Positions 1 to 64,000 of a stretch of DNA of 64,000 bases are shown in pieces. Position 1 is the first letter of the stretch, and every line of letters starts with the position of its first letter. The notes beneath the pieces were generated by a model. The model did not search any database. It was not told the origin of the DNA and saw nothing but the letters and a program-made list of their open reading frames with translations. Source of the DNA: Nitrospirota bacterium (lineage in GTDB: Bacteria; Nitrospirota; Thermodesulfovibrionia; Thermodesulfovibrionales; Dissulfurispiraceae); assembly GCA_963790025.1 (NCBI GenBank), contig CAWBMP010000003.1:1-64000 (forward strand), given 5' to 3'. The translations under genes and the position numbers were made by a program.

Positions 1-101
1 TCCGCAGGTGTCAATTTTGCCGCGTTTGTTTTGAGGATACCGGGACCAATAATGCTGAGGAGGAGGAAAGCAAGAAAAGTCAGTTTACGCGGATTGAACA
101 T
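1..101 (-). CDS. N-terminus of a secreted protein, truncated by the window edge, downstream of the c-di-GMP-I riboswitch
   Basis: ATG at 101 (-) reads MFNPRKLTFLAFLLLSIIGPGILKTNAAKLTPA, signal-peptide-like; GAGGG upstream. Confidence 0.6.
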   Translation of the reverse strand, partial: MFNPRKLTFLAFLLLSIIGPGILKTNAAKLTPA

Positions 102-162
102 GCCAACCCTCTGTAAGCAGTTCTTCTCTCCGTAAAAACGGTCCCTGCTTAAGAGGGGTTCG

Positions 163-248
163 TTTTTTCGGCGACCCGGCTGTCCTGCAATGCAGAACCC
201 GTGGCTTTGCGCCCCATGGTTACCCATGGTTTGCCCTTTTCGAAAACG
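163..248 (-). promoter_or_regulatory. c-di-GMP-I (GEMM-I) riboswitch aptamer
   Basis: Minus strand CGAAAAGGGCAAACCATGG-GTAA-CCATGGGGCGCAAAGCCACGGG...ACAGCCGGGTCGCCGAA matches the GEMM consensus (GGCAAACC, GNRA loop, CGCAAAGCC); terminator-like hairpin follows at ~135-168. Confidence 0.9.
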
Positions 249-446
249 ATCGGCAATTTGCCTTGGATGTAATATAGCACTCTCTCATTTTAGTGTCAAG
301 TAAGAATGTGGAAAAATTCATTAAATACCTACTGCTGGTAGAGGCACTTGACTAAGGTAAAGAAATGCTTTATACATTTAATTAGTTAATGACTATGAGA
401 CGGATTTCAGTCTGGAAACACGAACAACTCAAGTATTTACACCGGA

Positions 447-1559
447 ATGAGAGCTGGCGTTTTAAAATATTCAATTGAAGAAATCTTTTCTGCTGCATGC
501 ATAACCATAAACGGCACTAATCCATGCGACATCAGGATCAATGACGGGCGTTTTTACAAGCGGGTCACCTGCAACGGCAGCCTGGGCCTTGGAGAAGCAT
601 ACATGGACGGATGGTGGGATTGTGATAACCTCGATGATTTTTTCTATCGGCTCATGGCCTCCGATGCCGAAAACAAGGTTGTAAAGGATTGGAGGTCGGT
701 TCTTCGGGCTTTACTCTGCAATGTGAACAACAAAGCGAGGGCCTTTCAGATCGGGGAAAGGCATTATGATATCGGAAACGAACTCTATAAGCACATGCTT
801 GACAAGAGGATGACCTATAGCTGCGGCTACTGGAAAGGCGTAAAAAATCTTGATGCGGCTCAGGAAGCCAAGCTTGACCTTATATGCAGGAAGCTCTATC
901 TCCAGCCCGGCGATAAAATTCTCGACATCGGCTGTGGATGGGGAAGTTTCATAAAATATGCGGCCGAAAAATACGGTGTCAAAGCGGTCGGGATAACGGT
1001 ATCCAAAAATCAGGCTGAGCTTGCAAAAGAGATGTGCGCGGGGCTGCCTGTAGAAATCAGGTTGCAGGACTATCGCGGCCTCGATGAAAAGTTTGATCAT
1101 ATCGTTTCTGTTGGAATGTTCGAACACGTCGGATACAAGAATTACCGGACTTTTATGGAGATTGCCCGGAAGTGTCTGCGCGATGACGGGCTTTTACTTC
1201 TGCATACTATCGGCGAAAACTGCTCGCAGGTTGCCATGGAGCCATGGATAGATAAATATATATTTCCGAACTCACTTATACCCTCTGTGCGGCAGATTAG
1301 CGCTGCCATAGAAAAAATATTTATCATGGAGGACTTGCACAATTTCGGCATTTATTACGATCCGACTCTTACCTCATGGTTCAATAATTTCAATAGGAGT
1401 TGGGACACATTGAAAAGTCAGTACGATGACCGGTTTTATCGCATGTGGAAATACTATCTGCTGAGCAGTGCAGGGACCTTCCGGGCTCGTTGTCTGCAGG
1501 TGTGGCAGATTGTTCTCTCCAAAAAAGGAGTTCCTGGAGGATACACTCAGAGCCGCTGA
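447..1559 (+). CDS. cfa: Cyclopropane fatty acyl phospholipid synthase
   Basis: HYDIGN, MTYSCGYW, LDIGCGWG, VSVGMFEHVG motifs. Confidence 0.92.
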   Translation: MRAGVLKYSIEEIFSAACITINGTNPCDIRINDGRFYKRVTCNGSLGLGEAYMDGWWDCDNLDDFFYRLMASDAENKVVKDWRSVLRALLCNVNNKARAFQIGERHYDIGNELYKHMLDKRMTYSCGYWKGVKNLDAAQEAKLDLICRKLYLQPGDKILDIGCGWGSFIKYAAEKYGVKAVGITVSKNQAELAKEMCAGLPVEIRLQDYRGLDEKFDHIVSVGMFEHVGYKNYRTFMEIARKCLRDDGLLLLHTIGENCSQVAMEPWIDKYIFPNSLIPSVRQISAAIEKIFIMEDLHNFGIYYDPTLTSWFNNFNRSWDTLKSQYDDRFYRMWKYYLLSSAGTFRARCLQVWQIVLSKKGVPGGYTQSR

Positions 1560-1572
1560 AAGGGAATTAACA

Positions 1573-3873
1573 TTACTGCGGGGAATCCGGTTTTTGGGCG
1601 ACCGGCACAGCATTGTCAACAGGGATTGTAAAGTAAAACGTAGAGCCTCCTGCAGGATTAGGCGTTGCCCAGATCCGGCCACCATGCCGTTCGACAATCT
1701 CTTTGCAGGTTGCCAGACCAATACCGGTCCCAGGCTGGTCTGTGCTAAGGCGCTGGAACATCCCGAATATCCGCTCCAGGCCCTTTGAGTCTATTCCGAT
1801 ACCATTGTCCTGAATGGAGAATAACCATTCTGTTCCTTTTTGTTCAGCAGATATGAGAATGCTCGGAGCTTCTCCGCTTCGGTACTTGACGGCATTGTCA
1901 ATCAAGTTCTGAAATAAACTGATTATCTGCGGCTCATCTGCGCTAACCGTTGGAAGATCATCATATGTCAGCACAGCATCATTCGCTTTAATGAGTGCAT
2001 TAAGATTGAGAATTGCCTCCCTGACGGCAGATGCGCAATCAACGGGCTTGAATTGTTGCTTTTTTGTTTTCGCCTGCGAGTAGTCTAACAGGTCCCTTAT
2101 AAGATCCAGCATCCTGTCGACCCCCTTACCGATATCATTAAGGATTTCATCAGCACCTGCATCGAGTTTACCCTTGTAACGCCTTGTCAGTAAGTTTACG
2201 AACCCGCCAATTGTGATCAATGGCGACTTAAGATCGTGTGATATCACATGAGTAAAATTTTTGAGGTTAGTATTGGAAAGTTTCAACTCATTTGCCAGTT
2301 CCGTCAATTCCTGTTCTGTTCGTTTGCGCATTTCTATTTCTTCCCTTAATTGATCATTCAGATTCGATAATTCAACGGTACGTTCCTCCACGCGGTGTTC
2401 CAAACCGGCGTGTGCTTCCTTCAGCGCCTTTTCAGCCATCTTGCGGTCGGTGATGTCTCTGCATATGCCCATCACAGCTTGCTTGCCTTCAAATTCAATT
2501 ATCCTCGCATTAACTTCAGTCGGGACAACAGTGCCATCGTGCCTTACCTGGGCGGTCTCGAACACAAAGGTGCTGTTGTCATTCAGTCTTTCAATGCGTT
2601 CAAACACAAGCGAAGCATTTTCGGGCGTATAGATATCGACCGGTCTCATCCGCATCAGCTCATCTCTATTGTAACCGAGTCGTCCGCAAGCTACGCTATT
2701 CACTTCAAGCATATTTCCCTGCAGGTCACAAATGAAAATGGCATCACCGGCATTATTAAATATAGTCTTGAATTTTGTTCCTGAGGCCCTTAATTCATAA
2801 TCGATTTGATCGAGTGCCATGGCCATCTTATTAAAACTCCGTCCGAGTTGGGCTATTTCATCCCTGTTATCAGAAATATCCACCCTCGCACTCAGGTTCC
2901 CGCTTGCCAATTCATTTGTTGCATTCGTGAGTTCTTTCATTCGACGCAATATGAAAATATCACCGCCAAACCAGGCAGCGGCACTTGCCAGAACCGCTGT
3001 TATAAAGAGCCATAGCATGTTTTTCAGGAGCTTTCTATTAACACTTGAAAAAGCCGCCTCCGGCGAAATGCCAAAACAAACGTACATGCCATCGCCTGTC
3101 CCTTTCACAGAGACGAATGAAAATATTCTTTTATGCCCCTCCAGTCCCTCGGCTTCGACCGTGCCCTCCTTTTTCGCCAGAATTGTTTTCACGAGTCCGG
3201 TCTCCAATACTTTTTTACCTATCCACCCTTCCGGATTGGGATAACGCGACAGAATTGTTCCCTCGCGATCAATGACAATGATGGATGCTTTTGTCGGGAT
3301 CTTTATTTTTGAGAGTTGCTCATTAAACGAACTTAAATCAAATGCCGCAGCGACTACGGCCTTTAGCTGTCCCCTCTTGTCAATTACCGGAATGCCTGCA
3401 CAAATTGTAGGTTTACTGCTAATTCGCCCGATGTGATATTCTCCAAAATTATATGACCTGGTTTCAAGTATTCGCAGAAACCAGTGACGGTCTGCCACGT
3501 TTAATTTCCCTTCCACAGGAAGTGCACTGCAAAAAAGATCGCCGTTAGGCTTTACTGCAAAGAAACTGCGATACATCGGCAAATTTTTTTTGAAATTTGA
3601 AAAGGAGGCATTGCAGGCATTCGAATCATAATTGAGGACTGACGGAAGCTCTGAAAAGGCTGATAAAAATTGGCGCGATCCTTCGGCCAGTTGCTCTATC
3701 TGGGCGGAGGCATTCTTGACTAACTGGAAAGTATTAGCCCTGATCTCGGCCTCTGCGTCATTCTTTTGCTCGGATGCGCTATAGAACAAGAGAATTAATG
3801 CAGGAAGAAGAGAAGTGAAAACCAGGATTAGAAGCCGGGCACGAAGGCTCAAAAAAGGAAAGTATTTTATCAT
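1573..3873 (-). CDS. Sensor histidine kinase (TM-Cache-TM-HAMP-PAS-HisKA-HATPase)
   Basis: Two TM helices, HAMP DEIAQLGRSFNKM, H-box ISHDLKSPL, NLIDNAVKY, DNGIG, GTGIGL. Confidence 0.92.
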   Translation of the reverse strand: MIKYFPFLSLRARLLILVFTSLLPALILLFYSASEQKNDAEAEIRANTFQLVKNASAQIEQLAEGSRQFLSAFSELPSVLNYDSNACNASFSNFKKNLPMYRSFFAVKPNGDLFCSALPVEGKLNVADRHWFLRILETRSYNFGEYHIGRISSKPTICAGIPVIDKRGQLKAVVAAAFDLSSFNEQLSKIKIPTKASIIVIDREGTILSRYPNPEGWIGKKVLETGLVKTILAKKEGTVEAEGLEGHKRIFSFVSVKGTGDGMYVCFGISPEAAFSSVNRKLLKNMLWLFITAVLASAAAWFGGDIFILRRMKELTNATNELASGNLSARVDISDNRDEIAQLGRSFNKMAMALDQIDYELRASGTKFKTIFNNAGDAIFICDLQGNMLEVNSVACGRLGYNRDELMRMRPVDIYTPENASLVFERIERLNDNSTFVFETAQVRHDGTVVPTEVNARIIEFEGKQAVMGICRDITDRKMAEKALKEAHAGLEHRVEERTVELSNLNDQLREEIEMRKRTEQELTELANELKLSNTNLKNFTHVISHDLKSPLITIGGFVNLLTRRYKGKLDAGADEILNDIGKGVDRMLDLIRDLLDYSQAKTKKQQFKPVDCASAVREAILNLNALIKANDAVLTYDDLPTVSADEPQIISLFQNLIDNAVKYRSGEAPSILISAEQKGTEWLFSIQDNGIGIDSKGLERIFGMFQRLSTDQPGTGIGLATCKEIVERHGGRIWATPNPAGGSTFYFTIPVDNAVPVAQKPDSPQ

Positions 3874-3930
3874 CAGTTGCTTTCTACATTTGCTCGAGCG
3901 GAGAAGAGATTTTTCATTCTAAATTCTTTC

Positions 3931-4074
3931 TTAATAAATAAACGGATGGACCAATATCTCCCATACCTTACTAATCTTCATTGCCATTCTGTGGGAAACA
4001 ATACGACAAAGTCTACAGTAAATATGGACTGAATTCAGACGGTGCTGTATTTTGTGATGAAAAGTTGTCGGCAT
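3931..4074 (-). CDS. Small hypothetical protein (47 aa)
   Basis: GAGGTG SD, then MPTTFHHKIQHRLNSVHIYCRL...; co-oriented with the kinase. Confidence 0.55.
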   Translation of the reverse strand: MPTTFHHKIQHRLNSVHIYCRLCRIVSHRMAMKISKVWEILVHPFIY

Positions 4075-4253
4075 AACCTTCACCTCATGCAAAAATAATA
4101 ACATATTGCATGCCGGACTTTCCTCCCTCTCAGCTTGCCGCAGGAAGCATTTGCTCGTAACGCCCACAATAACAGATTTGGCCGGGCGGAGCATTTTAAC
4201 CGGCAGGTGAAAATATACTGGCCTGACCGCGTTGTAAAAAGTTATAATTCCCC

Positions 4254-4853
4254 ATGCAATCAGGAGAAGAAAAGGCGTGGCAACTCCTAGAGGAAGCGAA
4301 TCCGGAAGTTGTCTGTAACAATGCAGCAGTGCGGTTCGATGCGGCAACAGGCAGGTACATTCTCAAATCCTTCGGTATGGACTTTTCCATCGTGTCAGGA
4401 GAAAAGCTGATTGAAAGCAGCGCAGCCGACAGTGGTATGCTGTTAGGCAGGCTCAGCTATTTTTTCAGGCTTTCAGTTCTGTGGTATATGGTAAGTGCGA
4501 AGGATATCAGGCTTTCAGGAAGGCTGGTGAAGCCTGAAAACCTGACCGGAGGGCTTAATTTTTTCAGGGGCTCGCATGTCATGCCGCTCGACAAGGTGGC
4601 ATGTAAATATGCCAATGATGTTAAGGGTTTTATAGAGAAGGGTGCTCATTTTGGTGGAGCGCCTGTTCAATTCGGCGATGCCGCATTTGTTCTCATGCCA
4701 TTTCCGAGGATTCCGGTCACTGCAATACTTTGGGCCGCCGATGAAGAGTTCGATGCACGCGTCGATTTGCTTGTCGATACCTCGTGTGAACTTCAGGTGC
4801 CGCTCGATATCATCTGGAATATTTCAATGATGAGCCTGCTGCTGTTGCTCTAA
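4254..4853 (+). CDS. DUF3786 domain protein
   Basis: GGLNFFRGSH, PFPRIPV, LWAADEEF motifs. Confidence 0.75.
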   Translation: MQSGEEKAWQLLEEANPEVVCNNAAVRFDAATGRYILKSFGMDFSIVSGEKLIESSAADSGMLLGRLSYFFRLSVLWYMVSAKDIRLSGRLVKPENLTGGLNFFRGSHVMPLDKVACKYANDVKGFIEKGAHFGGAPVQFGDAAFVLMPFPRIPVTAILWAADEEFDARVDLLVDTSCELQVPLDIIWNISMMSLLLLL

Positions 4854-4930
4854 AACAGCTAAGAGTTAAGAGTCCAAAGCCAATAGCCAAAGACAAAGAT
4901 AAAAAGGAGACTTAAGCTATCTTTTAGCTC

Positions 4931-5470
4931 TCAGCTATCAGCTATCAGCATTTTAAGCAGTGCCCTTGATATAGAGAAGAGACGAAGGTAACGCTCATCG
5001 CAATAATCCCTGTATGTGTGGGTAAAAGGAACATAACATTCCTTGTCTTTATTGTACGCGAGGGTAACTTCTGCAAATATGCCGTCAGTGAGATATAGTC
5101 TGTGAGAGTAGTCTTTTGTGGTGGACAGCACGAGTTTTGCGACAGTCAGGTAGCCCGGGTCGAGATTTATCGTCCGTTTTCCGTCGATAGACAGCGTGTT
5201 TTCAATTTCACAGGTTTTAAGCTTGGCTGCTGCCAGGTAGTCCTGCTCTATCAGCTTCCTGTGAAAGATAAATCGCCGGAATATCGGTTCGCCCAGTTCC
5301 TCTTTATAGTGTTCTGAAAAATCCCATTGTATTGCTGGGCTTTCCATGACCGCTTCGCCGAAGCATTCTTCCAGAGTTGGCAGTGCCTTGAGATATGCGC
5401 CCTCGTTTGTATAAAGCGTGCCGACAAGAAGCAGGGCTTTATCAGGAGGTGTCGGGGATCTTCGTCTCAT
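4931..5470 (-). CDS. DUF4416 family protein
   Basis: RTINLDPGY, LSTTKDYSHRLYL, YRDY motifs; ATG at 5470. Confidence 0.8.
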   Translation of the reverse strand: MRRRSPTPPDKALLLVGTLYTNEGAYLKALPTLEECFGEAVMESPAIQWDFSEHYKEELGEPIFRRFIFHRKLIEQDYLAAAKLKTCEIENTLSIDGKRTINLDPGYLTVAKLVLSTTKDYSHRLYLTDGIFAEVTLAYNKDKECYVPFTHTYRDYCDERYLRLFSISRALLKMLIADS

Positions 5471-5487
5471 CGGCGACTCATTGCCGG

Positions 5488-6011
5488 CTATTCGTTTTCG
5501 AGGCTGGTCAGTGCGGCCGTTACTTCCGGTGAATCCCACTGCAGGGGCCCCACTACTTTTTGCCTGATAATGCCCTTTTTATCTATCAGGAAAGTTTCAG
5601 GTACGCCTGTAATGCCATAGAGTTCGGCTACGTTCCTGTTATCGACAAGTACCGGAAAAGCAAAGCCATTTGCCTTCAGATATGCGAGCGCTTTTGCCGG
5701 GTCGTCATTGTAAAGCACTGAAATAAAGAGCAGCGCGTTGTTCTCCTTGTTGGCATTGATGAGATTCTGAATAGAGGGGAGTTCATCCTTGCATGTTTCA
5801 CACCAGGAGGCCCAAAGATTGAGAAGGACTACTTTCCCCCTCAGATCGGCAAGCCTCCATAGTTTGCCGTCGGTGTCCCTAAGCTCGAAGAGGGGGACTG
5901 AAGGCCGACCGCAACCTTTTTTTTGGGCAGGTCCTGATTCTTGGTAAGAAGTGCAACGCCGCCAATGCCCAGGACCAAGATGATAGCAAGAATAATACCT
6001 TTATTTTTCAT
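5488..6011 (-). pseudogene. TlpA/ResA-like thiol-disulfide oxidoreductase with a 1-nt frameshift (real or sequencing error)
   Basis: N-terminal TM from ATG 6011; NLWASWCETC and YGITGVPETFLID lie in another frame; total span 524 nt, one base short of in-frame. Confidence 0.8.
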
Positions 6012-6133
6012 AGAAAACGTTCAGCGCACTGCATTGTGTGTACTGAATAAAAAACGTTCAGCGTATTGCGTTGCGCATACTACGTTGTAAAGGCTGCTTC
6101 AAGGCTGTCAACGCTGAACGCTGAATGCATTTA

Positions 6134-8584
6134 CTAATTGACTGAAACCAGCATCTGGCTTTCGATCTCTTCGAAAACTATCTTGTCCGTCTTCAGTACC
6201 ACTCTTACTGCAGATGTATCTTTGAAACTGTTTCTGATCAGTTCTTCTGAAAGAGGATCTTCTATTTCGCGATAAATGGCCCTGCGCATGGGCCGTGCTC
6301 CATAAGTGGGCTGATAATATTTATTGAGCAGCCATTCTTTCACTTCAGGCGACACCTCGATTGTCAGTGCGTGTTCGGCCAGTTTCTTGTTGGTTTCTAT
6401 AAGCAGCAGATCGATTATGGACAACAGGTGTTCTTTCTCCAGCGTGTGGAAGACCACCGTTTCATCGACGCGGTTCAGAAACTCGGGATTAAAGGTCTTT
6501 TTAAGCTCAGACAGTACATTGTCCTTAATTTTCGCATATGCATCACCGGCAGACGGGATATGAAAACCCAGCGGCGTTGCCTTTTCGATTATTCTCGCCC
6601 CGAGATTGGAGGTCATAACGATAATTGTGTTTCTAAAGTCTATCTTTCTGCCGTAACTGTCCGTCAGCACGCCCTCATCCAGGATCTGCAGCATAGTGTT
6701 GAATACATCCTGATGGGCCTTCTCGATCTCATCAAAAAGTATGACAGAATAGGGCCGCTTCCTGATCTTCTCGGTAAGTTGTCCTCCCTCATCATAGCCC
6801 ACGTAGCCGGGAGGCGCACCAGTCAGGCGTGACACGTTAAAACGTTCCATATATTCAGACATGTCGACTTTAACGAGGGAGTTTTCGTCGTTGAACATGA
6901 ACTCGGCCAAGGCCTTTGCAAGCTCTGTCTTGCCTACTCCGGTAGGTCCGAGGAAGAAGAATGAGCCTATAGGCCTGTTTTTGTTCTTCAGTCCCGCACG
7001 GGATCTGCGGATAGCACGTGAAACGGCCCTTATTCCTTCATCCTGCCCTATGATGCGGTGATGGAGAACTTCTTCCATCTTCAAAAGCTTCTCCGATTCC
7101 GTTTCCTCGAGCTTGTGAAGCGGGATTCCGGTCATTTTTGAAACAGTATAGGATACGTCCTCCTCACTTACCGATGGGACCTCTTTATTCAGTGAGTCTT
7201 TCCATTTTTTATAATGAAGATCATAGGACTTTTTCATCCTGTCTTCCTGTTCCCTGACGGTCTGTGCCTTGTCGATATCGTGCAACCGTACGTAGAGCGA
7301 CTTCTCCTTCGAAAGCTGGATCAGCTCGTTTTCCATGTCTCTCAATTCCTGCGGCATCGTGGCCCTTTTCAGCTTGATTCTCGACCCTGTTTCGTCGATG
7401 ACATCGATTGCCTTGTCAGGAAGAAACCTGTCGGTTATATATCTGTCAGACAGCTTGACGGCTGCCACTACCGACTCATCGGTAATTTTTACTTTATGAT
7501 GGCTTTCATAGCGGGGGCGCAAACCTTTCAAAATATCTATGGTTGTTTCTGCGGCAGGAGGCTGGATATATATTGACTGGAACCTGCGCTCCAGCGCACC
7601 GTCTTTCTCGATATATTTTCTGTATTCATCAGGAGTTGTAGCCCCGATGCACTGCAACTCCCCCCGTGAAAGAGCAGGTTTCAACATATTGGAGGCATCA
7701 ACAGACCCTTCCGCAGCTCCAGCCCCGATAAGCGTGTGGAACTCATCGATAAAGAGAATTGTATTCTCGGACTGAAGTATTTCACGCATAACAGCCTTCA
7801 GCCTTTCTTCAAATTGGCCCCGGTATTTTGTTCCCGCAATAAGGGCGCCCAAATCAAGCGAAATAATTCTCTTGCCGATAAGGCTGTCAGGCACATCACC
7901 CGCAACGATTTTTTGGGCCAGTCCCTCAACAATTGCGGTCTTGCCGACACCGGGTTCACCTATAATGGCAGGATTGTTCTTAATCCTTCTGCCTAATATT
8001 TGCAGTACGCGCTCAATTTCATCCTCCCTGCCTATAACAGGGTCCAGCTTGCCTTCTATCGCCAGCAGGGTCAGGTCCCTGCCGAATTCGTCCAGGGCAG
8101 GCGTATTGGTTTTCCTGCGCTCTTTCTGGATGGGCTGCTGGAACTGCGGTTTAACGGCAAGATTAATAGTAAGCTGCCTGGCAGCAAGAAGGTTTGCTCC
8201 CAGGTTTCTTATGACCTTTCCGGCAACGCCCTCGTCTTCTCTGATAATGCCTAAAAGAAGGTGCTCGCTCCCGATATAATTGTGGCCCAAAAGCCTGGCT
8301 TCTTCAATCGCAAGCTCAAGTACCTTTTTTGCACGCGGAGTAAACGGAATATCGCCGAACGTAAGCAGGCTGCCCCCAATAGGGAGATTTTTTTCAACTT
8401 CAAATTTTACCTCATCTATTGTAAGGCCCATCTTTTTTATGATGGTGATGGGGATGCTGTCTTCTTCTCTTAAGATAGCCAGCAGAAGATGTTCCGTCCC
8501 CAAGTAGTCATTGTTCCGCCTTTCCGCTTCTTCCTTGGCGTATATTATAATTTTCCTGCCTCTTTCCGTGAACTTTTCAAACAT
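6134..8584 (-). CDS. clpC: ATP-dependent Clp protease ATP-binding subunit ClpC
   Basis: Clp N repeats, [23 protein letters not shown]. Confidence 0.93.
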
Positions 8585-8718
8585 CTTTTTTTCTCCTCAC
8601 AAAAACTTGTGATGTCACTGCCTATCCTAAAAAAATTCTACTTCTTTTAGATTGCTACTGTCAACTGAACAGTGCATTCCCCTTGTTTTCCTCTCCCCCT
8701 ATTATATATCTTTAAAGG

Positions 8719-10710
8719 ATGTATGTAAACGTGGCTTTTCCACTGAGAATATCTCCTCTCACTTATAAGGCGCCTGCAGGCGCTCCGGTTGACCTGATCG
8801 GAAGAATAGTGCGGGCCCCGCTTATGGGCAGAAGCATTTATGGTCTTGTCATGAGTACCTGCGAAGGGGCGGAAATGAAAATAAAAAAAGAGATCAGGGA
8901 CATCCAGGCAATTTATCAAAGCGTTATGTCCCCTCAGACCATTGCATTCATTCAATGGCTGGCAGACTATTATATAAGTCCGGTAGGTACAGCTCTCAGA
9001 AGCACTTTTTTTGAAGAAATCACGGCTATTGTGACAAAAAAGGCAGAAGAGCAGGCGGAAGCGACCATTCGCCCGGAGTCGTTCCGACCCGTTACAATTC
9101 ATTGTGAGGCGGCAAATAATGCCGTACTCTCCCACATTTGCACGGACATACTCCTGAATGAGTACCGTTCATTTCTTTACCATGCCGAGTCAACAACTGA
9201 AGAAAGATTGTTATTGATGTCGGCATTGATGCATTTGAAGGACTCGCTTAGCCATGCGGTAATACTTGTTCCTGAAATTGCCCATCTGGAACACATCGTG
9301 CCATCACTCAAAAACCTTTTCGGCGGACGGCTCTGCGTACTACACAGCAAACTTACGCGAAAGGAGACGGCCGGAGCACTTGGTAAAATTATTACAGGGG
9401 AGTCGGATATTATTGCCGGGACGCGTTCAGCTATACTCGCGCCTCTCAAGAAGATTTCCTTTATAGCCGTGCTTGCCGAGCACAGCCGTTTCTATAAGGC
9501 AGAGGAGGGGCTTCGATATAATGGCAGGGACATCGCTGTAATGAGGGGATTTCACGAAAAGGCGACGGTTCTTATTTCTTCAATCTGTCCGTCAGTGGAA
9601 TCAATGTATAATGTGAAGAACGGCAAATATGTGATGCTTTCGCAGCAGACAGAGGACAAAACACAGAAGACGAATAAAGAGAAGCAGGCCTGGCGGCCTA
9701 AAATAAAAATTGTCAGCATGAGGGGACCGGGCTCCGACCAACTGCCCATGACCCCCGATATTCTCAGGGAAGCCAGGCTTCTCGCCTCACGGAAAGAACG
9801 CTTCCTTTTTCTGGTAAGCAGGAAGGGCTATTCCCTGCTGCGCTGCAAGGAATGCGGATTTATCTTGCGGTGCGGGACGTGTAATGTGCCCCTGGTTTTT
9901 CATAAAGGAGAAGGGACCTTGAGGTGCCATTATTGCGGGTTTACCGAGAAAAGTCCGGAAGTTTGCGTCCAATGCGGAGGCACTGCAATAGAAGCATATG
10001 GGGCAGGCACAGAGCGGGTCAAAGAGCAAGTTGAGGCGCTTTTGAAAGCCGAAGCCCTGATAGTTGAGAAAGGCAGGTCTGCAAGCCGCGCCTTTGGTGA
10101 AAAGAGTTCCGATCTTGCTCCATTAGTGATAGGCACCTCCTTTGTCAAGGGTCTTACTTACAGGAAAGATGCTGGGGGCGAAGAAAGACCGTTTGGCGCA
10201 GCCGCTTTTCTGAATATGGATGCACTTCTTTTGCAGCCCGACTTCAGGCTCTATGAAAGGGCTTTTCAGGAGGTAATGGCCGTTGCCCAACTGGTCAGGA
10301 CGGACGGGACCGTTTACCTGCAGACGAAAATGCCTGAGAACAGAGTATTGCGGTTTATCAGGGCCTATGATTTCGAGGACTTTTACAGGTATGAGCTATC
10401 ACAGCGAAAGGCTTTTAATAATCCTCCTTTTGTGAAGCTTATTCTCTTCACTGTTCCTGTCCTGGAGGACCCTGGACCGCTGATCGCCGAAATGCAAAGG
10501 ACCGTTGATGCTGTTAACACCGGCAAAGTAGACATTCTTGGTCCGGTAGACCTTCCGTATCATTCAAAAAAATATCATTCCTGCATACAGCTGCTTCTTA
10601 AGGCAAAGGACAGAAATGTGTTGCACGATACGGCACGGTTGATCATGAGAGGGCTCGGGAAGTTAAAAAAAGCAAAAGTAATTGTTGAAGTGGACCCGCT
10701 AAAAATTTAA
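8719..10710 (+). CDS. priA: Primosomal protein N' (PriA), helicase motifs degenerate
   Basis: PriA N-terminal domain, four CxxC pairs, GAGTER, C-terminal VEVDPL. Confidence 0.85.
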   Translation: MYVNVAFPLRISPLTYKAPAGAPVDLIGRIVRAPLMGRSIYGLVMSTCEGAEMKIKKEIRDIQAIYQSVMSPQTIAFIQWLADYYISPVGTALRSTFFEEITAIVTKKAEEQAEATIRPESFRPVTIHCEAANNAVLSHICTDILLNEYRSFLYHAESTTEERLLLMSALMHLKDSLSHAVILVPEIAHLEHIVPSLKNLFGGRLCVLHSKLTRKETAGALGKIITGESDIIAGTRSAILAPLKKISFIAVLAEHSRFYKAEEGLRYNGRDIAVMRGFHEKATVLISSICPSVESMYNVKNGKYVMLSQQTEDKTQKTNKEKQAWRPKIKIVSMRGPGSDQLPMTPDILREARLLASRKERFLFLVSRKGYSLLRCKECGFILRCGTCNVPLVFHKGEGTLRCHYCGFTEKSPEVCVQCGGTAIEAYGAGTERVKEQVEALLKAEALIVEKGRSASRAFGEKSSDLAPLVIGTSFVKGLTYRKDAGGEERPFGAAAFLNMDALLLQPDFRLYERAFQEVMAVAQLVRTDGTVYLQTKMPENRVLRFIRAYDFEDFYRYELSQRKAFNNPPFVKLILFTVPVLEDPGPLIAEMQRTVDAVNTGKVDILGPVDLPYHSKKYHSCIQLLLKAKDRNVLHDTARLIMRGLGKLKKAKVIVEVDPLKI

Positions 10711-10738
10711 ACCGAAGGTAGTGGTATTATATATAATT

Positions 10739-11464
10739 ATGCCCCGGAAGGATAAAAACAGCATTATTGCCGGAATTGAGCAGTCTCAGCTTATGTCGGC
10801 GGTCCGCACGGATACCCCGGAGAAGGCCCTGAAGGCGGCAGAGGCATGTATTGACGGCGGGTTCAGGTTCGTGGAAATCACTTTCTCCGTACCCGGAGTT
10901 GAAGGGGTAATAGAGGACCTCAGTCGAAGAAAAGATGCGGTTATAGGCGCCGGCACCGTTCTAAGTGTCAGCGAGGCTAAACGTGCGCTGAAGGCGGGCG
11001 CAGAGTATATAGTCAGCCCGAACGCAGATGAGAGAGTAATCCGGTTTGCGAAGAAGGAGGGTGTTGTGTCTATTCCAGGGGCTTGTACGCCCTCGGAGAT
11101 TTACAGGGCTTATAAGACGGGTGGCGATATCATAAAGCTCTTTCCTTTCGTTGAGATCGGTGGCCTCGATTTCCTGAAAGCGGTAAGGGGCCCGTTCCCT
11201 TTTATACGATATCTGCTCTGCGGAGGCGTCAACTTAGAAAATTTCGACAAGTATCTTGATGTTCGGGCTTCAGGCATACTTATCGGGACAGCGGTATTAC
11301 GACGTGATCTGGTTGCGAGCGAGGACTGGACTTCTATAGCGGAACTTGCCCGTAAATTTGTCCTGATGCGGGACAAGTGGCGTAAAAAAAACGTGAAGCC
11401 ACGGAAAGGCGATTCACCACAGAGACACATAGAAAAAAAAATTAATAAAAGAAGAGGAATATAG
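10739..11464 (+). CDS. eda: KDPG/KHG aldolase family protein
   Basis: IGAGTVL, YIVSP, PGACTPSE, IKLFP, GGVNLEN. Confidence 0.8.
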   Translation: MPRKDKNSIIAGIEQSQLMSAVRTDTPEKALKAAEACIDGGFRFVEITFSVPGVEGVIEDLSRRKDAVIGAGTVLSVSEAKRALKAGAEYIVSPNADERVIRFAKKEGVVSIPGACTPSEIYRAYKTGGDIIKLFPFVEIGGLDFLKAVRGPFPFIRYLLCGGVNLENFDKYLDVRASGILIGTAVLRRDLVASEDWTSIAELARKFVLMRDKWRKKNVKPRKGDSPQRHIEKKINKRRGI

Positions 11465-11615
11465 AAAGATTATAAGATGGAAAAAAAAGACTGATAATTT
11501 GAGAGGGCACAGAGGGGATGGAATTAAATCTTCCATAAAGTGGTGGTATAAAAAGTTTTCTCTGTACTCTCTGTGGTTAATTTTTGACAATATGCGTAAA
11601 TAAGGAGGCTCCATT

Positions 11616-12563
11616 ATGTTTCGTCCACAAATAAAGGTACTGGATTGCACTATCCGCGACGGCGGGTTGATCAATAAATGGCAGTTCAGTGATGAATTAG
11701 TCGGCAGGGTATTTGAGGCCCTTTCCCGCGCCGGAGTAGACTATATGGAAATAGGCTATAAATCGTCAGAGAAATATTTCTCCCGGGGTGAAAACGGGGC
11801 ATGGAAATTCTGCGCCGAAGAGGACATAAAACGGGCCATAGGAGAGAAGAATGGCGATATTAAGCTCTCTGCAATGGCCGACATCGGCAGGATTGATGCC
11901 GTTGATATTCTCCCAAAAAGCGAGAGTGTCCTGGACATGATCAGAGTGGCTTGCTACGCCCATGATACGGACAAGGGAATCAGTCTTGCCCAGCACTGCC
12001 AGGATAAGGGTTACGAAGTGACGATTAACCTCATGGCGGTCTCAAAGGTGATTGAAAGGGACCTGGATGAGGCCCTCAACGACCTTGCGAAGAGCAGCGT
12101 GCCCGTGGTATATCTCGTCGACAGTTTCGGCAACATGTATTCAGAGCAGATACAGTTTCTTGCCAGGAAGTACTTCGAGGCCATGCCCGGGAAGGAACTG
12201 GGCATACATACTCACAACAACCAGCAATTGGCTTTTGCCAATACCATAGAGGCTATTATAGCTGGGATTAACCGTATCGATGCCACTATCTACGGTATGG
12301 GAAGGGGCGCAGGGAATTGCCCCCTCGAACTACTCCTTAGTTTCCTCAAGAACCCTAAGTTCGACATAGGGCCTGTATTCGAGATTATCCAGGAATTATT
12401 TATATCGTTGAAGAGCGAGGTTGAATGGGGATACCACATACCTTATATGATAACCGGCATATTGAACGAGCATCCGAGAAGCGGGATTAAGGTGATGTCA
12501 CAGGACGAATTGCCGAGTCTGAGGCAGTTTTACGAAGACTTGAGGGATGGCACTCCCGATTAA
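11616..12563 (+). CDS. DRE-TIM (HMGL-like) aldolase catalytic domain protein
   Basis: LDCTIRDGG, HTHNN, GMGRGAGN. Confidence 0.8.
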   Translation: MFRPQIKVLDCTIRDGGLINKWQFSDELVGRVFEALSRAGVDYMEIGYKSSEKYFSRGENGAWKFCAEEDIKRAIGEKNGDIKLSAMADIGRIDAVDILPKSESVLDMIRVACYAHDTDKGISLAQHCQDKGYEVTINLMAVSKVIERDLDEALNDLAKSSVPVVYLVDSFGNMYSEQIQFLARKYFEAMPGKELGIHTHNNQQLAFANTIEAIIAGINRIDATIYGMGRGAGNCPLELLLSFLKNPKFDIGPVFEIIQELFISLKSEVEWGYHIPYMITGILNEHPRSGIKVMSQDELPSLRQFYEDLRDGTPD

Positions 12564-12608
12564 TCAGGGCAACTTCCTACTATTATTTGGCTTTTGGATG
12601 GTGAAAGA

Positions 12609-12992
12609 ATGTCTGACGAAACAAGTATAATTGTTTGTGTGGAAAGGGAACACGGTCCTTACAAATCCTGTTCTAGGGAGCTAAATTTAAAATTTGGCGA
12701 TAAAATAAAATTAGTTCATTTTGCCACCGCAAAAGAAACCCTTGATTATCTGTCCTCAAGCAGGGCAGACCTCGTCATTTCCAATCTTATGCAAGCGGAA
12801 ATAAATGGAATCGATTTGTTAAACACTTGCAAAGAGCTTTATCCCGGTTTGCCGTTTATTATTTATACCCCGCTGGAGTATAATGAAGATTTTTTTATGT
12901 GGGGATATAAACCGGATGCTTATGTGGTAAGAAACTCGGATTTCTCCGGCTTGCTTCAAAGTGTGGAGAGACTGCTTAAAGACAGGCAATAG
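12609..12992 (+). CDS. Atypical receiver-domain protein
   Basis: CheY-like pattern ADLVISNLMQAEINGIDLL with Asn at the phospho-Asp position. Confidence 0.7.
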   Translation: MSDETSIIVCVEREHGPYKSCSRELNLKFGDKIKLVHFATAKETLDYLSSSRADLVISNLMQAEINGIDLLNTCKELYPGLPFIIYTPLEYNEDFFMWGYKPDAYVVRNSDFSGLLQSVERLLKDRQ

Positions 12993-13071
12993 TCTATAGA
13001 TAGGTGATGGGCTATAGTAAAGAGATAAAGGCAAATACCGATAACCTACTGCCCGTAGCCCATAGCCCTTT

Positions 13072-13758
13072 TTATTTATAGAATTTCACCAATTTTTCCG
13101 GTGCAAAGCCCATGAAATATAACGTAATCAACACCCAGTTTCTCAGCGTGCAGTAAACTATGCCTTCTTTTTCCCATCTTCGGGAAGAAGTCTTCACTTT
13201 CTCTGAAATAATATAAATGTTGTCTCCGGCTTTTTTTATTCTCCTCATTAATTCAACATCTTCCATTAACGGTATCTCCTTAAAACCACATGCAGCGTGA
13301 AAATATTCTTTCCCTATGAATATGGCCTGGTCACCGTAAGGTATTCTTGTAATCCTGGTGCGAAGGGAAGCCGCCCTCTCTACCAACCTGAAAGCGGCCC
13401 TGGCCGATTCTATGCCCAAATCAAAAGCACCGCCGACATAGTCTCCTTTTCCCATGACAGAGGAAATTGTATTCAGGGCACTTTTTGGCAGTTCAGTATC
13501 CGCATGTAAAAATAACAGTATTTCTCCGCAGGCATTAAGAGCGCCCCGGTTCATTTGATATGCCCGTCCTTTTTCGCTGAAAATCTTTTTTACGTCCGCT
13601 TTCTTAATGGCGTCTATAGTGTCCCGGTCAGGACTACCATCTACGACGATTACTTCTAACTCTCCGCTATATGGCAGACTGAAAATGTTGTCGATGGTCC
13701 TGTTGATTATGGATGCTTCATTCAGGGCAGGGATGATAATGGAAATTCCATGTTTCAT
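13072..13758 (-). CDS. GT2 glycosyltransferase, TIGR04283-like
   Basis: ISIIIPALNE, GRAYQMNRGA, LFLHADT, YGDQAIF, PLMEDV, TSSRRW. Confidence 0.85.
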   Translation of the reverse strand: MKHGISIIIPALNEASIINRTIDNIFSLPYSGELEVIVVDGSPDRDTIDAIKKADVKKIFSEKGRAYQMNRGALNACGEILLFLHADTELPKSALNTISSVMGKGDYVGGAFDLGIESARAAFRLVERAASLRTRITRIPYGDQAIFIGKEYFHAACGFKEIPLMEDVELMRRIKKAGDNIYIISEKVKTSSRRWEKEGIVYCTLRNWVLITLYFMGFAPEKLVKFYK

Positions 13759-13782
13759 GCTATGCCGGTCGGCTTTTACTCA

Positions 13783-14475
13783 TCACCTGTTGCCTATTAA
13801 TTCTTTTATTGTTTTATTATTCCTGATAAATGACATCGTCAGGGCCCCTTTATAATCCGTATCCGGATTTCTTACAAATAACGACAACAGGTCGTCAAAG
13901 GTGTCTATATCCATCAATCTTGTTAAAACATGAACGCTGACGGCGGATTTTTTCAAAATTTGCATTGTTTGATAAAAGACGGAACCAGTACTCCAGGCAA
14001 TGCCCTGAAAGATGTCAGGCAGAAAGGTGCTTCTGTTGAAGCCTATTAAGTAGTATCCTCCGTCAGGGGTAGGGCCAATTACTGCGTCTCTGGTATCGAG
14101 GGCCTCAACGGCTTCATTAATTGATGAAATTGTCATATCGGGAATGTCACTTCCTATGAGAAGGACCTTTGCCACGCCGTCTGAAAAGATTTGAATGAAA
14201 GCATTTTTCATACGTTCTCCAATATCTCTCCCATGTTGCTGCACATAGGTATATTCATTCCCTAACCAGCTTTCGACAATCTCCCCCGAATCAGGAGGGT
14301 AAAAACAGATGTCCAAGGCGAATGGTCCGGCTTTCAGGGTTTCCAAGGTATCGGTTACAAGGCATTTATAGATATCAAGCGCAGCATCTTCCCCAATAAC
14401 TTTTGCCAGACGGGTTTTCACTTTTCCCTTTTCAGGGGATTTTATGAAAAGAAGTATAGCCGAATTATTATCCAT
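13783..14475 (-). CDS. TIGR04282/DUF2064-like transferase
   Basis: GKVKTRL, IGSDIP, IGPTPDGGYYLIG, DIDT. Confidence 0.85.
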   Translation of the reverse strand: MDNNSAILLFIKSPEKGKVKTRLAKVIGEDAALDIYKCLVTDTLETLKAGPFALDICFYPPDSGEIVESWLGNEYTYVQQHGRDIGERMKNAFIQIFSDGVAKVLLIGSDIPDMTISSINEAVEALDTRDAVIGPTPDGGYYLIGFNRSTFLPDIFQGIAWSTGSVFYQTMQILKKSAVSVHVLTRLMDIDTFDDLLSLFVRNPDTDYKGALTMSFIRNNKTIKELIGNR

Positions 14476-14667
14476 ACTCTTTCATTTTATCTCAAAAAAG
14501 AAAATAGGGCAAAAGGCAAAAAGCTAAGAACAAAAGGATCAAAATATCCAGCAGTCTATATTATTTACTTTAGCCCTTAGCCTTCTGCCTTTTTTAAGTT
14601 GACATTCGGCTTCGTATATAGTGTAATTGAATCAGATGACGCATTTAATGTTAATATGGGCGGAAAT

Positions 14668-14991
14668 ATGAGATATCAAAGCTTGGAAGACTATATTAAA
14701 ACTCTCTCAGAGAGCGAAAAAAAAGTGTATCGGCAGCTTATTGAAGAACATAGGCAACGGGAAGTTAAAATCAGAGAAAATTTCGATGAGTTGAGAAAGA
14801 AACTTGAGTGGTTGTGCCGGAATATGGAAGCATGTGCTGAAGCAATGCTTGATTTAAAAAAGTCCTTAAATGAACTCAATGCAAGCATACTTGAAGTTCA
14901 TTATAAACAATTCTTAAATACCGGAACTTTTTCCGAATCTGCGGACTGCAGCTGGCACTTGTTTCAACATTATCCAAGCTCTTATAATTAA
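14668..14991 (+). CDS. Hypothetical coiled-coil protein
   Basis: Open frame with heptad-like charge pattern. Confidence 0.5.
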   Translation: MRYQSLEDYIKTLSESEKKVYRQLIEEHRQREVKIRENFDELRKKLEWLCRNMEACAEAMLDLKKSLNELNASILEVHYKQFLNTGTFSESADCSWHLFQHYPSSYN

Positions 14992-15106
14992 AGTGAATAC
15001 TGATGACTCATACTCTAAAGATCGATAAGTCTGGGAGTTTTTTAATGTTGCAAATGTAATCCATATTACAGATTATTGAACTACATAACACTTGAGGAGG
15101 CTTAGT

Positions 15107-15373
15107 ATGAAAGAACATGAATTGGTGGAACAGCTGAAGCATTTGCCACGGGTCGGACAAACAGTAAAAAGCAAAGACGACGGAACTTTGTGGAGAGTAA
15201 TGGAAAAACGGGAGGTCTGGCAGAATGTGGACCCAAACCGTCTCTGCCCCGGGATGTACCTCGCCTTCTGGCAGATTAAAGATGGCGAATTACCCGGTGT
15301 CGGGAAGCTCCTGGGTTATGTTTACACCGTATATGACAACATATTCGAGACCCACTGGGAAATTGTACAGTAA
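15107..15373 (+). CDS. Hypothetical protein
   Basis: GAGGAGG SD, 88-aa ORF. Confidence 0.65.
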   Translation: MKEHELVEQLKHLPRVGQTVKSKDDGTLWRVMEKREVWQNVDPNRLCPGMYLAFWQIKDGELPGVGKLLGYVYTVYDNIFETHWEIVQ

Positions 15374-15430
15374 GAGGCTGATATTAAAACGAGCGTGCAC
15401 CTGACAAAAAATGGTTCGTCAAGTTGTCCA

Positions 15431-15467
15431 GCTCCTGCTTTTAGAACCTTAAAGGCAGGAGTTTTTT
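15431..15467 (+). terminator. Intrinsic terminator
   Basis: GCTCCTGCTTTT...AAAGGCAGGAGT then T-run. Confidence 0.7.
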
Positions 15468-15498
15468 AAGCCGTTTTTTATATTAATTACCTTTTTCA

Positions 15499-15527
15499 TT
15501 GACTATAATTTGGCATTCTGATAATTT
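15499..15527 (+). promoter_or_regulatory. Putative sigma70 promoter of the fluoride operon
   Basis: TTGACT followed by GATAAT/TAATTT, ~25 nt before the riboswitch. Confidence 0.45.
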
Positions 15528-15549
15528 ATTACAGAAAGCTACTGTCTGG

Positions 15550-15656
15550 GGCGATGGAGTTCGCCATTAACCGTCGAAGACTCAACAAGCTGCTCACTTG
15601 GCGATTTGAGTGCTCGACCGATAACTCCTACTCATTAATTAGAGTAGGAGTTTTTT
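15550..15656 (+). promoter_or_regulatory. Fluoride (crcB) riboswitch 1 with overlapping terminator
   Basis: GGCGATGGAGTTCGCC...GATAACTCCTAC pseudoknot consensus; terminator AACTCCTACTC/GAGTAGGAGTT plus T-run. Confidence 0.92.
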
Positions 15657-15678
15657 ATGCCCGGAAAGGAGACTGCAT

Positions 15679-16872
15679 ATGCATGAAGTATGGGGAATGG
15701 CGGCGCTCTGGATAGGCTTGGCACTGATCGCCACTTTGCTTTCCATCTGGTTCCGTATTGCAACAGCCTTGTCAGAAATCGTCGTCGGCACAGTTGCTCA
15801 ATTAATCATAGGAGCTTTTATAGGAACCACTCTCGGATCCGATGTGCCCTGGATCAAATTCTTGTCCGGGACAGGGGCAATTGTGCTGACATTTCTGGCC
15901 GGAGCGGAGCTTGACCCGGTTGTGTTCAAGGCCAAATGGAAAGAAGCGACTGCAATAGGACTCATTGCTTTCTTTGCTCCTTTTTTGGGTTGCACTGCGC
16001 TTGCCTATTACGTTTTGGGCTGGACGGTCAAGTCAAGTTGGCTTGCAGGAGTCGCACTTTCCACGACCTCTGTAGCGGTAGTATATGCCGTAATGCTCGA
16101 ACTTGGACTGAACAAGACCGATTTCGGAAAGGCTGTGCTGGCGGCCTGTTTTATAAATGATCTCGGGACAGTTATAGCCCTTGGACTGATATTTTCGCCG
16201 TTTACGCTAAAAACCGTTGTTTTTGTCGTAGTGAGCATTATCATCTTTGCGGCGCTTCCTTGGCTCACCCCCCGATTTTTCAGCAAATATGGGGGAAGGC
16301 CTTCGGAACTTGAGGCAAAATATCTCCTGCTGTTCCTTTTCGGACTTGGCGCACTGGCCGGCTGGTCTGGAAGCGAGGCGGTCCTGCCGGCCTATATAAT
16401 CGGGATGGTACTGGCAGGCTCGGTCGGCAAAGATCACGTCCTTGTAAGGAGGCTCAGGACCTTGACATTCGGGCTGCTGACGCCTTTTTATTTCATTCGG
16501 GCCGGTTCTTTTGTCTCTGTCCCTGCAATCGTAGCTGCCCCTGTGGCGCTTCTGGTCCTTTTCCTGGGTAAAATGTTTACCAAAATTATCGGGGTTTATC
16601 CTTCGACTAAGGCATTCAAATATGCACAGAAGGAAGGGGTTTACACTACTCTTTTGATGTCTACTGGATTGACATTCGGTTCCATATCCGCTCTTTTCGG
16701 ACTCAATCACGGGATCATTAATCAAGCACAATATTCGCTGCTCATAGCTGCGGTTATAGGCAGCGCCGTTATTCCCACGCTGATCGCGAATGCTTTTTTT
16801 GTCCCGAAATATCTTTTGCGGGAAAAAGAACAGGAAGTGCACTTGAAAGAGACCCCGGTCACTGAAAAATGA
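15679..16872 (+). CDS. Cation:proton antiporter (CPA2-like)
   Basis: About 12 TM helices, FLAGAELD, ACFINDL. Confidence 0.85.
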   Translation: MHEVWGMAALWIGLALIATLLSIWFRIATALSEIVVGTVAQLIIGAFIGTTLGSDVPWIKFLSGTGAIVLTFLAGAELDPVVFKAKWKEATAIGLIAFFAPFLGCTALAYYVLGWTVKSSWLAGVALSTTSVAVVYAVMLELGLNKTDFGKAVLAACFINDLGTVIALGLIFSPFTLKTVVFVVVSIIIFAALPWLTPRFFSKYGGRPSELEAKYLLLFLFGLGALAGWSGSEAVLPAYIIGMVLAGSVGKDHVLVRRLRTLTFGLLTPFYFIRAGSFVSVPAIVAAPVALLVLFLGKMFTKIIGVYPSTKAFKYAQKEGVYTTLLMSTGLTFGSISALFGLNHGIINQAQYSLLIAAVIGSAVIPTLIANAFFVPKYLLREKEQEVHLKETPVTEK

Positions 16873-16887
16873 AAATAGGAGGGTTCA

Positions 16888-17313
16888 ATGCTTAAAAGGT
16901 TAATTGTTGCATTCGATGGCTCAATACAATCATATCGGGCATTCGACTTTGCCATGGATTTGGCCGCTAACAGTTCCGGAGCTGTTAAGGAGGTAATTGT
17001 TCTTTCTGTTGCACAGCCGCCGGAGCCAATCGATATTGTGGAAATGGATGCAGTGATCGATAATGCAAGCCGCCATTATGAGGACCTTTTTAAAGGTCTC
17101 AGGGAAAAAGCGAAAGAAAAGGGCATTGATATAAAAACAGAGGTGGCTATAGGGCATCCGGCGGAGCAGATAATCAGGTACGCGCGGGACAGAGATTCCG
17201 ACATGGTGGTCATGGGACAGAAGGGAAAATCCAAAGTCGAAAGCTGGCTTCTGGGGTCTGTTTCAAAAAGGGTCGCGACGCATTCCCATTGCACCGTAAC
17301 TATTGTAAAATAA
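16888..17313 (+). CDS. Universal stress protein
   Basis: IVAFDGS, GHPAEQI, VMGQKG, LLGSVS. Confidence 0.92.
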   Translation: MLKRLIVAFDGSIQSYRAFDFAMDLAANSSGAVKEVIVLSVAQPPEPIDIVEMDAVIDNASRHYEDLFKGLREKAKEKGIDIKTEVAIGHPAEQIIRYARDRDSDMVVMGQKGKSKVESWLLGSVSKRVATHSHCTVTIVK

Positions 17314-17334
17314 TCATAAAGGGACGTATATTTT

Positions 17335-17709
17335 ATGATGAACTATATCATGGTTTTTGCAGGAGGGGGCATCGGTTCTGTTATACGCTTCGCATTGGGG
17401 ACCTGGATCGGTCAGCATTGGGGCAGGAGCTTTCCCCTCGGCACTTTTATTATCAACGTTACCGGCAGTTTCCTTATCGGTTTATTGATGACTCTGATAA
17501 CAGTTCGCGTTATAGTCAACCCGCAGTGGAGACTGCTTCTTGTTGTCGGCGGATTGGGCGGGTATACTACTTTTTCGACGTTCCAGTACGAGACCGGCAA
17601 ACTGGTTATGGACGGCGAACTAGCTTATGCGGCGCTCAACATGGTATTGAGCGTCGCTGTCGGGTTCATGGCGTTGAAGCTGGGCGAAGTTATTGCCAAA
17701 ATAATATAG
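17335..17709 (+). CDS. crcB: Fluoride efflux channel CrcB/FluC
   Basis: GGGIGSVIR, PLGTFIINVTGS, GGYTTFSTF. Confidence 0.95.
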   Translation: MMNYIMVFAGGGIGSVIRFALGTWIGQHWGRSFPLGTFIINVTGSFLIGLLMTLITVRVIVNPQWRLLLVVGGLGGYTTFSTFQYETGKLVMDGELAYAALNMVLSVAVGFMALKLGEVIAKII

Positions 17710-17719
17710 GAGAAAAATA

Positions 17720-18430
17720 ATGGTCAGCAAAGGTCCAGCCAAGAAGCTTACTGTGTATGTGGATGAGATCGATAAGTATAACGGTAAGCCGGTATACGAG
17801 GTGCTGCTCGATATTTTTTTCAAGCGAAAAATTATCGGGGTGAGTGTTTTCAGGGGAATAGCGGGATACGGAAGCGACGGCAAGTTTCACACAGCCAAGA
17901 TGCTCGAGCTCTCTACAAGCCTGCCGGTAAAAATCGAGGTGGTGGATTCTGAGGAAATGATCGATAAAGTCCTGCCCGACGTTTACCAGGTAGTGGAGAA
18001 GGGGCTTGTGGAAGTTTCCGATACTAATATCATAAAAAGCCGTCCTATGGCTTTTGAAAAAGGGGAAGGTGGACATATGAAACTCGAGGGAAAGGCGAAA
18101 ATGCTTCGCATACTGATAAGCGAGGATGACGAGTGGGAAGGAGGCCCTCTTTACGAGGCAATTGTCAAGAGACTCATCATGACCGACATTGCCGGCGCGA
18201 CAGTCTATAAGGCGATTGCCGGATACGGCCCCCACCGGAGGTATCATAAAAAGAAAACGCTGACGAAGCATGGAGAACTGCCTATTATGATCTCCATAAT
18301 AGACACTGAGGAAAACATCAATAAAGCCATCCCGGTCCTCGATGATATGGTGGGAGAGGGCATAGTCGTGATGTCGAATGTGGATGTCATTAAATATACT
18401 CACAGGGACTTAACCGCTGAAATAGCATAA
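17720..18430 (+). CDS. Tandem DUF190 (PII-like) protein
   Basis: Two repeats with VFRGIAGYG / VYKAIAGYG and LPVKIEVVD / LPIMISIID. Confidence 0.85.
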   Translation: MVSKGPAKKLTVYVDEIDKYNGKPVYEVLLDIFFKRKIIGVSVFRGIAGYGSDGKFHTAKMLELSTSLPVKIEVVDSEEMIDKVLPDVYQVVEKGLVEVSDTNIIKSRPMAFEKGEGGHMKLEGKAKMLRILISEDDEWEGGPLYEAIVKRLIMTDIAGATVYKAIAGYGPHRRYHKKKTLTKHGELPIMISIIDTEENINKAIPVLDDMVGEGIVVMSNVDVIKYTHRDLTAEIA

Positions 18431-18432
18431 CC

Positions 18433-18543
18433 GGCGATGGAGTTCGCCGTTAACCGTCGAGCACTCAACACGCTGCTTATTGGCGACTTGAGTGCTGGTC
18501 TGATGACTCCTGCTCTCAATGTTAAGAGGGTAGGAGTTTTTTT
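18433..18543 (+). promoter_or_regulatory. Fluoride riboswitch 2 with overlapping terminator
   Basis: GGCGATGGAGTTCGCC...CTGATGACTCCTGC; hairpin ACTCCTGCTCTC/GAGGGTAGGAGT plus T-run. Confidence 0.92.
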
Positions 18544-18566
18544 ATATCGAAGGAGGAACGATTGTT

Positions 18567-20363
18567 ATGAGCGGCCGACAGTGCCCCCCGGAAATACCTG
18601 CAATATCGGGTTACTCAGCATTAAGAGATGCGCTGTTGCAAGGCATTGATGAAATGTTCGCTGTAGAAAATGTCCCGCGCAATTTATGCACAGAATTAAA
18701 AGAGAAGGTCCGGATGAACGCCTTCAATCTAGTGGTTGTCGGCCAGTTCAAGCGCGGCAAGACCAGCCTCATCAATGCCCTCCTGGGGGCCGATATCCTG
18801 CCCGTTGCGGTCGTCCCGCTCACCTCTATCGTGACCATCATCGCTTATGGAGCGACGCTGACTATCAAAGTGTTTTTCAATGAAGGCAGGACCCTCGATA
18901 TCAATCCTGAAGACCTGACGGATTATGTCACAGAAAAAGGAAATCCTAAAAACATAAAAGATGTCAGAGAGGTGATCATCACATACCCTTCACCATATTT
19001 GAAAGACGGGGTGAGATTGATCGATACCCCGGGGGTAGGCTCTATCTACCAGCACAACACGGATGTGGCGTATCAGTATCTCCCCAAATCCGATGCCGCG
19101 CTCTTCCTGCTTTCCGTTGACCAGCCGATGAGCAGGGCAGAGCTCGATTTCCTCGGGGACGTAAAGGAGTATTCGAACAAAATTTTTTTCCTCCTTAACA
19201 AGGCCGACTATTTCTCAGAATCGGATTTAAAGGAATCCATCGAGTTTTCGAGAGGAGTGCTGGAAGACGCAATGGGCGCTGATGTGACGATATTCCCCGT
19301 ATCGGCGAAGCTGGCGCTGGACGGTAAGCTCAACTGTTCGGACGAAGTGCTGCAGAAAAGCTGTCTCCCCGGTTTTTCCGATGTCCTGAATGCGTTCCTG
19401 ATGGAAGAGAAAGGAAAGATATTGATCGTGTCGGTGACGAATAATCTATTAAGGACCATTTCTCACGTACAGTTTGAGCTGGCGCTTGAACTCAAATCCC
19501 TCACGACCCCTCTCGAAGACCTTGAAAGGAAGCTGCAGGCTTTTGAAACAAAAAAAACGGAGGTGGCGCAGGAAAAACAGGATTTCAATTTTCTTCTCGA
19601 TGGTGAAACGAAGATGCTGACAAAAAATACCCTGGATGAAGACCTAAAAGTGTTCAGGAGGGACCTGATCGACCAGGAGCAGGTACAGCTCGAAGGACAG
19701 TTCAGTAAATTAAAAACACTTCCGTCAAGGGAACTCAGGGACAAACTTGAAGAGATAGTTATAGACCATGTAAAACAGGCGTTCAACGCATGGAGGGCGA
19801 TTGAAGACGACAGGCTTGCGAAGGCATTCGAGACGATTTGCAGAAGGTTTATTATAAAGATAGACGACACCGTTGATGCTCTCCTGAAGTTCTCCTCCGA
19901 TCTCTTTGAAATCCCCTTCGAGGCGTTAAAGGCGGAAACGCTATGGACAATGGATTCAGGGTTCTATTACAGGTTTAAAGAGCAGCCTGTAGGGATTGCT
20001 ATAGCCACCTCTACACTGACCCTCGCGTTGCCCAAATTCATCGGCGACAAGATCATTTTGAAAAACATGAAAGACTATCTGGTCCGGGTGGCCGACTTGC
20101 AGGCAGGAAGGATAGGGTACGATTTCGAAAAGAGGCTGGACAAAAGCAAGCTGGATTTCAGATGGGAAATGCTTCAGCGGATAGAGGCGACTATCACGGG
20201 CATCGCCGGTGCTATCGAAAAGGGAATGAACCGGAGGAGCAAGGGAGAAAAAGAGGTCGAGGAAAGAAAGGGCGTGCTTGCGGAAATCTCAGGCAGGCTT
20301 GATAATATAAAAAGACGGCTCCTATACATAAGGGGCATAGCTGATGAAATTGGATCAGATTAA
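18567..20363 (+). CDS. Bacterial dynamin-like GTPase
   Basis: [16 protein letters not shown]; long helical C-terminus. Confidence 0.85.
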
Positions 20364-20382
20364 GCGAATATTAAAGGAGAGT

Positions 20383-20785
<403 letters not shown>

Positions 20786-20807
20786 ATACCTTTTTAGGAG
20801 GTTTATA

Positions 20808-21278
20808 GTGTTTAAACTTGATATTCCAGGCTTTGGAGTTGTCGAACTTCAACACTGCGTAACCGACTTTACCGGTACTCTGTCTGTCGATGGGAAACTG
20901 CTGTCCGGCGTCGGGGAGCGGCTGAACAGAATAGCCGAGTTCCTGAATGTGCATGTGCTGACAGCCGATACATTCGGCAAGGCGAAAGAGGAGCTTGAAG
21001 GAGTGCGGTGCGAAATCCATATCCTCGAAGGAAAAGAGCACGATGTACAAAAAGAAGAATTTGTCAAAAAGCTCGGGGCAGAGGGCGTCATCGCATTAGG
21101 CAACGGCAATAACGACAGGCGGATGTTGAAACACGCGCGGATAGGAATTGCCGTATGTCTCGATGAGGGGTGCGCAAAGGATGCTCTGCTGTCATCGGAC
21201 ATTATAGTGAAATCGCCTGTTGATGCCCTCGACCTGCTGCTGAATCCTAAAAGACTGAAAGCAACATTAAGGTTCTGA
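20808..21278 (+). CDS. HAD-like hydrolase (soluble P-type ATPase-like)
   Basis: DFTGTL, LTADTFG, GNGNND. Confidence 0.8.
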   Translation: MFKLDIPGFGVVELQHCVTDFTGTLSVDGKLLSGVGERLNRIAEFLNVHVLTADTFGKAKEELEGVRCEIHILEGKEHDVQKEEFVKKLGAEGVIALGNGNNDRRMLKHARIGIAVCLDEGCAKDALLSSDIIVKSPVDALDLLLNPKRLKATLRF

Positions 21279-21296
21279 GTGGAATAGGGAGACCAT

Positions 21297-22352
21297 ATGT
21301 CTGAGATCAGGTTCGAGCGCAGTGTATCCAGTGTGAAAATACTGAATCCTTTAAGGGATTTTGGTGAAGATATTCAAAGCCTGGAATTACGGAAAGACCC
21401 ACTTCTTGGACATACAAGCGTTTACAATCCATTCCTCAAGGAAAAGGTGAAATTCTTCTTTGGTGAAAACGATCCCGAACTTGTGAAGAAGTTGACAGAT
21501 GACAGTGCCAAAAAATGTTTTTTTTGCAGTCACTCCATCGAGAAGAGTACCCCCCAATATCCTCCTGAACTTCTTCCGGAAGGACGCCTCAGGGTGGGTG
21601 AAGCAGTCTTGTTTCCGAATCTCTATCCCATTGGGAAGTACCATTCCGTTATCGTCCTTAGTAATGCACATTTCCTGAGACTTTCTGAATTTGCACCGGA
21701 AATAATTGGAAACGGCTTCAGGGCAGCTCAGAAGTTCGTGAATTTGGTTTATGACAGGGACCCTTCTCCCCTATTTGTTGCCGTAAACGCAAATTATTTA
21801 TTTCCCGCAGGAGCCACCCTGGTCCATCCACATCTGCAAATGCTTATTACGTCCGCCCCCTATTCATTTCACGAAAGACTTATCGATACCTGCAGTTCCT
21901 ATCATCAGAGCAACGGCTCGTGCTATTTTCTCGATCTGACAAAAAAAGAAATGGAGATTGATTTGCGGTATATAGCCGGGAAAGGGGGCTGGCATTGGCT
22001 CGCAGCTTTTGCTCCATCTGGAAACAATGAAATCATTGCCGTACATGAAGAGAGAAGCGATTTCGGTCTCCTGAGCAGTGAGGACCTCAAAAACCTTGCC
22101 TCCGGTATTTCGAAGGTGCTCCTTTTTTACGAGGACCTCGGACATTTGAGTTTTAACTACACAATTCTATCAGTCAGGGACCCTGCCTATAAGGAGAGTT
22201 CCCGCTGCATGTTGAAGATAATCAGCAGGCAAAACCTTTATCCCAATTACAGGAATGATGACTATTTCCTTCAAAAGCTGCTTCACTCGGAAGTGATCAT
22301 CAACCTGCCGGAAGAACTTGCTGCGAAACTTAAAGGTTATTTCAAGCCATAA
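21297..22352 (+). CDS. GalT-like HIT-superfamily nucleotidyltransferase
   Basis: ELRKDPL, CFFC, FPNLYP, GATLVHPHLQ. Confidence 0.75.
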   Translation: MSEIRFERSVSSVKILNPLRDFGEDIQSLELRKDPLLGHTSVYNPFLKEKVKFFFGENDPELVKKLTDDSAKKCFFCSHSIEKSTPQYPPELLPEGRLRVGEAVLFPNLYPIGKYHSVIVLSNAHFLRLSEFAPEIIGNGFRAAQKFVNLVYDRDPSPLFVAVNANYLFPAGATLVHPHLQMLITSAPYSFHERLIDTCSSYHQSNGSCYFLDLTKKEMEIDLRYIAGKGGWHWLAAFAPSGNNEIIAVHEERSDFGLLSSEDLKNLASGISKVLLFYEDLGHLSFNYTILSVRDPAYKESSRCMLKIISRQNLYPNYRNDDYFLQKLLHSEVIINLPEELAAKLKGYFKP

Positions 22353-22375
22353 GCATATAATATACGTCGCAGGGC

Positions 22376-22753
22376 TTATTCCATTGTCTTGACTTTAGAC
22401 AAGCCAACACCGGAGTCGGAGTCTTTATATTCCCCGCAGCCGCTGCCTTTGGTTTCGGCCCCAACAATTGTGTCCTCGGGATTTATTTCCCAATGCAGAG
22501 AACAATCCTTGCTGAGTGGTTCAACATAGACATAGTTCCCATTGGCAAGTGGATAGGTAGTTTCTTTCCATCCAATTGTTGAGGGATATGAACCAGGTTT
22601 ATTTAATGCCCGTTTAAGTTCTGTCAAGGGTCGTGCCATATATTCATTTTTGTGATTTTCAAGAACTAGTTGCTGGCTTGCGCAGCCATACAGGAACACC
22701 GCGAACAAAAGGAAAAACCATTTCGTGGACAACAAAATTGATCGATATTTCAT
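22376..22753 (-). CDS. Putative lipoprotein
   Basis: Lipobox LYGC. Confidence 0.7.
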   Translation of the reverse strand: MKYRSILLSTKWFFLLFAVFLYGCASQQLVLENHKNEYMARPLTELKRALNKPGSYPSTIGWKETTYPLANGNYVYVEPLSKDCSLHWEINPEDTIVGAETKGSGCGEYKDSDSGVGLSKVKTME

Positions 22754-22811
22754 GATCTGATCCTCGCCACTTTTCTGTTATGAGACATCATATTATAGCA
22801 AATGTGCGTGT

Positions 22812-23210
22812 TTATTTGAACTGTGGAAATAAACTCAGCAATCTCCAGCCCTCTTTTCCATTCTCTGCCACATAGGCCCATTCCTCCGTATCATGCACTG
22901 TTCTCACCCTGGGTGAAGAAAAGGTATAGTAATCGATCTCTACCTGTACGCTTGCCGTGCGGTTTTCCGCGTTGTATCGCGTACTGACGATACGGTAATC
23001 TGTAACCAGCACCTCCTTTGCAGCCTTTGCCCTCGACATAAACTCTTTCACAATGGACTCTTTGGCAAACATGACTGCAGTGTCAAATTCATGCCAGAGC
23101 AGCGATTCATTATATGCATGAAGACTCTTATCAAGATCTTCCCGAATACCGTAAGTGCTGCATCCGACAAAAAAAAGAACTATGAATAAGGGTAACAATA
23201 TGTTTTTCAT
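22812..23210 (-). CDS. Putative lipoprotein
   Basis: Lipobox FVGC. Confidence 0.75.
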   Translation of the reverse strand: MKNILLPLFIVLFFVGCSTYGIREDLDKSLHAYNESLLWHEFDTAVMFAKESIVKEFMSRAKAAKEVLVTDYRIVSTRYNAENRTASVQVEIDYYTFSSPRVRTVHDTEEWAYVAENGKEGWRLLSLFPQFK

Positions 23211-23281
23211 CTATCGGCTTTATCTCTAAATAAATATATGCTAGTATTAATATAAGATAAATATCTATTTATATCAATTGC

Positions 23282-23454
23282 GGGTAGTGGGCCAGTTTGT
23301 TTTTTGCTCTGGATCAGCCGGGTTATCAGTAGTGGGCTGGTATCGCCCAGCCCACATATCGAGAAATGGCTGCAAGAGGTAATTTTCAGTACTTGCTGTG
23401 ATTGGAAACGAAAGACTATTTGAGCCAGGGCAAAAACAAACTGGCCCACTACCC
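23282..23454 (+). repeat. Long palindromic element with GTAG ends (REPIN/MITE-like)
   Basis: About 30-bp arms 23282-23312 / 23425-23454 plus internal hairpins. Confidence 0.75.
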
Positions 23455-23471
23455 AATCGCGAGAGATCTTT

Positions 23472-24101
23472 ATGACGGATAAACGCACTATTAAGGCCTT
23501 GCTCATCGAAGACGACCCGGCAGACGTCGCCTTGATAGCCGGAATTCTCTCGTCGGAAGATGATGACGTTCAAATCGACCTGGAGCGCGTGGAGAGGTTG
23601 TGCTCGGCTCTTGACCGCCTGGGAAAAGAAGAGTTTGAAGTCATTCTAGCGGACCTTTCGTTGCCGGACAGCAGGGGAATCGAAACTTTCGTCAAAATCC
23701 ATGATCATTTCCCCAATATCCCGATAATCGTGCTTACCGGGCTCGATGACAAGGACATAACTCTGACTACAGTCCGCAAAGGCGCACAGGACTATCTTAT
23801 AAAAGGACGTGTCGACAGGGACCTTTTAGTTCGGTCCATCCTATACTGCATCGAGCGGCAGAAGTTGCTGGTAGAACTTGAAACGAGAATGAAAGAGATA
23901 AAAACGCTCAGGGGCATGATCCCCATATGCGCCTGGTGCAAAAAGATACGTGACGACGCCGGTTACTGGAAAATAGTTGAAGAGTATATAGAGGAACATA
24001 CTTACGCGGCATTTACTCACGGCATGTGCGAGGAATGCGCCCAAAAGGCCCTTGCCGAACTCGAACAGCGAAAGAAAAGGGGACTCATAAAGGATGAATG
24101 A
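23472..24101 (+). CDS. Response regulator with C-terminal CxxC...HxxCxxC domain
   Basis: IEDD, ILADLSLPD, DYLIK; ICAWCKKIRDD, THGMCEEC. Confidence 0.88.
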   Translation: MTDKRTIKALLIEDDPADVALIAGILSSEDDDVQIDLERVERLCSALDRLGKEEFEVILADLSLPDSRGIETFVKIHDHFPNIPIIVLTGLDDKDITLTTVRKGAQDYLIKGRVDRDLLVRSILYCIERQKLLVELETRMKEIKTLRGMIPICAWCKKIRDDAGYWKIVEEYIEEHTYAAFTHGMCEECAQKALAELEQRKKRGLIKDE

Positions 24102-24115
24102 TATTAGTATTTATT

Positions 24116-25060
24116 TTACAAAAAAAGAGGGTCTTTGCGTAATGAAAGTATCTTCTTTGCCTGCCTGATATCTTTGTCGATATGCTCCATGAGTTCCTGC
24201 ACAGACGTAAACTTTTTCTCTTCCCTGATTTTATCAATGAAGTGAATTCTCAGGTTTTCTCCAAGAAGATTTCGATCGAAGTCGAAAAGATGTACTTCGT
24301 AGCTTATTGCCGTTTCACTGAATGTCGGATTGCTCCCTATATTGGCTACGCCATCGAACACCTCTCTTTTCATTGATACCCTCACGGCATACACGCCTTC
24401 TTTAGGTATCAGCTCGTTGAGCGTGGTAATGTTTGCAGTGGGAGTATGGAGGAGCGGTCCGCCTCTGCCTGCGCCTTTTATAACGGTACCGCCGATATGA
24501 TAAGCCCTTCCGAGCATCGATGAGGCCTCAGAGACCCTTCCCCTGAGCAGGAGACTGCGTATCTTGCTGCTGCTGACAATGCCGTCATCAACTCTTGCGT
24601 AGCGGACCACGTGGACCCTGAATCCATATTTTCTCCCTTTGACCCTGAGCGTTGACGTTGTGCCCTTCTTGCCTTTTCCAAAAGCATATTTATGCCCTAC
24701 AATGACCCACTTTGCGCCGATCATATCAACAAGGACATTTTTTATGAAGTCATCGGGATCGGTATGGGCGAAATTCTTGCTGAAACTGATACAAATGAGT
24801 GCCTTTATACCTATTTCCCCAATAAGTGTTTGTTTATCGTCAGGGATATTTATCATTTTGAGCCCGCGTTCCGGCGCAAGAACACGCACGGGATGAGGCT
24901 GAAAAGTTATGGCGATTGGGGTGCCGCCTATTTCTTCCGCTTTATCAACAACCTGGTTAAATATTTTTTGATGACCGAGATGTACCCCATCAAAATTGCC
25001 TATGGTGACCACAGGGTTTTTAAACGCAAGCGGTTTGCTCAAATCTCTAATTATTTCCAT
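24116..25060 (-). CDS. ribF: Riboflavin kinase/FAD synthetase
   Basis: IGNFDGVHLGHQ, VSSSKIR, PTAN. Confidence 0.93.
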   Translation of the reverse strand: MEIIRDLSKPLAFKNPVVTIGNFDGVHLGHQKIFNQVVDKAEEIGGTPIAITFQPHPVRVLAPERGLKMINIPDDKQTLIGEIGIKALICISFSKNFAHTDPDDFIKNVLVDMIGAKWVIVGHKYAFGKGKKGTTSTLRVKGRKYGFRVHVVRYARVDDGIVSSSKIRSLLLRGRVSEASSMLGRAYHIGGTVIKGAGRGGPLLHTPTANITTLNELIPKEGVYAVRVSMKREVFDGVANIGSNPTFSETAISYEVHLFDFDRNLLGENLRIHFIDKIREEKKFTSVQELMEHIDKDIRQAKKILSLRKDPLFL

Positions 25061-25685
25061 AAATATTACCCGGCGCACTACGGATGCCACCCATTGCCAG
25101 GGCGGTCAATTCACGATGAATCTCTGCAACCTGCTCCCTGGTGGTGTCCAGTCCCCGGCTGTTATCTATACGATAATCGGAACGGCTTATTTTCATTTCA
25201 ATGGGAAACTGACTTTTCAGGCGTTTCAGCGCATCGGCTTCAGGGATGCCTTTTACCAGGAGATGTTGAAGGGCGGTATCCTCGGATGTATAAACCGTTA
25301 TTATCCTGTCGAACCGATTTTGATAACTTCTCTCGAACAGCAGAGGCACTTCTATCACCACAACGGCGTCGCCGTCGGTCTGTGACACTTCAGACAGTTT
25401 TTTTTCTATTTTATCAAATACACGGGGGTGGAGAATATCCTCCAGTGATATTCTGAGAGGCGCGGACTCGAAGACGATATCCGCGAGCATTTTTTTGTTT
25501 ACCGTATTGTCCCGGACAAGATCTTCGCCGAGGGCCTTTCTTATTTCGTTGATTACTTCAGGGTCGTTGAGCAGTTCTCCCACTATGACATCGGTGTCCA
25601 TGGTCACAGCCCCAAGTTCCCTGAACATCTTTGATACGGTGCTCTTACCCATCCCGTAATTTCCGGTCAGACCGACAACTATCAT
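25047..25685 (-). CDS. coaE: Dephospho-CoA kinase
   Basis: GLTGNYGMGKST, ILHP, EVPLLFE. Confidence 0.9.
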   Translation of the reverse strand: MIVVGLTGNYGMGKSTVSKMFRELGAVTMDTDVIVGELLNDPEVINEIRKALGEDLVRDNTVNKKMLADIVFESAPLRISLEDILHPRVFDKIEKKLSEVSQTDGDAVVVIEVPLLFERSYQNRFDRIITVYTSEDTALQHLLVKGIPEADALKRLKSQFPIEMKISRSDYRIDNSRGLDTTREQVAEIHRELTALAMGGIRSAPGNIYGNN

Positions 25686-28273
25686 ACGGTCCCCCCGGCC
25701 TTCTTTTTCAGTTCTTCCAACTTTTTGAGGGCCTTTTGGGGCGTTAGTGAAGCCATGTCAAGGGAAAGAAGCTCCAGGGTAACAGGGTCTCCGCTGAAGA
25801 AAAGATCCATTTGAGCATTATAGGGCACCAGTGCCTTAGATTCCTTTTTTTCGAGCATGTCGAGTACTGCCTTTGCCCGTTCGATTATCACACCGGGAAG
25901 CCCCGCCAGTCTGGCAACCTGTATTCCGTAACTCTTATCTGCCGGACCGGCTTCAATTTTTCTCAGGAATATTACTTCATCTCCCCATTCCCTGACTACA
26001 ACATTATAGTTTTTGACGCCCTCCTTGCCGAGCGCAAGTTCGGTAAGTTCGTTATAATGCGTGGCGAAGAGCGTCCGGGCTTTTATATTGTCCACAAGAT
26101 ATTCGGCAACTGCCCAGGCTATGCTTATGCCGTCAAACGTGCTCGTACCCCTGCCTACCTCGTCGAGCAATACCAGGCTTCTGTCCGTAGCATTATTAAT
26201 AATATTGGCGGCTTCCACCATTTCTACCATGAATGTGCTCTGTCCCCTGCTGATGAAATCGGAGGCCCCTATACGGGTGAATATTCTGTCCACAATTCCT
26301 ATCTTTGAGTTGGCCGCAGGTACAAAAGATCCTATTTGGCCCATGAGCACGATAAGGGCCACCTGTCGCATATAAGTTGACTTGCCGGCCATGTTCGGAC
26401 CTGTAATGACAAGCAGCCTGTTGTCCCTGCAGTCCATATGAGTATCGTTTGGAATGAATTTCTCATCTCCTGAGGAAATGCTGCGTGTATTGATCAGCCT
26501 TTCAATGACAGGATGCCTCCCATCGGCTATTTCCAGCTCATCATCATCCGATATGAGCGGCCTGTTGTAACCATGCCGCTTTGCGACAACAGCTAATGCC
26601 ACAAGAAAATCAATGACGGCAAGCAGCAAGGAGGAGTGCAGGAGCCTGGTGGTGTATTTCTGAATTCCGTCAAGAATAGAAAGAAAAAGCGTGTACTCAA
26701 GCTCTTTAAGGCGGTCCTCGGCGCCCAAGACCTTTGTTTCGTATTCCTTGAGATCAGGGGTCATAAAACGCTCGCCATTAACAAGTGTCTGCTTGCGCAC
26801 GTAATCATCGGGTACAAGATGGAGATTGGATTTCGTGACCTCAATATAATAGCCGTATATTTTATTGAAGCCCACTTTAAGCGAGTTTATGCCGGTCCGC
26901 TGCCGTTCGTCGGCCTCAAGCCCTGCAATGAAGTCCTTTCCGCTGACCGAGATGTTTCTAAGTTCATCAACCTCTTTGTTAAACCCTTTTTTAAGTATAC
27001 CTCCCTCCTTCGGACTGACCGGCGGGTTATCCACTATACTGAAGTCAATCAAATCTTCAAGTTCAGGAAATTCCGGCAGCTCACTGCCTATTTCCCTGAT
27101 ATAAGGGTCTTCAGAGGAAGTAAGATGTTTTTTTATTTCAGGCAGATGTTTAATGGAAACGCCAAGGGCAATAACGTCTCTTGGACCTGCCGAACGCGCT
27201 ACGATACGTGAGACTATGCGGTCGATATCCTGTATTTTTCTCAATATCGTCCTGAGTTCCTCCATGAGCTCATAATCATCGATTATGGCGCTGACAGCAC
27301 CCTGACGTTTCATGATATCCGGTGATGAGAGCAGGGGCCTTGTTATTGCGCTTCTGAGGAACCTTCCTCCCATCGGGGTGAGCGTTTCGTCCAGGACCCA
27401 CAGCAGGGAGCCTTCAGGAGTACCGTCTTTAAGATTGTGAGTGATCTCGAGGTTCCGTATTGTTGCTGCATCCAAAAACATGTGCTCGGACTGGTTGGCA
27501 ACTGAAATTTTTTTAAAAGTCAGGTATTTCTGTGTCTCCTCAAGGTAGCTGATGAGGGCCCCGGCCGATGAGACGGCAGTATCCATATTGACCAGACCGT
27601 AACCATCGAGAGAGGAGACCTTGAAATATTTAAGCAGTGCTTTATATGCTTCGCCGAAATCGAAGTACCAGTCATCGTAATAGGAAATAAAATAGCCCCT
27701 GGACAATACCTCGAAGTGGAAATTGTTCTTCATACTCTGAGGGAAGAGTATTTCCCTGGGCTCGTACCTTGAAAGCTCATCGTCCAGTGGTTTATCGGTT
27801 TCATATACAATGAATTCACCCGTTGAAAAGTCGGCCACAGTAATCCCGAGCCTGCCCTGGCGGGCAATGACGCTCATAATGTATGCATTCTCTTTTGGCT
27901 GCTCGGGCATGTGGGTGCCGGGCGTTATCACACGCACCACTTCCCGCTGGATTATTCCTTTTTCCTGGCCTTTTGAAATTTTGGGGTCATCGACCTGTTC
28001 GCAAATGGCAACTTTATGGCCCGCCTTAATAAGCTTTGAAATATAGGTGTCGACCGAGAAATAAGGCACCCCGCACATTGGAGTCGGTTCATCTTTGTTT
28101 TTGTCCCTGCTTGTCAGAGCTATTTGCAATATGCGTGCAGCGAGCCTTGCATCATCGTCAAACATCTCATAGAAGTCACCAAGCCTGAAGAGCACAATGG
28201 TGTCGGGATATTTTTCTTTGATGCTGTTGTATTGCTTCATCACAGGAGTTAATTCAGACACCGGAAACCTCAC
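25682..28273 (-). CDS. mutS: DNA mismatch repair protein MutS
   Basis: GDFYEMF, TGPNMAGKSTYMRQ, DEVGRGT, QMDLF clamp-binding motif. Confidence 0.96.
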   Translation of the reverse strand: MRFPVSELTPVMKQYNSIKEKYPDTIVLFRLGDFYEMFDDDARLAARILQIALTSRDKNKDEPTPMCGVPYFSVDTYISKLIKAGHKVAICEQVDDPKISKGQEKGIIQREVVRVITPGTHMPEQPKENAYIMSVIARQGRLGITVADFSTGEFIVYETDKPLDDELSRYEPREILFPQSMKNNFHFEVLSRGYFISYYDDWYFDFGEAYKALLKYFKVSSLDGYGLVNMDTAVSSAGALISYLEETQKYLTFKKISVANQSEHMFLDAATIRNLEITHNLKDGTPEGSLLWVLDETLTPMGGRFLRSAITRPLLSSPDIMKRQGAVSAIIDDYELMEELRTILRKIQDIDRIVSRIVARSAGPRDVIALGVSIKHLPEIKKHLTSSEDPYIREIGSELPEFPELEDLIDFSIVDNPPVSPKEGGILKKGFNKEVDELRNISVSGKDFIAGLEADERQRTGINSLKVGFNKIYGYYIEVTKSNLHLVPDDYVRKQTLVNGERFMTPDLKEYETKVLGAEDRLKELEYTLFLSILDGIQKYTTRLLHSSLLLAVIDFLVALAVVAKRHGYNRPLISDDDELEIADGRHPVIERLINTRSISSGDEKFIPNDTHMDCRDNRLLVITGPNMAGKSTYMRQVALIVLMGQIGSFVPAANSKIGIVDRIFTRIGASDFISRGQSTFMVEMVEAANIINNATDRSLVLLDEVGRGTSTFDGISIAWAVAEYLVDNIKARTLFATHYNELTELALGKEGVKNYNVVVREWGDEVIFLRKIEAGPADKSYGIQVARLAGLPGVIIERAKAVLDMLEKKESKALVPYNAQMDLFFSGDPVTLELLSLDMASLTPQKALKKLEELKKKAGGTV

Positions 28274-28451
28274 ATTTAATATATAATACTTTGCATTATA
28301 CTACAGACAGGGCAGGTATATGAAACAAAAGAAGTGTCAGAGTATCAGAGTGTCAATAAATCAGAGTATAAGGACTTTCAGAGACTCTCCCATCACACTT
28401 TGGCGCTCTGAAACTTTGACACCTGAAATGTATATTTGTTACTTTTAACCT

Positions 28452-29649
28452 ATGGATAAACTGACTGAAAAAGATATTATCGAAAGGATCAAAGTCGGAT
28501 ATTCCCTGCCATCACTGTCGGTAGTCGCCATCAAACTTGTCGAAATCGCATCAAACGAATACTCTTCCCTGCATGAAATGGCAGAACTCATTGAGAAGGA
28601 CCCGGGGCTTACGGTCCGCCTGATAAAAATTGCCAACAGTGTATTTTTCAGAGCAATAGAGCCAATATCGACTGTAGAGCAATCCATCATGAGAGTGGGC
28701 TGCGACCATTTAAGAGTTATGGCATTATCATTGTCGCTGAGAGACACATTTCCGATGGGCAGAGTCGGACCTATGGATTATGAGAAATTCTGGCGTTATT
28801 CTCTTTATCAGGCCTTGATTGCAAAATCTTTTGCCCAGAAACTCCGAACATGCAACCCAGAGGAGGCATTTGTTGCCGGTCTTTTACTTGAGATAGGGCT
28901 GCTCATATTCTTTGACCTTTATGTAAAGGGTAAAGAAGCTGAAAGGAACCTGGATCTTCATCCGCTGGAGGCGCTCCTTGCATGGGAGACCGAGCATCAC
29001 GGGACCAACCACCGCCAGATCGGAGCTGCTGCGCTAAGTCATTGGAAATTCCCTCCACGTATTATCGAATGCCAAAATTTTTATAATATTGAATCAAAAG
29101 AAGGAAATCTCCCCCCCATGGCCCTGATATGCGAAATGGCGCGTGAATGCACAGCACTCATATGCAAAGAATCGATGGAGTGGGGCCCGCTTTTTCACAA
29201 GGCTGAAGCGATATACGGCATAGACCAGGACATGCTCTCGGATATTCTTATATCCACATTTGATGAGGTGCAGCAGGTCGCCGATGGTCTCAAGGTCGAT
29301 ATGAACAAGGACAAGGACCTTCTCGGGCTTGTCGAGAAGGCGAACCTGTCTATTAGCGAGCTTTCAGAAGAAGATGCTGACGCTGCAGCAAACAGCATTA
29401 AAACAAGGCCTGCCGTCTTTTGAAAATATGGGTGATCTTAAGAACTATCCTGACGCAAGAGATACGCTGCAGGCCGTCGCCCATGAGATAAGGAACCCCC
29501 TGCTTGCAGTCAGCGGTTTTGCTAAAAAACTTTCAGGATCTCTTGACCCCTCTTCTGACGGATGGAAATACGTTCAGATTATTATTGATGAATCACTCAG
29601 GCTTGAAACTGCACTGTCAAAAATGACCTCCCCCGACAAATGCAAATAA
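28452..29649 (+). pseudogene. HDOD + HisKA-like protein split by a frameshift near 29370
   Basis: HDOD in 28452-29423; H-box AHEIRNPL in the +1 frame ending at 29649. Confidence 0.7.
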
Positions 29650-29737
29650 AGCCTGCCCAACTATTTGAAAAAAGTCTTTAGTTGTCTGTATATTTCTGTT
29701 AAACTGAAACTAATTTTTGGGAGGGATACCGCGGGTC

Positions 29738-31297
29738 ATGCAGGAAAAGATGCAAAGTGCCAAGGATTTGATTTCGAAGCGGTTGTACGAACACAACGAT
29801 TTCCCTGCCATTTCGAATACGATTAAAATTATTAATCAATTCAAGATTACAGAAGATACCTCAGTTTCAGAATTTGCCAATATTATTTTGAAGGATTATG
29901 CTTTAACAACAAAAGTTCTAAAGCTTGTCAACAGTGTCAACTATGCACAGTTCGGGGAAGTTACCACTATATCGCGTGCAATCATTCTCCTGGGCTTTGA
30001 AAACATTAAAAATCTTGCTCTTACTCTTTTGCTTTTTGATCATTTTCAAAAAAACTGCTCCAATATTGAGTTCATGGATACAATGGTCAAATCCCTCTAC
30101 AGCGGAATATTGGCACAGAAGATATCTGATGATATAAATTTCTCCGATAAGGAAGAAGCGTTTATCTGTTCTCTTTTCCATAATTTCGGCAAAATGCTGG
30201 TATCCTTTGCCTTGCCGGATAAAACAGAGGAAATAAAGTTGATCAGCCGTGAAAAAGGTATTTCAGAAGATAAGGCAGCCCAGTCGGTCCTCGGTGCCGG
30301 TTACCAGGAAGTGGGCATGGAAATGGCCAGGGAATGGCATTTCCCGAATAAAATCATCCATAGCATGCACAGACTGAGCGGGATGGAAATCACATCGACG
30401 TCAAGTGACCTGGACAAGCTTACCGGTATTTCTTTTTTTGCCAACGAAATCTCCGGCATACTGTCGGGCAGTACGGAAAAAAAAGATATGGACGAGAAAG
30501 TCTGTAAACTTGTAGACAGGTTTAGACCTCAATTTGGGGGGCTGGATCCAGACCTTGCCGGCATTATTTCTGCAAGTCTGGCGGACCTGAATGAGTTTTC
30601 CGCCATTTTCAATGTGACCCTGGAAACGGTCCCTTTTAACCGGAAGTTGGTAATGTGGACCGATAAGGCAGTGGAGCCTCCTGCAATACCGCAAGAAATG
30701 GTGCTGGCGAACCTTACAACTGAAGCGCTCAAAACTATTGATATAATTTTTGAATCAGAAAAAGAAGACACGCCGGACAATATTTTTACTAAAGGCATTC
30801 AGGATATCAACAGTTCAATACTGAGCAGCTTGTCCCTGAACGATATTGTCAGGATTGTGCTTGAGACCATGTACAGAGGCATGCAGTTATCAGGCGAGGC
30901 CAAGGCCCTTTTCCTGGTAAAGGACACAAAGCTGCCTGTCCTGAATATCAGGTTCGGGTTCGGGAGCGGGATTGAGGAATTGAAGAAGTGGTTTAATATT
31001 ACACTCGGTGATTCGGGCGACATTTTCAATATGGCGATAGCAAAGCAGACTGACCTTGTCATCAAGGACAACGATGCGCCAGAAATTATAAAGCTGCTGC
31101 CAGACTGGTTCAAAAGCAAGGTATCTGCCAAAATCTTTATTGTCCTTTTACCTATAATAGTAAATAACAAGCCCATCGGGATGTTCTACGTTGAGGGGGA
31201 CAGGGACGGATTTCAGAAAATTTCCGGAAGCCATTTCAACTACTTGAAAATATTGCGTGACCAGACCGTCGTTGGAATCAAACAGAAGCATTGGTAA
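29738..31297 (+). CDS. HDOD domain protein with C-terminal GAF-like region
   Basis: ILKDYALTTKVLKLVNS, AFICSLFHNFG, EWHFP. Confidence 0.8.
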   Translation: MQEKMQSAKDLISKRLYEHNDFPAISNTIKIINQFKITEDTSVSEFANIILKDYALTTKVLKLVNSVNYAQFGEVTTISRAIILLGFENIKNLALTLLLFDHFQKNCSNIEFMDTMVKSLYSGILAQKISDDINFSDKEEAFICSLFHNFGKMLVSFALPDKTEEIKLISREKGISEDKAAQSVLGAGYQEVGMEMAREWHFPNKIIHSMHRLSGMEITSTSSDLDKLTGISFFANEISGILSGSTEKKDMDEKVCKLVDRFRPQFGGLDPDLAGIISASLADLNEFSAIFNVTLETVPFNRKLVMWTDKAVEPPAIPQEMVLANLTTEALKTIDIIFESEKEDTPDNIFTKGIQDINSSILSSLSLNDIVRIVLETMYRGMQLSGEAKALFLVKDTKLPVLNIRFGFGSGIEELKKWFNITLGDSGDIFNMAIAKQTDLVIKDNDAPEIIKLLPDWFKSKVSAKIFIVLLPIIVNNKPIGMFYVEGDRDGFQKISGSHFNYLKILRDQTVVGIKQKHW

Positions 31298-31300
31298 TTA

Positions 31301-31783
31301 ATGAAATACTTTGACCCGCAAATGTCATATGCCGCGAAGGAGGAGATACTCCGGAACATTGTCAGGGCCCATGAGGCTATACTGATCGAAGGGTGGACAG
31401 GTACAGGAAAGACTGTTACAGCGGTTAAGGCCCTCAAAGGGATGGGGAATGTTTATTATTATACCGAGCCTGTGAGAGACGAACTGCGGGACCTCAGCAA
31501 GTATAATGACAAGTTGAGTGTTGTGGGAAACCTCCGGGAGCTGTGTGACCTTAAGCCCGGAAAGCAGTGCATCGTCTTTGATAATCTGGACAATCTTGGC
31601 CGTGAAGCGCGTAGCATTTTAGAAAAAATGGTGCAGGAAAGGGCAGAGGACAGGAGAATAATCGTGATCGCGCAGGTGGTGCTCGACGCACAGGACATCC
31701 TGGAAAAAATGGACGTGGTTGTGCGCTTCAAGAAGAACACAGCAGAGATACTTCATTCGAAGCTGATTGACCTCGACGGTTGA
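31301..31783 (+). CDS. Small P-loop NTPase
   Basis: Walker A GWTGTGKT, Walker B-like IVFDN. Confidence 0.65.
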   Translation: MKYFDPQMSYAAKEEILRNIVRAHEAILIEGWTGTGKTVTAVKALKGMGNVYYYTEPVRDELRDLSKYNDKLSVVGNLRELCDLKPGKQCIVFDNLDNLGREARSILEKMVQERAEDRRIIVIAQVVLDAQDILEKMDVVVRFKKNTAEILHSKLIDLDG

Positions 31784-31788
31784 GGTAC

Positions 31789-33402
31789 TTAGCAAATCTG
31801 CTTGAAAAAGTCGTTCCCCTTATCATCGACGAGGATGAAGGCCGGGAAATCCACAACCTCTATCTTCCAGACCGCCTCCATACCCAACTCCGGATAGTCG
31901 ATACATTCGATCTTTTTTATGTTTTCCCGGGCCAGGAGCGCAGCCGCGCCCCCGATGGACCCAAGGTAGAACCCCCCGTACTTCTTGCATGCGTCGGTTA
32001 CCTGGCGGCTTCGATTACCTTTTGCAATCATTATCATAGAACCGCCAAGAGACTGCAGGAGATCGACATAGGAATCCATACGTCCGGCAGTAGTTGGACC
32101 AAGAGAACCGGATGGCTTGCCAGGCGGAGTCTTGGCCGGACCGGCGTAATAAACAGGGTGTTTTTTCAGGTATTCGGGGATACCCTCTCCTTTGTCGATC
32201 CGCTCTCTGAACCTAGCATGGGCGATGTCCCTCGCAACGACAAGTGTGCCGGTCAGGGACAATTGAGTTGTGACGGGAAACTTTGAGAGTTCAGTCAGCA
32301 CCTGTCCCATAGGCCTGTTCAGGTCAACCTTCACCACCCCTTGCTTGTGCGTGGCGCGGTATTTAGCAGGGACCAGTCGGCCCGGCTTGCGCTCCAGTGC
32401 TTCCAGCCATATACCGGATCTGTCGATTTTTGCCTTTATGTTACGGTCTGCGGAACAGGAGACTCCCATCCCGATCGGGCATGATGCGCCGTGACGCGGC
32501 AGTCGGATAACACGCACATCAAGGGCAAAGTACTTGCCTCCGAATTGGGCCCCATAGCCACACTTATAGGCAGCATCCAGTATTTTCTTCTCCAGTTCGA
32601 CGTCACGGAATGCATGGCCCGATTTATTCCCTTCAGTAGGAAGGTCGTCCAGGTATTTGGTGGTGGCCAGTTTAACGGTCTTCAAACATGCCTCCGCAGA
32701 ACTTCCGCCAATAACAAAAGCCAGGTGGTATGGAGGACAGGCGGCGGTCCCAAGAGTCTTCATCTTTTCGATGAGGAACTTCTCAAGAACCGGAGGGTTC
32801 AGGAGGGCTTTTGTCTCCTGATAAAGAGCGGTTTTATTGGCCGAGCCGCCGCCTTTGGCAACAAACAGGAATTTATATTCCATGCCTTCAGTTGCATGCA
32901 GGTCGATCTGTGCCGGCAGGTTGCATCCGGAGTTGACCTCGTCATACATGTTTAAGGCGACTGTCTGCGAATAGCGGAGGTTCTCCCCGATGTATGTCTT
33001 GCGTATTCCTTCTGACAGGTATTCTTCATCGTTCACGCCGGTCCAGACCTGCTGTCCCTTCTTTCCGTAAACGGTAGCCGTACCGGTATCCTGACAAAGA
33101 GGCAGCTCAAAACCGGCAGCCACTTCTGCATTGCGCAGCATGGCGACAGCAACACCCCGGTCGTTGTCCGACGCCTCGGGGTCCGACAATATTGCGGCCA
33201 TCTGCTCAAGGTGGGCCGGGCGAAGCAGGAACGATACGTCCCGCATGGCCTGGTTTGCAAGAAAGGTAAGTGCTTCCGGCTCTATAACCAATACTTCTTT
33301 GCCTTTGATGGTTGCCAAAGAAACATACTCTTTCGTAAGGAGCCGGTACTTTGTCGAATCCGGCCCTAAGGGAAAGAGTTCATAATCATTTTTCCCCTTC
33401 AT
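31789..33402 (-). CDS. fumA: Fumarate hydratase class I (Fe-S)
   Basis: [29 protein letters not shown]. Confidence 0.92.
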
Positions 33403-33448
33403 AATCCTCTCCCGTTACCCTCCCATTTTTATTATAATAATATAAATT

Positions 33449-34636
33449 ATGAGATATTATCTTGCAAACAATTTTGTCCTCAAGCGGCTTGAGACCCCGG
33501 CCATTTACGATATCAAGGAAGACGAATTGTATGAACTCGACGAAACTGCCTTTGAATTTTTGAACAAGTGCTCAGCGACTGAAGGCTGCAACGGCGATGA
33601 CGCTGACAGGGAATTTATCGGGTACTGTCTTTCAGAAGGAATATTGTCGGAAGCGCCCGTTTCTATCCTCAGGTCCCGTCCTGGATTTTTGGGAGGCGAT
33701 TTGCCGGCACCTTCGCTGCGGTATCTTGAATTGCAAATTACAGACAGATGCAATCTTGAGTGCAAACATTGTTATATTGATCGGCCCGGATCAAACGAAC
33801 TCCCGGCAGAAACAATAATGGGGATTCTGGATGAATTTGAGTTGATGCAGGGATTGCGTCTGATGATTTCCGGCGGGGAGCCTGTGGTGCACCGCGATTT
33901 CAGGGCAATAAATGCAATGCTGCCGAAGTATGGATTCAGGAAAATATTGTTTACAAATGGCCTTCTGCTCGGTAGAGAAGTGTTGGAATGTCTTCATGTT
34001 GATGAAATACAGTTCAGTGTCGACGGCATGGAGCGCGGACACGATGCCCTGAGGGGAAGTGGAACTTATAAAAAAGTAATTCGCGCCATCGGGACTGCGC
34101 TGGGTTCGGGCATGGATGTATCGGTAGCGACCATGATTCACCGTGCGAATGTCGCTGAATTTGCTGAGATGGAAGAGTTTTTTAAAAGTATGGGGATCAG
34201 GGACTGGACTGTTGATGTTCCAAGCCCTGCCGGTCGCTTTAAACACAATACGCTCTTTCATATACGGCCCGATATGGCAGGGCAGTACCTCAATTACGGT
34301 TTCGGCGGCGGCGGCTTTCACGGCGGCGGCGAAGGGTATGGCTGCGGGCATCATCTTTTGTCCGTGCTCGCTAATGGAACAGTTGCCAAGTGCGCTTTTT
34401 ATACCCATGCTCCACTCGGCAAAGTCAGTGACGGACTGCTAAAGTGCCGGGCCAGGCTGAAGCCGGTGAAGCTGGAGGCATTGGAATGTTGCGGGGCCGC
34501 TTGCGCGGTTATTGATTCATGCAGGGGAGGGTGCAGATACCGGGCCTCACTTACCGCCGGAAAAAGTGAATGGGGAGAAAATAAAAGGGATATTTACAAA
34601 TGTTTTGCCTATGGTATACTAAAAGCCGAGAGTTAA
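33449..34636 (+). CDS. Radical SAM/SPASM protein, putative peptide maturase with RRE-like N-terminus
   Basis: CNLECKHC, ISGGEP, SPASM cysteines (GCG...KC...CCGAAC...CRGGC...C), ~70-aa N-terminal extension. Confidence 0.85.
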   Translation: MRYYLANNFVLKRLETPAIYDIKEDELYELDETAFEFLNKCSATEGCNGDDADREFIGYCLSEGILSEAPVSILRSRPGFLGGDLPAPSLRYLELQITDRCNLECKHCYIDRPGSNELPAETIMGILDEFELMQGLRLMISGGEPVVHRDFRAINAMLPKYGFRKILFTNGLLLGREVLECLHVDEIQFSVDGMERGHDALRGSGTYKKVIRAIGTALGSGMDVSVATMIHRANVAEFAEMEEFFKSMGIRDWTVDVPSPAGRFKHNTLFHIRPDMAGQYLNYGFGGGGFHGGGEGYGCGHHLLSVLANGTVAKCAFYTHAPLGKVSDGLLKCRARLKPVKLEALECCGAACAVIDSCRGGCRYRASLTAGKSEWGENKRDIYKCFAYGILKAES

Positions 34637-34738
34637 GAGCTTAGAGACCGGAGCTAAAAACCAGGGAGCAGTAAGCCATTTTTTTGCTCTTAGCCGTTGG
34701 GCCTGGACTCTTAGCTATCTTTGGAGGAGGTGTTTGGA

Positions 34739-34801
34739 ATGGTGATCAGGAAGGTCGTAAAAAAAACAGCAACTACATGTAAGTGTAAGGGTTCCTGTTA
34801 G
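34739..34801 (+). CDS. 20-aa Cys-rich peptide, candidate RiPP precursor
   Basis: GGAGGAGGTG SD; MVIRKVVKKTATTCKCKGSC*. Confidence 0.7.
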   Translation: MVIRKVVKKTATTCKCKGSC

Positions 34802-34887
34802 GTATCAATTCATCAAAGTATCAGAGTAAATAAAGCTTCATAGTATTTACTCTGACACTTTGAACTTTTTTGTGGATTTCATGGGTA

Positions 34888-34920
34888 GGGGGGCGGTGTA
34901 CTCAGCCCCCCGTTTATTTT
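34888..34920 (+). terminator. Intrinsic terminator after the rSAM/peptide unit
   Basis: GGGGGGC-loop-GCCCCCC then GTTTATTTT. Confidence 0.7.
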
Positions 34921-34964
34921 GTCGAACCCTTTGTATTTTAAAGATCAGTGTGCCATAATAAAAA

Positions 34965-36716
34965 ATGGATTTTAATAAGGCGTTTTTTTTAGTTCTCGTC
35001 ATTTTAATATTCGGCAGCGCATCATGCGCTCCTTTACAAAAAGAGGCCGGCCCGGTTAAAGAGCCTTCAGTAGAAGTCTTGCGCGTAGACACCGAGAAAG
35101 CGGATTTGGAATACCTGCTCGGCTATGAAGAGGAAATAGATGGAAACTGGGGGGAGGCCCTGCATCATTACAGCGAAGCTCTCAAGCTGGATCCTTCCTC
35201 TACCTACTTAAAGACAGAAATAGGCTCAATGCTTATGAAACTCGGGAAATATGCCGAAGCGTCTTCGATGCTGGAACAGGTTATCAAGGTATCACCAGAT
35301 TATGTCCCCGCCCTTATGCTGCTCGGTGATTTGTATAATGCTCAGAAGAGAGTTGATGAAGCGATAGTCATTTATGATAAAGTGGTGAGGATATCGCCTG
35401 ATAAGGACAATGCGCGCCTGTTCCTGGGAGTACTCTACCTGTCCAAAGGAGAGGCACAAAAAGCTGAAGACATTCTTAATAACATAATTAACAACGATCC
35501 CGAAAATATCATGGCCCTCTACTATCTCGGCACAATCAGCCTTGAGAGAAAAGATTTTGGTAAAGCGGAGAATTTTTTTAAAAGGGTCATAGAGCTTAGG
35601 CCGTCCTTCGATGCTGCTTATTTGAGCCTTGGACTTGCCAGTGAAATAAGGAACGATACAAAGTCTGCCGAAGAATACTACAAGAAAGCACTCGAAGTTA
35701 ATCCCCATAATCCATTCGCAAGCGAAAGACTCACGCAACTTTATCTGACCGAAAGGTCATATGAAAAAGCCATTAAGGAACTCGAACGTGTATTGACAGA
35801 GGCCCCCACAAATGTGGATATTCATCACCGGCTCGGGTTGCTTTATCTTCAGGAAAAACAATATGAACGGGCGCTCTCCGAGTTCAGGATTGTCCTTGAG
35901 GCAAGGCCGGCCGATATAACAGTCAGATATTATGTCGTGGTAACACTCGATGAAATGAACAGGCTGGATGAGGCAATCGCTGAGCTTAAGAAAATTCTTG
36001 CTATTGATCCGAAGAACGTAAATGCGTTTATGACGCTCGGAGCAATCTACTCTAAGCAGAACAATTCCCCGGAGGCAGTAAAGATATACCAGGAAGCGCT
36101 TAGTTTTGAAAAGGGCAAACCGGAAATTTATGTTTATCTCGGTTCCACATACGTGCAGATGAAAGAATACGCGAAGTCTGAAGAAGTTTTGACGGACGGC
36201 CTCAAGCTCTTCCCCAATAACGATGAGTTGCTTTTCAATATGGCCATACTTTATGAAAAAACCGGAAAATTCGAGGATATGGTCAGGACCCTGAAACGCA
36301 CTATCGAATTGAATCCAAAAAATGCGGAGGCGTTGAATTACCTGGGCTATAGTTATGCTGATAAGGGCATCAATCTTAAAGAAGCCTTGTCGCTTGTCAA
36401 AAAGGCGCTGGAACTGAAGCCGGACAGCGGTTTCATAATGGACAGCCTGGGATGGATATATTTCAAACAGGGACGGCTGGAAGAAGCACTGAAAACCCAG
36501 ATCACGGCCGTAAATCTTGTCAATGACGACCCTGTCTTGCGTGAGCATCTTGGCGATATCTATGCAGCTATGGGCAAGAATGACGAAGCCCTCGACGCCT
36601 GGAATGCTGCTCTCCGTTTTCAGGAAAAAGAGGAGGGGTTAAAGGAGCGCGTTGAGGGGAAGATAAAACAGCTAGGGGCCAAGAGCCAAGAGCCAAGAGC
36701 GAAAGTCAAAGAATAG
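34965..36716 (+). CDS. TPR-repeat lipoprotein
   Basis: Lipobox SASC, many TPRs, ALNYLGY and DSLGW motifs. Confidence 0.88.
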   Translation: MDFNKAFFLVLVILIFGSASCAPLQKEAGPVKEPSVEVLRVDTEKADLEYLLGYEEEIDGNWGEALHHYSEALKLDPSSTYLKTEIGSMLMKLGKYAEASSMLEQVIKVSPDYVPALMLLGDLYNAQKRVDEAIVIYDKVVRISPDKDNARLFLGVLYLSKGEAQKAEDILNNIINNDPENIMALYYLGTISLERKDFGKAENFFKRVIELRPSFDAAYLSLGLASEIRNDTKSAEEYYKKALEVNPHNPFASERLTQLYLTERSYEKAIKELERVLTEAPTNVDIHHRLGLLYLQEKQYERALSEFRIVLEARPADITVRYYVVVTLDEMNRLDEAIAELKKILAIDPKNVNAFMTLGAIYSKQNNSPEAVKIYQEALSFEKGKPEIYVYLGSTYVQMKEYAKSEEVLTDGLKLFPNNDELLFNMAILYEKTGKFEDMVRTLKRTIELNPKNAEALNYLGYSYADKGINLKEALSLVKKALELKPDSGFIMDSLGWIYFKQGRLEEALKTQITAVNLVNDDPVLREHLGDIYAAMGKNDEALDAWNAALRFQEKEEGLKERVEGKIKQLGAKSQEPRAKVKE

Positions 36717-36790
36717 TTAGGAGCTCTTTTTTGTTTTTGTCTTTTTTTTGCCTTGGACTATTAGCCCTCGGCTCCTGGCTTTATTATATT

Positions 36791-37657
36791 ATGCTTACAG
36801 TAAAAGCACCTGCCAAAATTAACTGGTCGCTGTCTGTGCTGGATAAAAGAGAAGACGGTTACCATAATATAGTCTCTCTTCTGCACTGTATCGGCCTCTA
36901 TGACGTCATTAATTTTGAACTTTCCGATAGACTTACACTTGAATCCGGCCTCAATCTCCCATGCGAGCAGAACCTTGTCTATAAGGCGGCCCTTCTGCTC
37001 CAAAACTATGCAGGCACTAAAAAAGGTGCGCGAATTACATTAAAAAAGGAGATACCTTCGGGGGCCGGGCTCGGCGGCGGAAGCAGCGATGCCGCATATA
37101 CGCTGATGGCGCTCAACGGGCTTTGGGAGCTCGGTCTCGGCAAAGGTGAACTCAAGTACCTCGGAAAAAAATTGGGGTCGGATGTCCCTTTCTTTTTTGA
37201 GGGTCCCCTTGCCCTGGCAGAGGGTCGCGGGGAGCGACTGGCCAAATTGACGGCGGCTATACCGCATGTTTTGCTGCTGGTAAAAGCCGATTGTTCCGTG
37301 CCGACATCCTGGGCTTACGGCGCGCTTGACAGGGAAGGCGGAGGCAAACCGGCATTGACAAAAATAAACAATAAAATAAATAATATCCAGTTAATTTATC
37401 GGGGAATTGCTACAGGGGATTTGTTAAGAATTGCGGAGCATGCGCACAATGATTTTGAAAAGGCCGTCATGCAACGCTATCCAGTAATTGGACATGTTAA
37501 AGAGCAGATGCTCAAGAGCGGTGCTGTTATGGCGCTGATGAGCGGCAGCGGTTCTGCCGTTTATGGTCTGTTTGATGATGAGAAAAGGGCGCTGAATGCA
37601 TGCCGGCATTTTCCGTCTTATTATTGCAGGGTGGTAAAGACATTGACGGATCGGTGA
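36791..37657 (+). CDS. ispE: 4-(CDP)-2-C-methyl-D-erythritol kinase
   Basis: APAKIN, GAGLGGGSSDAA, MSGSGS. Confidence 0.94.
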   Translation: MLTVKAPAKINWSLSVLDKREDGYHNIVSLLHCIGLYDVINFELSDRLTLESGLNLPCEQNLVYKAALLLQNYAGTKKGARITLKKEIPSGAGLGGGSSDAAYTLMALNGLWELGLGKGELKYLGKKLGSDVPFFFEGPLALAEGRGERLAKLTAAIPHVLLLVKADCSVPTSWAYGALDREGGGKPALTKINNKINNIQLIYRGIATGDLLRIAEHAHNDFEKAVMQRYPVIGHVKEQMLKSGAVMALMSGSGSAVYGLFDDEKRALNACRHFPSYYCRVVKTLTDR

Positions 37658-37731
37658 ATGAGTTGATGGGTGAATGGGTAAAAAAAACTAAGAACTCATA
37701 TGCCCATATACTCATTTACTCATATACTTTT

Positions 37732-37803
37732 TGGGGCGTAGACAAGCGGCAAGTCAGCAGATTTTGGATCTGCCATTCCCAGGTTCGAATCCTGGCGCCC
37801 CAG
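37732..37803 (+). tRNA. tRNA-Gln(TTG), CCA not encoded
   Basis: Acceptor TGGGGCG/CGCCCCA, anticodon arm GCAGA-TTTTGGA-TCTGC, GGTTCGAATCC. Confidence 0.95.
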
Positions 37804-37940
37804 TCCTTATAAAAGTAAAAAGTGAGAAGTAAAAAGTAAAAATGGATTTATGGGCTGCGCGAGATGTGTTATATTATTCTTTATACATAATGAATGAGGC
37901 TATTTGACTTTTAACTTTTTACTTCTTTTTTGGAGGGGAA

Positions 37941-38882
37941 ATGCATAACGGTGTTAAACTGCTTACCGGGAATGCCAACAGGCCGCTTGCCGTCAAGGTA
38001 AGCGAATATATCGGAATACCTTTGACCGATACTACGGTTAACACATTCAGTGATGGTGAAATAACGGTGCAAATTAATGAGAATATCAGAGGGTGTGATG
38101 TTTTTGTAATTCAGCCGACCTGCTGCCATGTTAACCACAACATTATGGAATTGCTGCTCATTATAGATGCTTTGAAAAGGGCTTCGGCAAACAGGATAAC
38201 TGCGGTGGTCCCTTATTACGGTTATGCCAGGCAGGACAGGAAAGTCCAGCCGAGGGTCCCGATTTCATCAAAGTTGGTAGCCGACCTGCTTACCGCAGCT
38301 GGAACTAACAGGCTTATAACCATCGATTTGCATGCAGCCCAGATACAAGGCTTTTTCAATATCCCTGTTGACCACCTGTATGCTTCGCCTGTGTTGTATG
38401 ACTATATAAAGAAAAGCAGATTCGATGATCTCGTTATAGTTTCTCCTGATGCCGGCGGTGTTGAGCGTGCCCGCTCTTTTGCCAAGAGGCTCGACGCATC
38501 TCTTGCCATTGTTGACAAGCGGCGAGAAGTAGCCAATGTTTCAAAGGTCATGAATGTAATCGGGAACGTCAAGGACTGCGACGCTATTATCCTTGATGAT
38601 ATGATCGATACGGCCGGCACCATAACGCAGGCTGCCCAGGCGCTCCATGATAACGGGGCCAAAAGGGTTTGTGCAGCAACTTCCCACGGGGTGTTGTCGG
38701 GTCCTGCTATTCAGAGGGTAAATGATTCGGTGCTTGAAGAAGTGATTACAACAGACACAATCCCTCTCGACGATAAGGTAGCGGCATGCAGTAAGCTTAA
38801 GGTATTGAGCATTTCAAAACTGCTGGGCGAAGCTATAACTAGAATACACGAGGAATCATCAGTGAGTTCATTGTTTGATTAA
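37941..38882 (+). CDS. prs: Ribose-phosphate pyrophosphokinase
   Basis: FSDGE, YGYARQDR, VSPDAGG, DDMIDTAGT. Confidence 0.97.
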   Translation: MHNGVKLLTGNANRPLAVKVSEYIGIPLTDTTVNTFSDGEITVQINENIRGCDVFVIQPTCCHVNHNIMELLLIIDALKRASANRITAVVPYYGYARQDRKVQPRVPISSKLVADLLTAAGTNRLITIDLHAAQIQGFFNIPVDHLYASPVLYDYIKKSRFDDLVIVSPDAGGVERARSFAKRLDASLAIVDKRREVANVSKVMNVIGNVKDCDAIILDDMIDTAGTITQAAQALHDNGAKRVCAATSHGVLSGPAIQRVNDSVLEEVITTDTIPLDDKVAACSKLKVLSISKLLGEAITRIHEESSVSSLFD

Positions 38883-38918
38883 AAACGACAATACGGTTCA
38901 GGCATATAAGGAGGATAC

Positions 38919-39569
38919 ATGGAAAGAGTGGTTTTAAATGTGGAGAAAAGAGACAGACTGGGAAAAGGCGGGGCTCGCACGCTAAGGGCGGGCGGGTTTA
39001 TTCCTGCCGTGGTCTATAAAGGCGGCAATTCGCTGCCTGTTCAGCTTCCGGGAAAAGAGCTTTCATACTATATAAGCAAAACAGGCGGCGAACAGGTAAT
39101 TGTAAATCTCAAGTTCAAGGACGATACAAAACAGGCGATACTTAAAGAATATCAGGTGGACCCTTTAAGCGGCAAACTTCTGCATGTTGACTTCCAGGAA
39201 ATTTCGGCGACTGAAGTTATCAAGGTGACGGTCCATGTCATCATCCGCGGTGAAGCTATCGGCGTCAAGAGGGACAAGGGTGTACTGCAGTACGGCATCA
39301 GAGAGGTGGAAATAGAGTGTTTGCCTGACAAAATACCGGGACACTTCGATATCGACGTGAGCGAACTTGTCATCGGACGCGCGTTACATGTCAAAGATAT
39401 AATACCCGGGGAGGGTATCCGCATTATTACCGATCCCGGTGAGGTACTTGCGTCGGTTATCGGCATCAAGGAAGAAGTGGTCGCACCTGAAGTCGTGGCA
39501 ACCGCGGAGACTGTTGAGCCTGAAGTTATAAAGAAAGGCAAAAAGGTCGAAGAGGAAGAGAAAAAATAG
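38919..39569 (+). CDS. rplY: 50S ribosomal protein L25/Ctc
   Basis: IPAVVY, LHVDF, context after prs. Confidence 0.93.
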   Translation: MERVVLNVEKRDRLGKGGARTLRAGGFIPAVVYKGGNSLPVQLPGKELSYYISKTGGEQVIVNLKFKDDTKQAILKEYQVDPLSGKLLHVDFQEISATEVIKVTVHVIIRGEAIGVKRDKGVLQYGIREVEIECLPDKIPGHFDIDVSELVIGRALHVKDIIPGEGIRIITDPGEVLASVIGIKEEVVAPEVVATAETVEPEVIKKGKKVEEEEKK

Positions 39570-40154
39570 TTGTGGATTATTGCTGGTCTGGGCAATCCGG
39601 GAAGTAAGTATGAAAAAACCCGACATAATGTCGGATTTGTCGTTATAGACAGGCTTTCGGAGTTATACGGAATAGTTCTGAAAGAAAAGCAAGAGTATCT
39701 TTTGGGTAAGGGGGCTATTGAGGGACAGGAAGCTGTCCTCATTAAGCCCCTTACTTTTATGAACAGGAGCGGGATTGCAGTCGCAAAGGTGCTTAAGAAA
39801 TATAACAGCTTTCCCGGAGATTTAATCGTGGTTCATGATGACCTGGATCTCGATACCGGTGTCATAAAGCTTAAAAAGACCGGATCATCGGGTGGGCATA
39901 AGGGTGTTGAATCGGTCATTCAGGGAACCGGTACGAGGGAATTCTTCAGAGTGAAGGTTGGCGTGGGGCGCAATCCCGATGTTCCTTCGGAGGTTTATGT
40001 CCTCAGCAATTTCAAACCGGCTGAAAAAAGTATCATGAAAGATGCTATAATTAAAGGAAGTGATGCCGTTGCCGCCATTATTACTATGGGAATTGACAGG
40101 GCAATGACCTGTTACAACCGAGCAGCGAAAAAGGAGCCCATACCCGGAGAATAA
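39570..40154 (+). CDS. pth: Peptidyl-tRNA hydrolase
   Basis: GLGNPG, TRHNVGF, HDDLD, GGHKG. Confidence 0.95.
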   Translation: MWIIAGLGNPGSKYEKTRHNVGFVVIDRLSELYGIVLKEKQEYLLGKGAIEGQEAVLIKPLTFMNRSGIAVAKVLKKYNSFPGDLIVVHDDLDLDTGVIKLKKTGSSGGHKGVESVIQGTGTREFFRVKVGVGRNPDVPSEVYVLSNFKPAEKSIMKDAIIKGSDAVAAIITMGIDRAMTCYNRAAKKEPIPGE

Positions 40155-40168
40155 TCCGGAGACTAATA

Positions 40169-41740
40169 ATGAATATTGCTGCAAGCGCTTTATCCGAAGT
40201 TAATATAACAACTGATATCCTTGTCTTACCCCTTTTTGAAACACTCAAGTCTGAACGGTACGCCGATGTGGATGATAAGATTGGCGGCTTGATCTCTAAA
40301 GTTACTGCATCAAAAGAGTTCACCGGGAAACAGAACCAGCTTACTCTCCTTCACGTACAGGATTTACAGACGGAAAGGATTTTGCTTGTCGGAATGGGTA
40401 AGGCGCCCGAGCTTACTTCTGAACGGCTGCGTCAGGCCGGCGGCAAGGCATTCTCATATATAAAAAAACTCGGGGTCAGGAATATCGCAGTGTCCACCAG
40501 AAGTATCGGACTGCACTGCCGAAATGATAATCCCCCTTCATCCACCCTTAAAGTAAGGGGGGAAAGAGGCGGGTTGGTTGATGAAAGGGGTGTTGCACGT
40601 TACAAAAGCATTATTTATTTTCTGGAGGGCGGTCTCCTGGGCATTTACCGGTACGAAAAATATAAAAAGGCCGAAGACAGAGGAGATATAAAGCATATAA
40701 CTGTTCTTGCCGGCAATGCCTCCTTTTTGGGGCAGGAATTGGAGCGTTTGCAAACTGTAGCATCGGCAGTTTATCTGGCCAGAGATCTTGTTAATACACC
40801 GTCGAATGATTTGACCCCCGTTCATATGAGCGAAAAGGCGTGGGCCGTCGCCGGGAAAAATGTGAAGGTCAGGGTATTGGAGGAAAAAGAAATAAAACGG
40901 GAGGGAATGGAGGCGTATCTCTCGGTCTCACGCGGCTCAGCATCGTCACCCCGGTTTGTCATCATGGAATACAAAGGCGGCAGTGGGGCGCATGTTGTGC
41001 TTATAGGGAAGTCGATTACATTCGATAGCGGAGGACTTTCAATCAAGGCTGCAGAGGGCATGGAGAAGATGAAGTACGACATGGCTGGAGGCGCTGCCGT
41101 CCTGGCGGTGATAAAGGCCATTTCAGAAATGTCCCTGCCGCTAGATGTAACAGGCATATTGCCTGCGGCTGAAAATATGCCAGGCAGTACGGCATTCAAG
41201 CCGGGCGATGTTGTAAAATGTATTAGTGGAAAGACAATAGAGATTATCAGCACTGACGCCGAAGGCAGATTAACACTTGCAGATGCCATGGGTTATGCAA
41301 TAAAATACTATAAGCCTGGGGTGCTCGTTGATATCGCAACACTCACCGGGGCCTGTTCCCTGGCGTTGGGAAACGAGGCCATTGCGATGATGGGAAACGA
41401 CACTACACTTATGGAAATATTTAAGGAGTCATCGCTGGAAACATATGAGCGGGTATGGCAGATGCCCCTTTATGATGAATACAAAGACTATCTGAAAAGC
41501 GATATTGCAGATTTAAAAAATGCGGGGGGACGAAATGGCGCGCTTGTTGCCGCCGGATATTTTCTTAAGGAATTTGCAGGTGAAACGCCGTGGGTGCACC
41601 TTGACATTGCGGGCACCGCATGGAATGAAAAGGAGAGGTCTTATAGTCTCAGAGGGTCGACAGGCGTCGGGGTAAGATTGTTAATCGATTTTTTGGAGCG
41701 GTTGGCAGCAGCGCGCTCCCATAAGTCCAAGAGGAAATAA
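40169..41740 (+). CDS. pepA: Leucyl aminopeptidase
   Basis: GKSITFDSGG, MKYDMAG, TDAEGRL, HLDIAG. Confidence 0.93.
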   Translation: MNIAASALSEVNITTDILVLPLFETLKSERYADVDDKIGGLISKVTASKEFTGKQNQLTLLHVQDLQTERILLVGMGKAPELTSERLRQAGGKAFSYIKKLGVRNIAVSTRSIGLHCRNDNPPSSTLKVRGERGGLVDERGVARYKSIIYFLEGGLLGIYRYEKYKKAEDRGDIKHITVLAGNASFLGQELERLQTVASAVYLARDLVNTPSNDLTPVHMSEKAWAVAGKNVKVRVLEEKEIKREGMEAYLSVSRGSASSPRFVIMEYKGGSGAHVVLIGKSITFDSGGLSIKAAEGMEKMKYDMAGGAAVLAVIKAISEMSLPLDVTGILPAAENMPGSTAFKPGDVVKCISGKTIEIISTDAEGRLTLADAMGYAIKYYKPGVLVDIATLTGACSLALGNEAIAMMGNDTTLMEIFKESSLETYERVWQMPLYDEYKDYLKSDIADLKNAGGRNGALVAAGYFLKEFAGETPWVHLDIAGTAWNEKERSYSLRGSTGVGVRLLIDFLERLAAARSHKSKRK

Positions 41741-41744
41741 ACAG

Positions 41745-42437
41745 ATGCTCTTAATACTTTTTTTAATAGGTTTTATATTTGTTCCTTCTTTTGCTTTTGC
41801 GTGGGGGCCGCTTACCCACATGTATCTCGCAAATGAACTTTATTCCTATGCGCCGCTTATTCCAGCAGGCATCCTGGCTGTAATAAAGAAATATAAACAG
41901 GATTTTCTTTATGGGAACCTGATGGCGGACATGATTTTAGGAAAAAAATATCTTCCTGAAGATAAAAGTTCTCACAGCTGGGAGGTTGCCTTCAACCTCC
42001 TTGAGCAGGCAGAAAAAGGGCCTGAAAAGTCGTTTGTGTATGGTTACCTGAGCCATCTGGCAGCGGACACTGTGGCCCACGGCTTACTTACGGATGATAT
42101 GCTGAACATGGAGCATACGTGGGTCGAGCTCAAGGCAGACAGCATGATAGATAAGGATTACTGGCTTCAGTCGGTGACCTTCAGCAAGGCTGTGCAGAAG
42201 AGAAATGACCGCTTCTTGGAAGGCTCCCTCGACAGTGTTTTTTTCTCATTCAAGACCAATAAGCGTATTTATAAAGGCATGGTATTTTTATCCTTCCTCA
42301 CGCTGAATAATAAGAAGAGAAGGCGTGGCATAAACGAAAAGTATATCTGCCGGCTCCATGACGAATCAGTAGCGAGGATGCTTGACTTGATAAAAAATGG
42401 CAGAGATTCCTCTGTCATAGACATCAGCCCACTGTAA
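41745..42437 (+). CDS. Zinc-dependent phospholipase C family protein
   Basis: AWGPLTH, GYLSHLAADTVAH. Confidence 0.75.
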   Translation: MLLILFLIGFIFVPSFAFAWGPLTHMYLANELYSYAPLIPAGILAVIKKYKQDFLYGNLMADMILGKKYLPEDKSSHSWEVAFNLLEQAEKGPEKSFVYGYLSHLAADTVAHGLLTDDMLNMEHTWVELKADSMIDKDYWLQSVTFSKAVQKRNDRFLEGSLDSVFFSFKTNKRIYKGMVFLSFLTLNNKKRRRGINEKYICRLHDESVARMLDLIKNGRDSSVIDISPL

Positions 42438-42565
42438 GATCCAAGTAAAAAGTAAAAAGGTGAAAGTTAAAAGTTAAGGAAAAATGATAACCAAAAAAGA
42501 TTTATTTTCCTTTTTTACCCTCCTTTACTTCTCACTTTTTACTTTTTACTTTTTACTTGGTTTTT

Positions 42566-43801
42566 ATGTTTGATAAAAATCACCTTCTTCCTGCGGATGC
42601 GCTGGCGCTAATTATTGATGCTCTGCCGTGTAGTCTGCCGCACGCTGAAACCCTGCCTATTGAGGAGTGCTACGGTCGTGTAATTGCGTCTGATGTTGTC
42701 TCAGCTGAGGACCTTCCGGCGTTTTCCCGTTCAACAGTCGATGGATATGCGGTCCAGGCAGAGGATACGTTCGGCGCAAAAGAGAACTCACCGGCGTATG
42801 TTACCCTGAAGTATGAGGTGTTTATGGGTAATGCACCGGATTTCAAGCTTGGGAAAGGGTTTGCTGCAAAAATGCCTACAGGAGGGATGCTTCCGGTGGG
42901 GGCCGATGCAGTAGTAATGCTTGAGCATGTTCAGCCGGTCTCAGAAGATATGATAGAAATTCTCAGGTCTGCGGCGCCTGGCGATAATGTTATCCAGCTC
43001 GGTGAAGACATAAAAAAAGGGGAAAGAGTTCTGACTGCCGGCAAAATCCTCAGGGCCCAGGACATAGGTGCTCTTGCAGGTATCGGCATCACCAGTATAG
43101 AGGTTTTTAAAAAGCCGGTTCTGTCGTTCATATCTACCGGCGACGAGATCGTAAACCCTAAGAGTCCACTGTGCCTCGGGCAGGTGAGGGACATCAATTC
43201 CTTTACTTTGGCAGGACTGGCAAAGGACCACGGCGGCATACTGGTGAAGAGGGGGATATTCAGGGATGATTACCAGTTAATAAAGAAGGCAATCGAGCAG
43301 TCGTTGGTTGATTCGGACATGGTGCTTATTAGCGGTGGTACATCGGCTGGTTCAAAAGATATGACGGCGGGAATCATTAATGACATCGGCAGGCCGGGCG
43401 TGCTCTTTCACGGTGTATCTCTAAAGCCGGGAAAGCCAATGATCGGCGGGGTGGTGCATGGAAAGCCGGTTTTGGGCCTTCCTGGACATCCGGCGGCGAC
43501 AGTTGTCTGCTTCGATTTGTTCATAAAACCCCTCCTCGATAAATTACGGGGCCTCGATAGTAAAAAGGACTTTATCAGGTCTGTAAAGGCAACGATGGCA
43601 AAGAATATTGCTTCGGCCGCCGGCAGGGAGGACCACATAAGGGTATGTGTGGAGGAAAAAGAAGATAAACTCTTGGCTTTTCCCGTATTGGGGAAATCCG
43701 GACTTGTTGCTACCCTCGTGAAGGCCGATGGCGTGGTGGTTATAGCTCAATCAAAACTGGGTCTTGACACTGGAGAAGAAGTGACGGTGAAATTATTTTA
43801 A
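42566..43801 (+). CDS. moeA: Molybdopterin molybdotransferase
   Basis: RSTVDGYAV, STGDE, SGGTSAG, GLPGHP. Confidence 0.92.
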   Translation: MFDKNHLLPADALALIIDALPCSLPHAETLPIEECYGRVIASDVVSAEDLPAFSRSTVDGYAVQAEDTFGAKENSPAYVTLKYEVFMGNAPDFKLGKGFAAKMPTGGMLPVGADAVVMLEHVQPVSEDMIEILRSAAPGDNVIQLGEDIKKGERVLTAGKILRAQDIGALAGIGITSIEVFKKPVLSFISTGDEIVNPKSPLCLGQVRDINSFTLAGLAKDHGGILVKRGIFRDDYQLIKKAIEQSLVDSDMVLISGGTSAGSKDMTAGIINDIGRPGVLFHGVSLKPGKPMIGGVVHGKPVLGLPGHPAATVVCFDLFIKPLLDKLRGLDSKKDFIRSVKATMAKNIASAAGREDHIRVCVEEKEDKLLAFPVLGKSGLVATLVKADGVVVIAQSKLGLDTGEEVTVKLF

Positions 43802-43816
43802 GATGAGGGGCGTTCC

Positions 43817-44905
43817 ATGGAAATAGCGATTAAAAATATTTTCGATAAAATAGGCTGTTCCGTGAACCTTATGGAGGTTTGCGGTACTCATACGGTGGCC
43901 ATATTCAAGCATGGCATTCGAAGTCTTTTGCCGAAAGGTCTCAGATTGCTGAGTGGTCCCGGTTGTCCTGTATGCGTAACGTCAATCATGGATGTTGATA
44001 AGGCCGTTGCCATGTCTAAACATGAAGACGTAATTTTCATGACTTTTGGCGATATGATACGTGTGCCCGGCGGACAACAATCTCTGGCGGATGCAAAGGC
44101 GGAAGGAGCTGATGTCAGGATAGTGTATTCTCCTCTGGATTGCCTGAAAATAGCAAAAGAGAATGCTAATAAAAAGGTAATATTCTTTTCCGCCGGTTTT
44201 GAAACTACATCTCCTTCCGGGGCGGCAACGCTGTTTGAGGCTGAGCGTCAAGGCATCAATAATTTCTCGTTATTCTCCGTGAACAAGCTGGTACCACCGG
44301 CGCTGGAGGCGCTTCTCGCGCCCCAGAAGTCTTCGACTTCCGGGGACCCCATGCATTCGGATGAGGTGAAAATAGACGGCTTTCTGTTGCCGGGACATGT
44401 GAGCGCGATCATTGGAAGCAAGGTATATAATTTCATACCTGAAAAGTATAGTATACCTTGTGTAATAACGGGATTTGGCGCTCAGGATATCCTTGCCGGT
44501 ATTTTGATGCTTTTGAAACAAATTGCTGAAGAAAGGGCCACAGTTGAAATTCAATATAGAAGCGTAGTTACTGAAGAAGGAAATAAAAAGGCTGTTGAAT
44601 TCATTAATGAATTTTTCGAGCCCTGTGACAGCTATTGGAGAGGGATAGGGCTCTTGCCTGGAAGCGGCTTAAAGCTGAAAGAGAAATGGCGGCATAGGGA
44701 TGCAGAGCGGCTGTTTAACCTGAAAGTTCCCTATGTGCCGGAACCGAAGGGATGTCTTTGCGGTTTGGTGCTGCGCGGCGTAAAAATTCCATCGGAATGC
44801 CCTCTTTTCGGCAGGGCGTGTACGCCTGAGAGGCCGGTAGGAGCATGCATGGTGAGTACTGAAGGAAGTTGTGCAGCCTACTATAGGTATAGCAATCGGG
44901 TGTAG
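43817..44905 (+). CDS. hypD: Hydrogenase maturation protein HypD
   Basis: MEVCGTHT, GPGCPVC, GFETT, PGHVS, CMVSTEGSC. Confidence 0.95.
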   Translation: MEIAIKNIFDKIGCSVNLMEVCGTHTVAIFKHGIRSLLPKGLRLLSGPGCPVCVTSIMDVDKAVAMSKHEDVIFMTFGDMIRVPGGQQSLADAKAEGADVRIVYSPLDCLKIAKENANKKVIFFSAGFETTSPSGAATLFEAERQGINNFSLFSVNKLVPPALEALLAPQKSSTSGDPMHSDEVKIDGFLLPGHVSAIIGSKVYNFIPEKYSIPCVITGFGAQDILAGILMLLKQIAEERATVEIQYRSVVTEEGNKKAVEFINEFFEPCDSYWRGIGLLPGSGLKLKEKWRHRDAERLFNLKVPYVPEPKGCLCGLVLRGVKIPSECPLFGRACTPERPVGACMVSTEGSCAAYYRYSNRV

Positions 44906-44936
44906 CATTTTCCGAATGACAGGAGGAGGTACTCAT

Positions 44937-45461
44937 ATGGAGAATAAAAGAAAATTCCCCAGGGTTGATGCAAAGTTGCCTTTTAAAGAGAGCTTAATAG
45001 ATGCGAAGTCTATAACAGATTTCTCTCCGAGAGCGGCAGAAAGTGCATTACTTGAATTTCCATCCCCTCCGTCTCATTTATATCCGGATGCTTTGACAGC
45101 CGATTGGATTAAATATTTAGACGCAAAAATTAATGCTATTGCAAATTTGCTCATGACCGCTGTCAAGACAGAAGAAGCCTTGCTGTCGAGGAATATAAAC
45201 ATTAGCGCCGGAGGCGCCGGTTTTGACACAGACAAACAATTTGAAAAAGGCGAAGTACTCGAGATGCATATTGCTTTTGACGGTCATCGCAGGTATTGTT
45301 TTTATGGTGAGATCATGTGGATAAGGCATATTTCGGAAAACAGATATCGTGTAGGAACCAATTTTCTGAATATGAGCAGGGATTTTATCGATGAGATAAA
45401 CCGTTTTGTTTTCTCAAAGCAGAGAGAAATATTAAGCCGGAAGAGATATAACCTGTCTTAA
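44937..45461 (+). CDS. PilZ domain protein
   Basis: RKFPR and NISAGG motifs; GGAGG SD. Confidence 0.75.
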   Translation: MENKRKFPRVDAKLPFKESLIDAKSITDFSPRAAESALLEFPSPPSHLYPDALTADWIKYLDAKINAIANLLMTAVKTEEALLSRNINISAGGAGFDTDKQFEKGEVLEMHIAFDGHRRYCFYGEIMWIRHISENRYRVGTNFLNMSRDFIDEINRFVFSKQREILSRKRYNLS

Positions 45462-45513
45462 TTAGAAGTTAGAGATTAGAGGCAACCTCTAACCTCCAAC
45501 CTATAATTTGACG

Positions 45514-45939
45514 CTACGCGTTGACTATCTTATAGCGGTAATCTATTTTCGCAACTCCCTCAAGGGTCGCCTTAACCGAGCAATATTTTTCCATGGATAA
45601 TTCTATCGATTTTCTGACCGCGTCCTCGGGTATATCCTTGCCGGTAATTATATATTCCAGTTCGATTCCCGTGAATTTCATGGGATATTCCTTGGCTTGG
45701 GTTCCCGTGACCTTGACTTCAACGGCGTTCACCTGTTGTCTTTTCTTCTGCAGCATAGAGGCAACATCCATACCCGTACATCCTCCGATCGCAACGAGAA
45801 GCAGTTCCATAGGCGTCATTCCCTTGCCGGCCTCCGCGTGCGAGGCGTCTGCATCCATCACAATCGCATGGTTGCTGCCTGATTCCCCCACAAACTGCAA
45901 TCCTCCCGTCCATTTTACCTTAGCCTGCATCATACCCAT
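45514..45939 (-). CDS. OsmC family protein
   Basis: PMELLL..GGCTGMDV, KYCSV. Confidence 0.88.
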   Translation of the reverse strand: MGMMQAKVKWTGGLQFVGESGSNHAIVMDADASHAEAGKGMTPMELLLVAIGGCTGMDVASMLQKKRQQVNAVEVKVTGTQAKEYPMKFTGIELEYIITGKDIPEDAVRKSIELSMEKYCSVKATLEGVAKIDYRYKIVNA

Positions 45940-45982
45940 ACGCGCCTCCCTTTAGCCTTTTTCATACTTTACCATTTAGCCT

Positions 45983-46777
45983 TTAACTTTCTTCTGTATT
46001 AGTAGTAACCTGCACTCTCTGTATTGCAGTCGCTCTGCCGCTGTTATTATCTATCTCCAGAACAACGCCGCACAGGAGTCCTATGCCGCCTGCAACATCA
46101 TATTTTCTGGGCATTTGGTTTAGAAATCTCTCGATGATCTGGTCTTTTTCGATTCCTATTACAGATGTCTCCGGTCCTGTCATACCCACATCTGTAATAT
46201 ACGCTGTGCCCTCCGGCAGAATTTTCTCGTCAGCTGTCTGCACATGGGTGTGAGTCCCGACAAAAGCACTGACTTTGCCGTCCAGGAAGTAGCCCAAAGC
46301 TGTTTTTTCCGATGTCGCTTCCGCATGCATATCAACAACTATCATATTTGTTTCTGCTGAAAGCCGCTCAACTTCAGGCAATATTGTTCTGAACGGACAA
46401 TTAAGAATGTTCATGAAAACCCTGCCGGATACATTGATTACTGCTATTTTCTCTTTGCCGGGAAGTGTAAAGACAATACTGCCGGCCCCGGGTACGCCGG
46501 AAGGGTAATTGATGGGTCTCAATAATCTGTATTCTTTGGTTATATATGGAATAGCTTCTTTTTTGTCCCAAACGTGATTACCGGTAGTTATAACATGAAC
46601 GCCGCTGGCAAAAAGCTCCGCAGCTGTTTTTTCAGTTATTCCGAAACCGCCTGCCGCATTCTCGCCATTGGCAATAACAAAGTCCAATTTATATTTCTGT
46701 GCAAGGCCGGGCAAAAGCGCCTTGACAGTCTGCCTGCCGATCTTGCCGACAATATCCCCGATAAATAGAACGTTCAT
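45983..46777 (-). CDS. ymdB: YmdB-like metallophosphoesterase (TIGR00282)
   Basis: IGDIVG, NGEN, GNH, HAEATSEK, GTHTH. Confidence 0.9.
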   Translation of the reverse strand: MNVLFIGDIVGKIGRQTVKALLPGLAQKYKLDFVIANGENAAGGFGITEKTAAELFASGVHVITTGNHVWDKKEAIPYITKEYRLLRPINYPSGVPGAGSIVFTLPGKEKIAVINVSGRVFMNILNCPFRTILPEVERLSAETNMIVVDMHAEATSEKTALGYFLDGKVSAFVGTHTHVQTADEKILPEGTAYITDVGMTGPETSVIGIEKDQIIERFLNQMPRKYDVAGGIGLLCGVVLEIDNNSGRATAIQRVQVTTNTEES

Positions 46778-46881
46778 ATCAAAGTCAGGTTAAGGTAAAG
46801 GTATAGGTTGAGATAACGGCAAAAAAGTTTAATTCATTCTTTTCACTTAGCCTTAACCTTTGCCTCAACCTTGTCTTTTTT

Positions 46882-48447
46882 TTATTTCGCATAGTCCACA
46901 TAACGGGCTTCCCGTATAACGGTAACTTTTATCTGGCCCGGATATGTCATCTCCGCCTCGATTTTTCGGGCAAGCTCTTTAGACACAACTGAGCACATAG
47001 CATCATCCATATCGTCAGGCTTTACTATAATTCTGATTTCCCTTCCCGCTTGAATTGCATAACATTTCTCGACGCCGTTAAATGACATGGCAAGCTCTTC
47101 GAGCTTCTCAAGCCGCTTTAAGTAGTTCTCTATACTCTCTCTTCTCACCCCCGGGCGCGCCGCAGACAGGGCGTCTCCGGCTGCTACGAGAGCAGATTCA
47201 ACAGAAGTAAACTCGTATTCTCCATGATGCGCCTGAATAGCGTTTATTATCTTGTCGTTTTCACCGTATTTTTTTGAAATCGCCGCTCCAATCTCCTGGT
47301 GCGAGCCCTCTATTTCGTGGTCGACTGCCTTCCCTATATCATGCAGCAGGCCGCCGCGCTTTGCAAGTTTTACATCTACACCCAGTTCTCCAGCCATCAT
47401 GCCTGCCAGGTAGGCGACCTCTTTTGAGTGCTGGAGAATGTTCTGGCCATATGACGACCGGTATTTTAAACGTCCTATCGTCTTAATGAGTTCAGGATGT
47501 ATCCCGGAGATGCCGAGATCGAAGACCGCTTTTTCCCCCTCTTCCCTAATCGTTATTTCAATTTCTTTCTTGACCTTTTCCACCAGTTCCTCGATCCTGG
47601 CAGGGTGAATTCTGCCATCGTTTACAAGGCGTTCGAGCGCCACTCTTGCAATCTCTCGCCTTACGGGATCATGGGCAGAAAGAGTTACAAGTTCAGGCGT
47701 GTCATCGATTATGATGTCGACTCCCGTAGCCGCTTCAAAGGTCCTGATATTCCTGCCTTCCCTGCCGATAATTCTCCCTTTCATCTCATCATTGGGCAGG
47801 CTCACCGCAGAGACTGTCGCATCGACAACATAATCGCTGGCATATCTCTGCACCGCGAAGCTTATTATCTCCTTGGATTTCTTCTCTGCCGACTCTCTTA
47901 CTTCATCCTCAATCCTCTTTGCCAGTTTGGCGGCTTCAAATTTGGACTCCTCTTCAACCCTTCTCAGAAGTTCTCTTTTCGCTTCTTCAGCTGTACTACC
48001 GGCTATTTTCTCCAGTACCTGGGTCTGTTCCCTTATAAGCTGTGCAGATTCGTTCTCTTTTTCTATCAATGAGCGTTCTCTTGTGGCATATTCCTTTTCC
48101 TTTTTGTTCAGCTCGGATTCCCTTTTTTCCTGCTGGTCAATCTTTTTTTCCAGCTGTTCCTCTTTTTGCCGCAGCCGCCTGTCAAGCTGATTGAGTTCTT
48201 TCGTCCGCTCACGAATCTCTTTTTCCGCTTCAATCTTTGCCTGGTAGGCCTGGTCTTTTGCGGCAATAACTGCCTCTTTTTTAATTGCGTCTACTTCGCG
48301 TTTAGCATCTTCAAGCAAATGCTCCTGCTTTCTTCTTATCGATTCGTTATTGGATTTAAGGGTGCTCCTGTAAATGGCGAAAAAAAGCATGCCGCTCGCG
48401 ATTCCTACTGCGATAGCGATCAGAATATAGACCACGGTATTGCTCAT
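46882..48447 (-). CDS. rny: Ribonuclease Y
   Basis: N-terminal TM, coiled coil, [23 protein letters not shown]. Confidence 0.96.
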
Positions 48448-48887
48448 CGGGCAGTCCTCCTGTAATATTTATTGCAACCCAGCCATCAAAGAATAGCGGC
48501 CCGATTGCATAAAACTACCAGGGGAAGATATGGATAGCAGTGGCGCGGAAAATTAAAAACTGCGCGGGATCCCCAAAAAGTTTGTGGATCTTTGGGGCCA
48601 CGTAGTTACAAGAGTCAGGACGTGATTATTACGCAATGCATTGCATGTTCAATACATAGAAATGAACACATCTGTGTATTGTAAACCCTGTCACACTCGT
48701 ATGAGAGCATCCTGACTCCTTTATCTTCAAAACATCAATGGCGCTATCCAAACGTCCCCATTAGTAATTACCACCACAGGATACGTCGGTGACCCCGGAA
48801 AGTCTGCTTTTTGTGGTCGCCCATTCAGTACAGACTAAGAAGTATTCCATGCTGGTAATTACTAATGTACAAAATCAGCTATATAAA

Positions 48888-49063
48888 ACCCACCCTGTCG
48901 TGTAGGCTGAGATTAGATCCCTCTCCTTAAAAAGTGGGTGCCTTGAAAGTAGCTTAGGCTCTCTCCGCCATGGAAGATATGCACACCGTTTACTTTACGT
49001 CAGCTCCCGAAAGATCTAATTTGCGAGATCAACATTCTCCCCTAATCACTGAACAGGGCAGGT
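48888..49063 (-). ncRNA. ssrS: 6S RNA
   Basis: About 176-nt rod closed by ACCTGCCCTGT/ACAGGGTGGGT; GGGAGC, CGGTGTGCATAT, GGCACCCAC segments; usual position upstream of rny-ymdB. Confidence 0.8.
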
Positions 49064-49157
49064 ATATAATCCCTCTTAGTTATTAAAGCAGAAAATACAG
49101 TATATAAGCAACTAAAATCGTAGGCAGTACGCCTTATATGCTTGAATAAGGGGGAAC

Positions 49158-49889
49158 GTGCGTGTTATCATCTTTCCAATGACGGTACTCCTTGTTCTGG
49201 CACTGGTTTTATTTTCGGCTTTTGATTCCCATGCCGATATCTATAAACAGATCTCGGAAGACGGAGTTGTTGTGTTCTCCAACTCAGCTTTAGGTGCTCA
49301 CAGCAAGATGGTAGTCAGAGAAAAGAATATACTGCGGGAAAGTACTAAAGAGCTTAATCGGGACCAGGGGGCCATGCGTGCAGCTGTCGAAGAAAAGGCT
49401 AGGCAGCATAATATCGATCCCCAGCTCGTCAATGCAGTAATCAGGGCGGAATCGAATTGGGACCCTGGTGCAATATCACCAAAAGGGGCCCTTGGCCTCA
49501 TGCAACTTATGCCATCCACTGCCGCGCTTTTGGGTGTGGCAAACCCTTTCGATCCCATGGAGAACATTGACGGAGGGGTACGGTATATGAGTCACCTGAT
49601 CGGGCGGTTCAATGGCAATCTTGTTCTGGCGCTCGCAGCTTACAATGCCGGACCGAAGTTGGTAGAGAAGAAAGGCATGGTCCCGTCTATTCCTGAGACA
49701 GTGGCTTATGTTAAGAGGGTCATGCGCTATTATAACGGCGGAGATGTAGCGGCCTTAAATGTAAATACTCAGGAAATACAAAGAGAAGTGAAGAAAGAAT
49801 TCAACAGGATGAAGAAAGTTATTTTAGAAGACGGCACATTGCTTTTTACCAACATGCATAAATATAGCAGCATTGCCGAATCCAACTGA
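49158..49889 (+). CDS. Lytic transglycosylase (DUF4124-like + SLT)
   Basis: AES, GLMQLMP, LAAYNAG. Confidence 0.9.
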   Translation: MRVIIFPMTVLLVLALVLFSAFDSHADIYKQISEDGVVVFSNSALGAHSKMVVREKNILRESTKELNRDQGAMRAAVEEKARQHNIDPQLVNAVIRAESNWDPGAISPKGALGLMQLMPSTAALLGVANPFDPMENIDGGVRYMSHLIGRFNGNLVLALAAYNAGPKLVEKKGMVPSIPETVAYVKRVMRYYNGGDVAALNVNTQEIQREVKKEFNRMKKVILEDGTLLFTNMHKYSSIAESN

Positions 49890-49906
49890 TAGAGATAAAA
49901 GACAGC

Positions 49907-50893
49907 ATGTCCCCGGACCTTCAGGCAACAAGAGAAGAAATACTCGAACTGAAACAGAGAAGAAAGGCCGTAATTCTCGCTCACAATTACCAGAGAGACG
50001 AGGTGCAGGACATTGCTGATTTTGTCGGCGACTCATTGGAACTTTCCCGGAACGCGGCGTCAATGGATTGCGAGGTCATTGTTTTTTGCGGCGTCGATTT
50101 TATGGCCGAGAGCGCCTCTATACTATCTCCTGATAAAACGGTGCTCCTTTCCGAGATAGACGCCTCCTGCCCTATGGCGGAGATGATCCAGGTGGAGGTG
50201 CCGAGGTCCGTGAGGCCGGCATATCCCGGATACGAGGTGCAGCCAACATTTGTTTTCCCACATGATTTTACCCTCAGGGACATTAAGGCAAAATATCCTG
50301 GCGTGCCTGTTGTTGCCTACGTGAATACTAGTGCAGAGGTCAAGGCTGAGAGCGACATTTGCTGTACCTCGGCAAATGTTGTAAAAGTCATTGAATCGCT
50401 GCCAGATGAAAGGGTCATTTGTGTCCCTGACAGGAATCTTTCGATGTGGGCCGCAAAGAATACAGGCAAACAGATAATTGCATGGGACGGATTCTGTCAT
50501 GTCCACGACAGAGTAACGAGGGGCGATGTTGAAAGGGCGCGAAAGGCCCATCCTGCGGCCCTTTTGATGGCCCATCCAGAATGCAGGCTTGAGGTATTGG
50601 AGATAGCCGATCACGTGACCAGCACATCCGGGATGCTGAGGTTTGCACGGTCTTCTGATGCTGGGGAATTTATCGTGGGGACAGAACTCGGGATCATGCA
50701 CCGGATGAAAAAGGAGAATGCCGCTAAGATTTTCCACCCGCTCAGAACTGATATGATCTGTCCGAACATGAAAAAAACTACTTTAAACAGTGTGTTGCGA
50801 GCACTCAAGGAAAACACATACGTCGTCAAAGTCCCCGAAGAAATCAGAGTCAGGGCCAAGCGCGCCCTTGACAGAATGCTAGAAATAAAATGA
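49907..50893 (+). CDS. nadA: Quinolinate synthase
   Basis: AHNYQ, CGVDFMAE, YVNT, AHPEC, CPNM. Confidence 0.94.
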   Translation: MSPDLQATREEILELKQRRKAVILAHNYQRDEVQDIADFVGDSLELSRNAASMDCEVIVFCGVDFMAESASILSPDKTVLLSEIDASCPMAEMIQVEVPRSVRPAYPGYEVQPTFVFPHDFTLRDIKAKYPGVPVVAYVNTSAEVKAESDICCTSANVVKVIESLPDERVICVPDRNLSMWAAKNTGKQIIAWDGFCHVHDRVTRGDVERARKAHPAALLMAHPECRLEVLEIADHVTSTSGMLRFARSSDAGEFIVGTELGIMHRMKKENAAKIFHPLRTDMICPNMKKTTLNSVLRALKENTYVVKVPEEIRVRAKRALDRMLEIK

Positions 50894-50903
50894 CGTGACA
50901 ATC

Positions 50904-51093
50904 AGAAGTGTAATGAAGTATATGTCTCTTACGCTCAGACGCTGCGTCTTGACAGTTCTAACGGCTCGTTCGCTACAGGCTCAAAATTCGGCCCTTCCGG
51001 CTTCAGTTTCGCGCCTGCTTAACGCTCACTCGCCGAGAACTGTTGCCAAGACTCCGCGATTCGCTCCAGAAACATATACTTCACTACACTTCT
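50904..51093. repeat. 190-bp palindromic (MITE-like) element
   Basis: 26-bp arms with 24/26 match, plus inner stems. Confidence 0.75.
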
Positions 51094-51106
51094 TACTCAA
51101 TAACCT

Positions 51107-52228
51107 ATGTCAGTCTTGAAACAGAAAATTATCGAGAAGATCAAAGCGGAAGGTCCTATCAGTTTTGAGACCTTCATGTCCCTTGCCCTTTACGATCGCG
51201 AGTTTGGTTATTACGCCAGACCCTCTGCAACCATAGGCAGGGCAGGAGATTTTTACACGAGTCCGCACCTCCACAGGATTTTTGCTATGATGATCGGCAG
51301 GCAGATGGAGGAGATGTGGGGAATTATGGGAAGACCGGAAAGGTTCCACGTTGTGGAAATGGGCGCCGGTATGGGATATCTTGCAAAAGACATGATGGCC
51401 TATATCGTCACGAAAGAACTGTTTGAGCATATAGACTATACTATCATCGAGATTAATCCGGTTATCCGCGAAAGGCAGAAAACACTGTTGAGCGAATACG
51501 CCTCGAAAATACGTTGGGTGTCAGGTCTCGGCGATATCGGTACAATAGCAGGATGCTTTCTCTCAAATGAATTGCTCGATGCACTCCCGGCTCATCTCGT
51601 TGTGATGAGGGATGAACTGAAGGAGGTTTTTGTGTCCCTGCCGGACGTGCAGGACAGCGCACTTTCTGAAATCGAAATTGCCGCCAATAACGCTGTCGCG
51701 GCATATTTGCGGGAATTTGCCATAGACCTCCCCGCAGGATATAGGACTGAAATCAATTTAAAGATAAAGGATTTGCTTGGGGAAGTATCTAATAAGCTCG
51801 AAAAAGGATTTATCCTGACAATAGATTACGGCTATTCATCTGCTGAATACTACGACGGCGAAAGAAACGGCGGCACACTCCTTTGCTACTATAAGCACGA
51901 GGTCAATGAAGATCCTTATCAGCATATAGGAGAGCAGGACATTACAGCTCATATAAACTTTACTGCTGTCAAGAAGTGGGGAGAAGAATTGGGGCTGAGG
52001 ACTGACGGCTACTGTCCGCAGGGGACCTACCTGGTGTCCCTCGGCATCGATGAGGCGATTACGGAATTGTACGGCGACTCCCCCGATCTGTCAGAGACGG
52101 CCAAAATAAAAGGCCTGATTTTCCCGCAGGGAATGGGATATTCACATCAGGTAATGGTGCAGAGCAAAGGTATCGAGGCGGTGACCCTGCGCGGGTTTAC
52201 GCTGAGGAACCACGCGGGAAGACTTTAA
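51107..52228 (+). CDS. SAM-dependent methyltransferase (MidA/NDUFAF7 family)
   Basis: GDFYTSP, EMGAGMG, SNELLDALP, DITAH. Confidence 0.88.
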   Translation: MSVLKQKIIEKIKAEGPISFETFMSLALYDREFGYYARPSATIGRAGDFYTSPHLHRIFAMMIGRQMEEMWGIMGRPERFHVVEMGAGMGYLAKDMMAYIVTKELFEHIDYTIIEINPVIRERQKTLLSEYASKIRWVSGLGDIGTIAGCFLSNELLDALPAHLVVMRDELKEVFVSLPDVQDSALSEIEIAANNAVAAYLREFAIDLPAGYRTEINLKIKDLLGEVSNKLEKGFILTIDYGYSSAEYYDGERNGGTLLCYYKHEVNEDPYQHIGEQDITAHINFTAVKKWGEELGLRTDGYCPQGTYLVSLGIDEAITELYGDSPDLSETAKIKGLIFPQGMGYSHQVMVQSKGIEAVTLRGFTLRNHAGRL

Positions 52229-52983
52229 CCCAAAAGCTGTTTCAGACGGCCCATACTTTTCAACACCCGTTCAGGGGAATGCGCCTCTATAGTGTGAATC
52301 ACAGGCGTATGTTTCAGTATGCTGAACAAGGCCCTGAAGTCGAATGAGCCGTCCCCGATTGGAAGGTGCTGGTCCGCGCTCCTGTCGTTGTCGTGGAGGT
52401 GAAGTTCGGTAAAGTAAGGCCCCAGATTATCAAGCCATTCATTCAGGGGGACTTTTGAAAAGAGATTGCAGTGGCCGGTATCGAAGCATATGCCGAAATT
52501 GACTGAATCCATTTCTTTCATCAGCAGCCTGAGATTTGCAGGTTTATCCTCAAAGATGTTCTCGATTGCTATCTTGACGCCGATACTCTTTGCCTTCTCG
52601 TTAAGAGGCCCCCATGTTTCAAGGCTTTTCTCAAGCCAAAGGTCGATGGAAAGTCCATATTTCCATTTTTCATAACCCGAATGAAAGACGATACATTTCG
52701 GCTTCAAAACTTCTGCGATCTCAAGAATCTGGTTGAAGCGCGACATTGTCGCCTCACGCACTTTTTTATCTACCGCGCCGGGGCAGAGGTCCATAAAAGG
52801 GGCGTGCAGGGAAAGAGATGGTGTGTACTGCAGACCAGTGTTTAACGTGCTGAGTGACAGGGTATCTATTGTGTCCAGGGCAGCCGCATTAAAATACATC
52901 TCCATGTCGAGCTTGTGCTGGTTCAGAAACTCCAGATGTGCTGCGATTTTCTCGTAAGGCACATGGACATGCGGACCTGCCAT
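52225..52983 (-). CDS. Sugar phosphate isomerase/epimerase (AP endonuclease 2 TIM barrel)
   Basis: HAPF, IEN, DTGH, HLHDN. Confidence 0.8.
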   Translation of the reverse strand: MAGPHVHVPYEKIAAHLEFLNQHKLDMEMYFNAAALDTIDTLSLSTLNTGLQYTPSLSLHAPFMDLCPGAVDKKVREATMSRFNQILEIAEVLKPKCIVFHSGYEKWKYGLSIDLWLEKSLETWGPLNEKAKSIGVKIAIENIFEDKPANLRLLMKEMDSVNFGICFDTGHCNLFSKVPLNEWLDNLGPYFTELHLHDNDRSADQHLPIGDGSFDFRALFSILKHTPVIHTIEAHSPERVLKSMGRLKQLLG

Positions 52984-52985
52984 TG

Positions 52986-53300
52986 TTATGATGCAGATAC
53001 AGTCTCTTTCTTGGCCTCGGGTTTTGCTTCTTTTGCGCTCTCGGCTTTGGGTTCGGTTTTTGTATCGGCAGTCTTTTGTTCATCCTTGCTTTCGGAGGCC
53101 TTTTTATCTTTCATAGTGTCTTTGCCGGCATAGTCGGTTTTATACCAGCCGGTCCCTTTCAGGACAAAAGAAGAGTTCGATACAAGTTTTTTTAACTGAC
53201 CGCCGCATTCAGGACACGTAGTAAGCGGAGCATCGCTGAACTTCTGCATAGCCTCCGTCGTTTTCTGGCAGACGAGGCATTGATATTCATATATAGGCAT
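52986..53300 (-). CDS. FmdB family zinc-ribbon protein
   Basis: [25 protein letters not shown]. Confidence 0.88.
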
Positions 53301-53376
53301 ATTTGTTTCTCCCGTACTGTGATGCTGTCTATTATAATAACGAACAATCATCTGCAACGTCAAGGAAGCAGGAGTG

Positions 53377-53572
53377 GACGCAAAAGGGTGCATAGCGCAG
53401 GGTGTCGCTCAGGGGAGAGCTTTCTGCGGCTCCACTCCCTCACTCCGTTGCATCCGCAAAACTCGGCCGCCGGGCTCAAACAGTTGCGGCTGCTGCCGCT
53501 GCGTCTCGCGAAGAGTCCGCTACGAAATCTCTCCAAATCGCTCTCACCCTGCGCTATGCACCCTTTTGTGTC
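53377..53572. repeat. 196-bp palindromic (MITE-like) element
   Basis: 28-bp arms with 27/28 match, plus inner stems. Confidence 0.8.
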
Positions 53573-53651
53573 AATCAAAGTTATATATTATTGACTTTAT
53601 GGCCCAATTATTGTTTTAATATACATTCGAAATTATTTCGGGGGTGGGTTA

Positions 53652-53966
53652 ATGTACGCGATAGTCGAGGCAGTCGGAGAGCAGATGAGAATATCGGAGG
53701 GAGATACCGTCCGTGTCAATAAAATCAACGCCGATGACAATACGGAAATAGTGATTGACAAAGTTTTGATGATTGAGGACAACGGTAAAGCGATATGGGG
53801 TGACCCCTATGTAAAAGGGGCCAGCGTAAAGGCTGAAATCGTGGGATCGGGCAAGGGCGACAAGGTTGTAGTGTTGAAAACCACCCCGAAAAAGGCGCAC
53901 AATAAAATCAGGGGACACAGGCAGCAGTATACAACGGTTAAGATTAAAGAGATAACTTTAGGATAA
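53652..53966 (+). CDS. rplU: 50S ribosomal protein L21
   Basis: MYAIVE, GHRQQYT. Confidence 0.93.
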
Positions 53967-53979
53967 GCGGAGGTCGGCC

Positions 53980-54273
53980 ATGGCGCATAAAAAAGGTGTT
54001 GGAAGCTCTAGGAACGGACGTGACAGCGAGGCGCAGAGACTCGGAGTAAAAAGGTTTGGCGGAGAGTTCGTGCGCGCCGGCAGCATTATTGTCAGGCAGC
54101 GCGGTACCAAGGTCCATAAAGGTATCAATGTCGGCATAGGTTCGGATGATACACTCTTTGCATTAATAGACGGAGTTGTGACGTTTGAGAGGAAAGATAA
54201 GACCAGGAAAAAGGTCAGCGTATATCCGGTACCGGAGGCCCCGCAGGTGGCTGAGACACCGGCCGGCACATAA
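53980..54273 (+). CDS. rpmA: 50S ribosomal protein L27
   Basis: [16 protein letters not shown]. Confidence 0.97.
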
Positions 54274-54300
54274 GAAAATAAGGCAACACAGAGGACAATT

Positions 54301-54329
54301 AAAGGCGGGTCCCGGGACCTGCCTTTTTT
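54301..54329 (+). terminator. Intrinsic terminator after rpmA
   Basis: AAAGGCGGGTCC/GGACCTGCCTTTTTT. Confidence 0.7.
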
Positions 54330-54333
54330 ATTT

Positions 54334-55368
54334 ATGAAATTCGTAGACTATGCAAAAATATATGTCAAAGCCGGTGATGGCGGCAGGGGATGTGTGAGCT
54401 TGCGGCGTGAAAAATTTGTGCCGCGGGGAGGCCCTGATGGAGGTGATGGCGGCAAGGGAGGGCATGTTATTTTCCGCGCCGTAAAAGAGTTGAATACCCT
54501 GCTGGATATGCGCTACCGGAGAGAATACAAGGCTGAACGGGGAGAGCACGGCATGGGCAGTAACAGGCACGGCAAGGATGGCCTTGACATGGTTATTCCC
54601 GTGCCGGTTGGGACATTGATCAAAGATGAAGGGAGCGGAGAGATGATCGCTGATCTGGACCATGATGGCGCTGAAGTCATTGCCGCTCATGCAGGCAGGG
54701 GAGGGCTGGGCAATGCCCACTTTGCAACAGCCAGGCGCCAGACACCCAGGTTTGCCCAACCGGGAGAACCCGGTGAAGAGAAATCGCTTGTTCTCGAATT
54801 AAAGCTGCTTGCCGATGTAGGCCTTATCGGCCTGCCCAACGCGGGGAAATCTACGCTCATATCCGTTATTTCGGCCGCGAGGCCTAAAATTGCGGATTAC
54901 CCTTTTACAACGCTTGTGCCCAATCTGGGAGTTGTAAAAATGGAGGAGACCGGCAGCTTTGTGGTGGCCGACATCCCCGGTATTATAGAGGGAGCGCATA
55001 ATGGAGCAGGACTCGGTTTTCAGTTCCTTCGTCACATTGAGCGTACGTCGGTTCTGCTCCATCTTGTTGATATTTCCGATACGGTGACAACCGACCCTGT
55101 CGAGGATTTTGAAAAGATAGCCAGGGAATTAGTATTATACAGTGCCGAGCTTCCTGGAAAGCCGTTGGCAGTGGCCGGTACAAAACTAGACGTAGTTCGT
55201 GAGGGGACCAGGCTGCGAAGATTAGAAGAATACTGCAAAGAGAAAAGCCTGGATTTTTTTCCTGTATCGGCCGTTACTGGAGAAGGAGTTCGGCAGTTAG
55301 TGCTCTATTTGGCGGCAAAGGTGGAAGAGAAAAGGTATGGCAAGGATAGTTATAAAGATAGGCAGTAA
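54334..55368 (+). CDS. obgE: GTPase Obg/CgtA
   Basis: Gly-rich Obg fold, GLPNAGKST, DIPG. Confidence 0.96.
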   Translation: MKFVDYAKIYVKAGDGGRGCVSLRREKFVPRGGPDGGDGGKGGHVIFRAVKELNTLLDMRYRREYKAERGEHGMGSNRHGKDGLDMVIPVPVGTLIKDEGSGEMIADLDHDGAEVIAAHAGRGGLGNAHFATARRQTPRFAQPGEPGEEKSLVLELKLLADVGLIGLPNAGKSTLISVISAARPKIADYPFTTLVPNLGVVKMEETGSFVVADIPGIIEGAHNGAGLGFQFLRHIERTSVLLHLVDISDTVTTDPVEDFEKIARELVLYSAELPGKPLAVAGTKLDVVREGTRLRRLEEYCKEKSLDFFPVSAVTGEGVRQLVLYLAAKVEEKRYGKDSYKDRQ

Positions 55369-56437
55369 CATCCTGACTGATGCATCGGGTGGTCTGAACC
55401 ATAAAAGGATCCATGCTATTGCAGGCGATGTGTCCGAAGTTTATGACAGCGGGCATGAAGTGGTGATCGTCTCATCTGGCGCTGTCGCGGCAGGGATGAA
55501 AAAGCTGGGTCTCAAACAAAAGCCTAAAGAAATAAGGCTTAAGCAGGTTGCCGCGGCAGTCGGCCAGTCAACGCTCATGAGAGCTTATGAAAGAAGTTTT
55601 GAAATCTTAGACAAGAAAGTGGCGCAGGCGCTACTTACGAGAGAGGACTTTTCCGATCGGGTGCGTTATCTCAATTCAAAAAACACGTTGATAACTCTTC
55701 TTTCTTACGGCATTATTCCTGTTGTCAATGAAAACGACACCGTTGCCACGGATGAGATCAAGTTCGGGGACAATGACCAGCTTGCTGCGCTGGTGTCAGG
55801 CCTTATCGATGCCGAACGGCTTATCATTCTCTCTGATGTTGAGGGTCTATATAGTGCCGATCCCAAAAGTAACGCAGATGCTAAGCTTATCTGCTATGTC
55901 GATGCCGTTACCTCCGAGCTCATCTCTATTGCAGGCGGGACAGGGAGCGCTATCGGGACGGGGGGGATGTATTCAAAAATTCTCGCTGCAAAAAAGGCCC
56001 TGTCTCATGGGATTAAAGTCAATATTATCAGCGGCAGGAAAAAGGGGCTCATAGCATCCCTGGTATCCGGCGTCCACCAGGGGACTGAGTTCAGGCCCAG
56101 CGTGAAAAAAATCTCTTCCAGAAAATGCTGGATTGCCTATGCGTTGAAGCCTCGTGGGTCTATTACGATCGATGACGGCGCGGTCCGTGCTCTTCAGCAG
56201 AACGGCAAAAGTCTGCTGCCTTCCGGCATAGTGACTATTAACGGGACATTTGATACCGGTGATGCAGTGACCTGCATGGATACAAAGGGCAATCTTATCG
56301 CTAAAGGGATTGTCAATTATTCTGCAATTGATATTGAAAAAATCAGAGGGAAAAAGACCTCCGAGATAGAAAATATACTCGGCTACAAGTATTCGGATGA
56401 AATAATCCACAGAGACAATCTCGTGCTGATGTCATAA
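55337..56437 (+). CDS. proB: Glutamate 5-kinase
   Basis: KIGS, NENDTV, FGDND, GTGGM, PUA domain. Confidence 0.95.
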   Translation: MARIVIKIGSNILTDASGGLNHKRIHAIAGDVSEVYDSGHEVVIVSSGAVAAGMKKLGLKQKPKEIRLKQVAAAVGQSTLMRAYERSFEILDKKVAQALLTREDFSDRVRYLNSKNTLITLLSYGIIPVVNENDTVATDEIKFGDNDQLAALVSGLIDAERLIILSDVEGLYSADPKSNADAKLICYVDAVTSELISIAGGTGSAIGTGGMYSKILAAKKALSHGIKVNIISGRKKGLIASLVSGVHQGTEFRPSVKKISSRKCWIAYALKPRGSITIDDGAVRALQQNGKSLLPSGIVTINGTFDTGDAVTCMDTKGNLIAKGIVNYSAIDIEKIRGKKTSEIENILGYKYSDEIIHRDNLVLMS

Positions 56438-56489
56438 AAGATGCCGGCTTCAACGTTTGCCCGAGGATAGGCCCGGCGTTGAGTTCTCT

Positions 56490-56621
56490 CTAAAGTAGGC
56501 AGTCCAGCCCATCTGCAGCAGGGTCCTCCACATTAATATCTATCGTGCTGCATCCTCCGAGCCAAGCCAATACCATAATCGCCAGAAGTGAGAGTCCGGG
56601 AATCCTGCGTGCACTATTCAT
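56490..56621 (-). CDS. Short or truncated lipoprotein (43 aa)
   Basis: MNSARRIPGLSLLAIMVLAWLGGCST...; starts 2 nt after the upstream stop. Confidence 0.5.
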   Translation of the reverse strand: MNSARRIPGLSLLAIMVLAWLGGCSTIDINVEDPAADGLDCLL

Positions 56622-56623
56622 AT

Positions 56624-57280
56624 TCAATCCACCTCAATTTGCTTTGCCACATTATATCCTAGTGAGCCCCGTGAGACAGATACGCCGTTGCGCTCACTAA
56701 AATAATAAACATTCACGTCTTCATAAATATTCAATGGGGCCACCCCTACGGATCCGTCCGGCATCTCCTTGAGTACGGAAACAAGGGCATCCGCAGCGGT
56801 TTGAATTTCAGTCGTTACATCATCAGATGTGGGAGGCCAGTGCGGCTTGCGGTAATATACCTCTCCCTTTGCAGTAACGAGAACGCTGTTGACTCTCGCA
56901 GTGATATAGAAGAACGCAGATGATTTCAGGTCAAATCCGTTTATTTTGGATTTCATATCAACAATTATGTTGGCATGGTCCTCCTGGTCCGTGAAAGCAA
57001 TGTTAGCACCAAATTTCCATGCAAGTGCCGCCTTGATAAATTCTGTATAATTGATTGAGCGATATTCTTGTTCTCCGTACCGCTCCTCATTCACTTTATA
57101 CGGCACAACATATGCCTTGTATTTAGCCGATACAGGATTGCCCGTCTGGTAAGGTTTCGGAGCAGCATTCAGATGATATACGTTATTGTCATTTTTGTGA
57201 GGGGGATAGTTCACAGATGAGCAGCCCGTCACAATAAGAACGGCAACCGCCGCTACCGCTGGCAGCCAGTGGTTATTCAT
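56624..57280 (-). CDS. Hypothetical lipoprotein
   Basis: Lipobox VTGC, AGGAGG SD. Confidence 0.75.
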   Translation of the reverse strand: MNNHWLPAVAAVAVLIVTGCSSVNYPPHKNDNNVYHLNAAPKPYQTGNPVSAKYKAYVVPYKVNEERYGEQEYRSINYTEFIKAALAWKFGANIAFTDQEDHANIIVDMKSKINGFDLKSSAFFYITARVNSVLVTAKGEVYYRKPHWPPTSDDVTTEIQTAADALVSVLKEMPDGSVGVAPLNIYEDVNVYYFSERNGVSVSRGSLGYNVAKQIEVD

Positions 57281-57765
57281 TAATTTGCCTCCTATCTTGA
57301 AAAACCCGGAAATTTTTTCTTAAAGTATATCACATTTCTCTTGCAATCATTCGTCAGTAAGACAATATATAAAGTTTGACGGATTTACCGAACTTCTCCG
57401 ATTTTGCGAACCATCCTGTCCATTGATTACAAGCGGATTTGAAGACCCATGTGGTATTCACTTCCTCCTTTCATGTTGGTCTGCATGTCCTCGGCAACAG
57501 AGTAGCTTATGTCACTGTTATTTCAGTTTTATTAGCTTGTTTTACAGAGATTTGCGGTTTGAGCATCCTTAATTAGCGTTATCGACCGGTTACGGCATAC
57601 GAGGGAATCTTCATGGATAGCAGCATATGAAAGTGTCAGGATAAAGTGTATGAAATGCTTATAAACGTAGTTTTGCCTATCTCCCCTACTTTTTTTTCCC
57701 GATAGCCCTCGAAAAAAAGCTGAAAAACTTATAGCTTCAAGGATGAAGCCCTTTTCAAATGATGT

Positions 57766-57942
57766 CATGCCCTTGGACAGGAGTCGTCTGGACGGCCGTT
57801 TATTTCGATGAGGAGAGGATCAGGGCTTGGCATTCCTGAAAACATCATCCCGCTGAATGTCATATCTATAGGGGTTTCAAGGGAGAAAGGAAACGCAATA
57901 GATAAATTCAAAGAGAGTAATATCCATTGGGAGCGGTGGTCG
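57766..57942 (+). pseudogene. Nitroreductase C-terminal remnant
   Basis: HALG / GVVWTAVYFDEERI / LGIPENIIPLNVISIG..IHWERW across shifting frames. Confidence 0.65.
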
Positions 57943-58037
57943 TGGGTAAGGATAAAACAAACGGTCGCAAATCTCCTGAATGGTGTTTTATTAAAGTAGT
58001 AGCCTTGACTTAGTTTCACTTCCTTAAAAATGTTGTA

Positions 58038-60131
58038 TTAGCTCAGCTTCGAAAAATCCGCGATCTGGAATACAAGTTGTTGTATGGAATTAAGCAGTGC
58101 GAGACGGTTCTTCTTTATTTCCTCGTTATTATCCATAATCAGCACCTTGTCGAAAAAATTGTTTATAGGCCCTGTAAGTTCCTGCAGCAGTTTGATAGCG
58201 TCGTAGTAGCGGTTTTCCTGCACCAGAGATCTCAATTGTGCGTCCCTCGATTCTGTCTCCTGGAAAAGGGACTTCTCAGCTTCCTCAATGAACAAAGCTT
58301 TATCGGGGGCTGGAACATCGTTTTTTGGAGCTATATTGTTGACCCTTTTAAGCGCGAGAAGCAGCGTGTCGCAGTCGCCCTCGGTTTTGAATTTCGCGAG
58401 CGCTTCGAGACGTTCTTTCACTGCGAAGAGCGGTTCATCTTTGACGAAATGAAGCACAACTGATATGACATCCTGAGCGAATCCGTCAGTTTCAAAAAGC
58501 GCTTGGACCCTCTGTTCAAAAAACTTGACGAGATTATCCATTAGGGTCTCTCTCTTTTTACTGAGTTTGAACGGGTGCAGCGCCTTGTCCAGGAGCGATG
58601 AGACCGGCAACTCGCACCTGGCGGCAAGCAACATGGCGACGATACCGATTGTTTGTCTCCTGAGCGCAAAGGGGTCTTCCGAACCGGAAGGCGACAAGCC
58701 CAGCATGAAGAAGGACGCTACATTGTCGAGTTTGTCTGAAAGACTTAGTACAAGGCCCATTGGAGTTTCCGGAAGGCGGTCTCCGGAATGCACTGGAAGG
58801 TACTGTTCAGCAAGCGCACGAGCAATCTTCTTGTCATATCCTTCATGTAAGGCATAATAGCTGCCCATTGTACCCTGAAGTTCCGGAAATTCCCTTACCA
58901 CACCGGAAATGAGGTCTGTTTTTGAAAGCCGTGCAGAGGTGTTCATATCTCTCTTAATTTCTTTGAAACAGTGCATGGATATAAACTCGGCCAGCGAAGT
59001 AATACGCACCGTTTTATCATAAAGCGTCCCCAGTTTTTCGTGGTATACGACTTTCTTGAGGCCTTCGAGACGATCCTTAAGGGGTACTTTCAGGTCCTCT
59101 TCGTAATAAAAACGCGCATCTTCAAAACGGGCCTTTAGAACTCGTTCAGCGCCTTTCCTGACGTTTTCCGCATTGCCCTGTTGTGTATTGCTGACAACAA
59201 TGAAATGATTGATGAGTTTCCCTTCATAATCCTCAAGGGCAAAGTATTTCTGGTGCCCTTTCATGACAGTGGTAAGCAATTCCCTGGGAAGCGTAAGATA
59301 CGTGTCAGGGAAAGAGCCGATTACAGGGGTCGGATATTCAACAAGGAACACGACATGCTGCAAAAGCTCATCATCGTTTATGAGGGAGGCTTTGACGGAT
59401 GCGGCCAGCTTTTTCGAACCCTCCGTTATCATCTTCGTTCTCTCTTCAGTGTCGAGTATGACGAAGTTATTGCGAAGAAGGTTTATGTATGTCTTGCTGT
59501 CTTTTATCTCGAAGGGTGCGGGTGCAAGAAAGCGATGTCCCCGCGTCATGCCGATACTTTTCATCCCGTCTATTTCGAAAGACACCCGCTTGTTGTTGAA
59601 CAGGGCGAGTATCCAATGGACCGGACGGGCGAAACGGAAATCGCCGTCCCCCCACCGCATGGCTTTGGGGAAGTGGATGGACATGATAAGCCTCGGCAAC
59701 AGTTCCGGAAGGACCGCCTCGGTCGCTTTTGCCTGCTCTTTGATTACCGCTACAATATAGCTGCCTTTCCCTTTCTGCTTTTTTGAAATAGTATCCAACG
59801 ATATTTTATTTGCTTTTGCAAACGCCTCAGCCGCCTTGGTCGGTTTACCTTCACTGTCGAAAGCCACATTTACCGGAGGGCCCCATATCTCTTTTTCCAA
59901 AGCGACCTGTGTCGCGTCCAGCTCTGCAATAAGTGACAGTCTCCTCGGTGTCGCATACGTTCGTACCGATTTCATATCTATCGAGTATTCAGAGAAAAGT
60001 TTTTCAGCATTTGCCCCGAGCTTATCAATGGCATCAGGCAGGAAGCGGGCCGGTATTTCTTCCGTTCCTATTTCGAGTAAAAGCACGGGGTTGGCTTTCG
60101 CAGCGTTTTCAGGGACAGCTTTCGTTTTCAT
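58038..60131 (-). CDS. glyS: Glycine-tRNA ligase beta subunit
   Basis: [27 protein letters not shown]. Confidence 0.96.
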
Positions 60132-61003
60132 GTTCCTCTTTCACAAAGGGGGAAACCCTTTTCCTCACGCTGTTTCAGAAATGCTTCAGCGCAGATTTTC
60201 GCAAGGGCCCTCACCCGTGCGATATAGCCGGTCCGCTCCGTTACCGACAGGACCCCGCGAGCATCAAGGAGATTGAATGCATGGGAGCATTTCAGGCAAT
60301 ACTCATAAGACGGCAGTACAAGGCCAAGGGCATTCATCCTTTTAGATTCGTCTTCGTATGCATCGAACTGTTTGACAAGCAAATCCGTATTGGCGAAATC
60401 AAAATTGAATTTTGAAAACTCGATCTCTCCCTGCCTGTGAATCTCGCCGTATTTGATTCCTTTGCACCATTCTATATCATAGAGATTGTCGACGCCCTGA
60501 AGATACATCGCAATCCTTTCAAGGCCGTAGGTTATTTCAAGGGAAACAGGCTTGAGATCAATGCCGCCGACCTGCTGAAAGTAGGTAAACTGGGTGATTT
60601 CCATGCCGTCCAGCCATATTTCCCATCCGAGACCCCATGCGCCCAGCGTAGGCGATTCCCAGTCATCCTCGACAAAACGGATATCGTGTCTAATAGGGTC
60701 GACGCCTATATGTGCCATACTTGCAAGATACAGGTCCTGGCTTTCCATAGGAGAGGGCTTAAGGACCACCTGGTACTGATAATACTGCTGCAGTCTGTTA
60801 GGGTTCTCTCCGTAGCGTCCGTCAGTCGGACGCCTGCACGGCTCCACATACGCTGTTTTCCAGGGTTCAGGGCCCAACACCCTGAAGAATGTTGCAGTGT
60901 GAAATGTGCCCGCGCCGACTTCTGTATCATAAGGCTGTAATAGTACACAACCTTTTTTTGACCAGAAATCATTTAAAGAAGCAATTATGTCCTGAAAATA
61001 CAT
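60128..61003 (-). CDS. glyQ: Glycine-tRNA ligase alpha subunit
   Basis: [23 protein letters not shown]. Confidence 0.97.
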
Positions 61004-61107
61004 TGGCCTCTCACTATATAGAATAATGTGAATTACCATCTTATAAAAAAGGTAACCCCTTTGTCAAACAAACAGAGTGAGGTTGGAGGCCTCCAACCAT
61101 CATATAA

Positions 61108-61159
61108 TTGACTCACAGGACTGTGAAGGTTTAATATAAACGAAATTGAATTTTATTTA
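61108..61159 (+). promoter_or_regulatory. Putative promoter with Fur/Zur-family operator
   Basis: TTGACT...TAATAT; imperfect 11-1-11 palindrome TAAACGAAATT-G-AATTTTATTTA at 61137-61159. Confidence 0.5.
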
Positions 61160-61180
61160 CTAAAGGAGTGCCGGGACCTG

Positions 61181-61465
61181 ATGTTGAGTGATAACGGAAC
61201 GAGGAGAAAATTAGCGCTGTGTTTGGTTCTATTTCTCCTTTTAGCCGGTATTTTTATAATAGCCTTCCATCACCACGATGATGATTGTGACCATGACGAT
61301 TGTCCCGTCTGCATAGCCGCACACCAGGTATCATCGGTAGTTTTCAATTTCTTTCCTTTTGCGGTATTTTTCACTATTTTTGCCCTGATAACACCCGAAA
61401 AGGCATTATTATTTACTTCGATACGTCAATCTTTACTTAATAGTCGCGCTCCCCCTTCTTTTTAG
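61181..61465 (+). CDS. DUF2946-like His/Cys-rich leader protein ending in RAPP
   Basis: TM, HHHDDDCDHDDCPVC, C-terminal SRAPPSF. Confidence 0.75.
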   Translation: MLSDNGTRRKLALCLVLFLLLAGIFIIAFHHHDDDCDHDDCPVCIAAHQVSSVVFNFFPFAVFFTIFALITPEKALLFTSIRQSLLNSRAPPSF

Positions 61466-61566
61466 CTACCCCCAAAACAACATTAAATTCAGTTGCCACG
61501 CGTCATGTGAGTTCTGTCTTGCGCGTGTATATTGGTCGGTAGGACAGATAAGGAGGATGTGCCATC

Positions 61567-62964
61567 ATGAAAATCATGACTACGCTCATCACTCTGGTTA
61601 TGTTGTCATCGTTTTCAACAGTTGTATTTGCTCAAACGCTGGAAGATCGGGTAAAAGCGCTCGAGGAAATCCTGGGAAAGCAGCAACAAACTATTGATGA
61701 GCAGCGAAAAATTATAGAAGAACTGAAAGCTGAAGTTAAACAGATCCAACCGGCTGCTTTGCCCTCGGGGACTGCTATCAATGAGCCGGGTACGAACGGG
61801 CAGATTCAACAGCGGGTGCAAGAGTTGAACGAGAAAGTGGACCAGGTGGTTGAAGCGCAAAGGAAAGTATTGCCGAGCGAGTTCAACCCGTCCATCGGGC
61901 TCGTGGGCGAGACAGTATTCTCGTATCGCAGCAGGGGAGCGTCGCAGACCGGCAGTGACCGGCCAGGCGGGTTCGATGCGAACCAACGGTCAGTTGAGCT
62001 CAACGCAGCCGCATCTGTGGACCCATTCGCGAAAGCTTACGTAGTGGCCAACGCGTCAGCTGATGCGCGAACCGGCGAATCGACTTTCACCATCGAAGAG
62101 GCCGCACTCCAAACGACTTCACTCCCATATAATCTGGAGGTGAAGGCGGGACGGTTCTTCGGGGAGTTTGGTCGGTTGGGATACATTCACGATCATGAAT
62201 TGCCTTTTGTGAATCGTCCTCTTGTCCTGGATCAGTACATTGGCGGTGAATCGAGGACAGACGGGTTACAAGTTAACTATCTGCTGCCGGTCCCGCAGTA
62301 CGTGAGCATGACAGTCGGCTTCGGCAATCAGTTCGGCGGTGATGTGCCGCCAAACAATGTCGGCGATTTTCGTCAATTGGGAGGGTGGAACTACTGGGGA
62401 CGGTTGTCCTCAAGTTTCGACATTACGCCGGATATATCGCTTGAACCAGGCGTATCGGGACTGTGGAATCCGAAGACGCAGGACCGAAACGGGCCGCTTA
62501 CTCAACCTGATGGCAGCACTCTCACCGAACGCGAACGCCGCCTGGAGGGAATAGACTTTGTGCTGAGCTACAAGCCGCTTCGTAACAATCAGTTCGAGAG
62601 CCTGACCTGGGGTACCGAAGTGCTGCGCAGCGACAACCGTTATGATGTTAATAATGGCATCAACCCGGTGTTCAGCCGCAGCGTTGGTTCCCTCGGCATG
62701 TACACATATGTAACTTACAAGTTCCATAGACAGTGGTCAGCCGGATTTCTTTATGACTGGGTGGAGAATGCACAGAATAACAAGGACAAAACCTCCGCAT
62801 ACTCTCCGTATGTCACTTGGGCTCTTAGCCACTGGAACCAACTGCGCCTTCAGTATACGTATACCGACCCCAACGCCGCATCGGGTCTGCGTCCCGATCA
62901 TGCTATTTATCTGCAATGGGCCTGGATTATTGGTTCACACGCACATGGATGGCAACAACGTTGA
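61567..62964 (+). CDS. Putative outer-membrane beta-barrel (porin-like) metal uptake protein
   Basis: Signal peptide, coiled coil, amphipathic beta strands, HDHE and GSHAH. Confidence 0.65.
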   Translation: MKIMTTLITLVMLSSFSTVVFAQTLEDRVKALEEILGKQQQTIDEQRKIIEELKAEVKQIQPAALPSGTAINEPGTNGQIQQRVQELNEKVDQVVEAQRKVLPSEFNPSIGLVGETVFSYRSRGASQTGSDRPGGFDANQRSVELNAAASVDPFAKAYVVANASADARTGESTFTIEEAALQTTSLPYNLEVKAGRFFGEFGRLGYIHDHELPFVNRPLVLDQYIGGESRTDGLQVNYLLPVPQYVSMTVGFGNQFGGDVPPNNVGDFRQLGGWNYWGRLSSSFDITPDISLEPGVSGLWNPKTQDRNGPLTQPDGSTLTERERRLEGIDFVLSYKPLRNNQFESLTWGTEVLRSDNRYDVNNGINPVFSRSVGSLGMYTYVTYKFHRQWSAGFLYDWVENAQNNKDKTSAYSPYVTWALSHWNQLRLQYTYTDPNAASGLRPDHAIYLQWAWIIGSHAHGWQQR

Positions 62965-62991
62965 GCACTATGGAAAGGAGGATTTGAAAAT

Positions 62992-63924
62992 ATGGGATCA
63001 AGACTATTCCGTTTTTTTATGATAATCATGCTCGCCGGGGTATTGTGCACGGCGGCAATGCCGGTTTATGCGGCAAATATCCGGGTTGTCGCGACGCTTA
63101 CCGACCTGGCTGATTTTGCGCGAGAGGTGGGTGGTGACCTGGTCGAAGTCCACAGCCTGGCAACGGGCGTCGAAGACACGCATGGGGTACCGATGAAGCC
63201 GAGTTTTGTGCCCATTTTGAACCGGGCGGACCTTGTACTCCTGGTAGGGTTTGATTGCGAGCATGCCTTCCTGCCCGCGTTGCTGGAGGCGAGCAAGAAC
63301 CCGCGCATCCAGGTAAACAGGTCCGGCTATGTGGACTGCTCCAAGGGCATCGTCCCGCGCGACGTGCCAAAATCAACCGACCACTACGAGGGTGATGTTC
63401 ACCCATACGGCAACCCGCACTATATTCTCGATCCGGTTTTGGCGAAGACCGCAATTGGGAATATCTACAAGGCGCTGGTAGAGTTAGCGCCTCAATATAA
63501 GGCAGAATTTACTCGCAACCGTGATGCGTATCTCGCCAGATTCAACGCCAAGATCTCAGAATGGAAGAAGGAAGCTAAACCACTCAAGGGGGTAAAATTC
63601 ATATCTTATCATGAGCATTGGCCATACTTTGCAGCTCGCTTCGGCATGGAGCCATTTGGTACGATTGAAATAAAACCTGGCATCGATCCGACACCGCGTC
63701 ACATCGAAAAATTGATTGCTGCCATGAAGGCCGAGCACGTCCCTTTAGTCGTGCGTGAGCCTGAGTTTCCCGAAAAAACGCCAAGGCTAGTTGCCGAACA
63801 GACCGGCGCTACTATGGTAACATTGCCTATTATGCCGGGCGGTGTATCGAATACTGAAACATATATTAAAATGATGGATTATATCGTTCATACCATGGTC
63901 TCTGCTATACAGGCGAGGAAATAA
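62992..63924 (+). CDS. Metal ABC transporter substrate-binding protein (ZnuA/TroA family)
   Basis: EDTH, GDVHPYGNPHY, YHEHWPYF. Confidence 0.88.
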   Translation: MGSRLFRFFMIIMLAGVLCTAAMPVYAANIRVVATLTDLADFAREVGGDLVEVHSLATGVEDTHGVPMKPSFVPILNRADLVLLVGFDCEHAFLPALLEASKNPRIQVNRSGYVDCSKGIVPRDVPKSTDHYEGDVHPYGNPHYILDPVLAKTAIGNIYKALVELAPQYKAEFTRNRDAYLARFNAKISEWKKEAKPLKGVKFISYHEHWPYFAARFGMEPFGTIEIKPGIDPTPRHIEKLIAAMKAEHVPLVVREPEFPEKTPRLVAEQTGATMVTLPIMPGGVSNTETYIKMMDYIVHTMVSAIQARK

Positions 63925-63977
63925 AGGGGGAGAGAGCTTGTCCGCCGGGTTTTCCGGGTGGACTTGCTCAACAAATT

Positions 63978-64000
63978 ATGAATGAAGCGCTCATCACATT
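63978..64000 (+). CDS. Probable start of the ABC ATP-binding subunit (truncated by edge)
   Basis: MNEALIT after the SBP gene; context only. Confidence 0.35.

Follow-up and report, generated by a model that had tools for sequence, protein, structure and literature searches.

A conserved 20-residue peptide gene beside a radical SAM/SPASM enzyme gene in Nitrospirota: a probable RiPP-type precursor and maturase pair

A gene of 20 codons, which lies past a radical SAM (rSAM)/SPASM enzyme gene in the window (the whole 64,000-nt stretch of a Nitrospirota contig analyzed here), is a true gene on which purifying selection acts strongly, and it recurs in many sulfate-reducing Nitrospirota. It is co-inherited with the upstream rSAM/SPASM gene, and the pair is kept while its neighbors change. 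We read the two genes as a RiPP-type cassette, a new rSAM/SPASM peptide system that is SCIFF-like in its logic, and put the probability of this reading at roughly three in four. The 20-aa peptide is very probably the substrate of the adjacent enzyme, and the two genes would then define a new family of peptides modified by an enzyme; by analogy with related maturases, the modification is probably the formation of thioethers.

Locus organization

The elements that an earlier note on this DNA had described (an rSAM open reading frame, a spacer, a Shine-Dalgarno sequence, a 20-aa open reading frame, and a terminator) are all present, at the positions given in Table 1. In the window, the spacer between the two genes measures 102 nt (34637-34738) and contains the Shine-Dalgarno sequence. 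Translation of the short ORF yields the two halves reported in that note, one basic and leader-like (residues 1 to 12) and one Cys-rich (residues 13 to 20); the latter is an invariant core. Also in agreement with it, the ~5 kb around the pair in the window is free of transporter and peptidase genes; the nearby genes there encode MutS, two HDOD proteins, a small ATPase, fumarate hydratase, a TPR protein, IspE, Prs, L25, and Pth. The promoter-like site at the end of the rSAM gene, a weak candidate from a consensus scan, matches at 10 of 12 consensus positions, with four such sites in the region versus 2.7 expected.

Table 1. Positions of features of the rSAM-peptide unit within the window
Feature	Positions	Strand	Basis
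Radical SAM/SPASM peptide-maturase gene (P0001), 395 aa (putative function)	33449..34636	+	ORF and translation
RRE-like N-terminal domain, residues 1-68 of the rSAM enzyme	33449..33652	+	AF2 models, Foldseek, co-fold
CxxxCxxC (C101, C105, C108), radical-SAM [4Fe-4S] cluster motif	33749..33772	+	read off the sequence
SPASM domain, seven conserved Cys (C299, C315, C347, C352, C358, C362, C385)	34343..34603	+	TIGR04085
Promoter-like site TTTACA-16-TATACT with TG, in the 3' end of the rSAM gene	34593..34620	+	consensus scan
Shine-Dalgarno sequence GGAGGAGGTG	34723..34732	+	6 nt 5' of the ATG
Gene of the 20-aa candidate precursor peptide (P0002), MVIRKVVKKTATTCKCKGSC plus stop	34739..34801	+	ATG at 34739
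First hairpin past the peptide gene, then a U run	34813..34873 (stem-loop 34813-34863)	+	RNA fold
Intrinsic terminator: GGGGGGC (34888-34894), 10-nt loop, GCCCCCC (34905-34911), GTTTATTTT reaching 34920	34888..34920	+	sequence and RNA fold

The RNA downstream of the peptide gene (34802-34964) folds at -49.1 kcal/mol (z = -4.5, with none of 200 shuffles as good), and the fold recovers the terminator. A simple terminator scan missed this element, probably because the loops in that scan were limited to 3 to 8 nt. The same fold contains a second, longer hairpin with a U run, which the earlier note did not mention. Across relatives, a hairpin followed by a T run occurs within 160 nt past the peptide stop in 60 of 66 copies, versus 14 of 67 control pieces taken from inside the rSAM gene; neither the sequence nor the position of these hairpins (+1 to +138 nt) is conserved. 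The 102-nt spacer folds no better than its shuffles (z = 0.34). The Rfam matches in the region 33300-35100, to mir-3338 (27 versus 95 bits), MIR845_1 (24 versus 81), and the ylbH leader (24.3 bits versus a gathering threshold of 50), all fall far short of threshold and were taken as chance; the first hairpin past the peptide gene matches miRNA families only, at 24 to 27 bits versus 81 to 95.

Conservation of the peptide gene and of the pair

Genome contigs yielded 259 relatives, from which 80 loci were kept for comparison. Scanning the DNA downstream of these rSAM homologues brought out the small conserved ORF that had been predicted: a complete 20-codon ORF ending in C-K-C-K-x-S-C-stop is present past the rSAM gene in 66 of the 80 loci, or in 66 of the 76 whose downstream DNA extends for 148 nt or more, and its length is 20 codons every time (a 67th copy, at locus L062, is interrupted by the contig end). 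Cultured carriers include Thermodesulfovibrio yellowstonii and Dissulfurispira thermophila. This adjacency, together with a coding-type pattern of substitution, places the ORF far above chance. The coding statistics draw on 67 copies (the 66 loci plus the window), all of them distinct in nucleotide sequence and together encoding 53 different peptides. Variation resides mostly at third codon positions, with mean entropies of 0.40, 0.385, and 1.24 bits at positions 1, 2, and 3, respectively. Translation starts at ATG in 65 copies and at GTG in 2, a purine- or G-rich motif resembling a Shine-Dalgarno sequence occupies -18 to -4 in all 67, and the spacer separating the peptide gene from the rSAM gene ranges from 1 to 312 nt (median, 49).

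Eight residues of the peptide are invariant (I3, T13, C14, K15, C16, K17, S19, and C20), and its terminus is always exactly C20; residues 1 to 11 follow the consensus M-x-I-[KR]-K-[VI]-S-[KR]-K. The peptide, which the earlier note did not recognize as a named family, matches no Pfam family and 0 NCBIfam families at E ≤ 1. An exact look-up of 10 peptide forms (20 to 37 aa) in a collection of 15 billion proteins returned none, which shows that the peptide goes uncalled, not that it is missing. Among the 76 loci with sufficient downstream sequence, ten contain no peptide ORF across the ~5 to 9 kb covered, and a search of these loci for other Cys-rich small ORFs yielded none that was convincing; in a quick IQ-TREE tree of the rSAM proteins, seven of the ten fall outside the main clade of 73 rows and three within it.

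Clustering of ORFs over the 80 loci did not find a third conserved gene, be it a transporter, a peptidase, or a target. Shadow ORFs aside, each of the other families occurs in at most 41 loci, and these are housekeeping families: the downstream TPR gene (41 of 80), IspE (32 of 80), Prs (25 of 80), a GH3 hydrolase, pyruvate:ferredoxin oxidoreductase, rubrerythrin, nitroreductase, and a response regulator. An MFS transporter family is represented in 12 of the 80 loci. Where the TPR match is lacking, 26 of 39 loci still possess a complete peptide ORF. The resulting picture, a short gene conserved beside a modifying enzyme in varied gene neighborhoods, is that expected of a RiPP precursor and its maturase.

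The radical SAM/SPASM enzyme

The enzyme belongs to the radical SAM superfamily, with PF04055 matching residues 96 to 244 at 8.4e-17 (62.3 bits versus a cut-off of 29.5), and C101-x3-C105-x2-C108 is invariant among 61 aligned homologues. SPASM cysteines had also been claimed in the earlier note, and seven conserved cysteines are indeed found toward the C terminus, six of them invariant and C385 at least 90% conserved in the homologue alignment. TIGR04085 passes narrowly over residues 299 to 374 (27.7 bits versus a cut-off of 27, a pass by 0.7 bits with the C-terminal 116 aa scanned alone), and no Pfam model was reported for this part. The canonical seven-Cys SPASM motif reads CX9-15GX4C ... 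CX2CX5CX3C ... C. Here, C299-x10-G-x4-C315 fits the first element, and there follow C347-x4-C352-x5-C358-x3-C362 and, later, C385, giving a central block of CX4CX5CX3C, with CX4C in place of the canonical CX2C.

By profile and by fold, the best PDB relatives of the enzyme are the RiPP maturases SkfB, CteB, and SuiB, and its closest solved relatives are all peptide maturases. More distant relatives include forms of ~500 aa and clusters named Methanosarcinales. Sequence-profile matches in the PDB over positions 82 to 364 are led by SkfB (4.1e-23) and include CteB (1.2e-11), and Foldseek with the full model returns SkfB (9.3e-16), CteB (1.4e-14), and SuiB (2.2e-14), with anSME, PqqE, and the epimerase EpeE also among the structural neighbors. 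The enzyme attains the cut-off of no curated NCBIfam family. Of the 72 NCBIfam matches, the best 25 are all far below the cut-offs of the maturase models, the top one being WgkB (84 bits), a maturase whose name refers to a W-K link. Nor does the enzyme fall in a heme or Ahb maturase family, which would speak against a peptide substrate: scores are 77 versus 515 bits for NirJ, 71.6 versus 650 for AhbC, 71 versus 500 for AhbD, 69 versus 650 for NirJ1, and 62.9 versus 500 for NirJ2 (63 to 77 bits against cut-offs of 500 to 650), and the NirJ/Ahb-type matches cover the rSAM core only. Scores are likewise below the cut-offs for PqqE (50.9 versus 381 bits), MftC (69.1 versus 265), and MoaA (56.6 versus 284), and the anaerobic sulfatase maturase model reaches 11.2 bits versus 349 on the C-terminal part.

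The N-terminal domain and the predicted complex

The N-terminal extension, put at ~70 aa in the earlier note, is modeled by AF2 as a folded domain of ~68 residues followed by a low-confidence linker ahead of the rSAM core (block pLDDT, ~86 to 94 across residues 1 to 70). It consists of four strands (residues 2-5, 9-13, 17-21, and 26-29) and just two long helices (32-41 and 54-63). The RRE fold is a winged helix in which a beta-sheet precedes the helices, and the leader peptide adds one more strand alongside the final strand and a helix. Searching Foldseek with the isolated domain returns mainly RREs as leading matches (TbiB1, a lasso-peptide B1 protein, LynD, SuiB, CteB, PbtF, and PqqD), although these matches are weak (best E, 9.9e-3; TM, 0.54 to 0.61; none at ≤1e-3). 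At the level of sequence, no RRE is recognizable: Pfam searches with residues 1-100 and 1-90 gave no family, PqqD included (E ≤ 10 for residues 1-90), and the sole NCBIfam match scores 13.6 bits versus a cut-off of 45. An Atlas search with residues 1-88 returned unnamed clusters at 0.92 and one cluster with PqqD in 11% of its members, which we treat as a lead only. Assignment of the extension as an RRE, as proposed in the earlier note, is weak; we describe the domain as RRE-like, and modeling supports its binding to residues 1-11, the basic half at the N terminus of the peptide.

Co-folding the enzyme with the peptide gave scores of 0.82, 0.82, and 0.83, versus 0.01 for the best of three controls, and thereby passed a mark that 116 of 157 solved complexes and 2 of 215 mismatched pairs reach in a calibration set of partners of at least 30 residues (the peptide has 20). 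The partner is modeled with a pLDDT of at least 58, and contacts agree between runs to at least 54%. The pass may reflect likeness to solved complexes, since SuiB-SuiA and ChlB-ChlA structures exist. In the predicted complex, peptide residues 1-11 contact enzyme residues 19, 25-31, 33-34, 37, 52-53, 56, 59-60, and 63, which is the leader-on-RRE mode expected for RREs, and residues 13-17 contact 94, 139, 188, 227, 254, 256, 287-292, 299, 303, 315, and 357. The co-fold (0.82 versus 0.01) and the conserved linkage both favor the suggestion, already made in the earlier note, that the peptide is the substrate of the enzyme.

Proposed mechanism and role

According to the model, peptide residues 1-11 would join the acidic strand D25-E-L-Y-E-L-D31 by strand addition and pack on helix 54-63, so that the core T13-C-K-C-K-x-S-C20 would sit inside the barrel, with the radical-SAM cluster on one side and the SPASM clusters on the other. 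A 5'-deoxyadenosyl radical could then remove a hydrogen from one of the core residues, and the sulfur of a Cys would capture the radical, giving a product with one to three intramolecular thioethers of the sacti- or ranthipeptide type and a loss of 2 Da for each. Seven conserved Cys, if shared between two auxiliary clusters, would leave one iron site open, such that a substrate Cys could bind there in the manner of CteB. Two features count against the reading: the precursor gene follows the enzyme gene, and its 20-aa product is unusually short for a precursor.

With no protease or exporter linked in any context, and with a terminator closing the unit, the cell probably uses the product internally, possibly as the entire 20-mer, like SCIFF or a peptide-derived cofactor. 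If the main reading is right, the lack of linked export and protease genes and the near-invariant core, both as in SCIFF, would point to an intracellular physiological role and not to an antibiotic. More speculative, and in our judgment unlikely, is a fuller account in which the 20-mer would be no secreted natural product but a molecule that anaerobic Thermodesulfovibrionia and related lineages inherit vertically and use within the cell: kept whole with its leader, and turned by the rSAM enzyme at its invariant T-C-K-C-K-x-S-C end into a compact, cross-linked, metal-binding or redox-active unit, it could carry a linkage that is possibly undescribed (through an invariant Lys or the carboxylate of the C-terminal Cys) and serve as a housekeeping factor or peptide-derived cofactor whose standing would be like that of PQQ, mycofactocin, or SCIFF, in which case it would be the smallest RRE-dependent precursor known.

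If the main reading is correct, the genomes of this sulfate-reducing Nitrospirota group gain an unannotated, strongly conserved 20-aa gene, and rSAM/SPASM maturases gain a new precursor family. A leader of ~12 residues with a core of 8 would amount to a minimal system for RRE recognition and radical cross-linking, and the pair would bear on the physiological roles inside the cell that are still poorly understood for SCIFF-like peptides.

Alternative explanations

We give almost no credence to the view that the small ORF is not a gene and that it is conserved by chance or as part of an RNA element. The ORF spans just 63 nt, and 10 of its peptide forms are missing from the 15-billion-protein collection, but the codon-position entropy pattern of the 67 copies effectively refutes this view: every nucleotide version is distinct, entropy at third positions is three times that at positions 1 and 2, length is fixed with start, stop, and Shine-Dalgarno sequence conserved, no Rfam family reaches threshold, and the spacer has no fold of note. 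Very improbable, if slightly less so, is a regulatory leader or attenuator whose translation senses the supply of Cys or Lys and controls the hairpins or terminator and the downstream genes. Such a role would account for a short Lys- and Cys-rich ORF followed by two hairpins with U runs ahead of the next gene, and for terminator-like hairpins past 60 of 66 copies; however, attenuator peptides conserve mainly codon content, whereas here the amino acid sequence is kept, with eight invariant residues and third positions free, the hairpins are conserved in neither sequence nor position, the downstream gene varies between loci, and the peptide is linked to the upstream rSAM gene and to no downstream operon. 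A real small protein (a basic, Cys-containing metal-binding or ribosome-associated one) that is merely co-transcribed, with the enzyme acting on another peptide, the TPR protein, or a small molecule, is improbable but deserves more weight. The peptide is basic and Cys-rich and resembles small metal-binding proteins, ribosomal and housekeeping genes lie near the pair in the window, 10 of 76 rSAM loci are without the peptide ORF, and the case for modification is built from sequence and models. Against this stand the survival of the pair through changes of neighbor (the TPR gene is present in 41 of 80 loci, the peptide in 26 of 39 loci without it), an N-terminal domain of the peptide-recognition type, the nearest solved relatives of the enzyme, and a co-fold that places the leader on the RRE-like domain and the core in the active site.

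The more substantial competitor, though we still consider it unlikely, accepts the maturase and its substrate and differs in the chemistry. The rSAM/SPASM scaffold also carries out C-C cross-linking, epimerization, formylglycine formation, and decarboxylation, and the product here could be a C-C, C-N, or C-O cross-link at Lys or Thr, an epimer, a formylglycine-like residue derived from Cys, or a C-terminal Cys processed toward a cofactor. K15 and K17 are invariant, just like the Cys residues, the peptide end is fixed at C20, the top NCBIfam match is the W-K maturase WgkB, anSME, PqqE, and EpeE are among the structural neighbors, and the enzyme falls in no characterized family. Three invariant Cys in a core of eight residues, seven SPASM Cys, and SkfB and CteB as nearest relatives nonetheless fit thioether synthases best.

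Comparison with known systems

Searches for literature on rSAM precursor peptides or RiPPs of Thermodesulfovibrio or Thermodesulfovibrionia, or on SPASM RiPPs of Nitrospirae, found none, and no paper with the peptide motif was found; for ranthipeptides or SCIFF in Nitrospirota, the searches gave general BGC surveys only, and the available part of PMC10288494 mentions neither these taxa nor the motif. Among characterized systems, SuiA/SuiB (streptide, Lys-Trp) shares the arrangement of RRE (RRE-like here), barrel, and SPASM domain, and SuiB, which has been solved with its precursor peptide SuiA bound (5v1t), has the top TM-score to the full model (TMq, 0.69). Identity is 15 to 16%, however, and the core here has no Trp. 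The cross-link that SuiB makes is C-C and not S-C.

Very short precursors and an rSAM/SPASM enzyme that acts via an RRE are also typical of PqqA/PqqD/PqqE and MftA/MftB/MftC, in which the product stays inside the cell and the genes follow ordinary chromosomal inheritance; PqqE and PqqD are among our structural matches. In contrast with these systems, whose cores are Glu/Tyr (PQQ) or Val-Tyr (mycofactocin), the core here is Cys-rich, the RRE-like domain is fused to the enzyme, and there are no tailoring genes.

In the sactipeptide system SkfA/SkfB (sporulation killing factor), SkfB bears an N-terminal RRE and forms a Cys thioether, as proposed for the enzyme here, and it is the best PDB match (profile, 4.1e-23; fold, 9.3e-16). 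The available text of PMC8172795 gives SkfB a twitch domain with a [2Fe-2S] cluster. The enzyme here differs in possessing a seven-Cys SPASM domain, and no more than 18% of residues are identical in the structural alignment. Genes for export and processing form part of the skf operon, whereas none is linked here.

The closest parallel in logic is SCIFF (Tte1186a/Tte1186; CteA/CteB, thermocellin; one of the ranthipeptide systems of Clostridia). The differences are that the peptide here has 20 aa and 3 Cys where SCIFF has ~45 aa and 6 Cys, that it matches no curated peptide model and the SCIFF maturase model is not among the best 25 of the enzyme's 72 NCBIfam matches, that the hosts are Nitrospirota and not Clostridia, that the peptide gene follows the enzyme gene, and that the central SPASM spacing is CX4C. 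Both systems are nevertheless cassettes of two genes that combine a short Cys-rich peptide, with a Lys-rich leader and a core of Cys, Thr, Ser, and Lys, with an rSAM/SPASM enzyme bearing an N-terminal RRE (RRE-like here), both are spread broadly through one lineage, and CteB ranks among the top structural and sequence neighbors of our enzyme. In the available text of PMC8172795, CteB has an N-terminal RRE and an open site on an auxiliary cluster that is occupied by a peptidyl Cys, a mechanism that would fit the seven conserved Cys found here.

A conserved peptide gene follows the radical SAM gene

The radical SAM (rSAM)/SPASM enzyme is coupled to a conserved gene for a 20-aa peptide. Using rSAM homologues from Nitrospirota (Thermodesulfovibrionales, Dissulfurispiraceae), we scanned genome contigs with a 19-homologue alignment, obtained 259 relatives, and kept and inspected the best 80 loci. 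A complete 20-codon ORF ending C-K-C-K-x-S-C-stop lies after the rSAM gene in 66 of the 80, as expected if the small ORF proposed in the earlier note were conserved beside homologues of the enzyme. The contig stops 15 codons into one further copy (L062), the downstream DNA of three loci (L024, L038, and L040; 0 to 100 nt) is too short to judge, and ten loci (L027, L034, L039, L042, L051, L055, L058, L060, L070, and L076) have at least 450 nt downstream and no peptide ORF anywhere in the locus.

With that of the window, there are 67 complete copies, whose nucleotide sequences are all different and which encode 53 distinct peptides. Their length is always 20 codons, they start with ATG (65 copies) or GTG (2), and all 67 have an SD-like motif upstream of the start. 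Mean entropy at codon positions 1, 2, and 3 is 0.40, 0.385, and 1.24 bits, respectively, and I3, T13, C14, K15, C16, K17, S19, and C20 are invariant in the 67 copies, as they are in the 51 of these that were aligned. In 33 of the 67 copies, an in-frame stop lies no more than 10 codons before the start, and longer forms of the peptide are ruled out there. The distance from the rSAM stop ranges from 1 to 312 nt (median, 49), such that the spacer in the window is about twice the median. The 20-aa ORF bears the signature of a gene that is translated and subject to strong purifying selection; an RNA element or a chance ORF does not fit the codon-position entropy, fixed length, start, and SD.

Organization of the cassette and its neighborhoods

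The coordinates that the earlier note assigned to the rSAM ORF, spacer, SD, 20-codon ORF, and terminator proved exact when checked against the sequence. Folding of the RNA from 34802 to 34964 (−49.1 kcal/mol; z = −4.5; none of 200 shuffles folding as well) recovers the GC-rich terminator, which a simple terminator scan did not list, probably because its loops were limited to 3 to 8 nt. Since a second strong hairpin precedes it, the unit ends in two tandem terminator-like structures; for this second hairpin, Rfam gives sub-threshold miRNA families only. The promoter-like site could provide the peptide with its own, more abundant transcript. On the opposite strand, an Rfam match to the ylbH leader (33365-33477, in the divergent fumarate hydratase/rSAM region) reaches 24.3 bits against a gathering threshold of 50 (E = 0.015) and is probably due to chance.

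Features of the cassette and adjoining region in the window
Feature	Position	Strand	Description
rSAM ORF	33449..34636	+	395 aa; C101-x3-C105-x2-C108 in translation
Promoter-like site	34593-34620	+	TTTACA-16-TATACT with upstream TG; 10/12 positions; within last 45 nt of rSAM gene
Spacer, rSAM stop to peptide ATG	102 nt	+	Read in sequence
SD, GGAGGAGGTG	34723-34732	+	Within the spacer
Peptide ORF, MVIRKVVKKTATTCKCKGSC	ATG 34739, end 34801	+	20 codons
Second, longer hairpin	34813-34863, U run to 34873	+	7 + 11 bp, then U run; RNA fold; between peptide stop and GC-rich terminator
GC-rich terminator	34888-34920	+	GGGGGGC, 10-nt loop, GCCCCCC, then GTTTATTTT; sequence and RNA fold
TPR protein	34965-36716		583 aa; TPR repeats nearly throughout; hydrophobic signal-like start ending at Cys21

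Neighboring genes in the window are housekeeping genes (upstream, MutS, two HDOD proteins, a small ATPase, and fumarate hydratase; downstream, the TPR protein, IspE, Prs, L25, and Pth), and, in agreement with the earlier note, neither a transporter nor a peptidase gene is among them. Across the 80 loci, these neighbors recur unevenly (TPR in 41, IspE in 32, Prs in 25, and the upstream genes in 3 to 10), and no functional link between the TPR protein and the cassette was found; a complete peptide ORF is kept in 26 of the 39 loci with no TPR match. Clustering of ORFs of at least 70 aa returned no other gene family in more than 41 of the 80 loci, shadow ORFs aside, and the families that come next comprise ordinary metabolic and regulatory genes. 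In 60 of 66 copies, the 160 nt that follow the peptide stop contain a GC-rich hairpin with a T run, versus 14 of 67 rSAM-internal control pieces. Given the changing neighbors, the kept pair, and the recurrent hairpins, the conserved unit, judged from gene order, is the rSAM gene, the peptide gene, and the terminator, with the pair moving between neighborhoods.

In a quick maximum-likelihood tree of 81 enzymes, the main clade excludes seven of the ten peptide-less loci, namely a Thermodesulfovibrio pair on a long branch, L060, and a group of four; the other three are scattered inside this 73-row clade, 68 rows of which have the peptide. Peptide variants track enzyme clades, with the four R-R-I-P-K-K forms making up one clade at 100% support. 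At L060 (5276-8995; Bacterium BMS3Bbin05), TPR, IspE, and Prs, the same genes as in the window, come right after the rSAM homologue, but no peptide ORF intervenes; the peptide gene may have been lost or may be located elsewhere, or the arrangement may be ancestral. In two Thermodesulfovibrio loci with no adjacent peptide (L055:7810-8043 and L058:8601-8834), an open frame of 77 codons, counted from stop to stop, lies ~3.5 kb downstream; it contains CxxC motifs, ends in a tail rich in Cys and Ser (…GCSSCKASSCSSCK), and probably encodes an unrelated zinc-ribbon protein.

The enzyme lies outside curated families

Pfam recognizes only PF04055 in the whole enzyme. NCBIfam yields 72 weak matches, the best 25 of which are far below their cut-offs and cover the rSAM core only: WgkB (84 bits versus 650), TIGR04133 (84 versus 425), NirJ (77 versus 515), ScmE (77 versus 400), AhbC/AhbD (about 71 versus 650/500), MftC (69 versus 265), and PqqE (51 versus 381). 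By these scores, the enzyme belongs to none of the curated families, specifically including those of heme pathways, membership in which the earlier note had named as grounds for abandoning a RiPP assignment. The CxxxCxxC motif described there is present, and seven C-terminal cysteines are conserved across 61 homologues: C299, C315, C347, C352, C358, and C362 never vary, and C385 is kept in at least 90%. Their central block reads CX4CX5CX3C, where the canonical SPASM motif has CX2CX5CX3C, and the C-terminal 116 residues alone narrowly pass the SPASM model TIGR04085 (27.7 bits versus 27). A profile search of PDB sequences places SkfB first (4.1e-23), with CteB at 1.2e-11 over positions 82 to 364. 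The AF2 model (61-sequence alignment; mean pLDDT, 87.5; pTM, 0.88) is nearest by Foldseek to SkfB (9.3e-16), CteB (1.4e-14), and SuiB (2.2e-14; TMq, 0.69), all RiPP maturases whose N terminus carries a RiPP recognition element (RRE).

An RRE-like domain and its predicted contacts with the peptide

Residues 1 to 68 are modeled as four strands (2-5, 9-13, 17-21, and 26-29) and two helices (32-41 and 54-63), with a linker of low confidence after them; modeled alone (53-sequence alignment), the domain has a pLDDT of 81.1. That this extension is an RRE, as the earlier note proposed, is favored by the top of its Foldseek list (TbiB1 with leader peptide, a lasso-peptide B1 protein, LynD, SuiB, CteB, the PbtF RRE, ThcOx, and PqqD) and by the co-fold below, but these matches are weak (best E, 9.9e-3; TM, 0.54 to 0.61; none at E ≤ 1e-3), further down the list they are interspersed with WW domains and other small folds, no Pfam model, PqqD included, matches the domain, and the Atlas gives a lead only. 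Searching 1.84 billion representatives with a profile of the domain returned 119 clusters at E ≤ 1e-3, most of them fragments or rSAM proteins of ~376 to 416 aa with the domain at the N terminus; by this distribution, the domain is specific to this rSAM enzyme family.

Among the more distant relatives from this search, four proteins of ~500 aa (P0143, P0154, P0171, and P0199) have the same domain at residues ~126 to 221; in P0143 and P0154, whose sequences were read, it is preceded by an extra Cys-rich region of ~120 residues, which is an additional domain or else the product of a miscalled start. The P0168 cluster (E = 1.8e-14 to the profile) is named by NCBI for Methanosarcinales archaeon MAGs, so the enzyme family at large may extend outside Nitrospirota.

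Co-folding, run with enzyme and peptide alignments of our own making, scored 0.82, 0.82, and 0.83 versus 0.01 for the best control (partner pLDDT, at least 58; contact agreement between runs, at least 54%) and passed its mark; in the calibration, which included no partners under 30 residues, that mark was attained by 116 of the 157 solved complexes and by 2 of the 215 mismatched pairs. In the model, peptide residues 1 to 11 lie on enzyme residues 19, 25-31, 33-34, 37, 52-53, 56, 59-60, and 63, that is, on the last strand and helices of the N-terminal domain in the classical leader-on-RRE mode, and the basic half of the peptide is opposite the acidic strand D25-E-L-Y-E-L-D31, the most conserved stretch of the domain. 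Peptide residues 13 to 17 contact barrel and SPASM positions (94, 139, 188, 227, 254, 256, 287-292, 299, 303, 315, and 357), including the invariant E94, Q188, D256, H291, C299, and C315. Like complexes (SuiB-SuiA and ChlB-ChlA) are already solved and the pass shows likeness to those, so the co-fold supports binding of the peptide by the enzyme and falls short of proof. C60 (33626-33628) lies in the second of the domain's two long helices, does not vary among 61 homologues, and touches peptide residue 3 in the model.

Proposed mechanism

The models support recognition of the leader half of the peptide (residues 1 to 12) by the RRE-like domain, which would bring the invariant TCKCKxSC core into the active site. 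There, radical hydrogen abstraction and capture by Cys sulfur would form thioether cross-links. We infer this chemistry by analogy with the nearest relatives, SkfB and CteB. The auxiliary clusters of CteB include one with an open site taken by a peptidyl Cys (PMC8172795); seven conserved cysteines for two clusters would allow a similar open site here. Some other chemistry is less likely, though a serious contender: K15 and K17 vary no more than the Cys residues do, and C20 is always the last residue of the peptide. Given that neither a protease nor an exporter is linked to the pair in any of its neighborhoods, the product may act inside the cell, possibly with its leader kept.

Comparison with known systems

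The peptide matches no Pfam or NCBIfam model, and ten of its forms are absent from a 15-billion-protein collection. In the full-text literature, for which coverage of subscription journals and bioRxiv supplements is incomplete and an earlier mention is possible, we found no specific description, the Nitrospirota matches being general BGC surveys only.

We rate the cassette as belonging among the rSAM/SPASM-RRE RiPP systems. Closest in logic is SCIFF/CteB, likewise a two-gene, lineage-wide Cys-rich peptide system, and one not known to have a linked exporter; the PqqA/PqqE type, with its short precursor, is also close. The cassette fails the curated models of both, and it is notable for a 20-aa precursor with a near-invariant 8-residue core, spread through one lineage.
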